In this document: in pieces, positions 1 to 64,000 of the stretch
How positions within the stretch are numbered: the stretch's first letter is position 1
Layout: each line of letters starts with the position of its first letter
Assembly (NCBI GenBank): GCA_038748065.1
Contig: JBCDJG010000008.1
Location: forward strand, 35,548-99,547
Direction: 5' to 3'
Source of the DNA: Pseudomonadota bacterium
GTDB taxonomy: Bacteria; Pseudomonadota; Gammaproteobacteria; Pseudomonadales; Halieaceae
Length of the DNA: 64,000 nt
Translations under genes and position numbers: made by a program
Notes under the pieces: generated by a model
Seen by the model: only the letters and a program-made list of their open reading frames with translations
Database searches by the model: none
What the model was told of the DNA's origin: nothing

Positions 1-7
1 ACCACCC

Positions 8-2245
8 GTGACGCTCTGCAGCGAAGTTGACGACTTTGTTAACCACCTCGATCTTGAAGAGAGTTTTGGCGGCCATACCTGCATCGACTTGATCGCCCGC
101 CTCACGGAGTGTCACTACGAGTATCTCTACGCGCAGCGCTACCTTGTCGGAAAAACCTATAGCGATGAAGGCTACGGCAAGGCCAGAGAGCTTCTAGACA
201 TTGCCATGCTGCATCTTGTCAAAGCCAAGTGGCTGATCGGCGGCATTACGGGCGCTTTCAAAGGTGTTCGTGTCTCCACGGACAAGCACCACGATGCCAT
301 TGCGGGTTGGTCTGCTGCGGAGCAGTCACTGCAGCTGCTCCTCGCCATCAAAGCGGCCCTGCAGGGACAGGGCTCGCTGACGTCTATTGAGGCGACCGCA
401 CCACTTCTTGACCGCGAAGGCACCGAGGTACTGCGCAGTGACGGTTTCCCGGTTGTACCCTCTATTTGCCCCGTGGTCATCGTCAGCGGCTCTGCTTACG
501 CTATGGGCTACCAGTACGCGGAGCAGGTACTCGAAATCTACGGCGATTTCGTCTTTCGTGAATTTGCCGCCCTGCGCTTTACCGATGAGCGACTCAAGAC
601 CATTGGCAAGCACGAAGCGCAGCTGGCCGCTCACACGCCCGAGATTCTCGACATGGTGCGAGGCTGGGCCGACGCGGTGAGCGCATCAGGGCTACCAATG
701 GCCTATGAGAATGTACTGCACATGTGGTGCCCTACTGACGCCCCAGCGCAACAGCCGGACGAAATGCACTGGCCATTCCTGGGCAGCGAATCACTGCTGG
801 CTGCGATGTACTTTGGCCAGCAGGCGTTTATCAACAAAGTGGCGGCCGCCAGCGCGGCGGAGCCTGTCGCAGAGGGTCAGGAATCTCTGGTAGATCGCTG
901 CAGTGGCTTCTGCGCATGGGGCAATGCCACCGTCGACGGTCGTTTGAAGGCAGCATCCACCACCGACCACGACTGCTGGATGCAGGCGACCATCGTTGCC
1001 TACCCGGAAGACGGTAACAACTTCATCTATACGCCTTTCAGCGTGCACGGCGGCTGGATTCCCGGGCTTGGCATCAGCTCCATGGCCGGCCATCCCGGTA
1101 TGAACAACCGCGGTGTGGCTTACGTACATCATGGCGGCGAGATACATGCCATGGAACCCGCTGAGAGCTGGGGCTATGGTGTACCCCGAGGCGCCTGCAT
1201 TTTCCATGGCCTACGCTATGCCAATACCGCCATTGAGGTGCACGACCAGATCATGAGTTATCCCATCGGTAACGTTGCTGCAGGAATGGGCAGCGTCGGC
1301 GGCCAGTGGGCGGACCACGGTAACGGCTATATTTTCGAGAGCCGCTATCGCAGCGAGGAGCACCCGGACGGTCTGGTGCGAACACAGACTTTCGACCACG
1401 AGGGCCGTGGGCACGATATCCTCTACACCGGCAACAGCGCTCTGCACGCGGGTGCGCCCTCCGGTAATCACGGCCACGACGAGGGCGTTCTCAACTACGA
1501 CATCGAACGCGGCTGGCACACCTACGATCCAAGCACCTTCATGCACCCCAACCTGCTCATCGCCTCAGCTCGAATGACAGCGGGGCCCGGTGGTGCGGAG
1601 CGCAACCGTTGCTACTATCGCCTGGCCATACCCGCCTCCGGCGAGATTGACGAGCAGTGGGTAGAACGGCTCTACTGCACCCCGGCTGAGGATGCCCCCA
1701 GCGCGGCGCAAACACCGGGCCGCCAGGCTGACATCATAGCGGGCAAGTATCAGAATAAGGCGAGCCCCGCGCACCGGGGTAACGCCTTCACTGCGATCAT
1801 GTTTCCGGATGACGGTGACCAAGGCACCTATAGCGGCTGCGTCGGCCCCATCAGCTATGATCTGCCCGCTTCCGCGGCAAGCCATGGCTACTTCTATTAC
1901 GATGAAACCAACGCTTACTGGACTATTCGCCTGGCGGACACGCCCATGAAGATGCTCACGGATGCGCGCGCTCGCGCCACAGAGGATGGCGAGCGGGCCA
2001 GGGCACTCATGGCCGACCTGGACAATGACAACCCGGGGACACGCTACTTAAAGAATTTTCTCTCGCAACACACGCAAGCACTCACCGCCGGCGACAAAAC
2101 AGCGGCCGATCTTGAAACGCTGGAAGGAAACCAGCGCATGGCAGGACTGTCCCGCGCACTGCGTCGCTATACCTCGGCGCAGGTCAGGGCGCGCCAGGTA
2201 ATCAATGCCTTTAATGCGACTGAAGCATTGCCTTACTCTCTTTGA
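8..2245 (+). CDS. Peptidase C45 / acyl-CoA:6-aminopenicillanate acyltransferase-like Ntn hydrolase, long form; the frame is open to the window edge so the 5' end may be missing
   Basis: 745-aa ORF. The motif RCSGFCAWGNATVDGRLKAASTTDHD resembles the C45 autoprocessing site (nucleophile Cys, then F..G..T.DG....D). Only short antisense ORFs overlap it. Confidence 0.5.
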   Translation: MTLCSEVDDFVNHLDLEESFGGHTCIDLIARLTECHYEYLYAQRYLVGKTYSDEGYGKARELLDIAMLHLVKAKWLIGGITGAFKGVRVSTDKHHDAIAGWSAAEQSLQLLLAIKAALQGQGSLTSIEATAPLLDREGTEVLRSDGFPVVPSICPVVIVSGSAYAMGYQYAEQVLEIYGDFVFREFAALRFTDERLKTIGKHEAQLAAHTPEILDMVRGWADAVSASGLPMAYENVLHMWCPTDAPAQQPDEMHWPFLGSESLLAAMYFGQQAFINKVAAASAAEPVAEGQESLVDRCSGFCAWGNATVDGRLKAASTTDHDCWMQATIVAYPEDGNNFIYTPFSVHGGWIPGLGISSMAGHPGMNNRGVAYVHHGGEIHAMEPAESWGYGVPRGACIFHGLRYANTAIEVHDQIMSYPIGNVAAGMGSVGGQWADHGNGYIFESRYRSEEHPDGLVRTQTFDHEGRGHDILYTGNSALHAGAPSGNHGHDEGVLNYDIERGWHTYDPSTFMHPNLLIASARMTAGPGGAERNRCYYRLAIPASGEIDEQWVERLYCTPAEDAPSAAQTPGRQADIIAGKYQNKASPAHRGNAFTAIMFPDDGDQGTYSGCVGPISYDLPASAASHGYFYYDETNAYWTIRLADTPMKMLTDARARATEDGERARALMADLDNDNPGTRYLKNFLSQHTQALTAGDKTAADLETLEGNQRMAGLSRALRRYTSAQVRARQVINAFNATEALPYSL

Positions 2246-2286
2246 GTATTGAAGAGCGCACACTAAAGACTAAGGATTAACGAATC

Positions 2287-2769
2287 ATGAGCAATTCAGC
2301 TGAAAGCGTTGGCCGCGCTATACCCATTGAGCGGGTGGTTTCAACCCAGCCCTACATCGTGCGTCGGCGCGTCGCATTCCGCGACTGTGATCCCGCGGGA
2401 ATTGTTTATACGCCGCGCTTTTTGGACCCTATCGCCACCAGCGCCGGCGAACTCTTCATGGCCGAACTGGTTGGCGTCTTCGGGCAGCGCGATGAGCCAC
2501 TCAAAGGCGTCGATTTTCCGGCGAAGGCACTTAGCATGGTCTTTCACAGCCCTGCGCGCCATGGTGACATATTAGATCTGCACGTAGGCTGCGCGCGCAT
2601 CGGCAACACGAGCTTTGATACGCGTGTCGATGCCTTCTCGACTGAGGGTCAGGCCGTTTTCACCTGCACCATGACCGTTGTCTGCATCGACCCCGGCGTG
2701 TACCAGTCTTGCCCCATCCCCGACTACATGCGGGAGAAACTGGCTCCGCATTTAAGGGCGGAATCCTGA
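2287..2769 (+). CDS. 4HBT-type hotdog-fold acyl-CoA thioesterase (YbgC/FadM-like)
   Basis: 160 aa. The N-terminal RRRVAFRDCDPAGIVYTPRFLD signature is typical of 4-hydroxybenzoyl-CoA thioesterase family proteins. It starts 42 nt after the upstream stop. Confidence 0.8.
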   Translation: MSNSAESVGRAIPIERVVSTQPYIVRRRVAFRDCDPAGIVYTPRFLDPIATSAGELFMAELVGVFGQRDEPLKGVDFPAKALSMVFHSPARHGDILDLHVGCARIGNTSFDTRVDAFSTEGQAVFTCTMTVVCIDPGVYQSCPIPDYMREKLAPHLRAES

Positions 2770-2804
2770 GCAGCCCACATCGGTCTCCGTCAGGCTTGCT
2801 GCGG

Positions 2805-4424
2805 CTATAGCCGCGCCACACCAAAGGCATTGGGGCTCAGTGTTCGCTGTCGCGCTTCGCGGCAGGTCGCCAACGCAAAGCCCAGGAACTTACGGGAATC
2901 GCGCGGATCGATAATGCCCTGGTCCAACAGCCGACCCGAGGTATAGAAAATGTTGGACTGCCCGTCAAAGTGATCAATGACGCTTTCGCGCTGTGCGGAC
3001 AGCCGGCCTTCATCAAGCTCGACTCCCTTCCTCTGTGCCGCGACCCGCGCCACGTGGTCCATGGTGCTTGCTGCCTGCTCGCCACCCATCACACCGGTTT
3101 CGGCATTGGGCCAGGCCATCAGAAAATCAGGGTGGTAGCCATGCCCGCACATGCCGTAGTTACCAGCACCGAAGCTGGCACCGATATACAGTGTGATCTT
3201 CGGCACTCGCACGTTGGCTACCGCCTGAATCATCTTTGAGCCGTGTTTGATCATTCCCGACTGCTCCACCTCGGTGCCGACCATGTAGCCCGTGGTATTG
3301 CTCAGGAAAATGACTGGCGTATCCGACTGGTCGCACAGCTGCATAAACTGCGCAGCCTTGGTTGCCCCGTTCGGGTCTATAGGCCCATTGTTGCCGATTA
3401 ACGCACAGCGCTGGCCCATAATGCGGGCGTTCACGCACACGGTGGCCGGGCCATAGCGTGATTTGAACTCCAGAAACATGGAGCCATCAACGAGCCGTGC
3501 AATCAGCTCGCGAACGTCATAGGCTTTTTTGTAATCCGCCGGGATGAGCCCGGCTAACTCATCAATAGCATAGAGCGGCTCGTCAAACTCGAGTCTAGAG
3601 CTGGGCATATCACGATTCCAATCCAGCCCCTGAATAACCTCACGCATGATCTGCAGGCCATGGGCATCATCCTCCGCGAGGTACTCCACCAGGCCTGAGA
3701 CGCTCGCGTGCATTTCACTGCCTCCGAGCTCGCGCTCATCGGGGAGCTCGCCCGTGGCCGCCTGCACCAGCGCAGCACCGGCAAGAGCCGCCAATCCATT
3801 CCTCTTTACCGCTACCACGTAATCACTCATGCCTGGCTGATAAGCCCCACCGGCGGTAGACGGACCGTGCAACAGGGTCAGTGTGGGAATACCCGCAGCG
3901 GAGAGCCGTGCGCGCCAATAGAACATCTCCCCACCCTTGGCCCAGAGCTCGACGGTGTAGGTAAAGAGATTGGCACCGGCACTCTCAACCAGATGCACGT
4001 AGGGCAGCTTGTGCCTGTAAGCCATTTCTGCCGCAGCCACGGCCTTGTGTGGACTGAGTGGCGTGGCGGCGCCTGCATTGATGCCGCTATCGTCCACCAC
4101 GATCATGCAACGCACGCCGCTGACATAACCAATACCGGTTATGATGGACGAGCCAGGAATACTGGTTTCAACGTTGGCATCTTCGACCAGGAAGTTGGCC
4201 ATGTTAAAGAGCTCAAGAAAGGGGCGCCCGGGGTCTAACAACCTCGCCAGACGCTGGCGCGGGGACAGCTGACCACGCTCTTCAAAGCGCGGCCTGCGTT
4301 TCTCAGAAAGCTCAACCGCCCGCGACTCATAACTCCGGAGCAGTTCAACTTTGTGCAGCATATCCTGCCGGTTCTGTTCGAACTCCGCACTCTGCGTATC
4401 GAGGGCGGTCTTGAATACAGCCAT
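2805..4424 (-). CDS. Acyl-CoA carboxylase carboxyltransferase (beta) subunit, methylcrotonyl-/geranyl-CoA carboxylase type
   Basis: 539 aa. The N-terminus (FEQNRQDML..LLRSYESRAVELSEKRRPRFEERGQLSPRQRLARLLDPG) and overall length match MCCase/GCCase beta subunits. Confidence 0.9.
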   Translation of the reverse strand: MAVFKTALDTQSAEFEQNRQDMLHKVELLRSYESRAVELSEKRRPRFEERGQLSPRQRLARLLDPGRPFLELFNMANFLVEDANVETSIPGSSIITGIGYVSGVRCMIVVDDSGINAGAATPLSPHKAVAAAEMAYRHKLPYVHLVESAGANLFTYTVELWAKGGEMFYWRARLSAAGIPTLTLLHGPSTAGGAYQPGMSDYVVAVKRNGLAALAGAALVQAATGELPDERELGGSEMHASVSGLVEYLAEDDAHGLQIMREVIQGLDWNRDMPSSRLEFDEPLYAIDELAGLIPADYKKAYDVRELIARLVDGSMFLEFKSRYGPATVCVNARIMGQRCALIGNNGPIDPNGATKAAQFMQLCDQSDTPVIFLSNTTGYMVGTEVEQSGMIKHGSKMIQAVANVRVPKITLYIGASFGAGNYGMCGHGYHPDFLMAWPNAETGVMGGEQAASTMDHVARVAAQRKGVELDEGRLSAQRESVIDHFDGQSNIFYTSGRLLDQGIIDPRDSRKFLGFALATCREARQRTLSPNAFGVARL

Positions 4425-4563
4425 GCGGCCTGCCTCTTGCTATCCATTGACGCACCCCTAGAGTAGAAAATGCGCTACGCTAAGACATTGATAAAACCGA
4501 ACAGCCAGATGACATAAACGTGCAGCGCAGTAAGCATCCATCTCTTGCGCCAACTAGCCTGTA

Positions 4564-5577
4564 ATGAACACCTATCGGGCGGTCGAAGCCGAAGCCATTC
4601 GTTCTATGCTGTCTGGTGCACTGCGCAACGGTGACAGCTGGGAAAGACTGATAGAGGCAGTGGGAATCAAGCCCTCATTGCTAGGTGAAGAGGCGGCAAC
4701 GCTTGACCCCAGGCATGTTGGCCAGCTTCTGCGCAGTCTGGCGCATCATCTGCAGGATGAGAGCCTGGGGTTTCTCTCGAGGCCAACGCCGCCGGGCACG
4801 CTCGCACTGTGTTTTCATCTTACCGTGAGCTGCTCGACGCTGCGCGAAGCCATCGGCCGGGTCAGCCGCCTCATGGCCGCCATGGGCGATGAATGCGCGC
4901 TCACGCTTTCCGAGCAGGCGAGTGAGGCGAAGATAAGTCTCACCTACAGCAACCCCCACAGGCTCGAATCTGTCGGCTTCACCACCATTTTATTGCTGAT
5001 ACTGCATCGCTGGGCAGGATGGGCAACCGGCAAGACCCTGGTGCTGGACCACGTGAACTTCGCTGATCCCCGACCGTCCTACGACGCCTCGACAGAACTG
5101 GTTTTTTCCTGTCGAAATTACTGGAACAGGGCTGAGAACTCACTGGCATTCAGTCGCCACTATCTGGATTTGCCGGTAGTGAAGAGTGATGGAGACAGCC
5201 GCAATGTGCTGCCCCAGTTCGCGGATAGCCTCGTCTACAAAGCCACATCCGAGCCTAGCCTTTCCGCAAGCATTCAGCGCATTCTGCTGGCCGCTGAGTC
5301 AGCCAGTGACATCACACTGAGAGACGTCGCTGAACGACTGAACATGGGTGATCACAGCATCCGCAGGCGTCTGCGGGAAGAAGGCAACTCCTTCTCACAG
5401 ATTAAAGAGTCCGTGCGTCGGGATACCGCTATCTATCATCTCACCTGCACAGAAACGCCGGTTCAAAACATCGCCTATATTGTCGGCTTTTCGGAGCCCA
5501 GCGCCTTTAACCGAGCCTTCAAGGTGTGGACGGGTGAAACGCCTGGGCGCTATCGCGAGACACATCGGTCGACGTGA
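4564..5577 (+). CDS. AraC family transcriptional regulator
   Basis: 337 aa. The C-terminal HTH ends ..IAYIVGFSEPSAFNRAFKVWTGETPGRYR. It is divergent from the carboxyltransferase gene. Confidence 0.85.
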   Translation: MNTYRAVEAEAIRSMLSGALRNGDSWERLIEAVGIKPSLLGEEAATLDPRHVGQLLRSLAHHLQDESLGFLSRPTPPGTLALCFHLTVSCSTLREAIGRVSRLMAAMGDECALTLSEQASEAKISLTYSNPHRLESVGFTTILLLILHRWAGWATGKTLVLDHVNFADPRPSYDASTELVFSCRNYWNRAENSLAFSRHYLDLPVVKSDGDSRNVLPQFADSLVYKATSEPSLSASIQRILLAAESASDITLRDVAERLNMGDHSIRRRLREEGNSFSQIKESVRRDTAIYHLTCTETPVQNIAYIVGFSEPSAFNRAFKVWTGETPGRYRETHRST

Positions 5578-7639
5578 AACCCGTGCCCGATTCAAGGGCC
5601 CGAATCCAGATCGGCGAAGACCAGGCCCGCTCCTGTATTGTGCGCGGCAAATCCGAGCGCGGCTCAACACCTTCTCGCAATGCATCCCAGGTTGACCAGC
5701 GGCAGCTGGGATTTTCAAGAGCACGCAGGTAGTAAAAGGCATCGACTGATTCGTCGAACTGTGGATCTTGCCACAGCGCCTTCAGCTCCAGCGCGCCGTG
5801 GCCGGGCGAGAGGCCACAGTCTTCAGCGCTAACCCAGGCGCCGTTATCGGGGCAGCGATACGTTTCGGCGTCCACCTTGCCGCCGTCAGAGCAGGCCACG
5901 TCGAAGACTCTCTCAAAGGTCTCCCCATCCTTCTCCCATCCTTTGACGACCTGCAGGCGTTGGAGTGGTGCCGAGTAAGCGTCAGCCACCGCCCACACGA
6001 GGAAGCCCGGGCGCCTACCCGCTTCGGCCCTGAGCTCTGCCCCCATAGCGACGCCGCCGACGTAGGCCTTTCGCACGGCTGCGGGGTCATCCAACAACCC
6101 TTCCTGAAAATCGAGACCGGCAAAGAAACGCAGCTTGATGCGCGGGCCAGAGGTGGCGAAGGTCTCCTTGCGCCTGAAGGCGGCATAGATTGCCTCTCGC
6201 GTATTCTGTTCTGCCCATACACCGGCGAGGCCAGAGGCGCCCCAGTATTCAAAAGTGCTGCTGGCCATATAGGTACGACCGTCTACCTCCTTCACAATGT
6301 CCGGCATCACCCAGCGAGCCAGCGTCCCAATCAACCAGTTCGCCGGTACGGAACCACGGCGGTCGGGCTCGCCGTCTAACAGACCTGCCTTGGAAAAGAA
6401 CCTGTCCTCGCGCTCGGCGCCACCGGCAACGTGGGTATCGGTGGCGGCGACAAGACCGAACTTAAAGGGGTTGGTCACGCCTCTGGCATCCAGCGCCAGG
6501 CCGTTGCGCAAGGCCTCTCGTACATACGAGCCCTGCGGTGAGCTTGCCAGTTTGGTCGCTACTCGATACTCCATGAGCTCGAAGTTGGCCCACTCGTCGT
6601 TTGGCGACAGGCCAGGATGCGTATCAGAGGTCCCCTTAATCTGCGTGATCTCCACGAGCGGCTCGTTGCGCATGCGCTGCTCACCATAGTCATCGTCGAG
6701 TGGATCGCCCGCCCAGTCAGCCAGCGCAAACATCTGTCCATCGGAGCCGTTGGCGTTATGCGGTATCGCCAGGCTCTCAATGCCATTGCGCCGCAAACCA
6801 TCCATCCAGTCCCACAGGCCTTCCGGGTTACGCGAATTCAACCTTGAGAAGGGCACAGCGGGGAGTTTATCGGTGCCGCGAAAAATCACATTGCGATGCA
6901 GATTGCCGCGCGTCCATGTCGAGGATGTGTATTCATAGGCGGCGAAAGTCGTGAAACGGCCAGGGTCATAGGCTTCATCGGCAGCATCAACGGTGTCTGC
7001 CCAGGCTCGGCGCGTGATATCCATGACCATCTGCTGGTCAACTTGTCCGGCGCGTATTTGCTGTACGAGTTCACCCGAGAAAGTCCCGAAAGCTTGAGCG
7101 CGAGGCAGCAGGCTCAGCAGCCCATAATTGTCGGGGGCATTCATACCGTTCATGCTATGGCTCACGGGCAAGCCGCCGAGCTCCGAGCGCGCATCCGCCG
7201 CCTCTTTGGCAACGCCGAAAAACATCGCGTGGTCGGTCACGGCGTAAAAATCCAATGGCCGATCAAGCTGAATTTCATAGCCGGAGGGGTGCAAAATCGC
7301 CTCGCCCTGCGCATAGCGATAGGCATCCCGGGGGGTGGTCACGGTACCGAAGGTATAGGCATCAAAGCTATAGCTTGTGTGAACATGGAGATCGCCAAAG
7401 TAGGCATTTCTCTCCGGGTTGGCGGTGTCACCCGGCCGTGGCGAGCGAAACACCTGCCGCTCGAGCAGGTCAGCCTCGGGCTCCAACATGCGGTTAATGC
7501 GGTCCGCCCCGCTCAAGGTCGATGATTCGTTGCTGCTGATATCAGAAAGGGAGCCCGTGTCGGCTCCACAGGCCGCAAGAGCGAGCAGCAGACTACTGGC
7601 CAGAAAACGGAAAACGAGCACCAACGATTGCCCCCACAC
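5519..7639 (-). CDS. DUF3604 family secreted lipoprotein (PHP-like metal-dependent fold)
   Basis: 706 aa. It has a lipobox (LLLALAAC), a GDLHVHTSYSFDA metal motif and ERAWSSPIW near the C-terminus. Its 3' end overlaps the convergent AraC gene by 59 nt. Confidence 0.75.
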   Translation of the reverse strand: MWGQSLVLVFRFLASSLLLALAACGADTGSLSDISSNESSTLSGADRINRMLEPEADLLERQVFRSPRPGDTANPERNAYFGDLHVHTSYSFDAYTFGTVTTPRDAYRYAQGEAILHPSGYEIQLDRPLDFYAVTDHAMFFGVAKEAADARSELGGLPVSHSMNGMNAPDNYGLLSLLPRAQAFGTFSGELVQQIRAGQVDQQMVMDITRRAWADTVDAADEAYDPGRFTTFAAYEYTSSTWTRGNLHRNVIFRGTDKLPAVPFSRLNSRNPEGLWDWMDGLRRNGIESLAIPHNANGSDGQMFALADWAGDPLDDDYGEQRMRNEPLVEITQIKGTSDTHPGLSPNDEWANFELMEYRVATKLASSPQGSYVREALRNGLALDARGVTNPFKFGLVAATDTHVAGGAEREDRFFSKAGLLDGEPDRRGSVPANWLIGTLARWVMPDIVKEVDGRTYMASSTFEYWGASGLAGVWAEQNTREAIYAAFRRKETFATSGPRIKLRFFAGLDFQEGLLDDPAAVRKAYVGGVAMGAELRAEAGRRPGFLVWAVADAYSAPLQRLQVVKGWEKDGETFERVFDVACSDGGKVDAETYRCPDNGAWVSAEDCGLSPGHGALELKALWQDPQFDESVDAFYYLRALENPSCRWSTWDALREGVEPRSDLPRTIQERAWSSPIWIRALESGTGFTSTDVSRDSAQAFHPSTP

Positions 7640-7728
7640 GGAATCCTGTCTATTGGGGCCGAGTTGTACGCCGTCAGACTCGCGCTTTCAAGCACTCATC
7701 GCATCGTTCGCAGGCTTACCGCGTGGTT

Positions 7729-8532
7729 TCAGGGAACCCATGCGGGCTTGCGCTTCTCCATAAAAGCCTGAAAACCTTCCTGTCCTTCCTCACTTACCAG
7801 GCAATCGGCGAAGGCTCTTGCCGCCTCCTGGACAAAGGTATCGGAGATTCCGGCGCGACCTATGTCGAGTATGTGCTTACTTGCGGCGATCGCGCTGGGG
7901 GAACAGCTGAGCGTATTCTGGACAAGCCTGGCAATTTCATCATCGAGGGCACCAGCGTCTTGTGCAAGGCGATCGGCCATACCCATGTCAAAGGCCTCCT
8001 CGCCATTTATCATGGGCGCCAGCAGCATGAGCTGCCTGGCCCGAGCGAAGCCTATCCGCTGAATGACGTAAGGTGCAATCTGCGCAGCTACCAGGCCAAC
8101 CCGAATCTCTGACAGGCTATATCTGGCATCGCGCGTCGTCACCAGCACGTCACAGGCACAGGCAAGGCCAAAGCCGCCCGCCATGGCCGCCCCCTCGACG
8201 GCAGCGATCGTCAGCTGCGGTAGCTGTTGAACCTCTGTCAGGAAACGCGCGCCATCGCGGCTGAAGGACATGGCCAATTCCCTCGCGTCCTGTCCCATTT
8301 CGCCCATCGAGCGAAACGCCTTGAGATCACCGCCGGCACAGAAAACGCCCCCGCGACCACGCAGCACAACCACACGGACCTCGGCATCCTGTTTGGCCTG
8401 ACGCATTGCCGTGCAAAGTTCCTCACCCATGCGTTGCGTAAGACTATTACGCGCCTCAGGCCGATTGAGCCAGATCGTCAGGCATGGACCCTGCTGTTCA
8501 AATTCAAGAGTGGAATAGGCCGCGTAGCTCAT
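7729..8532 (-). CDS. Enoyl-CoA hydratase/isomerase family protein (methylglutaconyl-/isohexenylglutaconyl-CoA hydratase-like)
   Basis: 267 aa crotonase fold (LNRPEARNSL, VVVLRGRGGVFCAGGDLK). The ATGA start overlaps the stop of the upstream biotin carboxylase gene. Confidence 0.9.
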   Translation of the reverse strand: MSYAAYSTLEFEQQGPCLTIWLNRPEARNSLTQRMGEELCTAMRQAKQDAEVRVVVLRGRGGVFCAGGDLKAFRSMGEMGQDARELAMSFSRDGARFLTEVQQLPQLTIAAVEGAAMAGGFGLACACDVLVTTRDARYSLSEIRVGLVAAQIAPYVIQRIGFARARQLMLLAPMINGEEAFDMGMADRLAQDAGALDDEIARLVQNTLSCSPSAIAASKHILDIGRAGISDTFVQEAARAFADCLVSEEGQEGFQAFMEKRKPAWVP

Positions 8533-10532
8533 ACGTCGCTCTCTTGTGCATTTGAATCTTCGACCAATATGAGCAGGTCGCCCGCGGCTATCTGTGCACC
8601 CGCTCGAGCATTGAGCTGTGTGACCACACCGTCAATGGTGGCGACAAGCACATGCTCCATTTTCATGGCTTCAATTACGGCGAGGGTTTCACCCGCTGCC
8701 ACGCTTTGGCCGACCTCAACCAGGACGTCGACAACACTACCGTGCATCGGCGCGTGGACACCACCATCAGAGAATCCCTCTGCACTGGCCTCAACATTGG
8801 CCAGCTCATTGCGAAACACAGCTGCCGTGCCATCGAGCTGAACATTCACCTCACCGCTATCGCCAAACGCGTAAAAACAGCTCGCTCGAACGTCGCCGCG
8901 CTGGAAGCGCAGGGCTTCTCCATCGTCCTTAATTATTTGGTATGGCTCCGTCGAGCCATCGGAACCTACGGCATAGCGATGCGCCCCCAGCGCTTTGACC
9001 TGCAGGCGCAGTTCTGCCTCTCCTTGCGCGAAAGCGTATTCCCCGCGCAGGTCCTGGCTGCTGTGCCAGCCCTCCAGCGCTGAATCGGGGCCTATTCTGC
9101 CTGCGGTAACAGCCGAACGATGCAGCAGGATGGCACCGAGGGCAGGTAATACCGGGCTGAAGTCGGCTCTCTCGAAAGAGCCGCTGCCGTAGTTGCGCGT
9201 GATAAATGCGGTGGTGACCGGCCCCTCGATGAAGTCCGGCCGGTCGAGAACATCGAGCAGGAACTCACGGTTATTGGTCACGCCAAAAAGACAGGTACTC
9301 TGTAGCGCGTTCCTCAAGCGACGCCGCGCTATGTCTCGATCATCGCCCCAGGCAATAATTTTGGCGATCATCGGGTCATAGAAAGGTGTCACTGACTGGC
9401 CCGAATTCAGCCCGTGGTCCACGCGGATTCCATCGCCCCCGGGGACGCGCCAATGATCGGCACGCCCCGAAGCAGGCAGAAAGCCGTTTTCAGTATCCTC
9501 GGCATAAAGCCGAACCTCTATGGCGTGACCCCGCATATCGACGTCTGACTGTTTCAGCGGAAGCGGGTAACCCTGCGCCACATGAAACTGCAGTGACACC
9601 AGGTCGGTACCCGTCACCATCTCTGTAACCGGGTGTTCGACCTGCAGCCGCGTGTTCATTTCAAGAAAATAGAAGTTGCGGTCCTCGTCGACCAAGAACT
9701 CGACCGTACCAGCGCCAACGTAGTTGATGCTCTTGGCGGCATCCACCGCGGCCTGGCCCATGCGAGCGCGCAGTTCCGGCGTCATCAACGGACTGGGGGC
9801 CTCCTCAACAACCTTTTGGTGACGCCGCTGTACCGAGCAATCTCGCTCACCCAGGTGAATGACATTACCGTGACTGTCACCGAAGACTTGAATCTCAATA
9901 TGCCGCGGATTAAGCACTGCTTTTTCCAGGATGAGTTCCCCTGAACCAAATGCACTTTCCGCTTCAGAGCGCGCTGACTGAATCGCCCCCCGCAACTCCT
10001 CGGGGGCCCGAACCAGCCGCATACCTCGACCGCCACCACCTGCCGTGGCCTTCACCATAATGGGTACACCAATCTGGCCACCCTGCTCTATCAAGGTGTC
10101 GTCGGACTGGTCGAGTCCCTCGTAGCCAGGAATACAGGGCACCCTCGCCGCGATCATTCGCCGCTTGGATTCGCCCTTATTGCCCATCACGCGGATTGCG
10201 TCAGCGCTTGGCCCGATAAATTGAATACCCGCCGCCTCGCAGGCAAGTGCGAAGTCGGGGTTTTCTGACAAAAAACCGTAGCCAGGGTGAACCGCCTGGG
10301 CGCCGGTCACCCTCGCCGCCGATAGAATTTTTTCGATATCGAGGTAGGAATCTTTAGCGGGAGCCGCGCCGATGTTCACGGCCTGATCGGCCAACTCGAC
10401 GTGCGGCGCATCGGCATCCGCGTCGGAGAAGACCGCGATAGTTCGATAACCCTGCTGCCTCGCTGAGCGAATCACCCTGAGCGCTATCTCGCCGCGGTTA
10501 GCGACGAGGATACTGTCAAACTGCGGCATCAA
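8529..10532 (-). CDS. Acyl-CoA carboxylase alpha subunit (biotin carboxylase + biotin carboxyl carrier domain)
   Basis: 667 aa. It has the ATP-grasp biotin carboxylase N-terminus (ILVANRGEIALRVIRSA), a C-terminal lipoyl/biotinyl domain and the EAMKME biotinylation motif. Confidence 0.95.
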   Translation of the reverse strand: MMPQFDSILVANRGEIALRVIRSARQQGYRTIAVFSDADADAPHVELADQAVNIGAAPAKDSYLDIEKILSAARVTGAQAVHPGYGFLSENPDFALACEAAGIQFIGPSADAIRVMGNKGESKRRMIAARVPCIPGYEGLDQSDDTLIEQGGQIGVPIMVKATAGGGGRGMRLVRAPEELRGAIQSARSEAESAFGSGELILEKAVLNPRHIEIQVFGDSHGNVIHLGERDCSVQRRHQKVVEEAPSPLMTPELRARMGQAAVDAAKSINYVGAGTVEFLVDEDRNFYFLEMNTRLQVEHPVTEMVTGTDLVSLQFHVAQGYPLPLKQSDVDMRGHAIEVRLYAEDTENGFLPASGRADHWRVPGGDGIRVDHGLNSGQSVTPFYDPMIAKIIAWGDDRDIARRRLRNALQSTCLFGVTNNREFLLDVLDRPDFIEGPVTTAFITRNYGSGSFERADFSPVLPALGAILLHRSAVTAGRIGPDSALEGWHSSQDLRGEYAFAQGEAELRLQVKALGAHRYAVGSDGSTEPYQIIKDDGEALRFQRGDVRASCFYAFGDSGEVNVQLDGTAAVFRNELANVEASAEGFSDGGVHAPMHGSVVDVLVEVGQSVAAGETLAVIEAMKMEHVLVATIDGVVTQLNARAGAQIAAGDLLILVEDSNAQESDV

Positions 10533-10672
10533 TCACCCTCTGCATACTGATGGCTTGGCGCTGATCAAGGCCAGGAAATCCTGGCCCTAGGCCTTCACGA
10601 CACTGCACAGGGTAGAAACTGCGCCTGCTAATCTCATTGACAGAAACAGACTTTGAGTTGACGTTTTATTGA

Positions 10673-12958
10673 CTAGAAGCTGTACTCCAGTTCCAGGCCA
10701 AGCTGCCGGGGTCGGCTGAAGTTGCGCCCCCTCACTAAGGAGGGCACTACGCTGACTTCGCCCGAGCTGAAGCTCACCAGTTCGCGGTTAATGCCCGTGA
10801 AGAATTCCTCATCGAAGAGGTTGATGACGAACAGCGACGCCTTTAGCTTGATCCACTCGTAGCCCAAACGCGCGTTAACCTGCCAGTAACTGTCTGTGGC
10901 ATTAGCCTCCAGATTTTCGATATCGCTATAAGTGCTGCCCCGGTAGTTGGCGTTGAAAGAGGCCATTAGACCACCCTCAGAGCGATAGGCTGCACCGAAG
11001 GTTGCCGTCCAGTTGGGCGCTGCCAGGAATTCGTTACCCGCGAGGTTGTCAAAGCCTGACACGCCGGGCAGTGGCTCTTGATTCTCATCCACCGCATAAG
11101 GGAAATCGGTAAATTCCGTCTCGACATAGCCCAGGGCAAAGTACATATCCAAGGCGCTGCTGAATACATAATCGAGCCTGACTTCAGCGCCATAGAGCTC
11201 TGATTCGCCGGCATTCAGGGTAATGAATTCGTTCAGCGTAGTGCCTTCAGGTATGCGAACCTGCTGATCTTCCCAGTCTGCAAAGAACACGTTAGCGTTC
11301 AAGGTCAAATCGCCATCCAGCCAGAGCGAACGGAAGGCCAGCTCGTAGTTGGTCAGGAACTCTGGGTCAAACTCGACGTTCTCTTCACCAACAGTACTAA
11401 CACCGCCTGCCCGATATCCCCGAGACACGGCGAAGGAGAAAGACCTGGACTCATCCATGTCGTAGACCACGCTTGCCCTTGGCAAAAATGCGCTGTAGTC
11501 AGTGTCCAGCGGATCGGACGAGGAGCTGGAAAGAATAAGGCTGCAGGGCAGTGTCACCGTACCCCCTACAGTTGCACTACAGGGCTCCTCGGAAAATGAA
11601 ACATCGACCTGATCGCCGGAGTCATCCAGCTTTTCGTAGTCATAACGCGCGCCGATACCGACACTCCAGCGCTCATTCAGGCGATAGACAAGGTCACCAT
11701 ACAGTGCCCAATTTTCTACATCGCGCGTTCTCGCGGCATTCCTGACAAAGGTGATGCCTGGAGGCGTCGTTTCTACGCCAAAGCCGGTCGGATCAATAAG
11801 CAGCCCGGCATTTTGCTCGGTTGTTTCGTCGAAATAGTACGCGCCCAGCCAGCCTGTCAGGCTGTCGTAGTCAAAGTGAAATCGAAGGTCCATGGAGTAG
11901 GTTTCATCTTCGCGGAGATCGACACCTGCGCCAGCCCCGAAGCTGGTAATTTCTCTTTCCACGTCCTCGTAGCTTCCGACAAACGCCAGATACCAGTGGT
12001 CGTCCAACACGTACTGTGTGTCCAGAATATAGCGCGTGTTTTCGTACTCGTTTTCACCGCTGCGCGCATCGTAGTCAACCAGATCAAAGGGGTCGAAGGA
12101 TGCCGCCTCCGGTGTATCGTCGTCCGGTGCGATGACCCGCGTGCCATTGCCCGAGCTAAAAAAGTCGGTGTAGTTGATGATCAGTTCAGCACGCAGGCCC
12201 GCTATCGCAGCGGGCTCAAACAATAGCTTTGCCCTGGCTTGGGTAGAATCATTCCGCTGATTGTCCACGAGATTTACGGCGTTGAAGCCGTCATAGTCTT
12301 CTTCACGGTAGTCATAGCTGAGACGGTAGGCGAGCTGGTCATCGACAATAGGGCCGGTGATCATCGCAGAGCCCTGCCAGGTGTCATCGCTGGCACCCAG
12401 CGCCCTCACTTTCCCGCCAAACTGGTATTCAGGATCCGCCGTCTTGGCAACAATAGCCCCCGCCAGTGCATTGCGTCCCTGTGTCGTGGCCTGCGGGCCG
12501 AGCAAGATCTCGACCTGATCCACGTCCCACAAGTTGAAGACAATGCCAGAGCCCTCCGCCGACAGCGGCGCACCGTCGATGTAGGTGTTAATGGTACGGC
12601 CGCCGCTATTATTGAGGCCGCTGGAGTAAATACCCCTGAGGGAAACACCCCGCAGGCCGGCGTTAGTATCGATGGTGACATTGGGCGAGCGCAGCAGGAC
12701 CTCTTCCAGCTTGAACAGCGCCTGCTCTTCAAACTCAGCGCCAGTAAACACCGCCACCGAGTCGTAGGTCTCCTGGATGGAAATGCCACGCTTGGTACCG
12801 TAGACCAGCACTTCCTCCAACACCGCTTGTTCCGACGCGGCACCAGACTCCTGTGACCATGAGCTGCCAGTAAAGGCAAGCATGGCGACGCCGCTGGCTA
12901 GAACATATCTCAGTCTGTGAACTCGATTGAAACCGTCTGATCTGTCCGCTGTGTCCAT
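10673..12958 (-). CDS. TonB-dependent outer membrane receptor
   Basis: 761 aa with a signal peptide, a plug region (LEEVLVYGTKRG) and a C-terminal ..GLELEYSF terminal aromatic. Confidence 0.9.
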   Translation of the reverse strand: MDTADRSDGFNRVHRLRYVLASGVAMLAFTGSSWSQESGAASEQAVLEEVLVYGTKRGISIQETYDSVAVFTGAEFEEQALFKLEEVLLRSPNVTIDTNAGLRGVSLRGIYSSGLNNSGGRTINTYIDGAPLSAEGSGIVFNLWDVDQVEILLGPQATTQGRNALAGAIVAKTADPEYQFGGKVRALGASDDTWQGSAMITGPIVDDQLAYRLSYDYREEDYDGFNAVNLVDNQRNDSTQARAKLLFEPAAIAGLRAELIINYTDFFSSGNGTRVIAPDDDTPEAASFDPFDLVDYDARSGENEYENTRYILDTQYVLDDHWYLAFVGSYEDVEREITSFGAGAGVDLREDETYSMDLRFHFDYDSLTGWLGAYYFDETTEQNAGLLIDPTGFGVETTPPGITFVRNAARTRDVENWALYGDLVYRLNERWSVGIGARYDYEKLDDSGDQVDVSFSEEPCSATVGGTVTLPCSLILSSSSSDPLDTDYSAFLPRASVVYDMDESRSFSFAVSRGYRAGGVSTVGEENVEFDPEFLTNYELAFRSLWLDGDLTLNANVFFADWEDQQVRIPEGTTLNEFITLNAGESELYGAEVRLDYVFSSALDMYFALGYVETEFTDFPYAVDENQEPLPGVSGFDNLAGNEFLAAPNWTATFGAAYRSEGGLMASFNANYRGSTYSDIENLEANATDSYWQVNARLGYEWIKLKASLFVINLFDEEFFTGINRELVSFSSGEVSVVPSLVRGRNFSRPRQLGLELEYSF

Positions 12959-13145
12959 TACGCTCTACTCCTTAACGCTAAGAGATCCAACACGAAAACA
13001 AGAAACGCGCTCTTGGTAACGCGTCTCATTCGCATCAGATTAGTTCGCGCGCTAAGGGAGCAGAAACAACAATTTCAGATAGGTAACAGTCGCCGTTAGG
13101 GTTGAAGAGGGCTTGACGTTGACGAGTGTCGAGCGTTTTAAAGGT

Positions 13146-14351
13146 CTAAAAAATCTCGAAAAGACCAGCAGCGCCCATGCCGCCACCGATGCACATGGTG
13201 ACTACGCCCCACTTTGCACCTCTGCGCCGGCCTTCCAGGAGAATATGGCCGGCGCAGCGCGCCGCCGTCATACCATAAGGGTGGCCCATGGCGATGGAGC
13301 CTCCATTGACATTGCAACGATCAGGATCGATTCCCAACTGATCACGGCAGTACAGGAACTGGCTGGCAAAGGCCTCGTTCAGCTCCCACAGGTCGATGTC
13401 GCTCACGGAGAGGCCCGCTCGCTTAAGAAGTTTTGGTACGGCAAACACGGGTCCAATGCCCATCTCATCCGGTTCGCACCCAAGCACGGCGTAGTCTCGC
13501 AAAGCCCCCAGGGGCTCAAGACCAGCGGAAGCCGCCGCTGTTGCATCCATGACAATACTGGCGCTCGCGCCATCCGCCATCTGGCTGGAGTTGCCGGCGG
13601 TAACGTAGCTACCCTGCTTGACCTGTTGGCCATCGGCAAACACCGGCATCAGTCCGGCCAAGTCCGCAAGGCTTGTCTGCGGCCGGTTACATCCGTCACG
13701 ATCGACGAGAACGTCCTCAAAGCGCTCCTCACCAGATTCAGCATCAAGCGTTTTCCACTGCGCTCGCAAAGGCACAATCTCGTCTCTAAAATGGCCCGCC
13801 TGCTGTGCCGCTGCCGTGCGCTGCTGGCTGATCAACGACCATTCATCCTGTGCCTCCCTGCTGACGTCATAGCGCTCGGCGACCACTTCGGCAGTCTCCA
13901 GCATTGACATCCACAGCGCGGGCTTGGTCTCCAGCAGATTCGCCTCAACGGCATGAGTCATATTGAAACCGCCACCGAACTGCACGAGGGATATCGACTC
14001 CACGCCGCCCGCTGCCATCAACGCTTCGCAGCCGCTATTCACTCGCTGCGTCGCCAGCGCCAAAGCTTCCAATCCAGACGCGCAGCCTCGACTGACTGTC
14101 AGGCCCGCAGTGGTCACGGGGCAACCAGCGGCGATGGCCGCGTTCCTGGCAACGTTAAATCCCGTAGCGCCCTCGGGGAAACCGCAGCCCATCACAACAT
14201 CGTCGATGCGCTCAGTCGCAATACCCGCCCGACGCGCGGCATGCGCTACCGCGTGGCCCGCAAGCGCGGCGCCGTGGGTGTTATTAAAGAAACCTCGACC
14301 AGCCTTGGCCAGCGCCGTACGCGCCGTGGAGACAATGACGGCTTCTGCCAT
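13146..14351 (-). CDS. Acetyl-CoA C-acyltransferase (thiolase)
   Basis: 401 aa. It shows the thiolase signatures VSRGCASGL (active Cys), NEAFASQ and a C-terminal GGGMGAA. Confidence 0.95.
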
Positions 14352-14416
14352 GGTTGCGTTACCTTTTGAAGTTATGTGCTTGAGTGGTGATTTCCGCCGC
14401 TGGCCCTTTGACCGGA

Positions 14417-15769
14417 TCAGCCTCGCTGCGCCGCCAGTAGCTGGCCAAAGTCCCCGCTACCATAGCGGTACAGGCAGGCTGCGAGAAACACGCTGCCAGT
14501 CAGGACAATCGTCAAGGAAAGCCCTAGCTTTGCCTCATCCGCAAACAGGAAGTCGGTGATCATGGCAACGATAAGCGGGCCACAGCCGTAGGCCACCAGT
14601 GCAATAGCGATCGTCATCAAGGCCGCCATGGTGGCCCGCATGTTACCCGGCGCTATCGCCTGTAATGCAGCAATCGATAGGGTCTGAGTCATGAAGGTAG
14701 CAAAGGTCCCCAGGGCAGCAAGCACTACAAGACCGGTTACGGAAGGCATGATTGGGGCCAGTCCGAAAGGCAGGAAGCCAACAAAACATGCTATGGACGC
14801 GAGCCTGACATAGCTTTCATAGCTACCCTGTCGAAGCATCCGGTCTCCGAGCCAGCCCCCGAGCAAGGCCGACATAACACCCGGAAAGACCAGTGCCGAT
14901 ACGATCCATAGCCCCGCCTCTTCCGGCATGATGCCGAAGTTGCGCTCAAACAGTGCCGGTAGCCATGTCGATGCTGAAGCCGCGCCGAGCTGTACCGCGG
15001 TCACGCCTCCAAGTATCGCAATGTAAACACGCTTGTTCGCCCCCATGAATGACAGGACGCTGCCGAAGTCAGGCGAAAGCTCAGCTGGCGCTAACCTCCG
15101 CCGGGGCTCCTTAACGGTGACCAGAAACAGCAGCGCCAGCAGGACCCCGGGCAAGCCGACGATGTAAAAGACCACCTGCCAGTTGAATATCACACCGACA
15201 AAGGGCACCTCGAGACCCTCGGGCCAGGTTCTCGCCGACCATCCGATCAGCAGGCCACCGATGGAAAATGCCATTAAGGCGCCAAGCAATGAGCCAACGC
15301 TGAACACCGACATCGCCCGACCAAGCGACTCCTCGGGTACCTCATCGGCAATCATGGATTGGCCGCAGGGTACGATGGCGCCCTCTCCAACCCCCACGCC
15401 CATGCGTGTCACGAAAAGCTGGGCGAAGTTCTGCGCGGCGCCCGCCGCCGCCGTAAACAGGCTCCATAGGATGGCGCCCACCGTCAGGATATTGCGACGA
15501 TTAAAACGGTCCGCCAGGCGCGCTATCCAGAACCCACAAAGCACGTAAAACAGGGAAAAACTAAAGCCCGCCAACAGACTGACTTGAACATCACTCGCGC
15601 CGAAATCCCGCTTGATGGATTCGATCATGAGATTGAGTACGAAACGGTCAATATTAGCCACCAAATACAAAATGGCGACCATCCAGACCAGATACCAGTT
15701 GCTACGGGTGATGACGGCGTCTCCTGGTATTGCCAGTGCTGCGCTAAAATCAGGACGCGATCTTGGCAA
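14417..15769 (-). CDS. MFS transporter
   Basis: 450 aa with about 12 hydrophobic segments and an MFS loop motif ([13 protein letters not shown]). The ORF-track start at 15769 is a TTG and overlaps the upstream gene by 20 nt, so the start is uncertain. Confidence 0.8.
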
Positions 15770-17867
15770 CCGTGACCGGTGTGCCCGACGCGGCTGCGCA
15801 GGCAGTCATCTCGTCAACGCGTTGCTCATCAGTCAGGTCATTCACGGAGACGCCCGGCCGTTGCGTGGCAATTGATAGACGAGTATCACTGGCACTGTCA
15901 AAATCGCCCCGCTTATGGCCCCAACCGTAGGGCAGACTGACCACGCCGGGCATCATGTCACGGGTGCCTTCGACCACGACCTCGAGTTGGCCGGTGCGGC
16001 TGGTAACGCTGACCTCGTCACCGTCGCAAAGACCCCGCTCTTCCATATCAACAGCGTTCATATGCAATACGCAACGCTCCCGTCCCTTCATCATACTGTC
16101 GGCGTTGTGATACCAAGCGCCAATCGACTTCAGATCCCTGCGGGAAATCAGCTTGAGCGAATCGGTGGCACGCGCCTGTTCGAACAGTGCCTTTTCAAGG
16201 CGCTGGATTTCGTCCATGTACGTGGCCTGCCCACAGTCGATACCCTGGCCGGGCTTGAGAACATTGATGTTCTCAAAATCAACCGGCGTTGGCGTCTGCT
16301 CGCCCATGTCGTATCCGTGAGGGTGCTCGCGAAGAATATCGAGGGACAGTCCCATCGGACCCTTTTTCAGCAAAGCATCAATCGTCGCCATTGCGCTCTC
16401 CTGAGGCTGGTAATCCCGGCCAAGATGGCGGGCGAGCGCGTTACCGAGCCCATTTAGGACTTCCCAGTCGTAGAGTTCACCATCCGGCTTAGCCACGGCG
16501 GCTGGCCCGAACTGCGCTACCTTGCGCAGGGGCGCGTTGTAGGAAAAGGTGGGAAACAGGTCGTGAGCCAGGGCGGAGGTATTGGGCAGAATAATGTTCG
16601 CAAAGCGGCTCGTCTCATTCACGAAAATGTCCATTGCGACCATGTATTCGAGCGAAGCGAAGGCTTCTTCCACCTGTCTGCCGTTTGGCGCTGTGAGCAC
16701 CGGGTTGCCCGCGATACTGATAAAGGCACGTATCTGACCCGGCCCCGGCGTCAGAATTTCCTCAGCCATAGTCACGATGGGCAACTCATTGCCCATCGAA
16801 GGCAAACCACGAACGCGCGAGTGGCGAGAACCCGGCAGGCCAATCATATTACTGGCCAGCTCAAAGAACGCAGAGCCCAGAGCGGTCTGGAAAAAGAAGT
16901 TTCCGCCGGGCCGGTTAAGATTATTGGATACCGCTGATAGCATCAGCAGTAACCAGCAGGTCAGGCCACCAAAATCCTGGATACAGGTGCCGAGCCTGCC
17001 GAAGGTGCAGGCGGTCGGGGCGTTCATGTATTCGCTCGCGATTCGTCGGATGACGTCCGCCGGAATGCCCGTCACGGGAGCGACGCGCTCAGGTGAGAAG
17101 GCGGCTGTATGCTGTCGCAAAACATCGAGATTCTTGAGGGCCGGATCGAACGAAACCGGCATACGCAGGATTTCGTGATACATCGCCAGGAGGAAGGCCG
17201 AGTCCGTTCCAGGGCTGATGAAAAGGTGTTCATCTGCTGCTTTAGCGGTCTCTGTTCGGCGCGGGTCAATGACAACAACCTTGCCGCCACGGCGGCTGAT
17301 GTCACGGATGCGTTGCTTCATGTTCGGGCCGCTGAAGCCACTGCTATTGGAGACAGCCGGGTTGCCGCCAATGATCAGGAAGAAGTCAGTCTTTTCGAGA
17401 TCCGGGTAAGGTTCTCGACCACCATAGAGGTTGAAACCGGCGATATGCTGCGGCAGAAAATCGATGGAGTTAGGCGAGAAAAAAGGGGGCGCCTCAAACA
17501 TGCCATAAAAATTGTTCAGGCCGGTGTGTAAGCCCGTCATCAGAGCAGCGCCCTGCCCTGCGAAAAGCCCCAGAGCGCTATGGCCGTCGCGTTTCACCAC
17601 ACGGGCGATGCCCGCCGCCGCTTCTTCGAAGGCCTCCTCCCAGGAAACCTCCTCCCAGTCATTCCCTTTGCGCCTGAGTGGCTGGCGCAAGCGATCCTCG
17701 TCCTCGTGCAGGTCCTTAAGAGCGGTGGCCTTGGGGCAGATAAAGCCTTTACTGAGTGGGTCGTCCTTATCGCCGCGGACCTTGATGACATTGTCATTGT
17801 CGTCGGTGCTTATCTCAACACCACAGTGAGCCTGGCAGAGATGGCAGTAGCGGAAGGTAGATTTCAT
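15750..17867 (-). CDS. Molybdopterin (MGD) oxidoreductase, cytoplasmic formate-dehydrogenase/BisC-like family
   Basis: The N-terminal CHLCQAHCG Fe-S motif and the family length fit this call, and there is no Tat signal. I prefer the ATG at 17867 (MKSTFRY) because a GGAGGA lies 4-9 nt upstream; the ORF track starts at 17885. Confidence 0.85.
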   Translation of the reverse strand: MKSTFRYCHLCQAHCGVEISTDDNDNVIKVRGDKDDPLSKGFICPKATALKDLHEDEDRLRQPLRRKGNDWEEVSWEEAFEEAAAGIARVVKRDGHSALGLFAGQGAALMTGLHTGLNNFYGMFEAPPFFSPNSIDFLPQHIAGFNLYGGREPYPDLEKTDFFLIIGGNPAVSNSSGFSGPNMKQRIRDISRRGGKVVVIDPRRTETAKAADEHLFISPGTDSAFLLAMYHEILRMPVSFDPALKNLDVLRQHTAAFSPERVAPVTGIPADVIRRIASEYMNAPTACTFGRLGTCIQDFGGLTCWLLLMLSAVSNNLNRPGGNFFFQTALGSAFFELASNMIGLPGSRHSRVRGLPSMGNELPIVTMAEEILTPGPGQIRAFISIAGNPVLTAPNGRQVEEAFASLEYMVAMDIFVNETSRFANIILPNTSALAHDLFPTFSYNAPLRKVAQFGPAAVAKPDGELYDWEVLNGLGNALARHLGRDYQPQESAMATIDALLKKGPMGLSLDILREHPHGYDMGEQTPTPVDFENINVLKPGQGIDCGQATYMDEIQRLEKALFEQARATDSLKLISRRDLKSIGAWYHNADSMMKGRERCVLHMNAVDMEERGLCDGDEVSVTSRTGQLEVVVEGTRDMMPGVVSLPYGWGHKRGDFDSASDTRLSIATQRPGVSVNDLTDEQRVDEMTACAAASGTPVTVAKIAS

Positions 17868-17881
17868 CGTTCCTCCAGGAC

Positions 17882-18529
17882 TCAATGCTGCACCACATCG
17901 ACAAAGGGTAGCCCCCGCGCCGTGGCAATATCGATCTTAAACATCTTCTCGGCGATGGAGGTGTAATACTGCGGCCTTGCCACATCAGTTGAAGGCAGGT
18001 GAATGACACCCGACTTCAGTCCCTCGCGCGGGTAGCCAATCTCATCGAGGCCCCTCTGCTCTACAAAAATCTGGAACGCGTGCTGTGCATCTTCATCCGT
18101 GAGCGTTCCGTCAACATAGGCCGCCTCTACCAGCAATCCGTTAGGATCGAAGGTATAAATAGAATACATCCAGTCCTTGTGATGGCTCGACTCCATAACC
18201 TCAAGGCCGTGTGCCAGCCAACGATCACGCATGGCATCCAGACCCTCTCGGTCGCCGGCCTCCCAGGCCACGTGGACGTAGGAGGGCCCAAGACCCATCG
18301 CTGCTGCGATATCCGTCTGTGCCTCGCGATGAGCCTTGGCGCCGAATGCGTTAAGGTCGTAGAAGGCAAGATAGGCGCCATCGCCAGTATCGTAGAAGCA
18401 GTGCTTGTACTTGTTGCCCCGCGTATCGTCCGCTTCAATACCGACCAGTTTGAAACCCATCGCCTGGGTGTAAAAAGCGTGGGTAAGTGCTGGGTCATGC
18501 GTACTCAATGCCAGGTGATTCAGGGCCAC
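17882..18529 (-). CDS. VOC (glyoxalase / extradiol dioxygenase) family protein
   Basis: Two VOC-like halves (LNHLALST.., HVAWEAG..). I prefer the GTG at 18529, preceded by GGAGAG with a 5-nt spacer; the ORF track starts at 18580. Confidence 0.8.
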   Translation of the reverse strand: MALNHLALSTHDPALTHAFYTQAMGFKLVGIEADDTRGNKYKHCFYDTGDGAYLAFYDLNAFGAKAHREAQTDIAAAMGLGPSYVHVAWEAGDREGLDAMRDRWLAHGLEVMESSHHKDWMYSIYTFDPNGLLVEAAYVDGTLTDEDAQHAFQIFVEQRGLDEIGYPREGLKSGVIHLPSTDVARPQYYTSIAEKMFKIDIATARGLPFVDVVQH

Positions 18530-18774
18530 TGTTTCTCTCCAGACTCTTTTACATGTGCGGCGGTAATGACAAGCCAGCACAGGCTTGGGTATTAGCGGCT
18601 CACTATATCCAAAAAGTACGATCTTCAGTCACGCAAAAAAACACTAGCGACTATTCGATCTGTTTCTACTTCCGACAAGACATGGAAGCCATAGTCGTTA
18701 TCGGCTCTTTTTGTTTCTTGAGGGAGGGGCGCGGTCCTTACCATGGCGATCACCAACTGAAGAGGTGCATAGCA

Positions 18775-20454
18775 ATGCAAGGCGTGAAGAACCCCATACC
18801 CGGTGTCGTCTACCCGAAAAACGAAGACCTGGCGCATTACCTATCGCAGGGCCCGCTAGGTGAAGAGACTCTGATCGAAGCGCTCATGAAGGCTATGACG
18901 CAGTGGGCAGACCGGGTAGCGATCTTCGCGCCGGACGACAGCATTACCTACGGCAAATTGGATCAGGTCTCGGACTGTTTCGCTGGCGCGCTCATTGATC
19001 TCGGGCTGGAGCCCTGTGAGCGGGTCGTGTTCCAGGTCGCCAACAGCATCGAGTTAGTCATCGCAATCGTGGCGTGTTGGAAGGCTGGCCTGATACCGCT
19101 ATGCACCCTCGCAGCGCACCGCGATCAGGAGATTTCCTACCTTGCCAGGCATGCGGGTGCCAGCGCCCATTTTATTGGCATTGAAGATAACTTCGATTTC
19201 GCCAGCTTCGCCGCATCGATTGCAGCAAAAACGCCAACGCTCAGACATACCGTTGTCATCAGGGGCGATGGGCCCGACTCGCTTCTACACATGCGCGCCA
19301 TGATCGAGTCCCAGGACCGGAAGAGCGCTCGCCAGCGTATTGCGCAGATCGAGCGTGACCCATTCCAGGCCACTGTGTTTCAACTGTCCGGCGGTACCAC
19401 GAGCATCCCCAAGATCATTCCGCGCTTCAGCAACGAGTATCTTTACAACATGCGAGCCGTGGCCGAGCGCTTACAGTACAGCGAGGATACCGTGACCTTC
19501 ATGCCACTGCAGGTCATCCATAACGCGGCGATGGCCTGCGTCATATTTCCGACCCTGCTCAGCGGAGGCAAAAGCGGCGTAAGCCCCGCCGCAGACCCGG
19601 TGACCGTGTTCCAGATGCTCACGGAGCACAAGCCGACACACTTCGGTGTCATGGGCGCCGCGCTCTCCCGCATGAAGCAGGCAGGCATCGTAGACCTGCT
19701 GCCGCTTGATCAGGTGACCGCGGTGATGAGCCCGGGCGCCGCACGCCAGACGGAGGAAGTACTCGGCGTACCGGGTATTAATCTGTTCGGCATGACGGAG
19801 GGTTTAATCGCCGCCTGCGCGCCCACCGACCCCGCTGAAGCGAGGGCCAACACCATCGGCCGCCCGGTATCGGAATGGGACGATGTAAAGATACTGGCGC
19901 CCGGAACAGAACAGGAGCTGCCAGCCGGCGAAATCGGGGAAATGGTCTCGAAAGGCCCCTATACCTTCTGCGGCTATTTCAATGCGCCAGAGCGGAACGC
20001 CGAAGCCTTCACCACAGGCGGCTACTACCGGTCTGGCGACCTGATGCGTACCGTGCTCATCGACGGCAGGCAGTACTACAGTTTTGAAGGGCGCCTCAAG
20101 GATGTCGTAAGTCGTGGCGGCGAGAAAATCAACTGCGCAGAAGTTGAACGCGTGGCCAGCCTGCACCCCGGCATCGCCGATATTATGATCGTCGCAATGC
20201 CGGATCCGGACTATGAAGAGCGTGCCTGCGCCTTTATTATCGCCAGTGGTGAGAGAGACGTACCAGATGTTACAACACTGAAGAATTTTCTTGTGGATCA
20301 AGGCCTGGCGAAATACAAGTGCCCGGAGCGTGTCGAAGTCATCGACGCCTTCCCGGTGACGGACTCAGGCAAGCCCAGCAAACCCATGCTACGTGAACTC
20401 ATCAGCGAGAAGCTGGCGGCAGAAGTACAGACAGAGGCTGAAGCGACCCTATGA
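18775..20454 (+). CDS. Aryl-acid adenylating enzyme, EntE/DhbE-like (2,3-dihydroxybenzoate-AMP ligase family)
   Basis: FQLSGGTTSIPKIIPR (AMP-binding core), GYYRSGDL and GRLKDVVSRGGEKINCAEVE are present. The ATG at 18775 has GAAGAGG upstream; the ORF-track N-terminal extension from 18487 overlaps the divergent promoter. Confidence 0.9.
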   Translation: MQGVKNPIPGVVYPKNEDLAHYLSQGPLGEETLIEALMKAMTQWADRVAIFAPDDSITYGKLDQVSDCFAGALIDLGLEPCERVVFQVANSIELVIAIVACWKAGLIPLCTLAAHRDQEISYLARHAGASAHFIGIEDNFDFASFAASIAAKTPTLRHTVVIRGDGPDSLLHMRAMIESQDRKSARQRIAQIERDPFQATVFQLSGGTTSIPKIIPRFSNEYLYNMRAVAERLQYSEDTVTFMPLQVIHNAAMACVIFPTLLSGGKSGVSPAADPVTVFQMLTEHKPTHFGVMGAALSRMKQAGIVDLLPLDQVTAVMSPGAARQTEEVLGVPGINLFGMTEGLIAACAPTDPAEARANTIGRPVSEWDDVKILAPGTEQELPAGEIGEMVSKGPYTFCGYFNAPERNAEAFTTGGYYRSGDLMRTVLIDGRQYYSFEGRLKDVVSRGGEKINCAEVERVASLHPGIADIMIVAMPDPDYEERACAFIIASGERDVPDVTTLKNFLVDQGLAKYKCPERVEVIDAFPVTDSGKPSKPMLRELISEKLAAEVQTEAEATL

Positions 20455-21806
20455 AACGCGCCATGATTGCAGCCGCCCTGGCGCTCGCGGCTGGCGCCGT
20501 CTACTGGATCGATCTTAAGGCGCAGCGCATAGGCTTCGCCATGTCGAAGATGGTTTGCAGCGAGATGTTCGTTGCCGGGAGAAGCTTTGAAGACCTGGCG
20601 GCCAATGATCTGCCCTTTCTTTCGCCCGCCACAAAGCACCTGAGCATCAACATCGATGAGGCCACGCGCTCCGTGTCCGTGAGCATCTTTGGCCTTGGCA
20701 AAACCGAGATGAGTCATCACCCTGTCCTTGGCTGTGCAGATAAAACAGCGAGGGCGCGCCTGGCCGCGATCCCGCTTGATAGCAGCACTGTCAGACCGCA
20801 TGCCTTTGAGGATGTCTCTGAGCGCTTCCCGGTGACCAATAAGCTGGTTTCCTCGGCTATGAAGGACCAGGAGCAAACGCGCCATAGGGCAATTGTTGTG
20901 CTTTACAAAGGCGAGTTGGTGGCAGAGCACTACGCGCCGGGCTTCGATGCCAGCGTGCGCTTCTGGAGCCATTCCATGGCCAAGTCAGTGAATGCAACGC
21001 TACTCAGCATCGCTGATCAGCAGGGCCTTCTGTCACTGGATGGTGGCGCGCTTGTACCGGAATGGGGGGCCAACGACAAGCGCTCCCGGATCACCCATCG
21101 CCACCTCACCGATATGGCGAGCGGCCTGGATTTCCAAGAAGACTACGAACTCTTCTTCGGTGATTTTTTCGAGATGATGCTAGCCGGGGATACGGGCCAT
21201 TTCGCGGCGGGTCTTGATCTCGCTCACACCCCGGGAGAGCGCTGGTTTTACTCGAGCGCGGATTCCAACCTTGCCGCTCGAGCGCTGGCGCTGGCCCTGG
21301 GCCAGCAGGGCACCAGCACGCAGGCCTTTGCCCACCGCCATCTCTTTGCGCCGCTCGGCATAACCAGCGCGGTCCTGGAGTTCGATACCGCGGGCACTTT
21401 CGTCGGCTCGAGCTTTATGTATGCAACTGCCATGGACTGGGCCCGGTTGGGCCAGGCCTATCTTCAGAATGGCCAGTGGCAGGGGCAGCAGATCATCCCC
21501 AGGGCTTGGGTAGAAGGTATACAAATGCCCCTGGCAAGCTCGGCGGGCACGTATCGGCACGGTATGTGGCTCAATCGACAGGAGCCCGAGGGACGATGGC
21601 CAAACCTGCCGCCAGATACCTTTAACTTTGATGGCAACCAGGCACAGTACGTGGCCGTCATTCCCTCGATGGACATCGTTATTGCGCGACTCGGCCAGAC
21701 CCAGCCAAAGTACTGGCGCGACGTGCGCCGTTTTCTCGGCGAGCTGGCGCTCTCGGTTACGGCGGAAGCTGCCCCACAGGATGCCCTGGCCCGCGCGCGC
21801 AAGTGA
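20451..21806 (+). CDS. Serine hydrolase, beta-lactamase (class C / esterase) family
   Basis: 451 aa. It has an SxxK motif (SMAK in WSHSMAKSV) and a YSS/YxN-like motif (WFYSSADSN). The ATGA overlaps the ligase stop, so the two are probably co-translated. Confidence 0.8.
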   Translation: MKRAMIAAALALAAGAVYWIDLKAQRIGFAMSKMVCSEMFVAGRSFEDLAANDLPFLSPATKHLSINIDEATRSVSVSIFGLGKTEMSHHPVLGCADKTARARLAAIPLDSSTVRPHAFEDVSERFPVTNKLVSSAMKDQEQTRHRAIVVLYKGELVAEHYAPGFDASVRFWSHSMAKSVNATLLSIADQQGLLSLDGGALVPEWGANDKRSRITHRHLTDMASGLDFQEDYELFFGDFFEMMLAGDTGHFAAGLDLAHTPGERWFYSSADSNLAARALALALGQQGTSTQAFAHRHLFAPLGITSAVLEFDTAGTFVGSSFMYATAMDWARLGQAYLQNGQWQGQQIIPRAWVEGIQMPLASSAGTYRHGMWLNRQEPEGRWPNLPPDTFNFDGNQAQYVAVIPSMDIVIARLGQTQPKYWRDVRRFLGELALSVTAEAAPQDALARARK

Positions 21807-21823
21807 GGCGAGCAACGCGAGTG

Positions 21824-22759
21824 TCAGAGTCGGTCTAGCTGCGCCTCAACAATGCCACGAAACCATTGGTGTTCCGGGTCTGCATCAAAAGCGCTGTTCC
21901 AGATCATGCCAAAATTGAATTCAGGCCACTCAAACGGCAACTCCATAATCTCCAGTGCCAGCTGTTCTGACATTCTCTGCGCCTGACGGTGTGGCACTAC
22001 CGCCAAAACATCGGCAGAGCGTAGGCCATAAAGCATGGCAGAAAGCGATGTGAACTCGCCGGCCGCCTTCAGTTTTATGCCAAGGCCAGCGCCAATCTCC
22101 TTGGTCGGCTGACCATATACGGTACCTAAGGCCGGGCTGTATTCCAGGAATTCCGATGACTGGAAGTCCTCGAGGCTGATTGAACCACCATATTTCCCGG
22201 TGTCGGCTCGCGCCACTACCACCAGGCGGTCGGTAAAGCTCGCTTTGGATTGGAGAGCACCAGAGCCGACCTTCGACACGGTCGGCTCGATGGCCCCGAT
22301 GATGAGGTCAAGGTGACCGGAACGCATGCGGTCAAAGGTGTCTGGTTGCACGCAGGAAAAGGTGACCCGGGTATTGGGCGCTTCAGAAGACACGGCTGCG
22401 ATCAGCTTATCGGACAGCGATTCGATAACCAGGTCGGGACTAACCAGTGTGAAGTTCTTCTCCAACTCTGCTGGCTCAAAGCGTACGTCTTCCGCCAGTG
22501 ATTCGATCGACTCGATAATATCCTCGATGGGGTCAAGCAGGCTTTCGGCGCGGCGGGTCAATAGCATCCGACGACCAGAGCGCACCAGCAGATCGTCCTG
22601 AAAGGCATAGCGAAGTCGGCCAAGGGAGGCGCTGACCGCTGACTGGGTCAGGCCCATCTTTTCACCAACACGGGTGGTGTTGGGCTCCTTCAATAACTCG
22701 CGCAGAATGTAGAGCAGGTTGAGATCTATGCGGCGCATGGCAGACTGCCTGAGTTGCAA
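21824..22759 (-). CDS. LysR family transcriptional regulator
   Basis: 311 aa with an N-terminal wHTH (IDLNLLYILRELLKEPNTTRVGEKMGLTQSAVSASLGRLR). Confidence 0.9.
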   Translation of the reverse strand: MQLRQSAMRRIDLNLLYILRELLKEPNTTRVGEKMGLTQSAVSASLGRLRYAFQDDLLVRSGRRMLLTRRAESLLDPIEDIIESIESLAEDVRFEPAELEKNFTLVSPDLVIESLSDKLIAAVSSEAPNTRVTFSCVQPDTFDRMRSGHLDLIIGAIEPTVSKVGSGALQSKASFTDRLVVVARADTGKYGGSISLEDFQSSEFLEYSPALGTVYGQPTKEIGAGLGIKLKAAGEFTSLSAMLYGLRSADVLAVVPHRQAQRMSEQLALEIMELPFEWPEFNFGMIWNSAFDADPEHQWFRGIVEAQLDRL

Positions 22760-22845
22760 GACGGATAAGAGGGACCTTCACAGCAATATATTAGCGCTGC
22801 GAGCCCTAGCTGTCACGAATCTGGGCCCGGGCTAGCGCGAGGTCT

Positions 22846-23574
22846 CTAGGCGACGAAGGACGACCACACATAATACGTGCACAGTGATAGCAGCGGCACG
22901 GTATTGAGCATGTGCATACTGGGGGGCATAAGCCAGCGATAAACGCTGAAAGGCGTGTAGCGTTTGCTCAGCGCAAGCACAAGGCCCAGCACAAAGTGAT
23001 TAACCAGGCACATCCATACCGGAAAAATCGACTCCCCAATAAACACAAGATAGGAAAAAAGACAGGAGCCCAAAAACTGCATCGCCAGCACGGCCGTGGG
23101 AAACGGAGTCCAGATCGCCAAAGCTGTGCTGAAAAAGTCGTTGACGACTTCGCGCTGCTCGCCTTGCGCAGGCAGCTTATCCCGGGCATGGTTGATCTCG
23201 TTCAGCACGCCAAACAGGGTATGTGAAACAACCCCGTAGACCATCATGCCACCGAGTAGCAGAGCCGTAATGCCGGCCCACCAGATTCCAGCGGGCAATA
23301 AGCCGACAAAGACAGTAACGAAGCCCAGGCTGCAGGGTAGCAGCGCAAGGCCGCCAACGATCGACGCCCAGTAGCGGCGCTGGCGTGAAATCCCGACACC
23401 GCTGGTTTCCAGATAGCTCACCCACGCGCCTTCAACACCGCTCATATCAAACGCTTTGCCCTCGGCAGAGAGGGGGCGCGTCCAACCTATCCAGTCGGTA
23501 ATCATTACCGTTGCGGAACCAAGTACGCCGAGCACACCGAGCGCACAAACAAACAAAGCTGTTTCAGGGGTCAT
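22846..23574 (-). CDS. Polytopic membrane protein of unknown function
   Basis: 242 aa with about 7 hydrophobic segments. I recognise no family motif. Confidence 0.5.
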   Translation of the reverse strand: MTPETALFVCALGVLGVLGSATVMITDWIGWTRPLSAEGKAFDMSGVEGAWVSYLETSGVGISRQRRYWASIVGGLALLPCSLGFVTVFVGLLPAGIWWAGITALLLGGMMVYGVVSHTLFGVLNEINHARDKLPAQGEQREVVNDFFSTALAIWTPFPTAVLAMQFLGSCLFSYLVFIGESIFPVWMCLVNHFVLGLVLALSKRYTPFSVYRWLMPPSMHMLNTVPLLSLCTYYVWSSFVA

Positions 23575-23757
23575 GGGCGGGGCTCATACCAGTTTTTTTA
23601 GGAGCTTCTAGGATGCTCATATTAGGGCAAGCGTCGGCGGCCAAGGAAACAAAAGATTCCCGTCACACTCATGCTCCGAATTCATGCTTGACCCTTCCGG
23701 CTCACTCACCTAGTTTGCAAGCCTTTAGCGACCCCATCACTTGAGAGTCTTGCTCAA

Positions 23758-24693
23758 ATGCCCCTTCCACCCCTCGACAACATCAACACCGTAGCGGTCA
23801 TCGGTTGCGGCTCCATCGGAGCGGGCTGGGCAGCCCAATTTCTCCTCAAAGGTATTAAGGTCAAGGCCTATGATCCGGACCGAGACCGTGAGCATGCGCT
23901 TCGCGCAACGCTTGACAGGGCCCTGGACCTGCTCGCAACGGATCCGGACATCGCTGCTCAGGCACAAAACAGTCTGACCTTTTGCGCAAGCATGTTGGAG
24001 GCTATTCAGGGCGCTCAATTCGTGCAGGAATGCGTGCCTGAGCGTCTCGATCTCAAGCATGCCACGCTGGCAGAGATTGATGCACTTTGCTCGCCAGATA
24101 TTGTCGTCGCCTCATCCACATCCGGAATCACGGCGAGCCGGCTGCAGAGCGCCTGCGCGCAGCCGAGTAGGCTAGTTGTCGGCCACCCCTTTCACCCCGT
24201 CTATCTCGTGCCGCTGGTCGAGGTCGTCGGTGGCGCCCTGACCAATCCAGTCGTGCTGGATTGGAGCATGGCTTTCTATCGACAGATCGGTAAGTCGCCC
24301 TTGCTCTGCCGCGGGGAAATCCAGGGCCACATCGCAAATCGGCTACAAACCGCAGTCGCCGAAGAGGCTTTGCGGCTGATTGACGCCGGCATTGCCAGCA
24401 CAGCGGACATCGACCAGGCGGTGACCGACGGTCCGGGATTTCGCTGGAGCACCATAGGGCCGATGCTGACCTGGCACCTGGCCTCATCAAAAGGCATTGA
24501 AGCCGTTATGGAAGGCGAGTTCGGCTTCAGCTTGGACGAAATTGACTGCCTGTCGCATACCGACGGTGGCAAATCGTTAACCGAGAAAGTCGTCCAGAGC
24601 AGCAAGCAGCAGGTCGCAGGTCAGTCGCGGGCGCAGCTCGAGGATCAGCGTGATCGCTTCCTGGCGAAGCTCTTGACCCTTCGGCAAGACTAG
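23758..24693 (+). CDS. 3-hydroxyacyl-CoA dehydrogenase family / L-carnitine dehydrogenase-like NAD-dependent dehydrogenase
   Basis: 311 aa with a Rossmann motif (VAVIGCGSIGAGWAAQF) and the C-terminal domain typical of 3HCDH proteins. Confidence 0.8.
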   Translation: MPLPPLDNINTVAVIGCGSIGAGWAAQFLLKGIKVKAYDPDRDREHALRATLDRALDLLATDPDIAAQAQNSLTFCASMLEAIQGAQFVQECVPERLDLKHATLAEIDALCSPDIVVASSTSGITASRLQSACAQPSRLVVGHPFHPVYLVPLVEVVGGALTNPVVLDWSMAFYRQIGKSPLLCRGEIQGHIANRLQTAVAEEALRLIDAGIASTADIDQAVTDGPGFRWSTIGPMLTWHLASSKGIEAVMEGEFGFSLDEIDCLSHTDGGKSLTEKVVQSSKQQVAGQSRAQLEDQRDRFLAKLLTLRQD

Positions 24694-24849
24694 CCTGCGC
24701 CTATCAGGCTTTCTGATTACTGGGATGTGAAAGATTTATTATTATCTTTACGTTAAGCTTGTTAGCGTTGTCGCCGGTTGCCTTTGTTCAAAACAGGTCA
24801 AGACAACGGCAGCCACAGACAGAAGCCGATAGAGACAAGAGAATCCAAC

Positions 24850-27534
24850 GTGCCCAGACTACTCCAAAATATCCCTTTGCTCTTACCTGTATGCCTTGGC
24901 CTCAGCACCCTGTGTTTAGCCCTGGGCACCGCGAGGGCAACAGCCCAGGGCCTGCCAGAGGTGATGGGCATCAATGCCCCAGGGCAAGGTAAACAGAACA
25001 GCTCCGCCAGCGCGATTCCCGCGAGTGCCTACGACAGCCAGCGAGACATGTTCGCCAACCTGCTGCAGGCGGCACCTTCGCTGGAGGACGACGAGGCGCT
25101 ATTGGCATTTTACCGGCCTATGTCCTTCGAGCCGCTGGCCGAGGAAGACATTGGCAGCCGCGTTCGCCCCCGCAAGGATGTGGAAATCGTGCGCGATCGC
25201 ATTCACTGGGTGCCACGCGTTCGCGGTGAAACGCGGGAAGCAGCCATGTTCGGCGCGGGCTACGCACGTGCCCAGGATCGCCTGTGGCAGATGGACGTGA
25301 ACAGGCATATCTGGCGTTCACGCCTGATCGAGATTCTCGGGCGTGGAGACAACAATGAGCATCTTGAGCAGGATCTCATGACGGCCCAGCGCAACGACTA
25401 TAGCGAGGCTGAACTACAAGCCATGTTTGATCAGCTGGACGAGCGCTTCGGCGAGTGGGGCGCGCTGGTACAGAGTGATCTGGCAGCCTATGTCGCCGGC
25501 ACCAATGCCTTTATCGCTGAAGTTCTGGCCGAAGAAAGTCTGCTGCCGGCGGAATACAAGGCGCGCGCCATTCAACCCGGTCAGTGGAGGGTAACAGACT
25601 ACATTGCCGAAGCCGCCCATTCTTCCATGTCCTACAGAACGGGCACCGGCAAACTCTTGGGGCCGCGCGAAGTGGGCAATGCGCGCTTGCTGCAGCAGCT
25701 ACAGGCCAAATACGGCGAAGAGGCCGGCTATGCGGTCTTTCGCGACATGCGCAATCGAGACGATGCCGACGTACAGACGGTTCACCCAACGCGCAGGGCT
25801 GTTAACCTCGACCAGGACGACCCCAGGGCGCTGGCGCTGCCGGATCTCGGCTCCTATGAGGCTTTGCATCCGCTGGAGGGCTTCACCGCAGGCTATCGCT
25901 TGAAAGCGGAAGCGGATTCAGGCCGTTCTAACGCCCTGCTCGTGGATGGCCGATTCACCACAAGCGGGCGTCCAATCTCGGTACAGGGCCCGCAGGACGG
26001 CTTTGCCTACCCCCACTTCTATAACTCAGAGATACAGATTGTCGGGCCCGACCTTGCCGCTCACGGCATACTGGAGCTCTATGGCCCCTACCCTTTCAAC
26101 GGCGGTCGCGGCGCCACCTTTGCCGCCTCACTGACATCACAGTACACCGATACCGCCGACACCTTCGTATTGAAGCTCTGCGATGACAGCGCTGGCCAAA
26201 GCAGTGACGCTCCGACACACTACGTCTACCGCGGCGAGTGTATCCCCTTCGATAAGATCACACGCGAGCGACAGGCCCTGGGTGAAAGCAAGGCTATCAC
26301 CCTGCGCACCCTGCGCTCCGTCTATGGGCCAGTCATCGGCCGCGCCACCGTCGATGGCGAGCCGGTCGTACTGACCCAGGCGCGCTCCACCTGGTTTCAG
26401 GAGGTCGGGTCACTCATCGGCTACGCACAACTGGCGACGCCCTCGGCCAGCGAGTCCGCCGCCGATCTCGTCAACGCCATTGAGTTTGTGTCGAATCAGC
26501 TGGCGCATTATTTCGTCAACAAGGATGCAATCGCCTTCGCTGAAGGGAGTTTCGTGCCCCTACGCGCCAAGGGAGTCAGTGGCGACTTCCCGGTGTGGGG
26601 CAACGGCGACTGGGACTGGCAGGGTTTTGATCCTGACACCCACAGCTACGACCGCGTGCCTTTCTCTATGCATCCGCAGGCAATCAATCCCGCGAGCGGC
26701 GTGATTGCCTCCTGGAACAGCCAGATGGCACCAGGATGGTCAATCGCCGACAACAAGTGGACCTTCGGCTCCTTCCACAGAAACATGGCCCTGGAGCGCG
26801 AGTTAGCCAAGGTGCTCGCCGAGGGCAAGGCCTCCCAGGCCGATATCGTGAGGGCACATACGCTAGCCCAGGTCCTGGACGTAACCTGGGCCTCGCTATG
26901 GCCACGGGTCAAACCCATGATCGGTGAAACAAAGCAATCACGACTGCAGGAAGCTCTGTCGCTTCTTGACGACTGGGTCGAGGCTGGCGCCTACCGGGCG
27001 GACTTCGACGGTGATGGCTTCAACGAACACGGCGCAGCCCTTCACCTTGCCGATGCCTGGCGCAGCAGCCTGTCCCATCGCTACTACGACGTAATTTTTG
27101 GCGCGGCCATCGTCGCCGAGGCCGGGGAGCGCAACAATCTCCCGCCCCTGGTGCCGCATGGGGTGGCGAGTTCGCCGTCGACGCCGGCAACCCTTTGGCA
27201 AAACCCCCTTATGAAAGATCTCGCCTTTTATCTGGATTTGCCGCGCCGGGGTGATCTATCTCGTCGGTACTGCGGGTCAGGCAAGGCGGCCGACTGTCGC
27301 GCCTTGTTGATCGACAGCCTGTCAGAGGCCATCGATCGCAGAAGCGAGGTACTGGGCCAGAACTTCAGCGCCTGGCGCATGCCATCGGTCTGTCGCGATG
27401 AATGCAAAAAGGGGCCTCTCGGTGAAGCCTATCTGCAGATCGAGTTTACGGCGACCGATAAGGCACCTGCCATCGCTCCTATTCCCTGGCAAAACAGGCC
27501 CACCTTTGAGCTGACGGCCAGCTTCGATGACTAG
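24850..27534 (+). CDS. Penicillin/AHL acylase family Ntn hydrolase (peptidase S45), secreted
   Basis: The signal peptide starts at the GTG at 24850 (VPRLLQNIPLLLPVCLGLSTLCLALGTARA). The GRSNALLVDGRFTTSGRP beta-subunit N-terminal Ser nucleophile context is present. The ORF track starts at 24778. Confidence 0.85.
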   Translation: MPRLLQNIPLLLPVCLGLSTLCLALGTARATAQGLPEVMGINAPGQGKQNSSASAIPASAYDSQRDMFANLLQAAPSLEDDEALLAFYRPMSFEPLAEEDIGSRVRPRKDVEIVRDRIHWVPRVRGETREAAMFGAGYARAQDRLWQMDVNRHIWRSRLIEILGRGDNNEHLEQDLMTAQRNDYSEAELQAMFDQLDERFGEWGALVQSDLAAYVAGTNAFIAEVLAEESLLPAEYKARAIQPGQWRVTDYIAEAAHSSMSYRTGTGKLLGPREVGNARLLQQLQAKYGEEAGYAVFRDMRNRDDADVQTVHPTRRAVNLDQDDPRALALPDLGSYEALHPLEGFTAGYRLKAEADSGRSNALLVDGRFTTSGRPISVQGPQDGFAYPHFYNSEIQIVGPDLAAHGILELYGPYPFNGGRGATFAASLTSQYTDTADTFVLKLCDDSAGQSSDAPTHYVYRGECIPFDKITRERQALGESKAITLRTLRSVYGPVIGRATVDGEPVVLTQARSTWFQEVGSLIGYAQLATPSASESAADLVNAIEFVSNQLAHYFVNKDAIAFAEGSFVPLRAKGVSGDFPVWGNGDWDWQGFDPDTHSYDRVPFSMHPQAINPASGVIASWNSQMAPGWSIADNKWTFGSFHRNMALERELAKVLAEGKASQADIVRAHTLAQVLDVTWASLWPRVKPMIGETKQSRLQEALSLLDDWVEAGAYRADFDGDGFNEHGAALHLADAWRSSLSHRYYDVIFGAAIVAEAGERNNLPPLVPHGVASSPSTPATLWQNPLMKDLAFYLDLPRRGDLSRRYCGSGKAADCRALLIDSLSEAIDRRSEVLGQNFSAWRMPSVCRDECKKGPLGEAYLQIEFTATDKAPAIAPIPWQNRPTFELTASFDD

Positions 27535-27564
27535 GGGAGCTCTGATCGCCGTGCGGACGATACG

Positions 27565-27684
27565 CTAAAGAACAAGCTGCCAACTCCAGATATAGATGCC
27601 CAAGCCCAGCGCTGCCAAGGAAAGCCAGCGAATGGTGGCCACCAGGAGTTCACGCTGCTCCCTCTGTTTTTTTGAGATCAGCAT
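27565..27684 (-). CDS. Candidate 39-aa single-pass membrane micro-protein (MLISKKQREQRELLVATIRWLSLAALGLGIYIWSWQLVL)
   Basis: It is not in the ORF track because it is under 60 aa. Its ATG overlaps the stop of the upstream 166-aa ORF (GCATGCTGA). It has a basic N-terminus, one hydrophobic helix, and a GGGAG about 10 nt upstream. Confidence 0.3.
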   Translation of the reverse strand: MLISKKQREQRELLVATIRWLSLAALGLGIYIWSWQLVL

Positions 27685-28178
27685 GCCTCGCGCACTCCCA
27701 CCAGTTGCAGCTCTGGCCAGCCGGACAGCGTAAGCCCCGCACCGATCAACTCGCTTCCGAATTCGCCGGCGACGGCCACGACGTCACGCCGCTGCTCCTC
27801 ATGCACAAGTCCCCTGGCCAGGCGAGCGGTGAAACGTGGGCGATGCCCCTGGCCACTTAGCGCAACAAGTCGCACCAGCGCCAGTTCGTCGCGAGCAAGT
27901 TTGCGTTCGCCCGGTGGCCGAATCTCGATTCGACGTCGCGCCCCGCGTGCTACCAACGTCATAAAATGGTGGCACGGGGTAGCGGCCGACTGACAGTCGG
28001 CTTCTTCGAAGCGCCGGCGCAAATCACACACGGTACAACGACCATAGTGGGCAGACTGAACCCACTGTCGCAGACTCCAGGCGCAGAGGTATGCGCCGGC
28101 TGACAAATCTCTGGTACTCAGCTCGGGTGCTGCAAAGCTGCTGGTCGGAGTTGGACTGAGCGCGAACTGTCTGCGCAT
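27678..28178 (-). CDS. Cys-rich hypothetical protein, probably Fur-regulated
   Basis: 166 aa with a cysteine pattern C..(15)..CxxC..(10)..C..(6)..CHH. A near-consensus Fur box lies 54-72 nt upstream. I recognise no family. Confidence 0.55.
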   Translation of the reverse strand: MRRQFALSPTPTSSFAAPELSTRDLSAGAYLCAWSLRQWVQSAHYGRCTVCDLRRRFEEADCQSAATPCHHFMTLVARGARRRIEIRPPGERKLARDELALVRLVALSGQGHRPRFTARLARGLVHEEQRRDVVAVAGEFGSELIGAGLTLSGWPELQLVGVREAC

Positions 28179-28231
28179 GCTACCTGCCTTGATATGCCGG
28201 GTGATGAGAGATGACAGGAAGCCGCCTCCCT

Positions 28232-28250
28232 GCTAATGAGAATCATTATC
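28232..28250 (-). promoter_or_regulatory. Fur box (ferric uptake regulator operator)
   Basis: GCTAATGAGAATCATTATC matches the 19-bp consensus GATAATGATAATCATTATC at 17/19 positions. It lies in the 179-bp intergenic region upstream of the 166-aa ORF. Confidence 0.65.
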
Positions 28251-28357
28251 AATAAAGGGGCGGTGTTTTGCAAATAATTTTCTGCATAACCTTCACACAG
28301 TGCGTGCGAAGGAGTCAGGAGCTCGGCCGCAATGAGCGACAGCCCGGCATTGAGGAT

Positions 28358-29344
28358 CTAGTCAGACGCGTGCTTGGAAGATGGCAGCGGATAGCAATCG
28401 AGGTCATCCGCGAAGGCCACGTCACCGGCATAAAACTCACGAATAACCCCGAGCGTCTCAGACGTCCTGCCCAAAGTCCGCTGCATGCGATGCGACAAGA
28501 CCACCTGCTTTACCCCGGACTGCGCCGCTACGCGGCCTATCTCGTCAGGCGGCATATGCAGTTGACGCGCGGCGCCGCTCGCTCCCTCAGGCACCGCGTT
28601 GTGAGCCACCAGTACATCAGCACCCTGGCTCAGACGGGACAATGCATTGCCGCGGTTGCTGGTGTCGCCGCTGAATACAAGGCCGCTACCTGCGATATCG
28701 ACACGCCAGGCCAATGCCGGTAGAGGTCCATGATGGACAGGGATGGCGGCAATCTCGATACCGTCTGTGAGCTCGACGCGCGTTAGCTCGATCGGCTCAA
28801 GGGCAACGTCGACGGCTTTGATCAGGAAACCCTGAGCTGCCCGCTGCTGGTCTGCGTCTGCAGCAAGGTAATCGCTGAGGTAAGGATAGATGCCCTGCTC
28901 GCCAATCAGACCGGCGATAAATGCGCTGGCGGCTGGCATCCTGGCATTACCTGCTGGACCATAGACAGGCAGCGCCTTACGCCGGCCCGAGAAGTAACTC
29001 CCCTTGACGAGGGCCGCAAAATCACTGCTATGGTCCGTATGGAAATGGGTGAAAAGCACGGCGTCCAGATCGTTGATCGACGCACCCGCTTGCTCAAAGC
29101 GCAGGCTGCTGCCGCTGCCTGCATCAACCATCAAGACACTGCGGCCCTGCCACCAGATCAGGTAGCTGGAGGATGCGCGCCCGTCATCCAGCTCTGGCCC
29201 GCCGGAGCCTAAGACTTGCAGCGCAAGTTCAGCCTGCTGGCCGCAGGGGGCGCCTTGCGCGGACCAGGTATTGAGCGATGCGCCAAGGCAAAGCCAGCCC
29301 AACACAGTGATTCTTGCGATGAACTCGCACCCGCTTGCGCCCAC
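28358..29344 (-). CDS. MBL-fold metallo-hydrolase, secreted
   Basis: 328 aa with the HxHxDH motif (FTHFHTDHSSD) and an N-terminal signal-like segment. The start is a GTG. Confidence 0.8.
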   Translation of the reverse strand: MGASGCEFIARITVLGWLCLGASLNTWSAQGAPCGQQAELALQVLGSGGPELDDGRASSSYLIWWQGRSVLMVDAGSGSSLRFEQAGASINDLDAVLFTHFHTDHSSDFAALVKGSYFSGRRKALPVYGPAGNARMPAASAFIAGLIGEQGIYPYLSDYLAADADQQRAAQGFLIKAVDVALEPIELTRVELTDGIEIAAIPVHHGPLPALAWRVDIAGSGLVFSGDTSNRGNALSRLSQGADVLVAHNAVPEGASGAARQLHMPPDEIGRVAAQSGVKQVVLSHRMQRTLGRTSETLGVIREFYAGDVAFADDLDCYPLPSSKHASD

Positions 29345-29392
29345 TTCGCCTCCCCATTCGCCGTGACCCGACTATTGAAGATCAAGTGCGCC

Positions 29393-29432
29393 GCTTAGGG
29401 CAAGCCCGCATTGCTTAGGGCAAGCCCGCATT
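29393..29432. repeat. Perfect 20-bp tandem duplication (GCTTAGGGCAAGCCCGCATT x2)
   Basis: Read directly from the sequence in the divergent intergenic region between the MBL hydrolase and PepSY genes. Confidence 0.9.
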
Positions 29433-29533
29433 TAGGATGAACAGTTCTTGTGCGAGGTAGCATCGAGCACCCCATAGGCCAAAGCCACAGATCGCTGTAA
29501 ACTTTCAGGCGCTTTCGTACAGGCAATACCGCG

Positions 29534-30763
29534 GTGAGACGTAAACTCTGGTTTAACTGGCACAGCTGGGCCGGCTTCAAATTCAGCATCTTGATGAGCT
29601 TTGTGCTCATCACTGGCACGCTCGCCACGGTCTCGATGGAGATCGATTGGTTGGTAAACCCTGCGCTGCGCGCGCAGCACGGGCAGCCAGACAGCATAAA
29701 CTGGGGGGAGATCCACGCTAGCGCGCGCGCGGCCTACCCCAACAGCGAGCTGATGTTCATGTCCGCGCCCTATGCGCCCTGGTTCAACGCCGAAGTAACC
29801 GCCAGGGATACACAGGACAAGCCCTTCCGCATTTATGTCGACCCGGTCACCCACACCGTCACCGGTGACGGGCCATGGAATAATTGGCAGCGTTTTTTCC
29901 GCCAGACACATCGGCACCTGATGCTGCCGACCCAGATTGGCATCACTATCGTCGGCCTGCTGGCGATCCCGCTGTTCATCTCTTTCTTTTCCAGCTTTTT
30001 CATTTACAAGCGCTGGTGGCGAGGCTTCTTCAAGTGGCCGCAGCGCGAGACGACACGCTTTCGGGCCAACCCCGTGCGCAGGTCCCGCAGCTTCTGGGGA
30101 GACATGCACCGTATACTGGGCATCTGGAGCCTGTGGTTCATTTTCCTGATGGCCGTTACCGGCAGCTGGTATCTTGTGGAACGCTGGGGCGGGGCGGCTG
30201 GTTTCGAGCGGATTGGCGGGGAGACTCTCCCGCCCCAGGTGACGGTGTCCGGCGAGCGTCTGAATCAGCTGGCAGCTGTTGCGAAAGCGCAGTACCCCCA
30301 GCTGGACATCCAACACATCCGTCTCAATACGCAAGAGAATGCTCACATCATGTTCCAGGGCGAGGCCGAAGCGGTGCTGGTACGGCCACGGGCCAACCAG
30401 GTCGCGATTCTGGCGGGCTCTGGCGAAGTGGTCGATATTCGACGCGGTCATGAACTGAGCGTCCATCAACGAATATCGGAAATGGCTGATCCGCTGCATT
30501 TTGGCACTCTAGCCGGCACACCAACGCGAATTATCTGGTTTCTCTTCGGGATCATGATGAGTGCACTGTCATTAAGCGGTATGTATCTCTTTGGGCTACG
30601 GATCGCACGTGCCGAAAAACTACCGGTGAGCCAGCCACCCTCTGTGGCCTGGCGCCTGAGCTGGCGCGATCTGGGTATCGCCTTCCGCTGGACGACAACA
30701 ACACTGGTGTTCGTCACCCTGGCGCTCGGCGCGGTCCTATTCACTATTGAGCCACTCGCCTGA
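29534..30763 (+). CDS. PepSY-associated TM helix protein (PiuB/FoxB-like putative siderophore/iron reductase family)
   Basis: 409 aa. The N-terminus RRKLWFNWHSWAGFKFSILMSFVLITGTLA is typical of the family, and conserved His residues sit in the TM helices. The start is a GTG. The 355-aa antisense ORF was rejected. Confidence 0.85.
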   Translation: MRRKLWFNWHSWAGFKFSILMSFVLITGTLATVSMEIDWLVNPALRAQHGQPDSINWGEIHASARAAYPNSELMFMSAPYAPWFNAEVTARDTQDKPFRIYVDPVTHTVTGDGPWNNWQRFFRQTHRHLMLPTQIGITIVGLLAIPLFISFFSSFFIYKRWWRGFFKWPQRETTRFRANPVRRSRSFWGDMHRILGIWSLWFIFLMAVTGSWYLVERWGGAAGFERIGGETLPPQVTVSGERLNQLAAVAKAQYPQLDIQHIRLNTQENAHIMFQGEAEAVLVRPRANQVAILAGSGEVVDIRRGHELSVHQRISEMADPLHFGTLAGTPTRIIWFLFGIMMSALSLSGMYLFGLRIARAEKLPVSQPPSVAWRLSWRDLGIAFRWTTTTLVFVTLALGAVLFTIEPLA

Positions 30764-30774
30764 GGGAACACGCC

Positions 30775-31266
30775 ATGAGAATTGCGCTACTGCCGTTCAT
30801 CTTACTGCCCGTCTTGATCGCTCACGCTGAGGTCGTCAGGCTCTCTGAACCGGTGGAGGTCGGGGAAGGCTACGAGGTCTTCGGCGCACCGATGCCTGAT
30901 AAGCGTGCTGCACCCAGCCTCGTGGAGCGCATTGAGTCTGGCAAATTCAGCAGCAACGAAAGCCTGCGAGTGAGCACGCAAATTGCTCAGGTCTGCCAGA
31001 AGAAGGGCTGTTTCTTCATTGCAAGCGAAGGCGATGCCTGGGCCAGGGTGACCTTCCGCGACTACGGATTTTTCTTGCCCACCGACAGCACGGGTAAAGC
31101 GGTGACGCTCGAAGGTGAGCTCTCAACTCGCCTACTTTCGCCAGAAGAGGCCGCTCACTACGCCGCGGATTTAGGAGAAGACCCTGATACCGCCGAGGTG
31201 CCCGGCTTCGAATACAACATCGTTGCCACGTCGATCATTGTCTACGATAGCCAAGCTGGCGACTGA
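30775..31266 (+). CDS. DUF4920 domain protein, secreted
   Basis: 163 aa with a signal peptide and the VCQKKGCFF motif typical of DUF4920. It starts 11 nt after the PepSY stop. Confidence 0.7.
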   Translation: MRIALLPFILLPVLIAHAEVVRLSEPVEVGEGYEVFGAPMPDKRAAPSLVERIESGKFSSNESLRVSTQIAQVCQKKGCFFIASEGDAWARVTFRDYGFFLPTDSTGKAVTLEGELSTRLLSPEEAAHYAADLGEDPDTAEVPGFEYNIVATSIIVYDSQAGD

Positions 31267-31323
31267 TCAACGCTTGGAACCTTGCCCATGTATCACGGGC
31301 AGGAACGCGACAGGAGAGTAAGC

Positions 31324-32445
31324 ATGAGCCACCAGACGGAGAGCCGACGGGCATTACGCGAGTTCATTGACCTGCTGGAAGAGGTTGATACCCGCTGGGC
31401 CAGCGAAGAATGGAATCTGCACAGCGAAGGTGACATCGCTGCAGCCCACCGCGCCCTGATGCATCTGATCGACGGCGGGATAGGCACGATGTTTGAGAAT
31501 GACCCCGCCGCGCCCGTGATGCGCCAGATCGTGACGCCGACGCGAAAGTTCACCGGTGACAACGCCGACGCCATATATTTTGATGCGCCTGTCAGCGCCG
31601 ATTACGAGTACCTGGTTCGCGGCAACATGAACGGTGCCGTATACGTCTCCATCACACTGGAGGAAGGCACCGAGGATGGCTCTTTGGGCACGCGAGCCGC
31701 TGACATCATCAACGACAGTCAATTCGACACCGACAACAGCGGCAACTTCGAGATCCGTCTGGGTGGCGCACCCAGCGAGCGCAACCACATGCCGCTGACC
31801 GCCGGGGCATCGCGCATCACCACGCGGCATTACTACGAAAACGCCGTTTGCGCGGCGAAGGATCCGGATGCGATCCCCAGCCTGAGCATCTCCGTACTCA
31901 ATCGGCCAGCGTCACCCCCTCCGCCAGATGACCTCAGCATCGCGGCGGGTATTCGCCGGGCCGCCCAATTTGTGCGCACCCGAACCATCGGCATGCCGCC
32001 AATGGCGCAGACTGCCGGGCAGTTCCCCTTTCTTTCCATCACGCCGAACGAATTTCCGACCCCCTGCCCTCCGGGCGACCTCGGGCTCTCGGCGATCGAT
32101 GCAGCCTACTCGATGGCGCCCTATTTCCTTGGCCCTGACGAAGCCCTGGTAATCACAGGTCGCTGGCCCGCATGTCGCATGGCCAACGTGTGCTTGTGGA
32201 CGCGCTTTCAGCAAACCTATGACTACGCGACACGGCAGGTATCACTCAACCGCGCACAAACGCAACTCGAGAGCGACGGTAGCTTTCGTATGGTGTTGGC
32301 TCACCGCGATCCGGGCTGCCCCAACTGGCTCGATACCGAAGGCCGTCCCTTGGGTATTGTGTTCTGGCGCTACTTCTTGCCGGAGGGGGCTGTTGCCACG
32401 CCACAGGCGCGCGTTGTGCCATTCGGGGAGCTTGCGGCGACTTAA
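31324..32445 (+). CDS. DUF1214-like hypothetical protein
   Basis: I prefer the ATG at 31324 (MSHQTE), preceded by AGGAGA. The C-terminal region (NWLDTEGRPLGIVFWRYFLP) resembles DUF1214 proteins. Confidence 0.55.
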   Translation: MSHQTESRRALREFIDLLEEVDTRWASEEWNLHSEGDIAAAHRALMHLIDGGIGTMFENDPAAPVMRQIVTPTRKFTGDNADAIYFDAPVSADYEYLVRGNMNGAVYVSITLEEGTEDGSLGTRAADIINDSQFDTDNSGNFEIRLGGAPSERNHMPLTAGASRITTRHYYENAVCAAKDPDAIPSLSISVLNRPASPPPPDDLSIAAGIRRAAQFVRTRTIGMPPMAQTAGQFPFLSITPNEFPTPCPPGDLGLSAIDAAYSMAPYFLGPDEALVITGRWPACRMANVCLWTRFQQTYDYATRQVSLNRAQTQLESDGSFRMVLAHRDPGCPNWLDTEGRPLGIVFWRYFLPEGAVATPQARVVPFGELAAT

Positions 32446-32623
32446 GCCCTGATCAGCTTATCTGTCTCACCACACGGGAGACTATCAAGAGAGTAAATCT
32501 CGCGGGGGTGCTTGCTCTTGCTCGGGCGCGCTCGAACGCGCTCGAACAGCAGGCCCCTTGCAGCAAATGCCAAGGGGTATTAGGATTATCTCACCGTTAA
32601 GACACCCCTGGTCGCCATAGACA

Positions 32624-34288
32624 ATGTCTATCCTGCTCAATCTGCTCAAATGGTCGGTGCGCGGCCTGATCGTGCTGGTTGCGCTTCTCTCGTGCCTGCT
32701 GGTTGTGCTCTATATCGGCGCGCAGCAGTATCCTGAGCCCGGCGGTGAGCCACTAAACAAGCTCCTGCTGACCAATGTCACGGTGATCGACGTCAAGAGC
32801 GGCGAGCTTCTGCCCGAACGGGCCATTCGAATACAGGATGGCAAGATCACCGGCATAGAGCCGGCGAGCACCGCCGAGGCAATGGGCGGTGAAACCACGC
32901 GCGACATGCGGGGCGCCTACGCCATGCCCGGCATGTGGGACATGCACGCGCACCTGGGGCATTTCGCGCTTTACACCGCTGCGCCCGTCACCGCCATGAA
33001 CGGCGTCCTGTATGTCCGGGAATTGGGCTCCGACTGCCTCGGCCAGGGCTGTGCATTTGGTCAAACCATCGAGGAATCCCGCATGATTCAGCGCTGGGCA
33101 GAGCAAGGCACGATACTGTCGCCCATTTTCAGTGAACTGGCCAGCTTCCATATAGCCGGCCGGCGCAAAGGCTACGACGGGCGTTATGGTTACCCGCGGG
33201 AACCGGCTTACCTGGTGCCGACAACGGCCGCTGAGGGTGCAAGGCTTGTGGAGCACATCGCCGATCGGGGCCTGGATTTCATCAAAACCTATAACAGTGT
33301 CGAGCCGGAGGCATATCGCGCCATGCTGCAGTCCGCTTCGCAAAAAACGCTCTACATCGGCGGCCACGTGCCGCGTGGTATCTCACTGGTCGAGGCCGTC
33401 ACCACCGGCCACCGTAGCGTCGAGCATGCGCGGCAGCTGCCGATCGCCTGCAGCCCACTCGGTATGGAATACGTGACTGCCTACGGCGATTGGGCGAGCA
33501 GCGAGGACGAACGTGACGCGCCACCGCTCGACAAGCGCTACGCAGATATTGTGGCGAGCTATGATCCGGCACTGTGCGACGAGGTCATTACCCAGTGGGC
33601 GGCCGTAGACAGCTACTACGTACCCACGCATATTACCCGGCGCGCTGAGGCGGTCGTGCACACCCGGGAATACGAGAGCGACCCGCGCCTCAAGTACGTG
33701 CCGGACGCGGTCGTCTCCACAAGCTGGGCCAACCAGGCAGAGAGCTATGGCGAGCAGTTCAGCGAATTCCCAGAGGATGGCCAGGCTTATTACGACTTCT
33801 TTGAGCATACCGTGCAGCTCACTGGTCGCGCCTACCGAGGCGGTGTCAAAGTCCTGCTGGGCACCGATGTGGGCGATATGCTGGTGTATCCGGGTTTCAG
33901 CTTTGTGGAGGAAGCGATGACTTTCGCTGACGGCGGGATTCCCAACGCAGATATCCTCAGGATCGCAACGCTGGACGCGGCAGTCTTTTCCGGGATGGCA
34001 GAAGAACACGGCAGCATAGAGTCGGGCAAGGCGGCTAACCTGTTCTTCGTCGCAAGCAATCCCCTGGAGGACATCAGCGCTCTCGCGGACATCACGGCGC
34101 TGTACTACCAGGGTGCCTTCTACGATGAGGCGGCCAGGGAAGCGGTGCTGGCTGAAGCCGCAGAAAACGCAGCTGGGGCGACCTTCTATCTGAGACACAC
34201 CTGGCACTTTCTCGATGGCATCATCAAAGGGCTGGGAGCCGATCATGCGGGTGACAGTGAGCCGCTTACCGTCCACCCCGGCCTTTGA
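32624..34288 (+). CDS. Amidohydrolase superfamily protein with N-terminal membrane anchor
   Basis: 554 aa with a TM/signal anchor, an HxH metal motif (GMWDMHAHL) and a late GTD.. / ..D motif region. Confidence 0.8.
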   Translation: MSILLNLLKWSVRGLIVLVALLSCLLVVLYIGAQQYPEPGGEPLNKLLLTNVTVIDVKSGELLPERAIRIQDGKITGIEPASTAEAMGGETTRDMRGAYAMPGMWDMHAHLGHFALYTAAPVTAMNGVLYVRELGSDCLGQGCAFGQTIEESRMIQRWAEQGTILSPIFSELASFHIAGRRKGYDGRYGYPREPAYLVPTTAAEGARLVEHIADRGLDFIKTYNSVEPEAYRAMLQSASQKTLYIGGHVPRGISLVEAVTTGHRSVEHARQLPIACSPLGMEYVTAYGDWASSEDERDAPPLDKRYADIVASYDPALCDEVITQWAAVDSYYVPTHITRRAEAVVHTREYESDPRLKYVPDAVVSTSWANQAESYGEQFSEFPEDGQAYYDFFEHTVQLTGRAYRGGVKVLLGTDVGDMLVYPGFSFVEEAMTFADGGIPNADILRIATLDAAVFSGMAEEHGSIESGKAANLFFVASNPLEDISALADITALYYQGAFYDEAAREAVLAEAAENAAGATFYLRHTWHFLDGIIKGLGADHAGDSEPLTVHPGL

Positions 34289-34319
34289 GCAATCGCTTCT
34301 CCTTCGCGACCTTCAGCCG

Positions 34320-35153
34320 CTAGACAGCAGGGCTAAGCCCGTGATCCACATAACCCAGTGCGGCGAGCCGCTCGAGCTGCGCCGAACTAAAATCGTCCTG
34401 CCAGGGTTTTTGCCGATAGCGACCCACTGATGACGGCGATTTAACCAAGCCCGCGAGGCGATCCAGCTCACTCTCACCTGCCGGAATTGCCAAAAATCCC
34501 AGTATACGAGCGATTTCCTGCCGGGGTTCTTCACAAAGATCCTCAAAGCGAATCACCAACATGCGGCCGTTCATTCGCTCGGCGGCAACCTCGCGGGCAC
34601 GTTCGTTCGCGCGCAGCCAATATTCCAACATGACTTGCGGCGCCACCGAATCATCTTCCACGTAACGCAGCTCAACGCCCAGGCTCGGGCCCCAGTTCTT
34701 GACCTGGTTCTGATTGCCTGAGTAGGCCATGTCCATGCCGTTACGCACGAGGTGCAGGTACTGGAAACCCGGGAAAAAATCAGCTAACTCTGCAAGCCAG
34801 TGAAAGGTGCCGGGCACCTTCCAGCCAGCGCGGCCAGCAAGGCCCAGGTTTTCGCGCCGGGCGAGCAACAGGCCTTCAAAGGCATGAAGAATATTAGGTA
34901 ACAGCGTGTCTCGCCCGTGCTTTGCCAACATCGTCGGTGACAGCAGCTTTTGCCAGGGCGGCCATTCGTAGGCATCACCCGCTTCATTCAATGGGCTGGC
35001 CATGGCGACACCGGCCTGGGAGAGAATTTGCAGAAGCAGCCGGGTACCGCTGCCGCCTACGGCGCCGACGCCAATAGGATCAGGAAGGAGGCTGGCCGAC
35101 GTGCCGCGGTAACTGCAATCGCCATCCAGAACTGCTTGATAAGCCGGTAGCAT
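34320..35153 (-). CDS. Sulfotransferase family protein
   Basis: 277 aa with a PAPS 5'-phosphosulfate-binding loop-like motif (GVGAVGGSGTRLL) and a later R..S region (HLVRNGMDMAYS). Confidence 0.7.
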   Translation of the reverse strand: MLPAYQAVLDGDCSYRGTSASLLPDPIGVGAVGGSGTRLLLQILSQAGVAMASPLNEAGDAYEWPPWQKLLSPTMLAKHGRDTLLPNILHAFEGLLLARRENLGLAGRAGWKVPGTFHWLAELADFFPGFQYLHLVRNGMDMAYSGNQNQVKNWGPSLGVELRYVEDDSVAPQVMLEYWLRANERAREVAAERMNGRMLVIRFEDLCEEPRQEIARILGFLAIPAGESELDRLAGLVKSPSSVGRYRQKPWQDDFSSAQLERLAALGYVDHGLSPAV

Positions 35154-35285
35154 GTGTAAGACAACAGAGCAGGACCTGGTGAAGTGCGTCGCATTTTACT
35201 CGCTCAGGGTATTGGCTACCACCATGACAGCTGCCGGCCGCGGGCGCGAGGCAGGCTGACATCTGCGCGCGAGCAGCCCCGTCGC

Positions 35286-35504
35286 CTAATCGACCTCTAT
35301 AAGACGGATCACCCGGTTTGGACAGTAATCGACAGCGTCTTGAACTTTTTCCCGCAGTGCATCGCCCGGCCTGGCCGTCTTGACTTTAACCTTCGGATAG
35401 CCGGTGTCCATCTCCACGACCTCGAACACCTCGGGGCACTCTTCGGTGCAGACACCGTGACCCTGACACAGCATCATATCGACCTTGATGCGATACCCAG
35501 CCAT
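35286..35504 (-). CDS. Small [3Fe-4S]/[4Fe-4S] ferredoxin (P450 redox partner type)
   Basis: 72 aa with CQGHGVCTEECPEVF plus a distal CP. It begins 9 nt downstream of the P450 stop. Confidence 0.85.
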   Translation of the reverse strand: MAGYRIKVDMMLCQGHGVCTEECPEVFEVVEMDTGYPKVKVKTARPGDALREKVQDAVDYCPNRVIRLIEVD

Positions 35505-35513
35505 ATTGGACTC

Positions 35514-36890
35514 CTAGGCGCTCCGCTTTCGATACTTGAGCACGCAGGGCTCCGCCGGCCGCAGGATCAGTGAAGGCATGATCTCGGCGTAGGTCTCGGA
35601 TGGCCCGGCGAGTTCAAACTCATACTGACTGAGCAAGACCGAGAAAATCACCTTGACCTGCAGCATCGCAAAGGCATTGCCGACGCACTTGCGCTGGCCG
35701 CCGCCGAAGGGGATGAGTGCGAAGGGGTTTTCCGGGTTCGGGCGATAGGGGTCGAAGGTCTCGGCATCGGGGAACTCGGCATCCAGGCGGTGCGCAACGT
35801 AAGGGCAAAGCATGACATTTTTGCCCTTCTCAATGATGTGGCCCTTATATTCGAAGTCCTCAATAACTCGCCGTGTGATGGTATTAAGCGGCGGATGTAC
35901 GCGTAGGGTCTCGCGGATAAAGCCGTCCATCAGCTTCATACGGCGCAGGGATTTCACATCCAGATCGCCCTCCGCCTGCTCATGCGCCTGCTCAATTTCA
36001 GCAACCAGTTCAGCGGCCAACCCAGGATTGCGCGCCAGTTCTACCAGAACCCAGGCCGCCGTGTTGGCGCTGGTGTGGTGACCCGCGAACATAAACCACA
36101 CAATCATGCCGGCGATCTCGCGCGTTAAAAGATGCCTGCCGTCAGCATAGGTCGCATCCATGTACACCTGGAGGAGATCGGGGTGCACTTCCTTATTTGA
36201 ACGACGTCGCTCTACCCGTTCGGAGATCAACTCTTCGAGTCGAGCGCGCGCTGCGTCGCGCGCCTCGTACGCCGCCTTCTGTGCATTGGGGTCCTGCAGG
36301 CCCGCTGCGTCCGCCGCCGCGCCCAGCGTGTGATAGAGGTCCGAAAACTCTTCTGTCAAGGAATAGCGAAAATCAGAGCCCAGCAGGCAGTGTGTCGACG
36401 TCTTGATAGTAAGATCGGTAAAGCCCTCATAGAAATCCATCTCACCGGCTTCATCCCAGTGCGACACCCAGTCGCGCACCTCGCGCGCGATAATTGGCGC
36501 ATAGTGATTCATCTTTTCGCTGGACAGTCCGCGAGAGTGCATGCGCAGCTGCTGCCGCTCGACATCCAAGGGCGCGCCGTACTGAATGCCCTTACCAAAG
36601 ATGGGCACCATGAACTGATAGGCCTCACGCGCGCAGACCTTCTCATCGTCAACACGGAAAACGGCCTCGTGAGCTTCTGGCCCCACCATGAGCACCGTAT
36701 TGATGCCCCCCATGTCGAACTCCGCCAGCTCTCCACATTCCTTGTACGCTCTCTGCAGGAAATACGCCGGGTGCTCGCAGAACTCGGGGAAATGCCCACC
36801 CGCTTCAGGGGCCAGAGCTCCGCTCACAAAGGGCAGGCCACCGGCGCGGACTGCCGTTGCGTCTTTAGTACTCATATCGGTAGCACTCAT
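35514..36890 (-). CDS. Cytochrome P450, CYP51 (sterol 14-alpha-demethylase)-like
   Basis: 458 aa. It has the heme loop FGGGQRKCVGNAF, the I-helix MFAGHHTSANT and the ExxR motif in RETLRVHPP. From memory, the C-terminal MLQVKVIFSVLLSQYEFELA closely resembles M. tuberculosis CYP51. Confidence 0.85.
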   Translation of the reverse strand: MSATDMSTKDATAVRAGGLPFVSGALAPEAGGHFPEFCEHPAYFLQRAYKECGELAEFDMGGINTVLMVGPEAHEAVFRVDDEKVCAREAYQFMVPIFGKGIQYGAPLDVERQQLRMHSRGLSSEKMNHYAPIIAREVRDWVSHWDEAGEMDFYEGFTDLTIKTSTHCLLGSDFRYSLTEEFSDLYHTLGAAADAAGLQDPNAQKAAYEARDAARARLEELISERVERRRSNKEVHPDLLQVYMDATYADGRHLLTREIAGMIVWFMFAGHHTSANTAAWVLVELARNPGLAAELVAEIEQAHEQAEGDLDVKSLRRMKLMDGFIRETLRVHPPLNTITRRVIEDFEYKGHIIEKGKNVMLCPYVAHRLDAEFPDAETFDPYRPNPENPFALIPFGGGQRKCVGNAFAMLQVKVIFSVLLSQYEFELAGPSETYAEIMPSLILRPAEPCVLKYRKRSA

Positions 36891-36947
36891 GCGGGACTCC
36901 CGGGCTCAAGGCCAAGCAAAAACATTTCACTACAAATCTTTTAGCAG

Positions 36948-36985
36948 TATAATTTCGAGCCTGACCTCACAGCAAGGAAGGTCAG
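36948..36985 (+). promoter_or_regulatory. Candidate TetR-gene promoter: TATAAT hexamer (36948-36953) followed by a 7-bp inverted repeat CTGACCT-N11-AGGTCAG (36961-36985) spanning the RBS
   Basis: Read directly from the sequence. It lies in the 96-bp divergent P450/TetR intergenic region. Confidence 0.3.
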
Positions 36986-36986
36986 T

Positions 36987-37676
36987 ATGAACACTGCCAT
37001 GGTACAAATAAATCTGCTGTGGCGCTCCGTTAACCGTCAGGGTACCCGCGGCATGCCTGTTAAACCGGCTCCTTCTACTTCAGATATAGATGCTCTCGGG
37101 CGTCAGGCTGCCAAGAGCAAAGCCACCCAGGATGCCATTCTCCGCGCGGTCATTGGGCTAATCAATGAGGAGGGCTTCGCCGCCGCCAGTTCCACGCGCA
37201 TTGCTAAACGCGCAGGTGTGACCTGGGGCGCGGTACAGCACCATTTCGGCAGTAAGGAAGACATTCTCGAGGAGGTGCTACAACTCTCACACAGCAAGTT
37301 TCACGAAACGCTGAGCGCCAAGCGCTTTACCACAGGTAGCGCAGACGGCCGCGTATCGAAGTATATCGATGCGGCCTGGCAGCACTACCAGGGCGAGGAA
37401 TACATGGCGACCCTGGAAATCCTGCTCGCCACCCGGGGCCACGGCAAGGATTACCACGATCTTTCCATTAGCAGCAGCCGGGCTCAGCATCTGGCCCTCG
37501 GCCGTCGCATTTTCCACGACAGCAAAGCCTCAGACAAAAAGCTGGGAGAAGCCATTTATATCGTGCACTGCATGCTGACGGGCATCCTGGTTGAAATGGC
37601 GCTCGAGCCTGACAGCTTTGGCGCTGGGGTCTTCATTAAACACACCAAGCGTGTCGTGTCAGAGCTGCTGTACTGA
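36987..37676 (+). CDS. TetR family transcriptional regulator
   Basis: 229 aa with the HTH region ILRAVIGLINEEGFAAASSTRIAKRAGVTWGAVQHHFGSKEDIL. AAGGAAGG lies upstream of the ATG. Confidence 0.85.
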   Translation: MNTAMVQINLLWRSVNRQGTRGMPVKPAPSTSDIDALGRQAAKSKATQDAILRAVIGLINEEGFAAASSTRIAKRAGVTWGAVQHHFGSKEDILEEVLQLSHSKFHETLSAKRFTTGSADGRVSKYIDAAWQHYQGEEYMATLEILLATRGHGKDYHDLSISSSRAQHLALGRRIFHDSKASDKKLGEAIYIVHCMLTGILVEMALEPDSFGAGVFIKHTKRVVSELLY

Positions 37677-37680
37677 AACT

Positions 37681-39666
37681 ATGAGCCATCGTCGAACTTT
37701 CATATACCCTCTTGCTTTCATCTTCGCCCTGACGCTTGCCGCCTGCAGCGCTGACTCAGGCCTCGACTACAGTGGGCCAACAGCGGAGTGGGCACACTTT
37801 GGTGGCGACCAGGGCGGGCAGCGCTACTCACCGCTAAATCAGATAAGGGCTGAGAACGTCGGAAAGCTGGAGATCGCCTGGGTATACAACACGGGGGACG
37901 TATCCGCCGGCGCCGAAACACACGGCCCGACAGCCTTTCAGGCAACGCCCCTGGTGGTAGACGACAGCATGTACGTCTGCACCCCTTTCAGTCGGGTCAT
38001 CGCACTGCACCCGGAAACTGGCGAAGAGCAATGGACCTTCGATCCCAAGGCTGACCTGAGCGGCATCTACACCCCCACCTGCCGCGGCGTTGCCTATTGG
38101 CGAGGCTCTGGCGAAGAGCCCTGCAGCCGAAGAATCCTGACTACCACGCTGGACGCGCGGCTGATTGCACTCGACGCCGGCAGCGGCGAAGTCTGCCGCG
38201 GCTTCGGCACGAACGGTGAAGTCAACCTGCTGAACAACCTCGGCGATATCCGCCTAGCAGAGTACTATCCGACCTCTGCTCCTTTAGTCATCAACGATCT
38301 CGTGGTGACAGGCGCTTTCGTGATGGATGGCCAGCGCGTAGATGCACCGCCCGGCGTGGTCCGCGCCTTTGACGTTAGGACGGGGGAACTGCGCTGGGCC
38401 TTTGACCCTGTGCCGCCTGATATGGACCCGGTGACTGCTGAGGAGGCCATTGCCGGCGCTGATTTTACTCGAGCAACACCTAACACCTGGGGCACGATTT
38501 CTGCCGACGCAGAACGCGGCATCGTCTTCCTCCCCACCGGCGGTTCCCAGCCGGATCACTACGGTGGTAGCGAGCGCGGCAATATGGACACACTCGGCAC
38601 CTCCGTGATCGCGCTGGAAGCCCGCAGCGGCGAACGCATCTGGCACTTTCAAACGGTGCACCATGACCTCTGGGACTGGGACGTAGCCGCGCAGCCGGTG
38701 ACTTTTGAGCACAAGGGTGCCACGCCGGGACTGATTGCGGCGACCAAAATGGGCCATATCTTTTTGTTGCACCGGGAAACCGGCCAGCCCTTGTTCCCAG
38801 TGGAAGAGCGTCCGGTACCAGCAACACGGGTTCCCGGCGAGTATTCCGCGGCGACACAACCCTTCCCGACTCTGCCCGCACCACTTCATCCCGCCGCATT
38901 GACTGAAGACGACATCTGGGGCGTCTTTCCCGGGGACCGGGACGCCTGCCTGGAACGCTTCCGGGAGTTTAACTACCAGGGCATCTTTACGCCGCCTCCG
39001 CTCAACGGTACCGCATTACTCTGGCCCGGTATCGGTGGCGGCGTGAACTGGGGCTCAGTCTCGGTCAATCCAGACACTAATATCATGCTGGTTAACTCCA
39101 TGCGTGTGCCCTACACCGTTAAGCTCATCCCTCGAGAGAATGCGGACACCCTCGACGGCAGCGACCTGGTCGGCGCGAATCCGCAGGAGGGCACAGACTA
39201 CGTAGTGATCCGCGGCAGCTTCCTCTCTCCCAACAATACGCCCTGCACGGCTCCGCCCTGGGGCGTGCTCACGGCCATCGACCTCGATAGCGGGGCGACT
39301 CTCTGGGAGCAGCCATTGGGCAACCTGGAGACACTGTCGCCTCTCGGCGTGGGTCGCTTTCTGGATTGGGGCACGCCCAACACCGGCGGCACACTGCAAA
39401 CTGCGAGTGGACTGGTATTCGTTGCCGCTACCCTGGATGGTTATATTCGCGCCTTCGATACCGTGAGTGGCGAGCGGCTCTGGCAGCAAAAGCTGCCCGC
39501 ACCCGCTCAGGCCACGCCGATCACTTATCGCCTGGGCAAAGACAGCAAGCAATACATCGCCATCGCCGCTGGCGGGCATGGCCCCTTGGCCTACGCCGCC
39601 CTGGGCCCTGAGCGGCTTGGCGAACTGCTGGGCGATGCCATTGTCGCTTTCAAGCTGCCGGATTAG
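37681..39666 (+). CDS. PQQ-dependent dehydrogenase (glucose/quinate/shikimate-type beta-propeller), lipoprotein
   Basis: The ATG at 37681 gives MSHRRTFIYPLAFIFALTLAAC (lipobox). Repeated W-containing propeller motifs are present (AWVYNTGD, EQWTFDP, LRWAFDP, RIWHFQT, TLWEQPL, RLWQQKL). Confidence 0.85.
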   Translation: MSHRRTFIYPLAFIFALTLAACSADSGLDYSGPTAEWAHFGGDQGGQRYSPLNQIRAENVGKLEIAWVYNTGDVSAGAETHGPTAFQATPLVVDDSMYVCTPFSRVIALHPETGEEQWTFDPKADLSGIYTPTCRGVAYWRGSGEEPCSRRILTTTLDARLIALDAGSGEVCRGFGTNGEVNLLNNLGDIRLAEYYPTSAPLVINDLVVTGAFVMDGQRVDAPPGVVRAFDVRTGELRWAFDPVPPDMDPVTAEEAIAGADFTRATPNTWGTISADAERGIVFLPTGGSQPDHYGGSERGNMDTLGTSVIALEARSGERIWHFQTVHHDLWDWDVAAQPVTFEHKGATPGLIAATKMGHIFLLHRETGQPLFPVEERPVPATRVPGEYSAATQPFPTLPAPLHPAALTEDDIWGVFPGDRDACLERFREFNYQGIFTPPPLNGTALLWPGIGGGVNWGSVSVNPDTNIMLVNSMRVPYTVKLIPRENADTLDGSDLVGANPQEGTDYVVIRGSFLSPNNTPCTAPPWGVLTAIDLDSGATLWEQPLGNLETLSPLGVGRFLDWGTPNTGGTLQTASGLVFVAATLDGYIRAFDTVSGERLWQQKLPAPAQATPITYRLGKDSKQYIAIAAGGHGPLAYAALGPERLGELLGDAIVAFKLPD

Positions 39667-39678
39667 ACATCGCTACAG

Positions 39679-40734
39679 CTAGAGACCTAAGGCCTCGCGG
39701 TGGGGTAGCAGCATCTTATAATTGTGGGCGATCGCATCAGAGCCCTCACCACCCTGTATCGATGCTGTCTGCAGCTGATTCTTGACCCAGGTGTACTCTG
39801 CCCAGTTGCCACCGCCGGTAACCACGATCTCCATTTCGGCATTTTGCGCGCCCATCGCACTGGCAAGGCCTGAACCAATGGCTGACAGACTGGAAAAGCC
39901 CGCGTCAGGGTTCTCTTCCAGTTCTTTCTGAGCCTCCTCCATACGCTTGGTTAGACGCTCTTGAGCCGCTCGGGTTTTGTCCCTGACCTCTAGCTGGTAT
40001 TTGAGCTGGTCGCGCGTGATACGGCCATCATCGGGAGGCGAGTACGTGGCCGCCGTGGCCTGCTCCATGATCTGCCCCTGGCGCTGCATATAGCCAACCA
40101 CGCCGGACCCTTGCTCACTGAAGGTGCCGCTATCCGGGTTGCCCGCCATGCCATAGGGATCAGGTGACTGCCCCACATTCAACAGGGCGCCTAGACTGGC
40201 ATTGATAATGATCACACCCAGCAGCGATAGAATAAAATGCAGCACGCGCTTGCCGTCCGGCACCGACAGTGCCAGAGGCATAAGCCGATACAAGTAGACC
40301 AGCGACAAAATCCCGCCGGCCAAGGCAAGCAGGGGCCCTATGAAAGGCACAATGAGAGACGCCACACTACCCGCGACCCCGGGAATAGCCGCCAGCGAAA
40401 ACGCTGCAAAGGCATTGCTCGTGTTAGCCGTACCGCCCAGGGCGCCCGCTAATAGCGAGAAAATAAAGGCGCCGATGACTATCCCAAATGCCGCGCTGAC
40501 CAGCGAGAAAATCAAAGTCGAGAAGAAACCACCGCCGAAGGCACCTCCGAAGATGGCGCTAAGAAGCGCAGCCAACACCGCATATACGACGATCAGCGGG
40601 CCGGTTAATAACTTAGCCGTATCCTGCCAGGGTATGCCCTCGGCAAAGTGCTGCTGCCAGGCCTGCACGGGGTCGAGCAGTCCCTGCTTGAACAAACCTA
40701 CGGTGCGTTGTGCGTCCATACTCATCGATACCAT
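39679..40734 (-). CDS. Yip1-like polytopic membrane protein with C-terminal soluble extension
   Basis: 351 aa with Gly/Ala-rich TM helices in the first 200 aa or so, then a charged coiled region. The family call is tentative. Confidence 0.5.
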   Translation of the reverse strand: MVSMSMDAQRTVGLFKQGLLDPVQAWQQHFAEGIPWQDTAKLLTGPLIVVYAVLAALLSAIFGGAFGGGFFSTLIFSLVSAAFGIVIGAFIFSLLAGALGGTANTSNAFAAFSLAAIPGVAGSVASLIVPFIGPLLALAGGILSLVYLYRLMPLALSVPDGKRVLHFILSLLGVIIINASLGALLNVGQSPDPYGMAGNPDSGTFSEQGSGVVGYMQRQGQIMEQATAATYSPPDDGRITRDQLKYQLEVRDKTRAAQERLTKRMEEAQKELEENPDAGFSSLSAIGSGLASAMGAQNAEMEIVVTGGGNWAEYTWVKNQLQTASIQGGEGSDAIAHNYKMLLPHREALGL

Positions 40735-40870
40735 TCCTTGTCTGAATCTTCCGGTCGCTTCTCAGTCTAGCGTGCGTAGCGATATCCGCCATCGTTTCGT
40801 AAGTGGCGGCCTACAAGCGTGCTTGCCTATACTGACAACTACATCAAAAAACGACCTGACGTAGGCATTT

Positions 40871-42064
40871 ATGATGACCGATACCCCACCTTCGCCCCTC
40901 ACTCCCTTTCTGCAGCCAGGCGAAGAACTGTTGTGGACCGGCGAGCCCGACCGTGAAGTGATGCTTAAGACACTCGGCAAGCGCAAGCAAGGGCTCTTTG
41001 TACCCCTTGTCGCCGCAGCCGTTGTTGGCATCTTTGTTTGGGCAAACTGGGAAACGGTTGCAGACCTCGAAATCACCGGTCTTCCCGTATCCGCCGATTC
41101 ATTTCTCCCGCTCGTTGGCGCCGCTGCCTTCATCGGTCTGATTTTTTTCCTGCGGCGCGGTTCAGACCGCGGGCACGTCGAATCTCTGTTTTATGGCATC
41201 ACCGATCAACGCGTGCTGATTGTCCGTAAAGCGGAGCTCTACGAAGCGGTTACGCCTGACAAAATGCAATGGGTGAAGCTGGAAGACAGGCTAGGCGCCA
41301 AGGGTCATCACGACATTATCTGGGACAAACGCCGCATCCCGGGATCACAGGAAAATCCGACACCGCTGCAAATCGAGCAATCAAGGATTGGTTTCAAGGC
41401 GCTCGCGGATGGCCCGGCCGTTATGGCGCAAATCGAGGCGTGGCGGGATAAACACCGCGCCGCTGCCGATCAAGTCGCGCGTGCGGCGCTCGAGGCACTC
41501 GAGTCGGATCCCGGCCACCCTCGCCTTGCGCACCCGCGCCTTTCTTTTTCCCTACCCACGCCGGCTGGCTGGGAGGTCACTGTCAGGATAAAAAAGGTTG
41601 TGTTTGGCAAAACGGGTGTCGATCTGAATGCTGACAAATGGACATCCCCAGAGCGCACCGGGGATTGGAACGTCATCCGGCTGCGCAATGTCGCGGCGAA
41701 TGCCGAGGTGATGTTGGAGGTGGCTGAGAGCAAACCGGTCGCCACCTATGATTCAATGGCAGACCCTAGCGTTCCGGGCTTCATCAAAAAGGTGATGCAG
41801 GTTGTGGATAGCGATAAGCACGTAACCCTCAACGGGCTCGATGGATTTCGCGTGGATGTCGCGCTGAGTGGTGCAGGCCAAACCGAAATGGCGCTTGGCC
41901 AGAGCTCAGACCTGGTAAAAAGCACCATGCGCCAGTACGTGTTCCACGACGGCATGTTCCAGTACTACATGACGGCCACCTGGCCCAGCGATAACGACAC
42001 GCAGGCTGCGACCTGCCAGGCCATCATGGATCGGGTCAGCTGGTGCCCCACCCTGACCGCGTGA
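40871..42064 (+). CDS. Membrane-anchored bacterial PH-domain (YdbS/YdbT-like) protein with unknown C-terminal domain
   Basis: 397 aa. The LQPGEELLWTGEPD start, two TM helices and ITDQRVLIV fit the bPH_2 pattern. The remainder is unrecognised. Confidence 0.5.
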   Translation: MMTDTPPSPLTPFLQPGEELLWTGEPDREVMLKTLGKRKQGLFVPLVAAAVVGIFVWANWETVADLEITGLPVSADSFLPLVGAAAFIGLIFFLRRGSDRGHVESLFYGITDQRVLIVRKAELYEAVTPDKMQWVKLEDRLGAKGHHDIIWDKRRIPGSQENPTPLQIEQSRIGFKALADGPAVMAQIEAWRDKHRAAADQVARAALEALESDPGHPRLAHPRLSFSLPTPAGWEVTVRIKKVVFGKTGVDLNADKWTSPERTGDWNVIRLRNVAANAEVMLEVAESKPVATYDSMADPSVPGFIKKVMQVVDSDKHVTLNGLDGFRVDVALSGAGQTEMALGQSSDLVKSTMRQYVFHDGMFQYYMTATWPSDNDTQAATCQAIMDRVSWCPTLTA

Positions 42065-44445
42065 ACACTCGGCGCCAACCCTATTTACTGCTTTTCGGCC
42101 TGCTCGCAATGTGTGCCACACGGGCTCACGCCGAGCTGGAAGAAGTCATCGTCACAGCACAAAAACGCCAGCAGTCACTCGTTGACGTGCCCGCCTCCAT
42201 TACGGCCTTCAGCGCTCGGGACATTGAGGAGTCGCGCATGCAGCGTTTCAGTGACTATGCGCTGCGCTCTCCCAACGTGAGCTTCAGCAACCCCTCGGGT
42301 GACCGCTCCGACGTGCGTTTCTCCATCCGAGGTATCGGCCCAATCTCACGCGGCGGTGTGGGTAACTCGGTCGGCATCTACCTGGATGAATTCAATATCG
42401 CGCCCAACCTGCTGGCGCGTACCGTAGATACGCAGTTGCAGGAAGCCGAGCGCATCGAAGTCCTGCGCGGGCCCCAGGGCACCTTCTTTGGTCGCAACAC
42501 CGTTGGGGGCGCCGTCTCCATTACCAGCATCAAGCCGGATTTGGAGGCTGTCTCCGGCCACATTCAGGGTGACCTCTCGAGCTGGGATTCACTGGGCGCG
42601 CAGGCGGCGCTGAATCTACCTGTTAGTGAGGACATCGCCATCCGGCTTTTGGGCTACTACGACGAGAGCGACGGCTTCCTTGACCAGGCCGGTTCCCACT
42701 CGGAAGCCAACGCCAGCGAAAATAAAGGCATACGCGCCGCTCTCGCCTGGCAGCTCACGCCGACGTCCCGCCTGGATGTGTCTGTTTCACACTCTATACA
42801 GGAGCAAGAGCTGCCAAGCTTTCTGCCCACAGGCGATAACAGTGAATCCATCGCCCTGCTGGAAACGCTGGTGAGCGCCATTGCCGGCCAGGACCTGAAT
42901 ATCAGTGACATCGCCGGGCTGATCGGGGCAGACGAGCCGACGCCCAGCGGGGTCTATCCCGATAACACGGGTAAGATAAATACAGATATCGGCGCCCCCA
43001 GCGAGAACGAAACCACCATCATCACGGCACGCTGGCTGCACAGCTTCCAACAGGTGGATCTGACGCTCGTAGGTGGTTACATCGACAATCGCTACGACAT
43101 CGATGGCGAAGGTGACTTCTCCAACAATCCCTCATTTACCGTCGATCGCGAGATAGACTTCGACGCCTTCAGCCTGGAGGGCCGCTTGAACGGTGAAGTC
43201 GGCAAGCTAAGCTGGCTGGCGGGCCTTTACTACGGCGAGGACGAGGTCGAACAGCGGCAAAGCACCGATCATCTGACGACCGACCCCTTCGCGACTAACC
43301 CACTGCCCATAGGCATCAGCCCCTTCGACCTGGCCTTCCTCTGCATCGGCGGTGCATCCGGGGTGCCGGGCTGCCCCACCGAGGCCGCTCCCGGGTTCCA
43401 GCCCTACTTCATCGGTATCAACGACAGCTTCGGCCTGTGGGAAAACGTCCGCTTCGGCAGCGAAGTAGAATCGACCGCTCTGTTCTTCGATACCAGCTAT
43501 GCACTGAACGAGCGCTGGGAAATCAGTCTCGGCGGACGCTACACCCATGAAGACGTCAGTGGCTTTCGCATCGAAGGCCCGCTGGCGGACCCTTTCGCAC
43601 CCCGCGTTAGCAACCCGGGCTCCTCAGACAGCTTCAACGACTTCTCCCCGCGCTTCGCCGCCGTCTACCAGCTGACTGAAGAGATCAACCTGTACGGCAC
43701 GGTTGCGCGCGGCTTTCGCTCAGGCGGGCCTAACCCGGTCCCCGACGACCCGGATACGCCCGCCGATGAAGGTAACTTTGATCCGGAAACCATCACCAAT
43801 TACGAACTGGGACTGAAAGGGTCTCTGCTGGGCGGTAAGCTGCGCGGCGGCCTATCGATCTTCTACATGGATTGGCAGGATATTCAGGTGAGAACCCAGG
43901 ACCCGCTGACCCAGCGGCAGTTCATTCAAAACGCCTCCGAAGCCGAGAGTGCCGGAGCCGAGATTGAAGTGGCCTGGCTCGCGACCGAGGCTCTCCGTAT
44001 CAGCATGAGCTACGGCTATCTCAACGCCGAGTTTGGCGACTACGAAGACGCCGTAACCCTCGACGGCGAACGCATCGACGCCACGGGCAACACCCTACCC
44101 AACACGCCCGAGCATACGGCATCCCTGCTGGCGCGCTACCAGTTGCCCAACATCCAATCGGGCTCATCCACGGTCACGTCGCATCTACAAGCGGAGTACA
44201 GCTACATGGACGACCTGCAAACCGACATCGCCAACAACCCCGGTCGCCTGAACGAGGACTATACCCTGTTGAATCTGCGCTTTGGCGCAACGGCCGGTCG
44301 GTATAGCCTGCAGGTATTCGTCGAAAATGCCCTGGGCGAAGACTATCGCTTCGGCACAAACAGCCTCGAAACCTATCTCAGCGGGACGCAGTCCGCTGTC
44401 GGTGAAGGCCGGCGCTATGGCCTACGCCTGCGTGCGAGCTTCTGA
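42061..44445 (+). CDS. TonB-dependent outer membrane receptor
   Basis: Signal peptide, plug (LEEVIVTAQKRQQS) and C-terminal ..GLRLRASF. The GTG at 42061 overlaps the upstream stop (GTGA); an alternative GTG lies at 42043. Confidence 0.9.
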   Translation: MNTRRQPYLLLFGLLAMCATRAHAELEEVIVTAQKRQQSLVDVPASITAFSARDIEESRMQRFSDYALRSPNVSFSNPSGDRSDVRFSIRGIGPISRGGVGNSVGIYLDEFNIAPNLLARTVDTQLQEAERIEVLRGPQGTFFGRNTVGGAVSITSIKPDLEAVSGHIQGDLSSWDSLGAQAALNLPVSEDIAIRLLGYYDESDGFLDQAGSHSEANASENKGIRAALAWQLTPTSRLDVSVSHSIQEQELPSFLPTGDNSESIALLETLVSAIAGQDLNISDIAGLIGADEPTPSGVYPDNTGKINTDIGAPSENETTIITARWLHSFQQVDLTLVGGYIDNRYDIDGEGDFSNNPSFTVDREIDFDAFSLEGRLNGEVGKLSWLAGLYYGEDEVEQRQSTDHLTTDPFATNPLPIGISPFDLAFLCIGGASGVPGCPTEAAPGFQPYFIGINDSFGLWENVRFGSEVESTALFFDTSYALNERWEISLGGRYTHEDVSGFRIEGPLADPFAPRVSNPGSSDSFNDFSPRFAAVYQLTEEINLYGTVARGFRSGGPNPVPDDPDTPADEGNFDPETITNYELGLKGSLLGGKLRGGLSIFYMDWQDIQVRTQDPLTQRQFIQNASEAESAGAEIEVAWLATEALRISMSYGYLNAEFGDYEDAVTLDGERIDATGNTLPNTPEHTASLLARYQLPNIQSGSSTVTSHLQAEYSYMDDLQTDIANNPGRLNEDYTLLNLRFGATAGRYSLQVFVENALGEDYRFGTNSLETYLSGTQSAVGEGRRYGLRLRASF

Positions 44446-45132
44446 GTCGGCCAGCACGAAGCGCTGGTGGTTAAACGCCCAAATCACAATAAAGGCATAG
44501 GCGCTGACGAGGTGCCAGAGCGCATGCAGCGGTATGAAGGGATAGACGATCTTCTCATTGCTCGCCGAGGCCAGCAGCATCCCGAGAAAGAACAGCAAAA
44601 GCGCCAGTAGTAATAAAGGCCTCGCCTTGAGCGGAATGCGGCCCCAGTTGCGCGCGAACAAACCCACGTTCAACCAGGAAAAGGCAATCAGCCAGGTTTC
44701 ACCCGGGTAAAAGCCCCCCCAATCACCCAGCGGTATCGCCAGAAAGCGCGGGGTAGAAGGCAACCTGTCGTAGTAGTGCCAGCCCACCCCTATCAGCATA
44801 AGCACGGTTAACAGCGGCACCGCCCAGCGCCGCGTATCCCGACCATAAAAATCCCCAAGAATCGCAATGCCCATAGCCCAGGTCACCACGATATTGCTGC
44901 CCGTATCGAGGAAGCTCCAGAACCAGCGCTCGCCCCAGACCGGATTGGTTTCGCCAAAGCCGTGCAGGGTTACCGTAAAGATACCCGTTACCAGGATCAT
45001 CCAGTAGGCGAACACCCAGCGCGCAGGCTGCGGGTGCATGAGTTTGGTCAGCAGAAGCGGCAGGATGCCAGAAAATAGGGTCGCAAAGCCTGTGACTGTA
45101 TTCGCAAGGCCATAGTTGGGCAGGTTTTCCAT
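44422..45132 (-). CDS. Alkaline ceramidase-like (PF05875-type) 7-TM hydrolase
   Basis: 236 aa. The motifs NTVTG near the N-terminus, TLHGFGE, FLDTGSN and C-terminal PLHALWHLVSA parallel the Zn-binding His/Asp positions of ACER-type ceramidases, as far as I recall them. Confidence 0.5.
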   Translation of the reverse strand: MENLPNYGLANTVTGFATLFSGILPLLLTKLMHPQPARWVFAYWMILVTGIFTVTLHGFGETNPVWGERWFWSFLDTGSNIVVTWAMGIAILGDFYGRDTRRWAVPLLTVLMLIGVGWHYYDRLPSTPRFLAIPLGDWGGFYPGETWLIAFSWLNVGLFARNWGRIPLKARPLLLLALLLFFLGMLLASASNEKIVYPFIPLHALWHLVSAYAFIVIWAFNHQRFVLADSEARTQA

Positions 45133-45166
45133 AGGTCGCCCATGCTACCAGATCAGGCACAGTCGT

Positions 45167-46189
45167 CTAAGCGACCCCAGAGGCGGATTCAAACCAGCGC
45201 AGATAGGCGGTACGCGTGAGACCCTGTTGATTGTCTACTTCGCCCGCGTCGCTATTCGCTTCAGCGAAGCCTTTACCGAGCACCTGCTTCGGCGCCACCC
45301 CGAATTCAGCGCTGAAACCTCGTGAAAAGGAGCTGGGTTCGTCAAAGCCCCAAACGGCAGCAATTTCTCCGACCCGGGTATTACTGGGGTCGGCACGCCA
45401 AAGATCTGCATAGCAGCGCTCCATGCGCAGCCGAGAGATGTAACGCCGCACACCACCCAAGGGCTGGAAAAGCCGATAAACGGTACTGCGCGACACCTTG
45501 AAATGCCGACACAGTTCCTCCGTATCTACCGGCCCAATCAGCCGCGTGCTGAGATATTGCTGCATTGCGCCCAACGTCGGGCGCTGCTGTGCCTCAGCCC
45601 CGGGGCTCCACAATTTATCAAGGCTGGCGAGCAAGGCCTCACATAAGGTCTGGGCTTCTGCCAGTGTAACTCTGGGCAACTCCTCTTCGATCAGACTCCA
45701 GAGTGCAGCCATCGTTCGACCCACCGGTTCGCTGAGGGGCAGCGAGAGCACCGGGTTTACTCCCGATAGGTAGGCCCCCGCGGACAAATAGTGACGAGGA
45801 ATTACTATCGAACGCAGGGCCATGGCACTGGCTTCTGAATCAAAGGGCTGCGCCCAGTCTCGCAGGTAAAGGTGCCCGGGTACCAATCGCAGGCGCTGGT
45901 GATCCATAACCACCCGCTCTTCACCTTCGAGTTGCTGGTGCAACACCAAGAAGTCGGCGCGCCTCCCACGCAGGTGACGTGCCCCGCGAGTAAACCGCAT
46001 GGGGGAGAATCGGCTTTGATTAAACAACAGTTGATCAACCCGGTAGCCCTGCGAGCGAGCTAGAAGATCGGCCGGCGGCCCTAATGGCGCTACCTGATAG
46101 ATCGCCGCAGTGAGCTGCCGGAGCGCAGCCAGGCGTTCACCCTTCGGTAGCTGCCCGGAATCAAAAACATCGCTGGGGACCTGCTCCAT
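45167..46189 (-). CDS. AraC family transcriptional regulator
   Basis: 340 aa with a C-terminal HTH (ELCRHFKVSRSTVYRLF ... IAAVWGFDEPSSFSRGFSAEFGVAP). Confidence 0.85.
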   Translation of the reverse strand: MEQVPSDVFDSGQLPKGERLAALRQLTAAIYQVAPLGPPADLLARSQGYRVDQLLFNQSRFSPMRFTRGARHLRGRRADFLVLHQQLEGEERVVMDHQRLRLVPGHLYLRDWAQPFDSEASAMALRSIVIPRHYLSAGAYLSGVNPVLSLPLSEPVGRTMAALWSLIEEELPRVTLAEAQTLCEALLASLDKLWSPGAEAQQRPTLGAMQQYLSTRLIGPVDTEELCRHFKVSRSTVYRLFQPLGGVRRYISRLRMERCYADLWRADPSNTRVGEIAAVWGFDEPSSFSRGFSAEFGVAPKQVLGKGFAEANSDAGEVDNQQGLTRTAYLRWFESASGVA

Positions 46190-46215
46190 GGGCGGCTACT
46201 CTCAAGGGACGGCGT

Positions 46216-47409
46216 TTATCTACTCCAGCGGCGTCTGAGCGCGCGCAGACTCAGGCCGCAGAGGCCAGCGCTCAACACTAACATCGTCCACGCTTGGCCT
46301 AAAGGAATAGGTTCAATGCGGGCTTCGCCGGCTGAACCGGGTGGCGGGTCGATGTTGCGCACGAGGACTTCCGACATTTCCACCACGGTATAGACAATAT
46401 CGATGGGACTGCCATCGGCGAGCCTGCCGACAACCGTACCCCCATCCCCGCCCGGGTTAAGGGTATTGGTGAGCCCACTACCAACCACGGTCACAATTGA
46501 GCCCTCATCAAGGGACCACAACGCCCCCGGAGGAAACTCCCCACCGCTCACAGTAAATCCTGGGGCCTCACTGATTCGTAGGGCGACCGCGCCAACAGCC
46601 GGCTGGAAAATCCCACCACTGATCTCACCTTGACTCTCGTCGATGAAGAACAACGGAAAACGGCTAACGCCGCCACTCGCCGGTGACCCACCAATAAACG
46701 TACCGCCAGTGACCTGCACCGGACCATCAATGGCTACGGCTGTAGCACGGGTACCGTCGGCGTTCAGGCCACCACTGAAGGTGCCGCCGCTGATCTGCGT
46801 ACTGACAAGCGGACCACCCGCATCAAGCCCTACGGAACCGTCGGCAATACCACCGATGCCGTTACCGCCGCTAATTGAGCCCATCGTTACCAGGGTATTG
46901 CATCGGTCGGAGACAATGCCTGCACCCGCGCTGAAATCGATTTGCGCATTTCCCCCGACGATCACACCGCCATTGACCTCAAGCGAGCAGGCAGAAGCCA
47001 CGGGCCGTAGCCGAATCCCAACGCCACCAGTACCCAGGACATTGTTATTGTCACCACCTCGCACATTACCGTCGTTAACGATAACCGCAGTATCGACACC
47101 GCCGATACCCGCACCGGCCTCACCACCGCCAACACTATCATCACCGCCACGAATCGTGCCGCCATTGAGCAAAATGACACTATCGCCGCTGACACTCACC
47201 GCGGTGATCGCATTGGCCATGGCGGGGGCTTGCGCGGCACTCCCTGCCTGGAAATCAACCGTGGTGGCATTGGACACCAGCACATCAGCAAGTGGAGTCG
47301 TCACGGTATTGACCGCGCCGTTGTCAAACACCGTTTGCGCCTGTGCATTACTGACCCCAAGCAAACAAAGGGCGACGGCCAGCCTGCAGCAGAAAAAAGT
47401 GCGGTTCAC
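46216..47409 (-). CDS. Secreted glycine-rich beta-helix repeat protein with C-terminal IPLG / hydrophobic helix / Arg-rich sorting-type tag
   Basis: 397 aa with a signal peptide and repeated xxGGxhxGG coils (NGGTIRGGDD, NDGNVRGGDN, VNGGVIVGGN, ISGGTFSGG, VTGGTFIGG, ISGGIFQP, VSGGEFPPG). The tail is PIPLGQAWTMLVLSAGLCGLSLRALRRRWSR. The start overlaps the upstream stop by 4 nt. Confidence 0.7.
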   Translation of the reverse strand: MNRTFFCCRLAVALCLLGVSNAQAQTVFDNGAVNTVTTPLADVLVSNATTVDFQAGSAAQAPAMANAITAVSVSGDSVILLNGGTIRGGDDSVGGGEAGAGIGGVDTAVIVNDGNVRGGDNNNVLGTGGVGIRLRPVASACSLEVNGGVIVGGNAQIDFSAGAGIVSDRCNTLVTMGSISGGNGIGGIADGSVGLDAGGPLVSTQISGGTFSGGLNADGTRATAVAIDGPVQVTGGTFIGGSPASGGVSRFPLFFIDESQGEISGGIFQPAVGAVALRISEAPGFTVSGGEFPPGALWSLDEGSIVTVVGSGLTNTLNPGGDGGTVVGRLADGSPIDIVYTVVEMSEVLVRNIDPPPGSAGEARIEPIPLGQAWTMLVLSAGLCGLSLRALRRRWSR

Positions 47410-50400
47410 TGCCTCGAATCCCGTGTGCGAAGTGTATTAGCGCCAAGGCTCATCAAAAGCATAAGTAGCATCAACGTTACAGCTCCCCCAAGCGGAATGG
47501 ATTGCGGCAGGAAGAAGCGACTCAAATCCTCGTTCACGGTGAGGCGCAGCACGTCCTGCCCCCCTTCGTTAACCACCTCAAGCGACGCGGCATCAGGTGG
47601 CGCGCCGATGAAACGGAAGTTCATCCCACTGCCCGAAAGGCCACCGGGATCGGTGCGCAGCACGTCCAGGATCTGCCCCTCTGGGGCGGGATAATTGATC
47701 TGCACAATGACCTCGCCATTGATCGTCGCTGTATTGGCATCAATGGCCGCATAGCGCCCCGGCTGACCCAGGTTCTCGCGCGTGGCCCGCGTTGGTCCTT
47801 CGGCGACCAGCACAATGCGGCCATCCGGGCCAACCTGCAGGTCATCGGTACGAATATAGCTCGGATTCAGTGATGCCTCGGCATCCATCGGCAGGCTGGC
47901 GGGATTCTGCAGGCCAATCTCAAGCAGCGGCGTATCGAGGGCCGCGTTGGTGAGGCCCAGCCGGGCGGTGACCAGGCTATCGGCATTGGTGCCATCATCG
48001 GTATACAGCCCAACCACCACTGACTCGCTAACATCGGCGGTGGTGTCTTCAAGCAGCAGGCGGCCGTCGACTATTGCCACCGCATCATTGTCCTTGAGCT
48101 CCGCCTCGGCGATTTCAACACCCGCTGCGACAAGCGTGCTGCCTGTGATGCTGAGAAGCGCCGTCCCCCGGCCAATCGAAGTTTCCGAAACCTCAACCCG
48201 GCTTACTTTGATCTCATCAACTTCCATCTCGCTATCGGTAAAACTAGCGCGCCCAGTGCCGTCAGTCACACCGCCTTCGGTGTTATCGATTCGCATCAGA
48301 GACAAATCAACGGGCGCAAGAGCGCTGGATTCGATTCGCGAGCGGCTCACGGTCAGTTCCACGAGCGAAGGAAGGACTTGCGCACCTGCGGCTTGCGCTT
48401 CGCAGAGCCCAACCTGAAGTTGAACCGCACCTGAACCTAAGCCGTTGTTGAGAAACAGGGAGTCTTCGACTGTGACGTTGACCACGGCTGATGCCAATCC
48501 GTTCTCACCATCAACGTCCGCGTTAAACAGGTTAATCCCGTCTCCGAAGGTGACATGGCGCAGTTCGGCAGTCGCCGAGGCCTCCGCAGTAGTGTTGGAA
48601 CCAAATGCATCAGGGTCTCCAATTAGCAATTCAGTGTCGAGTGTTACACCAGTCAAACGGACAGTCGCTTGGCTCGATCCCCGCGAGTTCGCCGCGTTCA
48701 TGTTGGCGGACGCAATGACGATTTGGCCTCCGCCGCTGAGAACCGCGTCGTCGTCCACCACCAGCTCAGCAACGGCACTGGCAACCGCGCCCGTGTCAGC
48801 CTCCTCGATCAGAACATAGCCTACGCGAGTGAAATCTCCTGTATCGAACTCACCCCCGCTTACCGTCAGTTGGCCCTCAGCAGTCCCTGGGGAGTAGGCT
48901 GCTCCAATACTCGTGATCCCCGGGTTGGGAACCGGTGGAAGGGGTTCTGTTTCGGAGGAACCTGGAGAGCGGAACGTGGTATCGATCAAGGTGGCGCCGC
49001 CCACTGAGGCACCGCCCCCCGCATAACCTGGGCGCAAGACGCCGATCTGAAGGTTGGCTGTGGGCAGGATTTCAACGCCATCGGTCTGCAGACTGCCGCT
49101 GCCGCCATCCACGCCGATGTCAATTTGATAAGCGTTTAGCGGCTCAGGGGCCGACGCGCCACTCGCCTGGGCTTCGCCGCCATTGTTCACCAAAGCTGGC
49201 TCACCGCCAGAAGGTACTCGGTTACCACTCCAGTTGGCAGGGTTAAACCAGTCATCGCTACCACTATTGGTCCACTCGGCGGTTGATGGGGCACCGGTGA
49301 GTTCGAGAATGTACTTCTCCACGCCTGCATCGACTTCAAAACCCGTGGTCGCCGTGAACCCCGGGTTCAAGTTGCGTAACTCGACCGTGGCAAAATCCCC
49401 GCTCAAGCCATCAGCGCTGGCGCTGTTGATCAGCTCAAAACGTGCCGGGCCCTCGGGAATGAAGTCAAAGTCGACAACCAAGGTGCCATCCAGGGTGGCG
49501 CTGCCGACGTCGATGGCACCGTAGTCCCCACTGGCGTCAAACGATACGCCACCTCGCTTTGTCGAGCCCCCGTTGAGCACCACGGTGGCGCCGGGGCCGA
49601 GGTTCATCGTGTCGAACAGAGACAGCCAATGATCGTTGCGCATGAGCCCGCTGCCTACGCCGCTGCCGTTGCTAAAACCGATATTGATGGTACGGGCGCT
49701 CAGGCCCTCCGCCGTGAGAACTGTTCCGGTCGCATCGCCACTGCCGTTGCTGATGCCGATGTCGATCTGGTCAAAGCGGCCAAAAGAGGCCCGGCCTGAG
49801 CCGGATTGCCGGCTGAGATCAATCACCCCGACCGCAGAACCGCTACCATCGCTGACGCCAATCTGGGCGCTGCCGGTCGCGGCATCAGCACGTAGGAATG
49901 AGTCGCCTGTAAGCTCGCCATCGGCATGACCGGCGCCCGTGGCGACGCCGACGGACAGACTGCGGATATCAACGGAGGACTCCAGCTCGGATACGCGGGC
50001 GGTGGCCTGACCATCCCCACGGCTCACCCCCACCTCCAAGCGATCCAGCCTATCAATATCAAGTGTCGGCACCGCAACGGTCGCATCGGCCTGCCCGGTG
50101 CTCTCAGCGACCCCAAACTGTGCAATGGAAAACCTGGGCAACACTAGTCTCAAGTCTGCAGACTGAACGTTACCGTCGATCATAACGCGCCCGTCAGCAT
50201 CGCCAGCAGCGTTAGAGACCCCCACCCGAAGCGGCGTGCCAGCAACACCTAAATCCAGAATGCTCGCGTCTGTATCGAAGCGCAGCACACCCAGCGAAGC
50301 TGCGGTGCCAGAGTTGGTCACGCCAACGTTGACACCCTCTGTGGCAAGCAAGTCCCGGCTGAAGAAATCGGCAAACAGGACAGCTCCCTCGCCACCATCC

Positions 50401-50681
50401 ACCCCGACAAGTAGGTTGCGCACCGTGACATCAACGGCATTGGCACCAAAAACCGCCGTGCCGCCGTTATTAATCGTGGCGTCCATGCCGGCTGAAGGCA
50501 GCGCGTTAGGTGTCCAATTTAGTGGCGCGAACCAGTCGCCTTCGCCGGGGTTGTTCCATTCCTGCGCGCCGGCCGATGCCGCGGCCAGTGCAGTGAGCAG
50601 CAGTGTGCAAGCACGTTTTGTAATCAGTGTGCGTTTATTTGAGCTTAGTCCAAGTGAGAGAGCGTTCTGAAGAAGAGTCAC
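47406..50681 (-). CDS. Large secreted two-module beta-helix repeat protein with the same C-terminal IPLG-type tag
   Basis: 1091 aa with a GTG start and a signal peptide. The module head is duplicated (EWNNPGEGDWFAPLNWTPNALP.. and EWTNSGSDDWFNPANWSGNRVP..). About 8 periodic (V/I)G(V/I)SNGSGxAxG coils are present. The tail is SIPLGGAVTLMLLMLLMSLGANTLRTRDSRQ. Confidence 0.75.
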   Translation of the reverse strand: MTLLQNALSLGLSSNKRTLITKRACTLLLTALAAASAGAQEWNNPGEGDWFAPLNWTPNALPSAGMDATINNGGTAVFGANAVDVTVRNLLVGVDGGEGAVLFADFFSRDLLATEGVNVGVTNSGTAASLGVLRFDTDASILDLGVAGTPLRVGVSNAAGDADGRVMIDGNVQSADLRLVLPRFSIAQFGVAESTGQADATVAVPTLDIDRLDRLEVGVSRGDGQATARVSELESSVDIRSLSVGVATGAGHADGELTGDSFLRADAATGSAQIGVSDGSGSAVGVIDLSRQSGSGRASFGRFDQIDIGISNGSGDATGTVLTAEGLSARTINIGFSNGSGVGSGLMRNDHWLSLFDTMNLGPGATVVLNGGSTKRGGVSFDASGDYGAIDVGSATLDGTLVVDFDFIPEGPARFELINSASADGLSGDFATVELRNLNPGFTATTGFEVDAGVEKYILELTGAPSTAEWTNSGSDDWFNPANWSGNRVPSGGEPALVNNGGEAQASGASAPEPLNAYQIDIGVDGGSGSLQTDGVEILPTANLQIGVLRPGYAGGGASVGGATLIDTTFRSPGSSETEPLPPVPNPGITSIGAAYSPGTAEGQLTVSGGEFDTGDFTRVGYVLIEEADTGAVASAVAELVVDDDAVLSGGGQIVIASANMNAANSRGSSQATVRLTGVTLDTELLIGDPDAFGSNTTAEASATAELRHVTFGDGINLFNADVDGENGLASAVVNVTVEDSLFLNNGLGSGAVQLQVGLCEAQAAGAQVLPSLVELTVSRSRIESSALAPVDLSLMRIDNTEGGVTDGTGRASFTDSEMEVDEIKVSRVEVSETSIGRGTALLSITGSTLVAAGVEIAEAELKDNDAVAIVDGRLLLEDTTADVSESVVVGLYTDDGTNADSLVTARLGLTNAALDTPLLEIGLQNPASLPMDAEASLNPSYIRTDDLQVGPDGRIVLVAEGPTRATRENLGQPGRYAAIDANTATINGEVIVQINYPAPEGQILDVLRTDPGGLSGSGMNFRFIGAPPDAASLEVVNEGGQDVLRLTVNEDLSRFFLPQSIPLGGAVTLMLLMLLMSLGANTLRTRDSRQ

Positions 50682-50720
50682 AGCCTAGGGCGCCTCGGAT
50701 TGTCGATCACGGTGCGCCTA

Positions 50721-50787
50721 AGTATATTTTCCTGACCCGTTGCAGCGTTTGACGCTGCGTCTCAATTCAGTTGCCGCTGCGTCTCAA
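50721..50787 (-). promoter_or_regulatory. Candidate promoter of the 1091-aa gene: -10-like TATACT (minus strand, 50721-50726) with two perfect 13-bp direct repeats CGCTGCGTCTCAA (50753-50765 and 50775-50787; 22-bp period) over the -35 region
   Basis: Read directly from the sequence in the 152-bp gap between the OmpA-family stop and the 1091-aa start. Confidence 0.35.
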
Positions 50788-50833
50788 AATCGCGCATCCG
50801 AGCGTAATGCCGGCGATGCCGAGCCTATCACGT

Positions 50834-51826
50834 CTACTGAGCGACGATCTCAACGCGGCGATTGAGTGCTCGCCCTTCTTCGCTGTCGTTAGACGCCAGG
50901 GGGGCAGCAGGACCGATGCCAACCGCTCTCAAACGATCTACAGCCACCGCGTGTTCGTTCACCAGCGCATCAACCACCGAGGCTGCGCGCTCGCCCGATA
51001 AGCCCAGGTTGTAGTCATAGGCACCCTGACTGTCGGTATGCCCAACCACCAGCACCTTCAGCTCCGGGCTGTTAACCAGGGCCTTGGCTATTTCTGATAC
51101 GGCGTCCGTCGAGTCGGGGGTGAGGGTGGAACTGTCGAACTCGAACTGTATGCCATAGAGCGATACCGACCCGGTTCTCTGTATCTCATCGAGCATCTCA
51201 TCTGCGGAGACGAAGGTCAGTGTCGGCTCGAAGTCTTCGATCTCCAGAACCTCAAGATGAATCATCGGCTGATTTCTAATCGCCGTCATTCCGGTCACTA
51301 TGTAGGTGCTCAGCATCGAGACATGGTAGAGGGAATCTCCCTTGATGATCGTGCCGTAAAGGTAGACGGGGTCACGATAGTCACTGGGCAGAATGTACAG
51401 CGACAGGCTATTTCTGAAGGTGACAGGAATACGGTTGCTTTCTTCCCAGATGACGCCACGGGCAAGCTTGGTGTGGCAGTCTTTGCGCGAGCAAGACCAG
51501 ATCGGCTCAAACTCACCAAACTCGGCAAAGGCCAGCTCATAGTTGCGCAGGATCTGCAGTGTTGTCTGGTCAGACTGCCCCATATAGATAATGCGCGTGC
51601 GCTTTCCTTCGGGCTGGGAAAGCTTGGGCTTGGCGCCCTCCATCTCAGTGACAAATAGCCCTTGGTCGAACTGTTTGTAGTCATAGCCAACAATGTAGGT
51701 ACCAGTCACGCGAGGCATCTCCGCGTAATCGCTACTACCGGGCATATCGGCATCCTGAGCAGTGGCATAGCCCGATACAACAAACGCCAGAACAAGCGTG
51801 GCTCTTACGGTCTGTATGATATTCAT
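50834..51826 (-). CDS. OmpA-family peptidoglycan-binding protein with N-terminal DUF4892-like domain
   Basis: 330 aa with a signal peptide and a C-terminal OmpA_C motif (LVVGHTDSQGAYDYNLGLSGERAASV ... NRRVEIV). Confidence 0.85.
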   Translation of the reverse strand: MNIIQTVRATLVLAFVVSGYATAQDADMPGSSDYAEMPRVTGTYIVGYDYKQFDQGLFVTEMEGAKPKLSQPEGKRTRIIYMGQSDQTTLQILRNYELAFAEFGEFEPIWSCSRKDCHTKLARGVIWEESNRIPVTFRNSLSLYILPSDYRDPVYLYGTIIKGDSLYHVSMLSTYIVTGMTAIRNQPMIHLEVLEIEDFEPTLTFVSADEMLDEIQRTGSVSLYGIQFEFDSSTLTPDSTDAVSEIAKALVNSPELKVLVVGHTDSQGAYDYNLGLSGERAASVVDALVNEHAVAVDRLRAVGIGPAAPLASNDSEEGRALNRRVEIVAQ

Positions 51827-51882
51827 ACTGTTATCAGTCTCCTCTTCGGTATTTCCAAGCTCGTTTAGCTTGCATGCTGGAA

Positions 51883-54800
51883 CTAGTTTCTCGAAAGCAG
51901 CTGGTTTCTGAAGTTGGGGAAGTAGCGCTCCACCAATTCCAGATCCATATAGTTGGAGAGCCAGGTCTTTGTATTGGCGTCGTAGTACACGTAGTTCTTA
52001 TGTTCGAGCATCTTTTGCATGAAGAAATCGGCGTCAAGCCACCTGCCCCAGCGATCTGGGTCGATCAAGAGACTCTCCCGCCTCAAACTATTCACACCAT
52101 GATTCCCGGTGCTCATCTGGTCAATGATCCTCCCCAGTCCCAACAGGTCTTCGGTTGGAGAGCCAAAATCATGAATTCGATCCAGATCTAGCAGGCCCGC
52201 CTCCCAATACAGCCCCCTGCGAAAGAAATACACATTGCCCAAATGGACGTCCTCCCAGATCAGGTTTGCCTCCGCAAGCTTCTTGAATAACCTGAGCATG
52301 GCGTGCTGGTATGCACGAGGCAGTCTCTTCATCTGAGGATCCAGTCCGGCGATCTGAAATCCCCTCATCACGTAACCACTCGCGCTTGTTTCCGAGCGCA
52401 CGCGCCGATACTTGATGGTCCTGGCGCCATCAGGGAGTCGCTCCTGTAGAGCGAAGACCAGCTCATTTCCCTTAGTGGATCCAAACTTCCTGAGCGTTTG
52501 GCGACCTTTTCCCATAACAGCGAGGTGCGGGATATCTGCCGCGGCCAGCTTCTGGGAGGTTTCAATCGTCTGCTCGACATCCTCAATGGCCTGGTCGGGG
52601 CCCTTTCTGGCTTTATACAGTTTCGCAATGACATCGCGCCGCCCCTGAATCTCATGGACCACCGCGGCAGAACCTTCACCAAGACGAGCGCCAAGCGCCA
52701 GTGATTCTTGTTGACCGCCGGCGGCATTCCTGGCGTCGAGCTGTAGGCCGTCCCCGCTTTCTCCGGGGAACCACAAGGGGCGCTCTGTGGTGATGACTCT
52801 CTCATCATCCAATACCGTACCCATCTCCTTGAAGCGGCTAACCTCCTCATCCCACCACCTCGCGCTATCCAGGTTCCGAAGCTGAATTTCATCCTGCAGG
52901 GCCTGCCCCACTCGCTGCGCCCTCGTCAGCAGACCCTCGGGCAGAAAACGATTGAACGCTGCCTGATCTGCTTCATCGAAGATACTCATGACCGCGATCA
53001 AGCGATCGTGCTCCTCCCGAGTGAGCAGTCGAAATGCATCCAGCCCGCCCGCTTCCACAGTGTCCAGCAGTTGGTTGAGAACCCTGGCGTCATCAATGCT
53101 CTGAATCTGCGCGGGCGTCACTAGCGCCTGTGGAGGCACCGGGATGATGGGCGCAGCCCCGTCGCTGACGGCGGGAAACATGTCCTTTATCGGCGAGCTA
53201 AAATAGGTCAGATTCTTCGCGCTCAACCTGAAGGCCTGGCCAAAGGCGATCGCCTCCGCCGAGAAGCCGATGACACCGGCTGAGATTTCTGCGACCAGCA
53301 TCCAGCCGGGCTTCTGCTTGGCAACAGCATCGTCGAATCGTTCATGCGACAACACGCCCAGCGTGCCCCGCGCAAATCTCACCTCATCTCTCTGGGCGAT
53401 GTATTGACCCCACTTGCGATAGACAGAATCGCTTAGGGCCATACTCTCGCCGATCAGCGCCGCCGCGCGAAGCCCTACAACACCCGAGTTGGCGGCATAG
53501 GGTGTCGTTCTGATCACAAAGGCGACAGCGGGCCCAGAAGCGACAACGGAAAGCCCTGTAATCACAGCGATGACTACATCCTTCTCGGCGTCCTGGAGAT
53601 CATCTGCAAACTGCAGCTCGCTGAGCTTCTGCTCGATGCTGTTCATATGATTCCGGCCCAAATCTTCCGGTACCCACCAGGTGTCATTTCCGATTGTCTC
53701 GAGCCGTACAAGATCAGGAATGATTGGCTTTTTCAGGGGCTCGACATAGGAGCCGATGATCTCCATTAACTCGCGCAGGTCTTCAACATCCGTGCCGGCT
53801 AGCTTCTCTAGAGCATCCCTGACATGACTTTCCAGGGACCTGGCGGCGGCCTGCGCCAGCGTGCTTTTGTCCTGCTCGTATCCCCCAAGGCTTTGCTGTA
53901 CAAACACCTCGGCACTGGCTGCGCCCAGGGTGCTCGCTTCGACGCCGTCGATTTCGATCGGCAGTGAAAAGATGGCTGCGTCTCTGAATCTCAGCGCCGG
54001 GCCAACCGTCTCCTCCCACCATCGATTGGCGGCATCCGGATCTGAGAGCTCACGGCTCTGAGCTTCAAGACCTGCAAGTTGATCCTCCAGCTGATTCATC
54101 AACTCGTCGCGCAGCAAGAGCATCGACGCGTAATCACCCAGGGTCACCATCACGTCTGAATTATTCCAGCTACCGCCCGCATCAATCTCACCGACCAGGC
54201 GCGTGGTGGGCGTGCTCCGATCAACCCGAATCTGCGCCATCCGTCCTGCCTCGGAGAAGGCGTTCCACCAGGAATGATCGACGTCTTCAGGTGCCCTGGT
54301 CACTGCGTAGGCTCTAACGGGCGCAACGATAGGGGTGGACACAGGCAGTGAAACAAAAAGCTCGTATCCGGCGGGTAGATTCAGCGTTTTGTTCGTATCT
54401 GCATTCATTTTCCCAATTACAGCAGCGGGCGAGCGATAGACTTCGCTGCGGAACACAATCCCTTCTGCTCCAGCCACTCGCTTCAGATTCACGCTGGAGC
54501 TGCCCTCTACACTCAGTCGTTCGGCTTGCTCCGCAACCGGGTCCCAGCGGGCTATGCTGACGTCCAAAACGTCTTGATTGATGTCGTGGTCCAGTTCAAC
54601 CTCGAAGGCGAAGTGATCGCTTTCGAAGATCGTATTGAGTGGAATAAACGACCCATCAGGTAACGCGCGCACCACGCGCAAATCGGCATAGGCCGCCGGC
54701 CGATTCGGGGAACGGCCATATACCCAGGTAACGACTTGACCTGCCAGCTTGAACTCATACACGCCGGGCATGGCGCCCTTTCTTGGACTGGCTTCGATTT

Positions 54801-55833
54801 GTACGAGATCAAATTCATTTACCAGGTCAAATGCCGTCTCAACATCGACCCCTCTGGATCGCAGCTTTCCGAAATAGACGTCACTTAATGACTCTCCCCT
54901 CCGCTGCGGCAGCTTGAAAGGGTTTGCCGGTGTGAACGTCGTCAGGATCTCATAGTCCATCCAGCCCGCTTCGAACTCCAGTTCCGGATAACGTGTTAGC
55001 TTGGCGATGCCCTCGCCCATGACATAAAGGATTCTCGGGTCCCTATGCATATTGCTGCGAACTTCCTCGGGCAGGTTGATCACCGCCCCCAAGACCGAGA
55101 TGATCCTCGAGGTACGCCTTCCTTCCACGTCGGGGTAGACGGTGATAACAGGCTCCGAATCCGGCCATTCAATGGCAAGCGGTTCAAACCACGGCGTCAT
55201 ATCCAGCCGGGCCTGCTCGCCACTGACCGGGTCAATCTCGAGTATCTTTGCACTTTTAAGAAAATCATCGAGCTGAGACGGGGAACCGGGCCCGTCTTTG
55301 ACATCGAGCACACCATCCGCGAGCTCTGCCCAGGCTTCCCATGCAAACTCCCGCTCCTCTTGCTTGGCCACGTCCAGGAAGGTGAAAGCGTGAGCCGCAA
55401 GTTCCTCCCGTTGCTGAATGAGCTTGCTCGCGATGTCCCTATAACCCGGCGCTCCCGGCACCTCATCCCGCAGCAAAGCCAGGTAACGTCTGGCGGTGTC
55501 CAACTCAAGCTCCCAGTGCAGCTCGATGACCTCCATGGCAATCTCTTCCTGCTCGGGGGTGACCAGTTGTCCCGCCCCCGGTGCGTCATTTAAGGATGCC
55601 CTGATCGCTGCCAGCTTGCGGTTAGCCTGCTCAAGCGGCCTCATGACTTCCTGGCCTTTCAAGCGACCCTCGAAGTCCCGCTCCCAAATCGATTCCGACC
55701 TCTCCAGATAGGCATCGAACACGTCGACCAGAGTCGGCAGCAGCTTCAAGAGCTCGGCATTGGTAGACTGGGCTGCTGCGGCAGCCGCCAGCCAGAAAAG
55801 CGGTAGAACGAGAACGGCGCGGAAAACGCTCAC
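51883..55833 (-). CDS. 1316-aa envelope protein: signal peptide, unrecognised domain of about 730 aa, TM segments, C-terminal protein-kinase-like (APH/choline/Kdo-kinase type) domain
   Basis: GTG start with the signal MSVFRAVLVLPLFWLAAAAAAQS. The hydrophobic segments DVVIAVITGLSVVASGPAVAFVI and GWMLVAEISAGVIGFSAEAIAFG map to nt 53239-53580. The C-terminal motifs are LGEGSAAVV, VIAKLYK, WEDVHLGNVYF and LLDLDRI. Confidence 0.65.
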   Translation of the reverse strand: MSVFRAVLVLPLFWLAAAAAAQSTNAELLKLLPTLVDVFDAYLERSESIWERDFEGRLKGQEVMRPLEQANRKLAAIRASLNDAPGAGQLVTPEQEEIAMEVIELHWELELDTARRYLALLRDEVPGAPGYRDIASKLIQQREELAAHAFTFLDVAKQEEREFAWEAWAELADGVLDVKDGPGSPSQLDDFLKSAKILEIDPVSGEQARLDMTPWFEPLAIEWPDSEPVITVYPDVEGRRTSRIISVLGAVINLPEEVRSNMHRDPRILYVMGEGIAKLTRYPELEFEAGWMDYEILTTFTPANPFKLPQRRGESLSDVYFGKLRSRGVDVETAFDLVNEFDLVQIEASPRKGAMPGVYEFKLAGQVVTWVYGRSPNRPAAYADLRVVRALPDGSFIPLNTIFESDHFAFEVELDHDINQDVLDVSIARWDPVAEQAERLSVEGSSSVNLKRVAGAEGIVFRSEVYRSPAAVIGKMNADTNKTLNLPAGYELFVSLPVSTPIVAPVRAYAVTRAPEDVDHSWWNAFSEAGRMAQIRVDRSTPTTRLVGEIDAGGSWNNSDVMVTLGDYASMLLLRDELMNQLEDQLAGLEAQSRELSDPDAANRWWEETVGPALRFRDAAIFSLPIEIDGVEASTLGAASAEVFVQQSLGGYEQDKSTLAQAAARSLESHVRDALEKLAGTDVEDLRELMEIIGSYVEPLKKPIIPDLVRLETIGNDTWWVPEDLGRNHMNSIEQKLSELQFADDLQDAEKDVVIAVITGLSVVASGPAVAFVIRTTPYAANSGVVGLRAAALIGESMALSDSVYRKWGQYIAQRDEVRFARGTLGVLSHERFDDAVAKQKPGWMLVAEISAGVIGFSAEAIAFGQAFRLSAKNLTYFSSPIKDMFPAVSDGAAPIIPVPPQALVTPAQIQSIDDARVLNQLLDTVEAGGLDAFRLLTREEHDRLIAVMSIFDEADQAAFNRFLPEGLLTRAQRVGQALQDEIQLRNLDSARWWDEEVSRFKEMGTVLDDERVITTERPLWFPGESGDGLQLDARNAAGGQQESLALGARLGEGSAAVVHEIQGRRDVIAKLYKARKGPDQAIEDVEQTIETSQKLAAADIPHLAVMGKGRQTLRKFGSTKGNELVFALQERLPDGARTIKYRRVRSETSASGYVMRGFQIAGLDPQMKRLPRAYQHAMLRLFKKLAEANLIWEDVHLGNVYFFRRGLYWEAGLLDLDRIHDFGSPTEDLLGLGRIIDQMSTGNHGVNSLRRESLLIDPDRWGRWLDADFFMQKMLEHKNYVYYDANTKTWLSNYMDLELVERYFPNFRNQLLSRN

Positions 55834-55840
55834 AGCCCGT

Positions 55841-57508
55841 TCACTCGCTGTCTCCTGCGTTGCCTAGACCCCAGCGCTTCTCCAGGTCGTAGCGCCAGGC
55901 GATGTCAGACATCATTCTGTTTTTTTGTTCCGCACTCCTGGGACTGGACAGAATGTTATCTCTGAGGACCGCCGTCTCATCGATGAACGCACGCATTCGT
56001 TCGGCCATGACGCTCGCGGGGCTGCCAAAGGGGCCATCGGGCGCCTTCAGCATAGACACCGACAGATACACGTTTACCTCCAGTTGATCCCACCCGGAGG
56101 ACGGAACGTCTGCAGGGCTGCCCGCCGGATACATGAGCGTCATCTCTCGAATCAGCCTATCCGCGCCCTTCTCCTGGCTGCTGGCGCTCCCCCAGTACGC
56201 GGCGTTCATCAAGCCAACCTGGCATTCGGCCCAGGCCATACTGTCCCTACCGCCACTGGGAAAGCGCCACAGATAGTCTGACAACTCTTCAAGGAAAGTC
56301 GATTCGGCCTCGCTGGCTGCGTCAAACAGCTCGGCCACTAGCTGCTGAGTGTTCTCAGTGAGGTCCACGCGATCCAGCGAGCGAGGGTCCGGCCTTTCTG
56401 TTCCTACGCAATAGGCATTAGCCTGTGCAGGCACGTAAGCCAGCTTCGAATAAACGACCGGATCGGTCAGGTCGAGCGCCCGGAGTAGGTCAATTCTGAC
56501 ATCCGCCACGTCAGAAGGATCAACCGAGGATTGAGGTTTGCCCAAGTCAAACCGTCCTTCGGGCCTGCCTTCAGGATAACGCGCCACGGCCGCCTCGAGT
56601 TCGCTCAAGTAGCGCGCTATCGCTGACGGTTCGTCCGCGGCCACCAGCAATTGCCACGCCTTGCGCACATCGGGTGGATCGTAAAGATAGCCAGCTCCCG
56701 GCGCTGCGGGCGCGATGAGGGGGCTCAGTTTTGTAGCGTTCCGCGCTTTTCGGCTTCGTTCAGACTCTGCAGCCTGCTCGCCCAACCATTCAAGGTTTGC
56801 CTGCGTCCAGGCACGCAGCAAGGCCAGTGCTGCTCGATCGAAGCCTGTTTCAAGAATACGGTTGCGCCGATTCATGGCAACGGTCCAAACCAGCTGGTTC
56901 AGGGCAATATCAAAGTTCCCAAAGTGGCCGTATTCCGACCAGGTACCGCCATGGCCTTCAAAGGCCTGTAATTCAACATCATCGTGCCGCTGATTCAACA
57001 ACCATCGAAGCCCAGCTCCCGCATACAGCAGGCCGGCGGTTTCCGCATCACCGTCTAGGATGGCATTCATCACCATCTGAGCATGCCGTCGACCACCAAT
57101 GCGAACACCCTCTGGCGGCATACCGAACATGATCGCCAGGTCACGCAATGTGTCAGGCTCGTTGACAATAGTGGCGGGGAAGTGGATGCCCAGGCTGACC
57201 GGCGGGGAAACCTCCCCTGAGGCCAGGTCATAGAACACCAGCTTGTACTCCTTGATGCCTCTCCCGGGTCGATCTGGCCACTGCTCTACGATAACTGTTG
57301 CAGAGGGGCCCAGTGGATAGTCTTTAAAAGTCTGCGGGTCGATTTGTTCCTGCAGCTGCTTGACCTGTTCTGGTCCCGCGTATGGCAGGCTCAACAAATC
57401 TGCAAAAACCGGCGTCACAATGAAAGAAAAAAAACTCGCTAGCGCCGCACATGGCCGGCGTCTGGCGGGTCGGTAGTCCATTGAAAAGAAGAGAATTTTC
57501 TTCGCCAT
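55841..57508 (-). CDS. Secreted 555-aa protein of unknown function
   Basis: The ATG at 57508 (MAKKILFF..) is preceded by GGGGGAAAG and followed by a signal-like segment ALASFFSFIVTPVFA. Its stop lies 7 nt before the start of the 1316-aa gene. The ORF track starts at 57592. Confidence 0.65.
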   Translation of the reverse strand: MAKKILFFSMDYRPARRRPCAALASFFSFIVTPVFADLLSLPYAGPEQVKQLQEQIDPQTFKDYPLGPSATVIVEQWPDRPGRGIKEYKLVFYDLASGEVSPPVSLGIHFPATIVNEPDTLRDLAIMFGMPPEGVRIGGRRHAQMVMNAILDGDAETAGLLYAGAGLRWLLNQRHDDVELQAFEGHGGTWSEYGHFGNFDIALNQLVWTVAMNRRNRILETGFDRAALALLRAWTQANLEWLGEQAAESERSRKARNATKLSPLIAPAAPGAGYLYDPPDVRKAWQLLVAADEPSAIARYLSELEAAVARYPEGRPEGRFDLGKPQSSVDPSDVADVRIDLLRALDLTDPVVYSKLAYVPAQANAYCVGTERPDPRSLDRVDLTENTQQLVAELFDAASEAESTFLEELSDYLWRFPSGGRDSMAWAECQVGLMNAAYWGSASSQEKGADRLIREMTLMYPAGSPADVPSSGWDQLEVNVYLSVSMLKAPDGPFGSPASVMAERMRAFIDETAVLRDNILSSPRSAEQKNRMMSDIAWRYDLEKRWGLGNAGDSE

Positions 57509-57695
57509 CTTTCCCCCAAATCCCCCTGATCTGAGTTGCCGCAAATGGACGCTGTGCAACCAATATAGGTCATGTTGGATACAGCTGCACACGTGCCGCT
57601 AACTGGCAAGCTTTCCCCCACAGACGCCGCATGCCGTTGGCAATCCCTGTATCATCCGGCAAGCTACCGCCTGATCGACCAACGGAGAACGCCGC

Positions 57696-58574
<879 letters not shown>

Positions 58575-58675
58575 AAGCCTCAGTTTCCAGCGCCTGACGA
58601 GAGCTAGCCTCGGAGACCCGCACCCGGAACACAGCCACCATAGACAGGCTGATTTCGCGGGGTTATAAAGATGCC

Positions 58676-59695
58676 ATGGATTCCTCGCTATCAGTTCCCG
58701 TTTTTCTCGAACCCGAGTCAACATCGGTGAGGCCGACAAGGCTGTCAATCGAACCCTGCACGCACTGCCAGCTGGCTTGCCCGGGTTGTCCGAATACGGA
58801 CCTTGGCCACCCGCCCGGCATGGGCTGGGGGCGTCTCAGATACGATGATTTCGCTGCCTTGCTCAACACGAACCCACAGTTGGACTACGTGAAGTTCGAT
58901 TGCTTCGGCGAGGCATTCCTCAACAAAGAACTCCCAGCCATGCTGGAATTGGGCGCCAAGCGAGGTATTCGGTTCAGGATCACCTCCGCCAACTTCAACT
59001 ATATCTCCGAGCAAACCATCAATGCCTTGGTATCTTGCCAGGTAGAGCGCATATCGGTCGCGATCGACGGCATCAGCCAGGCCAGCTATGGGGAGTACCG
59101 GCGCGGCGGCAATCTGGAGACGGTGCTGGAAAACATCCGCAAGCTCAATGCCGCGAAGCAGGCAGCAGGGAGCGAATTGCCGCATCTTGAGTGGCTATGG
59201 GTTGTATTCGGGCACAATCAGCACGAGATCGGTGAGGCCAGGCGCCTGGCTGAGGAGTTGGGCATGACCTTTCGCGCCAAGATGCAGTGGGACGAGAGCT
59301 ACTCACCTATCCGGGACCGAGAACAGCTGGAGCGAGAACTCGGCTGGATAGCCACGGATCGCAAAGAGCTTGCCAGCTCTACCGGACGCGACTACATGGC
59401 AGATGTCTGCCACCAGCTGTGGCTAGAGCCCAAAATCAACTGGGACGGCAAAGTACTCGGCTGCTGCTGGACCCAGGAGGGCTTTGAATCCAATGCCTTT
59501 GAGGAAGGCTACCTGGAAGCGGTTAATGGCGACAAGATCAGCTACGCTCGCGCCATGCTGCGCGGCGAAGCACCGCCCCGTGACGACATACCCTGTAGCC
59601 GCTGCCCACAGTACCTGGGTAGAGCGCGGTCGGGCACCTTCATCAGCACCGAGGAACTCGAGGCCGGACGAAAAAGTATCGGCGCACCTGGTTAG
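58676..59695 (+). CDS. Radical SAM enzyme with Cys-rich (SPASM/twitch-like) C-terminal region
   Basis: 339 aa with CxxxCxxC (CQLACPGC). The C-terminal cysteines are C..(16)..CC and CSRC. Confidence 0.8.
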   Translation: MDSSLSVPVFLEPESTSVRPTRLSIEPCTHCQLACPGCPNTDLGHPPGMGWGRLRYDDFAALLNTNPQLDYVKFDCFGEAFLNKELPAMLELGAKRGIRFRITSANFNYISEQTINALVSCQVERISVAIDGISQASYGEYRRGGNLETVLENIRKLNAAKQAAGSELPHLEWLWVVFGHNQHEIGEARRLAEELGMTFRAKMQWDESYSPIRDREQLERELGWIATDRKELASSTGRDYMADVCHQLWLEPKINWDGKVLGCCWTQEGFESNAFEEGYLEAVNGDKISYARAMLRGEAPPRDDIPCSRCPQYLGRARSGTFISTEELEAGRKSIGAPG

Positions 59696-59698
59696 CCC

Positions 59699-61222
59699 TC
59701 AATCCATTAGATACTTACGCGCCATGGCTCCGGGCGAGTCGCGCTTCTCAACGAGTCGATAGTTGCTGTCCAGGTAACGCAGAAATTCTGCCTCTGGCTC
59801 GAGGTGCGCTGACAGATACCAGAAACCGTTGGCCTTCTGTGCTGATAGAAAGCTCAGGAGGTCATCCACATCCTCTGTCTGGCCAGCGAGCTTTACCGCT
59901 TTGTTCGAAGAGTCGAAGGCCTTGAAGTAATAATCAAAGTACCTCGGGTTGTGGGCGTAAAAAACAATCGGCAATGGCGTTGCGGGTCCGTCTGTCTGAA
60001 GGACAAAGGCTGCAGTCTCGCGGAACTGTGTCTTTTTAATCGAGCTGTAATAGCCGCCGTCTGCGAGCAAGGCATGCGAGAAGGCAAGCAAGACGGCGAT
60101 CGGCCAAAGCGCCCCAAATACAGCAGGCTGCATCAGGCGCATGCCGCGCACGAGTATTAAGTAGCTGGGTGCGAGCAGAATAATAAGATTGCGCATGGTA
60201 ACCACCGGGTGCGACATCAGTGACTGCATGTAAGAGGCGATAAAGGGCGCGATTAGCCAAAGCAGGATGAGCAGATCCGGCTCGCTCAGCGCTTCTGGCC
60301 GCCATCCCGCCTTCGACCAACGGCGAACAAAGTGTCGGCAAAAATGAGTCAAAAACACAAGGTAGGGGACCAGGATCAACAGCATCTGCCAGCCCTGCAT
60401 CAGCGGGAATGCGAACTCGGCATAGCCCACTAGCATGCCCAGCAGGGTGGGTTCTTCTATCCAGCTGCTCGTGCGCGAAGTGAACTGGGAGACCATTGTC
60501 GGAATCCAGGGCAGGTATGCAGCGATAACCAGGAAACAGAGTAAGGACCACCTCGACAGGGCTCGAAGCCCATGGAAACACAGCGCCAAAAACGTGTAGC
60601 CCATCAGCAGCACGACCAACAGAAGGCCAAAATAGTGTAAATACGCCGTCGCCACAGCGGCGACGAGATACATTACCGCTGCAGTCTTTGACAGCGGACG
60701 GTTATGCTTCAATTCATCAAGCAACTGGACCCAGTAGTAAACCAGGGCGATCGAGCCCAGCAGCAGGAAAGCGTAAGGCCTTGCTTCCTGGCTGTAGTAA
60801 AGGGCAGGCCAGGAGAGGGCCATTAAGGCCGCGACAGCCAAACCCGTTGCCTTGTCATAGAGCCGACGGCCCAACAAGGCCGCAAAGAAGACCGCCAGCA
60901 CGCCCGCCAGAACAGATGGCGCACGTAAGGCCAGCTCAGAATCGCCAAAGCTTCGAATCTGCAGGTTCAGTAGAATGAAGTAGCCCGGAGGATGAACATC
61001 GCCACTGATTCTCCGGATCGCTTCGTCAATACCACCCACGTGGGTCCGCGCCCAACTCGAGAGCTCATCATTCCACAGCGATTCGGCGTCTAGCTCCCAA
61101 ATCCGTAAGACGGCAGAGAGCATCAAAATAGCGAATAAAACGCCGCTGAACGGTGAGAGCTGGGATCGAATGCGTGCTCCGACTGAGCTATAGCCTTCGT
61201 CGACAGGCTCAGGTGGGAGCAT
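59699..61222 (-). CDS. GT-C fold glycosyltransferase, family 39 / ArnT-PMT-like
   Basis: More than 10 TM helices and a first-loop acidic motif (ESLWNDELSSWA). I prefer the ATG at 61222 (MLPPEP); the ORF-track extension to 61405 would overlap the upstream gene by 197 nt. Confidence 0.75.
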   Translation of the reverse strand: MLPPEPVDEGYSSVGARIRSQLSPFSGVLFAILMLSAVLRIWELDAESLWNDELSSWARTHVGGIDEAIRRISGDVHPPGYFILLNLQIRSFGDSELALRAPSVLAGVLAVFFAALLGRRLYDKATGLAVAALMALSWPALYYSQEARPYAFLLLGSIALVYYWVQLLDELKHNRPLSKTAAVMYLVAAVATAYLHYFGLLLVVLLMGYTFLALCFHGLRALSRWSLLCFLVIAAYLPWIPTMVSQFTSRTSSWIEEPTLLGMLVGYAEFAFPLMQGWQMLLILVPYLVFLTHFCRHFVRRWSKAGWRPEALSEPDLLILLWLIAPFIASYMQSLMSHPVVTMRNLIILLAPSYLILVRGMRLMQPAVFGALWPIAVLLAFSHALLADGGYYSSIKKTQFRETAAFVLQTDGPATPLPIVFYAHNPRYFDYYFKAFDSSNKAVKLAGQTEDVDDLLSFLSAQKANGFWYLSAHLEPEAEFLRYLDSNYRLVEKRDSPGAMARKYLMD

Positions 61223-62234
61223 CAGCGCGAGTTTCCGCCGGGCGCTTCTCGTCCAGCCGGTCGGACAGTTCGGGGGGCAGAAGTAAGGGCTCTTCCTCCC
61301 GCCGCTGCCGAAAATAGTCCACAACGAAAGACCGCATCTCGGGTTTGTCTGTGGACCACTGCCAGCAGCCCTGTTTGTGCAAGGAAATATCTCGCACAGG
61401 GTCAAAGTCGAATTGGTGGAATCCGAGATAGCGGTGCGCGTACCGTTTGTTCATTACGCTACCGTGCGCCAGGTGGAAGGCGGTGCCGTCTATGAAACCT
61501 ACACGGCCTCCCACACGCCGGTAAAGCTCATCCCCCCACGCCAGATAGCTGCCCCACATCGAAGCGTCGAACTGGTAGGCCGCAAGAAAATCCTGTCCGC
61601 GGCCGTAAACGGCGGACAGAAAAGCCCTGTCGCCGGAGCCGAGAATCAGCCTGTCATAAAGGCCCAGGTCGGCGATAAGCTCCCGTCTCGCAGCCCAGGC
61701 AAAACCCGGAACCGAGCCATTCGCCTCGGAAACGCCGCACCCGGTAAATATGCGCTCTGCAATCACCGGGTCTTCGAGCACAGCGACTGCGGCGTGCAGG
61801 TGGCGATGGGTTTGCGAGCTTTCTGGCAGGATTTCGCAGAATTGATGAAAGGGCTGAATCAATCTGTAAGACTGCAGAGCTTCCCTGGCACGCGCAGCCC
61901 ACCCAGGTTCCTCAAAAACAATGTCACAGTCCAGCCAGGCAACGTAACGGCATTCGGCCCCAAGGGCAGCGAGGCCGATGTTCAGGAGCCTCTCCTTCTG
62001 CCACATGACATCGCCGCCGCGTACCTGAATAAGAATCTCCGCCGCGCCTTCGTCGAGCTGGAACGGGTCATCACCGAAGGCGAGTTCTACACAAACTAAG
62101 GGTACTTCCAGGCGCTCGCGGAAAATGCGGTAGTTGCTCAATCTGGACGGGTATCTCGCGGGATTGAACAGGCAGGTGACGGCCCAGAAATCAGAACAAT
62201 TGCGCTCCGACGCCCTGTAATTAACGACCCGCAC
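61209..62234 (-). CDS. Hypothetical GT-A-like glycosyltransferase (DxD motif)
   Basis: The GTG at 62234 is preceded by GGAGG with a 5-nt spacer. WLDCDIVF is a DxD-like motif. I do not recognise the family with confidence. Confidence 0.45.
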   Translation of the reverse strand: MRVVNYRASERNCSDFWAVTCLFNPARYPSRLSNYRIFRERLEVPLVCVELAFGDDPFQLDEGAAEILIQVRGGDVMWQKERLLNIGLAALGAECRYVAWLDCDIVFEEPGWAARAREALQSYRLIQPFHQFCEILPESSQTHRHLHAAVAVLEDPVIAERIFTGCGVSEANGSVPGFAWAARRELIADLGLYDRLILGSGDRAFLSAVYGRGQDFLAAYQFDASMWGSYLAWGDELYRRVGGRVGFIDGTAFHLAHGSVMNKRYAHRYLGFHQFDFDPVRDISLHKQGCWQWSTDKPEMRSFVVDYFRQRREEEPLLLPPELSDRLDEKRPAETRADAPT

Positions 62235-62354
62235 GGGCGCCTCCTTGCCTTCCAGAAATCCCAACGCGCGTTCACGTTAACACAAGAGAAATACACGACC
62301 CAAGCAGCCGCGAGCCAGGGACCAGGCGCTGCCAAGGTTGAGGGAAGATCGATT

Positions 62355-62376
62355 TATGGGACACTTATGTTCCATA
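62355..62376 (+). promoter_or_regulatory. Imperfect inverted repeat TATGGGACA-N4-TGTTCCATA in the AT-rich region upstream of the Rieske oxygenase gene (candidate operator)
   Basis: Read directly from the sequence. The arms match at 8 of 9 positions. It lies 54-75 nt upstream of the ATG at 62430. Confidence 0.3.
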
Positions 62377-62429
62377 TAATCGAAAGTGTGTTATGATACG
62401 TATGTGTTTCATATTTAGAGGCCACTGCC

Positions 62430-63545
62430 ATGAACCTGACTGAGAATCTCGCCCACATCGCACAGCAAAACGCCGGTAAGGCCGAAGCCCTTCCCTTTCA
62501 CTACTATCACGACCCCCGGATGCTGGAGGCAGAGCAACAGCACGTGTTCAGCGACGACTGGGTCTTCTGCTGCACGGAAGCTGATATACCGAGGGCGGGG
62601 GATTACCTCACGCTAACTATCGCCAATGAGCCCATCGCGGTGCTGCGCGGCCAGGATGGCTCGCTACGCGCGCTATCCAACGTCTGCCGCCACCGAGGTG
62701 CTGTATTGCTAACAGGCGCCGGCAACACCGATCGGCTGCGCTGCCCTTTCCACGCCTGGACCTACGCCGATGATGGGCAGCTAATGGCGATCCCCTTCGA
62801 TGTGGACAAGCGCGTCAGCAAGGAGGAACACTGCCTGCCCAGTTTCAACATAGAGAGCTGGCTGGGTCTTGTATTTGTTAGCCTAAATCCTGCAGCGCCA
62901 CCGCCGGCAGAGCGCTTTGGCGGCCTTGAGCAGTACTACGCGCGCTATCAGATCGAGACCTTCAGCCACGCCTCCCCGATCGAGGTACAACACTGGCAGG
63001 CTAACTGGAAAGTGGTGCTGGCCAACTTCGTTGAGGGTTACCACTTTTTCGCCGTCCATGAGAACAGCGTCGAACCAGCGGCGCCCACGCGGGACTGCTT
63101 CTACGTTGACGGCGGCAAAGACTGGTCTGTCACCGGCGGCAAACAGCTTGGCGATCCCGAATCGCTGGCGGACTGGCTATTAGGCAAGGCCGCAGAGTCA
63201 CAATTCCTGTCAATCTGCATGCCCCCCAACTTCGTCTGCAACCTGTACGAGGGCTACTTAACCTGGGCTCGGGTTCTGCCAGCTGGGCCGGATAGCTGTG
63301 AGGTTGTCACCGGCACAATAAGCGCTGTGGCCTTTGAGGAGAGTCGCGCGGAAAGAGCCATTTACGAAAAGATCTTCGACGAGGACCGCGCGATCTGCGA
63401 ACGCGTGCAACGGGGTGTCCGCAGCAGCCATTCTCGCGGCGGCGTGCTGGTGGACATGGAGCGCGCAGTAGTGGACTTCCACCAGTACTGGGCGCATCAG
63501 CTCAGTAAGCCAAAAGCATCTGGCAGGCTGCAGACAGGGCTATGA
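62430..63545 (+). CDS. Rieske [2Fe-2S] aromatic ring-hydroxylating oxygenase, alpha subunit
   Basis: 371 aa with the Rieske motif CRHRG..(18)..CPFHAW and a mononuclear iron region (EGYHFFAVHE). Confidence 0.9.
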   Translation: MNLTENLAHIAQQNAGKAEALPFHYYHDPRMLEAEQQHVFSDDWVFCCTEADIPRAGDYLTLTIANEPIAVLRGQDGSLRALSNVCRHRGAVLLTGAGNTDRLRCPFHAWTYADDGQLMAIPFDVDKRVSKEEHCLPSFNIESWLGLVFVSLNPAAPPPAERFGGLEQYYARYQIETFSHASPIEVQHWQANWKVVLANFVEGYHFFAVHENSVEPAAPTRDCFYVDGGKDWSVTGGKQLGDPESLADWLLGKAAESQFLSICMPPNFVCNLYEGYLTWARVLPAGPDSCEVVTGTISAVAFEESRAERAIYEKIFDEDRAICERVQRGVRSSHSRGGVLVDMERAVVDFHQYWAHQLSKPKASGRLQTGL

Positions 63546-63839
63546 CTAAAGCGCTATCTGAGCGGTCGAGTACCCCGCCATGACATCACCGCACACCGGA
63601 TAGATCACCTCCATGTGCGCGCCGTGGCTGGAGTAGGCGAGGAAATCCTCGGGAGAATCGAAGGTCGCATGCACCGCGATGCCCGCGTTGCCCTCCAGCA
63701 GCGAGAGGTCGAGCCCAGCACGGAAGTCGCGAATTTCCGCTATATGGTCGGGCAAGGTTTGAAAGGCGGCAAGGACCGCCGCTTTTTGCGCATCCGTTGT
63801 GCCTGCCTTGAAATCGATAAGGGTTACGTGCTGGATCAT
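63546..63839 (-). CDS. Dabb (stress-responsive A/B barrel) domain protein
   Basis: 97 aa. The MIQHVTLIDFKAGTT start is typical of Dabb proteins. Its stop abuts the Rieske stop with no gap. Confidence 0.85.
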   Translation of the reverse strand: MIQHVTLIDFKAGTTDAQKAAVLAAFQTLPDHIAEIRDFRAGLDLSLLEGNAGIAVHATFDSPEDFLAYSSHGAHMEVIYPVCGDVMAGYSTAQIAL

Positions 63840-64000
63840 GCGGCGTCCACCTTGTTCTTTTTCGTGGCCACTTCCGCTTCATGCTCGGCGATTGCCTGGT
63901 TGATACCACCCATGTAGGCATCCATAAAGCGATCTGCGTTACCGGAGGCCCACTCGATAGATGCCGTGCGATTGGCGTTACTGTGCTGAAATCGCGGCAT
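63836..64000 (-). CDS. 3' end of an unidentified gene running off the window
   Basis: The minus-strand frame is open from the window edge to a TGA that overlaps the Dabb ATG (ATGA). The translation ends ..INQAIAEHEAEVATKKNKVDAA. Confidence 0.35.
   Translation of the reverse strand: MPRFQHSNANRTASIEWASGNADRFMDAYMGGINQAIAEHEAEVATKKNKVDAA

What the first reader, a model, noticed from the sequence alone, without database searches (positions are those of the whole stretch)
51886..52701. Protein-kinase-like catalytic motifs at the C-terminus of an exported 1316-aa protein
The last 272 aa contain four motifs in the correct order and spacing. LGEGSAAVV is a Gly-rich loop. VIAKLYK is a VAIK-type Lys about 15 aa later. 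IWEDVHLGNVYF is a D-x-H-x-G-N catalytic loop, as in aminoglycoside phosphotransferase, choline kinase and Kdo kinase. LLDLDRI, 20 aa later, is a DFG-equivalent metal-binding Asp. Upstream (nt 53239-53580) lie two clear hydrophobic helices and one weak one. After signal-peptide cleavage the topology is therefore ambiguous. Three TM helices would make this a cytoplasmic receptor-type kinase, while two would put the kinase-like domain in the periplasm, which would be unusual.
Basis: partly seen in the sequence, partly recalled or inferred. Interest (0 to 1): 0.7.

Follow-up and report, generated by a model that had tools for sequence, protein, structure and literature searches.

The report
Uncatalogued kinase domain on exported protein
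The last 272 residues of this 1316-residue signal-peptide protein are a real, catalytically complete protein-kinase-fold domain from a rare family that no database describes, and the protein is probably a membrane sensor kinase working with a partner protein encoded just upstream.

Summary
The ORF at 51883..55833 (-) encodes 1316 aa, and all four motifs lie at the stated positions.

The domain has 188 relatives among 1.84 billion cluster representatives. K1071, D1195, N1200 and D1216 are intact in 97 of 98 near-complete domains. An AlphaFold model built on 64 homologs (pLDDT 88) matches only protein kinases in the PDB, including Sky1p, RIO1/2, OspG, Bud32, NleH and HopBF1. A sequence profile hits NleH1 at E 1.4e-7.

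No Pfam, NCBIfam or PADLOC model covers the domain or the 1000 residues before it. I read it as an undescribed family of the kinase-like superfamily.

A roughly 540-aa signal-peptide protein is encoded immediately upstream in all seven ortholog loci examined.

Topology is not settled. Only the first hydrophobic helix (752-775) is consistently hydrophobic across 86 relatives. The third is often plainly amphipathic.

That favours one membrane span and a cytoplasmic kinase, the classic sensor-kinase layout (about 0.5). An exported toxin or effector kinase remains possible (about 0.2). Substrate and activity are untested.

The parts
51883..55833 (-). Gene for the 1316-aa protein. It is identical to NCBI MAG protein AAGI11_05060, 'hypothetical protein', Pseudomonadota bacterium.
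   Evidence: ORF list; 100% match to P0001.
55771..55833 (-). N-terminal signal peptide or signal anchor, residues 1-21: MSVFRAVLVLPLFWLAAAAAA|QS.
   Evidence: Kyte-Doolittle 2.05. The six closest homologs also have hydrophobic, signal-peptide-like N-termini. Most full-length relatives have such a segment. Cleavage was not predicted with a dedicated tool.
53581..55770 (-). N-terminal region, residues 22-751, predicted to lie outside the cytoplasm. It has no recognisable domain.
   Evidence: No Pfam, NCBIfam or PDB match, even with a 7-sequence profile. Residues ~340-870 are conserved in many distant relatives.
53509..53580 (-). H1, residues 752-775: DVVIAVITGLSVVASGPAVAFVIR. This is the only consistently hydrophobic internal helix and the candidate single membrane span.
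   Evidence: Kyte-Doolittle 2.13 here. Median 1.73 over 86 relatives, with 59 at or above 1.6.
53230..53487 (-). H2 (783-803, amphipathic), a conserved loop (804-842, motif FARGxxGVLxHER) and H3 (843-868, Gly/Ala-rich with invariant E849 and G856).
   Evidence: Alignment A4. H3 median hydrophobicity is 1.32, with only 20 of 86 at or above 1.6. Lys+Arg is highest just after H3.
52702..53229 (-). Residues 869-1044: a Pro-rich linker of variable length, then a segment leading into the kinase domain.
   Evidence: The linker is absent or shortened in P0005-P0007. No database match.
51886..52701 (-). Protein-kinase-like domain, residues 1045-1316. This is the finding.
   Evidence: AlphaFold2 on 64 homologs: pLDDT 88.4, pTM 0.88, with the element order beta1-3, alphaC, beta4-5, alphaE, catalytic loop, beta7-8, DLD. 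Foldseek PDB top hits are all kinases.
52657..52692 (-). Gly-rich loop, residues 1048-1059: GARLGEGSAAVV.
   Evidence: G1052 in 59 of 64 and G1054 in 62 of 64. It aligns with the NleH1 loop GNVIGKGGNAVVYE.
52621..52623 (-). K1071, the beta3 (VAIK-type) lysine.
   Evidence: Present in 64 of 64 and 98 of 98. It aligns with the Lys of NleH1 'VLKMF'.
52225..52257 (-). Catalytic loop, residues 1193-1203: WEDVHLGNVYF. D1195 is the predicted catalytic base and N1200 the metal-binding Asn.
   Evidence: D1195 and N1200 are each in 98 of 98; H1197 in 76 of 98. It aligns with the NleH1 catalytic loop 'VDTTETNVLY'.
52174..52194 (-). DFG-equivalent, residues 1214-1220: LLDLDRI. D1216 is the metal-binding Asp.
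   Evidence: D1216 in 97 of 98 and D1218 in 92 of 98.
51997..52089 (-). Family-specific C-lobe signature: S1249 and the helix FFMQKMLEHK (1270-1279, with K1274 and E1277).
   Evidence: S1249 in 64 of 64, K1274 in 62 of 64, E1277 in 63 of 64. Role unknown.
55841..57592 (-). Conserved upstream partner gene. The listed ORF is 583 aa. The likely start is M29 or M38, with a signal peptide ending ...TPVFA|DLL, so the mature protein is about 519 aa.
   Evidence: A homolog sits immediately upstream in all 7 ortholog loci, with BLASTP E values from 1e-18 to 1e-138. The conserved mature start 'DVLVL' follows an AxA-type site. No Pfam, PDB or PADLOC match. A GGAG lies upstream of the GTG start, and 7 nt separate the partner's stop codon from that start.
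50834..51826 (-). Downstream OmpA-family protein of 330 aa, with an N-terminal signal-peptide-like segment and a C-terminal peptidoglycan-binding domain. It may be an accessory part.
   Evidence: Pfam OmpA, E 4.6e-20. A 55%-identical ortholog holds the same position next to P0004, but it is absent from the other five loci.

Best explanation
Residues 1045-1316 are a catalytically competent domain of the protein-kinase-like fold. The domain belongs to a rare family that is not in Pfam or NCBIfam. Its nearest relatives are minimal or atypical protein kinases (NleH/OspG, RIO, Bud32).

Inferred catalytic roles, by analogy with those kinases:
- The G1052-x-G1054 loop and K1071 hold the ATP phosphates.
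- D1195 is the catalytic base.
- N1200 and D1216 bind Mg2+.

I propose that the whole protein is a sensor-type membrane kinase with this layout:
1. The N-terminal signal peptide (or signal anchor) puts about 730 residues into the periplasm.
2. Helix H1 (752-775) is the single consistent membrane span.
3. H2, the conserved loop and H3 form a membrane-proximal cytoplasmic module.
4. A variable linker follows.
5. The kinase sits in the cytoplasm, where ATP is available.

The upstream partner also carries a signal peptide. It is probably translationally coupled to the kinase gene. I infer that it binds the periplasmic domain as a co-sensor or regulator, as LuxP does for LuxQ or QseG for QseE.

Shown here: the fold, the conservation of catalytic residues, the family's rarity, the partner synteny and the hydrophobicity pattern. 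Inferred: topology, a protein (rather than small-molecule) substrate, partner binding and any signalling role.
For: Fold and catalytic residues:
- The profile of 64 domains hits PDB kinases: NleH1 E 1.4e-7, SboH 1.7e-6, NleH2 1.8e-6, Aurora A about 1e-5.
- The AlphaFold2 model has pLDDT 88.4 and pTM 0.88.
- Foldseek on the PDB gives 96 hits at E<=1e-3, probability 1.0. The top hits are Sky1p, Rio1, OspG (TM 0.62 on the target), Bud32, RioK1, Rio2, NleH and HopBF1.
- The viral structure library also returns Ser/Thr kinases, or polyproteins and unnamed proteins, as its 50 best hits.
- K, D, N and D are invariant.

Family:
- 188 relatives at E<=1e-3 among 1.84 billion representatives.
- Most carry the domain at the C-terminus of 1200-3600-aa proteins.
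- Many share the region equivalent to residues 340-870.

Topology:
- Signal-peptide-like N-termini occur in most full-length members.
- H1 is hydrophobic family-wide, while H3 is not.
- Lys+Arg peaks after H3, on the kinase side.
- An 18-residue deletion in P0006 and P0007 argues against H1 and H2 both being spans.
- An invariant ATP-site set implies a compartment that contains ATP.

Partner and context:
- The partner sits upstream in 7 of 7 loci, in most of them with a 4-nt gene overlap or a gap under 30 nt.
- Its signal peptide and mature N-terminus are conserved.
- No secretion-system or immunity-like genes occur in any of the loci examined.
- Relative P0158 joins the same hydrophobic module to a different C-terminal domain behind an N-terminal signal anchor, as modular sensors do.
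Against: - No dedicated topology predictor was available.
- A crude sum on the Hessa scale gives H1 +2.7 kcal/mol. Internal segments of relatives give +0.2 to +10 (mostly +2 to +7), which is marginal for translocon insertion.
- About 20 full-length relatives, including orthologs P0005 and P0006, have no internal segment at or above 1.6.
- Few positive charges directly follow H1: 0.64 Lys+Arg per 15 residues, against 1.84 before it.
- The alphaC glutamate is not invariant (E or D at position 1084 in 36 of 64).
- No cytoplasmic substrate or response regulator is encoded nearby.
- The best sequence matches are secreted effector kinases.
- The same N-terminal module with a different C-terminus (P0158) would also fit a toxin-delivery scaffold.
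Confidence: 0.5

Rival explanations
1. The protein is an exported toxin or effector kinase. Under this view the whole protein leaves the cytoplasm through Sec. The H1-H2-H3 region is then a membrane-insertion hairpin, like the hydrophobic helices of the diphtheria, CNF or PMT translocation domains. That hairpin would carry the C-terminal kinase into a target cell, where ATP is available. The partner would act as a chaperone, secretion helper or immunity factor.
For: - The signal peptide is combined with only marginal internal hydrophobic helices.
- About 20 relatives have no internal segment of TM grade.
- H3 is a Gly/Ala-rich helix with conserved acidic residues.
- The domain always sits at the extreme C-terminus of very large proteins, up to 3585 aa.
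- The best sequence matches are the type III effectors NleH and OspG.
- P0158 carries the same module with a different C-terminal domain.
Against: - None of the loci examined encodes a secretion system, a TpsB-like transporter or a small downstream immunity gene.
- The N-terminal module and the kinase co-occur across nearly the whole family rather than being shuffled.
- The partner is about 540 aa and appears Ala/Leu/Arg/Glu-rich. It matches no ShlB, POTRA or immunity family.
- No Pfam toxin-translocation model matches.
- The hosts are free-living Planctomycetota and a Pseudomonadota MAG.
Confidence: 0.22
2. The domain is a periplasmic or otherwise extracytoplasmic kinase-fold enzyme. In this reading H1 and H3 both span the membrane. 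The domain then faces the periplasm and modifies an envelope component, possibly by non-kinase chemistry or with a donor other than ATP.
For: - In the window protein itself H1 (2.13) and H3 (1.63) are the two strongest internal hydrophobic segments.
- Several relatives have both at TM grade, for example P0011 at 2.04 and 1.93.
- The neighbouring proteins (partner and OmpA-like) are envelope proteins.
- Kinase folds can carry out AMPylation or glutamylation. This rests on general knowledge and on the abstract of PMC10870513.
Against: - H3 is clearly amphipathic in many relatives, for example TEWYEIGLQILITYIQGRL at 0.27. A conserved two-span topology is therefore unlikely.
- Positive charge is highest after H3, which the positive-inside rule places in the cytoplasm.
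- The periplasm lacks ATP, yet the canonical ATP/Mg2+ residues are invariant.
Confidence: 0.1
3. The domain is a small-molecule, lipid or glycan kinase rather than a protein kinase. This is what the reader's comparison with aminoglycoside, choline and Kdo kinases implies.
For: - The Brenner-type motif D-x-x-x-x-N and the D-x-D motif are shared with those families.
- Weak APH hits occur in 5 of 64 members (best E 5.6e-4). There are also 5 YrbL and 2 Kdo hits.
- WbdD, a polysaccharide kinase, appears among the Foldseek hits at rank 37.
Against: - The top sequence and structure matches are protein kinases.
- The window domain itself gives no APH, choline-kinase or Kdo hit even at E<=1.
Confidence: 0.15
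4. The domain is a pseudokinase or structural scaffold with no catalytic function.
For: The alphaC glutamate is not invariant. The domain lacks a recognisable APE or activation segment.
Against: K1071, D1195, N1200 and D1216 are intact in 97 of 98 diverse domains. That is the signature of selection on catalysis.
Confidence: 0.03

Closest known systems
NleH1/NleH2, OspG and SboH: minimal type III effector kinases (PDB 4lrj, 4lrk, 4bvu, 4o96)
   Same: - These are the best profile-to-sequence matches in the PDB, at E 1.4e-7 to 1.8e-6.
- They are among the best structural matches. OspG has a TM-score of 0.62 on the target.
- The Gly loop, the beta3 Lys and the alphaE/catalytic-loop D...N all align.
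   Different: - Those are 170-aa minimal kinases injected by type III secretion.
- This domain is about 270 aa. It has an extra beta-hairpin after the hinge and about 100 residues of family-specific C-lobe (S1249, FMxKMLE).
- It sits behind a Sec signal peptide and 1000 residues of unknown sequence.
- No type III secretion genes lie nearby.
- Sequence identity is 12-18%.
RIO1/RIO2 and Bud32/PRPK atypical kinases
   Same: Foldseek E 2.9e-5 to 2e-4. Like them, this domain lacks a canonical activation segment.
   Different: No RIO or Bud32 HMM match was found. Those proteins are cytoplasmic ribosome-biogenesis or tRNA-modification factors, with no signal peptide and no membrane module.
Hanks-type bacterial Ser/Thr kinases (Pfam PF00069, for example PknB)
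   Same: The bilobal fold and catalytic residues are shared. The profile matches the Aurora A N-lobe at about 1e-5.
   Different: - The Pkinase HMM is not matched above threshold. Only 2 of 64 members score, at E about 0.02.
- The orientation is reversed. PknB-type receptors have an N-terminal cytoplasmic kinase and a C-terminal external sensor. Here the kinase is C-terminal, behind a signal peptide.
Periplasm-sensing histidine kinases with accessory proteins (LuxQ/LuxP, QseE/QseG)
   Same: - The proposed layout is the same: an N-terminal signal or anchor, a large periplasmic domain, a membrane span and a cytoplasmic kinase.
- A co-encoded exported accessory protein is also shared. The QseG-QseE analogy rests on the abstract of PMC12691602 listed in the search results.
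   Different: - The output here is a protein-kinase-like domain, not a HisKA/HATPase_c pair.
- No response regulator is encoded nearby.
- The topology is predicted only.
   Same: The general D-x-x-x-x-N and downstream Asp motifs are shared. A few members give sub-threshold hits.
   Different: The window domain does not match these HMMs. Protein kinases are closer by both sequence profile and structure.

Membership tests
Protein-kinase-like (PKL) superfamily | Gly-rich nucleotide loop between beta1 and beta2 | tested here: met
   G1052 in 59 of 64 and G1054 in 62 of 64. It lies between E12-18 and E22-27 of the model.
Protein-kinase-like (PKL) superfamily | Invariant beta3 lysine | tested here: met
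   K1071 in 98 of 98. It aligns with the NleH1 VLK lysine.
Protein-kinase-like (PKL) superfamily | Catalytic-loop Asp and Asn (D-x-x-x-x-N), followed by a metal-binding Asp | tested here: met
   D1195 and N1200 in 98 of 98; D1216 in 97 of 98.
Protein-kinase-like (PKL) superfamily | Bilobal kinase fold | tested here: met
   AlphaFold2 pLDDT 88.4. Foldseek gives probability 1.0 to 96 PDB chains at E<=1e-3, and the 50 best listed are all kinases of the protein-kinase-like fold. TM-score normalised by the query is only about 0.4.
Protein-kinase-like (PKL) superfamily | AlphaC glutamate paired with the beta3 lysine | tested here: inconclusive
   No invariant acidic column in alphaC. Position 1084 is E or D in 36 of 64. 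The window protein has E1084, D1085 and E1087.
Protein-kinase-like (PKL) superfamily | ATP binding and phosphotransfer | not testable with these tools
   Needs biochemistry.
Hanks-type protein kinase (Pfam PF00069) | Match to the family HMM above the gathering score | tested here: not met
   No hit for the window domain at E<=1. Only 2 of 64 members score, at E about 0.02.
NleH/OspG effector kinases | Minimal kinase of about 170 aa delivered by type III secretion | tested here: not met
   The domain is about 270 aa and lies behind a Sec signal peptide. No type III secretion genes occur in the window or related loci. The similarity is partial: two stretches, E 1.4e-7.
APH/choline kinase (PF01636) and Kdo/WaaP (PF06293) | Match to the family HMM above the gathering score | tested here: not met
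   The window domain gives no hit. APH scores in 5 of 64 (best E 5.6e-4) and Kdo in 2 of 64 (E 0.017), all below threshold.
RIO / Bud32 atypical kinases | Family HMM match; RIO-specific N-terminal helix and flexible loop | tested here: not met
   Structural similarity only, with Foldseek E 2.9e-5. No Pfam RIO1 or Bud32-type hit. The RIO-specific elements were not examined.
Transmembrane sensor kinase architecture | N-terminal signal or anchor, periplasmic domain, an odd number of further spans, and a cytoplasmic catalytic domain | tested here: inconclusive
   The N-terminus is signal-peptide-like, and H1 is consistently hydrophobic while H3 is not. However, H1 is marginal on a crude Hessa-scale sum, and no dedicated predictor or experiment was available.
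Polymorphic or AB-type exported toxin | A linked secretion or immunity gene, and a constant delivery module with variable C-terminal toxin domains | tested here: inconclusive
   No secretion or immunity genes occur in the loci examined. One relative (P0158) has the hydrophobic module with a different C-terminus. The rest keep the kinase.

The most novel reading that the evidence does not exclude
The protein may be a Sec-exported kinase that works outside the producing cell's cytoplasm, as a new kind of AB-type toxin. In this reading, the Gly/Ala-rich helices with conserved acidic residues (752-868) would insert into a target membrane. They would deliver the C-terminal kinase into a prey or competitor cell. 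The co-translated partner would act as a chaperone or receptor-binding subunit. The evidence does not exclude this. The internal helices are only marginally hydrophobic, and many relatives lack any TM-grade segment. The closest sequence relatives are injected effector kinases. One relative carries a different C-terminal domain on the same module.
Probability: 0.2. Interest if true: 0.8.

Novelty: new variant of a known kind. Interest (0 to 1): 0.55.

Why it matters
The kinase-like fold is among the most studied enzyme scaffolds, yet this family is absent from Pfam, NCBIfam and PADLOC. It has 188 representatives among 1.84 billion clusters. Those traced to genomes come from Planctomycetota MAGs and one Pseudomonadota MAG.

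If the sensor model holds, these bacteria have a receptor kinase with the polarity of animal and plant receptor kinases. The sensor is outside and N-terminal, and the kinase is inside and C-terminal. That is the reverse of PknB-type bacterial receptors. An obligatory periplasmic partner is also encoded with it.

If the exported model holds, it would be a new toxin type.

Either way, the work yields a defined domain boundary, four residues to mutate and a conserved two-gene operon. It also yields about 1000 residues and a 540-residue partner with no known fold. These make the question testable.

Tried and rejected
- Single-sequence searches of the C-terminal 272 aa against Pfam, NCBIfam and PDB sequences found nothing significant.
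- AlphaFold2 on a two-sequence alignment gave an unusable model, pLDDT 43.5. It was replaced by the 64-sequence run.
- The word-indexed protein search found only the protein itself and one Planctomycetota homolog. It found nothing with the 64-domain profile.
With the 7-ortholog alignment it found only two Planctomycetota MAG loci among GTDB species representatives. It found none in the JGI metagenome contigs.
- Profiles of the N-terminal 1000 residues and of the partner gave no credible PDB or Pfam match. I regard the histidinol-dehydrogenase (E 0.0015) and seryl-tRNA-synthetase (E 0.04) stretches as chance.
- Seven giant relatives (1898-3585 aa) have no Pfam domain.
- PADLOC gave no defence-system match except the generic OmpA/MotB domain of the downstream gene.
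- Two-partner secretion was considered. A roughly 580-aa exported protein next to a large exoprotein resembles that system. I rejected it because there is no ShlB, POTRA or TPS-domain match, and the partner appears Ala/Leu/Arg/Glu-rich rather than barrel-like.
- A three-span model (H1+H2+H3) is disfavoured, because P0006 and P0007 lack 18 residues across the H1/H2 junction.
- The 840-aa gene upstream of P0158 is not related to the partner.
- Promoter and terminator scans were no better than shuffled controls.
- Literature searches found PKL surveys (KINtaro, PMC10870513; an oral-microbiome preprint, 10.64898/2026.09.18.752743; the Legionella pan-kinome, PMC9758233). In what I read of these papers, nothing described this architecture. 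I could not query the KINtaro database itself.
Full report
**1. The observation**

The window contains an ORF at 51883..55833 on the minus strand. It starts with GTG and encodes 1316 aa.
- LGEGSAAVV is residues 1051-1059.
- VIAKLYK is residues 1068-1074.
- IWEDVHLGNVYF is residues 1192-1203.
- LLDLDRI is residues 1214-1220.

The N-terminus, MSVFRAVLVLPLFWLAAAAAA|QS, looks like a signal peptide. H1 (752-775) scores 2.13 on the Kyte-Doolittle scale. H3 (843-868) scores 1.63. A weak amphipathic H2 lies between them. The protein is identical to a 'hypothetical protein' of a Pseudomonadota MAG.

**2. Is it a kinase fold?**

Single-sequence searches were silent. Pfam and PDB sequence searches gave nothing. 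NCBIfam gave only a 0.12 E-value touch on SrkA. The word-indexed search found one homolog, a 1340-aa Planctomycetota protein at 35% identity. That homolog already conserves all the proposed catalytic residues.

An exhaustive HMMER search used the two-sequence C-terminal profile against 1.84 billion cluster representatives. It found 188 proteins at E<=1e-3 and 79 at E<=1e-10. From these I built a 64-sequence domain alignment at 22-50% identity to the window protein.
- Invariant: K1071, D1195, N1200, D1216 and S1249.
- At least 90%: G1052, G1054, D1218, K1274 and E1277.
- Over 98 near-complete domains, the K-D-N-D set is intact in 97.
H1197 is present in about 80%.

The profile of this alignment matches PDB kinases. 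NleH1 scores E 1.4e-7, SboH 1.7e-6 and NleH2 1.8e-6. Aurora A and many other Hanks-type kinases follow at about 1e-5. The Gly loop with the beta3 Lys and the alphaE/catalytic loop align to their NleH counterparts.

AlphaFold2 on a two-sequence alignment failed, with pLDDT 43.5. On the 64-sequence alignment it gave pLDDT 88.4 and pTM 0.88. The element order is canonical: beta1-beta2-beta3, alphaC, beta4-beta5, an inserted hairpin, alphaE, the catalytic loop, beta7-beta8 and then the DLD motif.

Foldseek against the PDB returned 96 hits at E<=1e-3. The 50 best are all kinases of the protein-kinase-like fold: Sky1p, Rio1, OspG, Bud32, RioK1, Rio2, NleH, HopBF1, PknA and WbdD. Nearly all named hits in the viral structure library are also Ser/Thr kinases. 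TM-scores are modest: about 0.4 on the query and 0.62 on OspG. The domain is therefore a divergent member of the fold.

**3. Which family?**

None that is catalogued. Each of the 64 members was scanned against Pfam. Only sub-threshold hits appeared: APH in 5, YrbL in 5, Kdo in 2 and Pkinase in 2.

By sequence profile and by structure, the nearest relatives are minimal or atypical protein kinases.

The domain is larger than NleH or OspG (about 270 aa against 170 aa). It also has its own C-lobe signature: S1249 and the helix F-M-x-K-M-L-E.

**4. The rest of the protein and its neighbours**

The N-terminal 1000 residues match nothing in Pfam, NCBIfam, PADLOC or PDB, even as a seven-sequence profile. 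Residues ~340-870, which include the hydrophobic helices, are conserved in many distant relatives. The whole protein is therefore a family, not only the kinase domain. Giant relatives of 1900-3600 aa are equally dark.

I recovered seven loci of the close subfamily: the window, L001, L002/L003, L004, L010, L011 and L012.
- In every locus a gene of about 530-583 aa lies immediately upstream. In most it overlaps by 4 nt or is separated by fewer than 30 nt. All are homologous, with BLASTP E values from 1e-18 to 1e-138.
- In the window, 7 nt separate the partner's stop codon from the GTG start, and a GGAG lies upstream.
- The partner has a signal-peptide-like N-terminus. Its mature start, 'DVLVL', is conserved just after an AxA-type site. 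It has no database match.
- The downstream OmpA-family gene is shared only with the closest ortholog locus, at 55% identity.
- A Hanks-type kinase gene lies within 5 kb upstream in three of the seven loci.
- No secretion-system, TpsB-like or immunity-like genes occur in any locus. The window flanks encode ordinary functions: a TonB receptor, an AraC regulator, a CN-hydrolase and a radical SAM enzyme.
- Among GTDB species representatives only two Planctomycetota MAGs carry a relative.

**5. Topology**

I located the H1-H3 region in 86 relatives with an iterated local HMM.
- The H1 equivalent is consistently hydrophobic. The median best 19-residue Kyte-Doolittle score is 1.73, and 59 of 86 are at or above 1.6.
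- The H3 equivalent has a median of 1.32, with only 20 of 86 at or above 1.6.
- H3 ranges from TM-grade (LVIAGLGSLVGLGGDFMIL, 1.93) to plainly amphipathic (TEWYEIGLQILITYIQGRL, 0.27).

A segment that variable cannot be a constitutive span in a family with conserved topology. Orthologs P0006 and P0007 lack 18 residues across the H1/H2 junction. H1 and H2 therefore cannot both be spans. Lys+Arg density is highest just after H3, on the kinase side.

Together with the invariant ATP/Mg2+ residues, these points favour one span (H1) and a cytoplasmic kinase. That gives a signal peptide or anchor, a periplasmic domain of about 730 aa, a span and a cytoplasmic output. This is the standard bacterial sensor layout.

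Against this, several points remain.
- A crude Hessa-scale sum for H1 is +2.7 kcal/mol. For relatives' internal segments it is +0.2 to +10, mostly +2 to +7.
- About 20 full-length relatives, including two orthologs, have no internal segment at or above 1.6.
- Few positive charges directly follow H1.

I had no dedicated topology predictor and no structure-prediction quota left for the N-terminal part.

**6. One relative with a different output**

A profile of the N-terminal region found P0158, a 1336-aa protein. It has the H1-H3 module (E 1.9e-28) behind an N-terminal signal anchor. Its C-terminal 390 residues are not a kinase and match nothing.

Its overlapping upstream gene is unrelated to the partner. 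This modularity fits a sensor scaffold with exchangeable outputs. It also fits a delivery scaffold with exchangeable toxins.

**7. Conclusion and likelihoods**

That the finding is a genuine, catalytically complete kinase-like domain of an undescribed family is close to certain (about 0.95). The remaining likelihoods are:
- sensor-type membrane kinase with a periplasmic partner: about 0.5;
- exported toxin or effector kinase: about 0.2;
- truly periplasmic kinase-fold enzyme: about 0.1;
- pseudokinase: very unlikely.

Whether the substrate is a protein or a small molecule is open, and the neighbours in fold space lean towards protein.

I rate this a new variant of a known kind. The superfamily is familiar. 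The family, its C-terminal placement behind a signal peptide, the dark 1000-residue N-terminal region and the obligatory partner are not described in the databases and papers I could search.

Noticed in passing
window 47406..50681 (-): A 1091-aa ORF lies two genes downstream. It has a signal-peptide-like N-terminus and a duplicated motif: 'WNNPGEGDWFAPLNWTPNALPSAG' near residue 42 and 'WTNSGSDDWFNPANWSGNRVPSGG' near residue 470. It also has long Gly/Asp/Ser/Thr-rich stretches. The C-terminus reads '...IPLGGAVTLMLLMLLMSLGANTLRTRDSRQ'. That resembles a PEP-CTERM or IPTL-CTERM type sorting tail. No Pfam or NCBIfam model matches. It is absent from the related loci.
   Followed up: partly
window 50834..51826 (-); L002:14074-15066: The OmpA-family protein downstream has an N-terminal domain of about 220 residues with no Pfam match. 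The whole protein is 55% identical to the gene in the same position next to ortholog P0004. It could be a third component in one lineage.
   Followed up: partly
L002:5853-8139 and L003:366-2652: In the P0004 locus an AAA+ ATPase (420 aa) and a TPR protein (340 aa) lie directly upstream of the partner gene, on the same strand. No equivalent pair lies next to the window operon.
   Followed up: no
L001:6736-8016, L004:4946-7648, L010:1202-3997: A Hanks-type Ser/Thr kinase gene lies within 5 kb upstream of the partner/kinase-like pair in three of seven ortholog loci. In L010 it is fused to an FGE-sulfatase domain. This may be chance in kinase-rich Planctomycetota, or it may be a functional link.
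   Followed up: partly
P0158 (L013:8001-12011): This relative has the same hydrophobic H1-H3 module but a different, unrecognisable C-terminal domain of about 390 residues in place of the kinase. It follows an overlapping 840-aa gene unrelated to the partner.
   Followed up: partly
P0012 (2633 aa), P0053 (2023 aa), P0103 (3585 aa): Some giant relatives give several separate matches to the kinase-domain profile. P0012 has 2-3 stretches spanning residues 1324-2616, and P0053 has 5-6. This suggests tandem or fragmented kinase-like domains.
   Followed up: no
window 51874..52191 (+), 52368..52892 (-), 54552..54818 (-), 55045..55593 (+), 55197..55589 (-): Several ORFs of 88-182 aa overlap the 1316-aa gene in other frames or on the other strand. 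Given the conserved long ORF and about 57% GC, I regard them as spurious.
   Followed up: no
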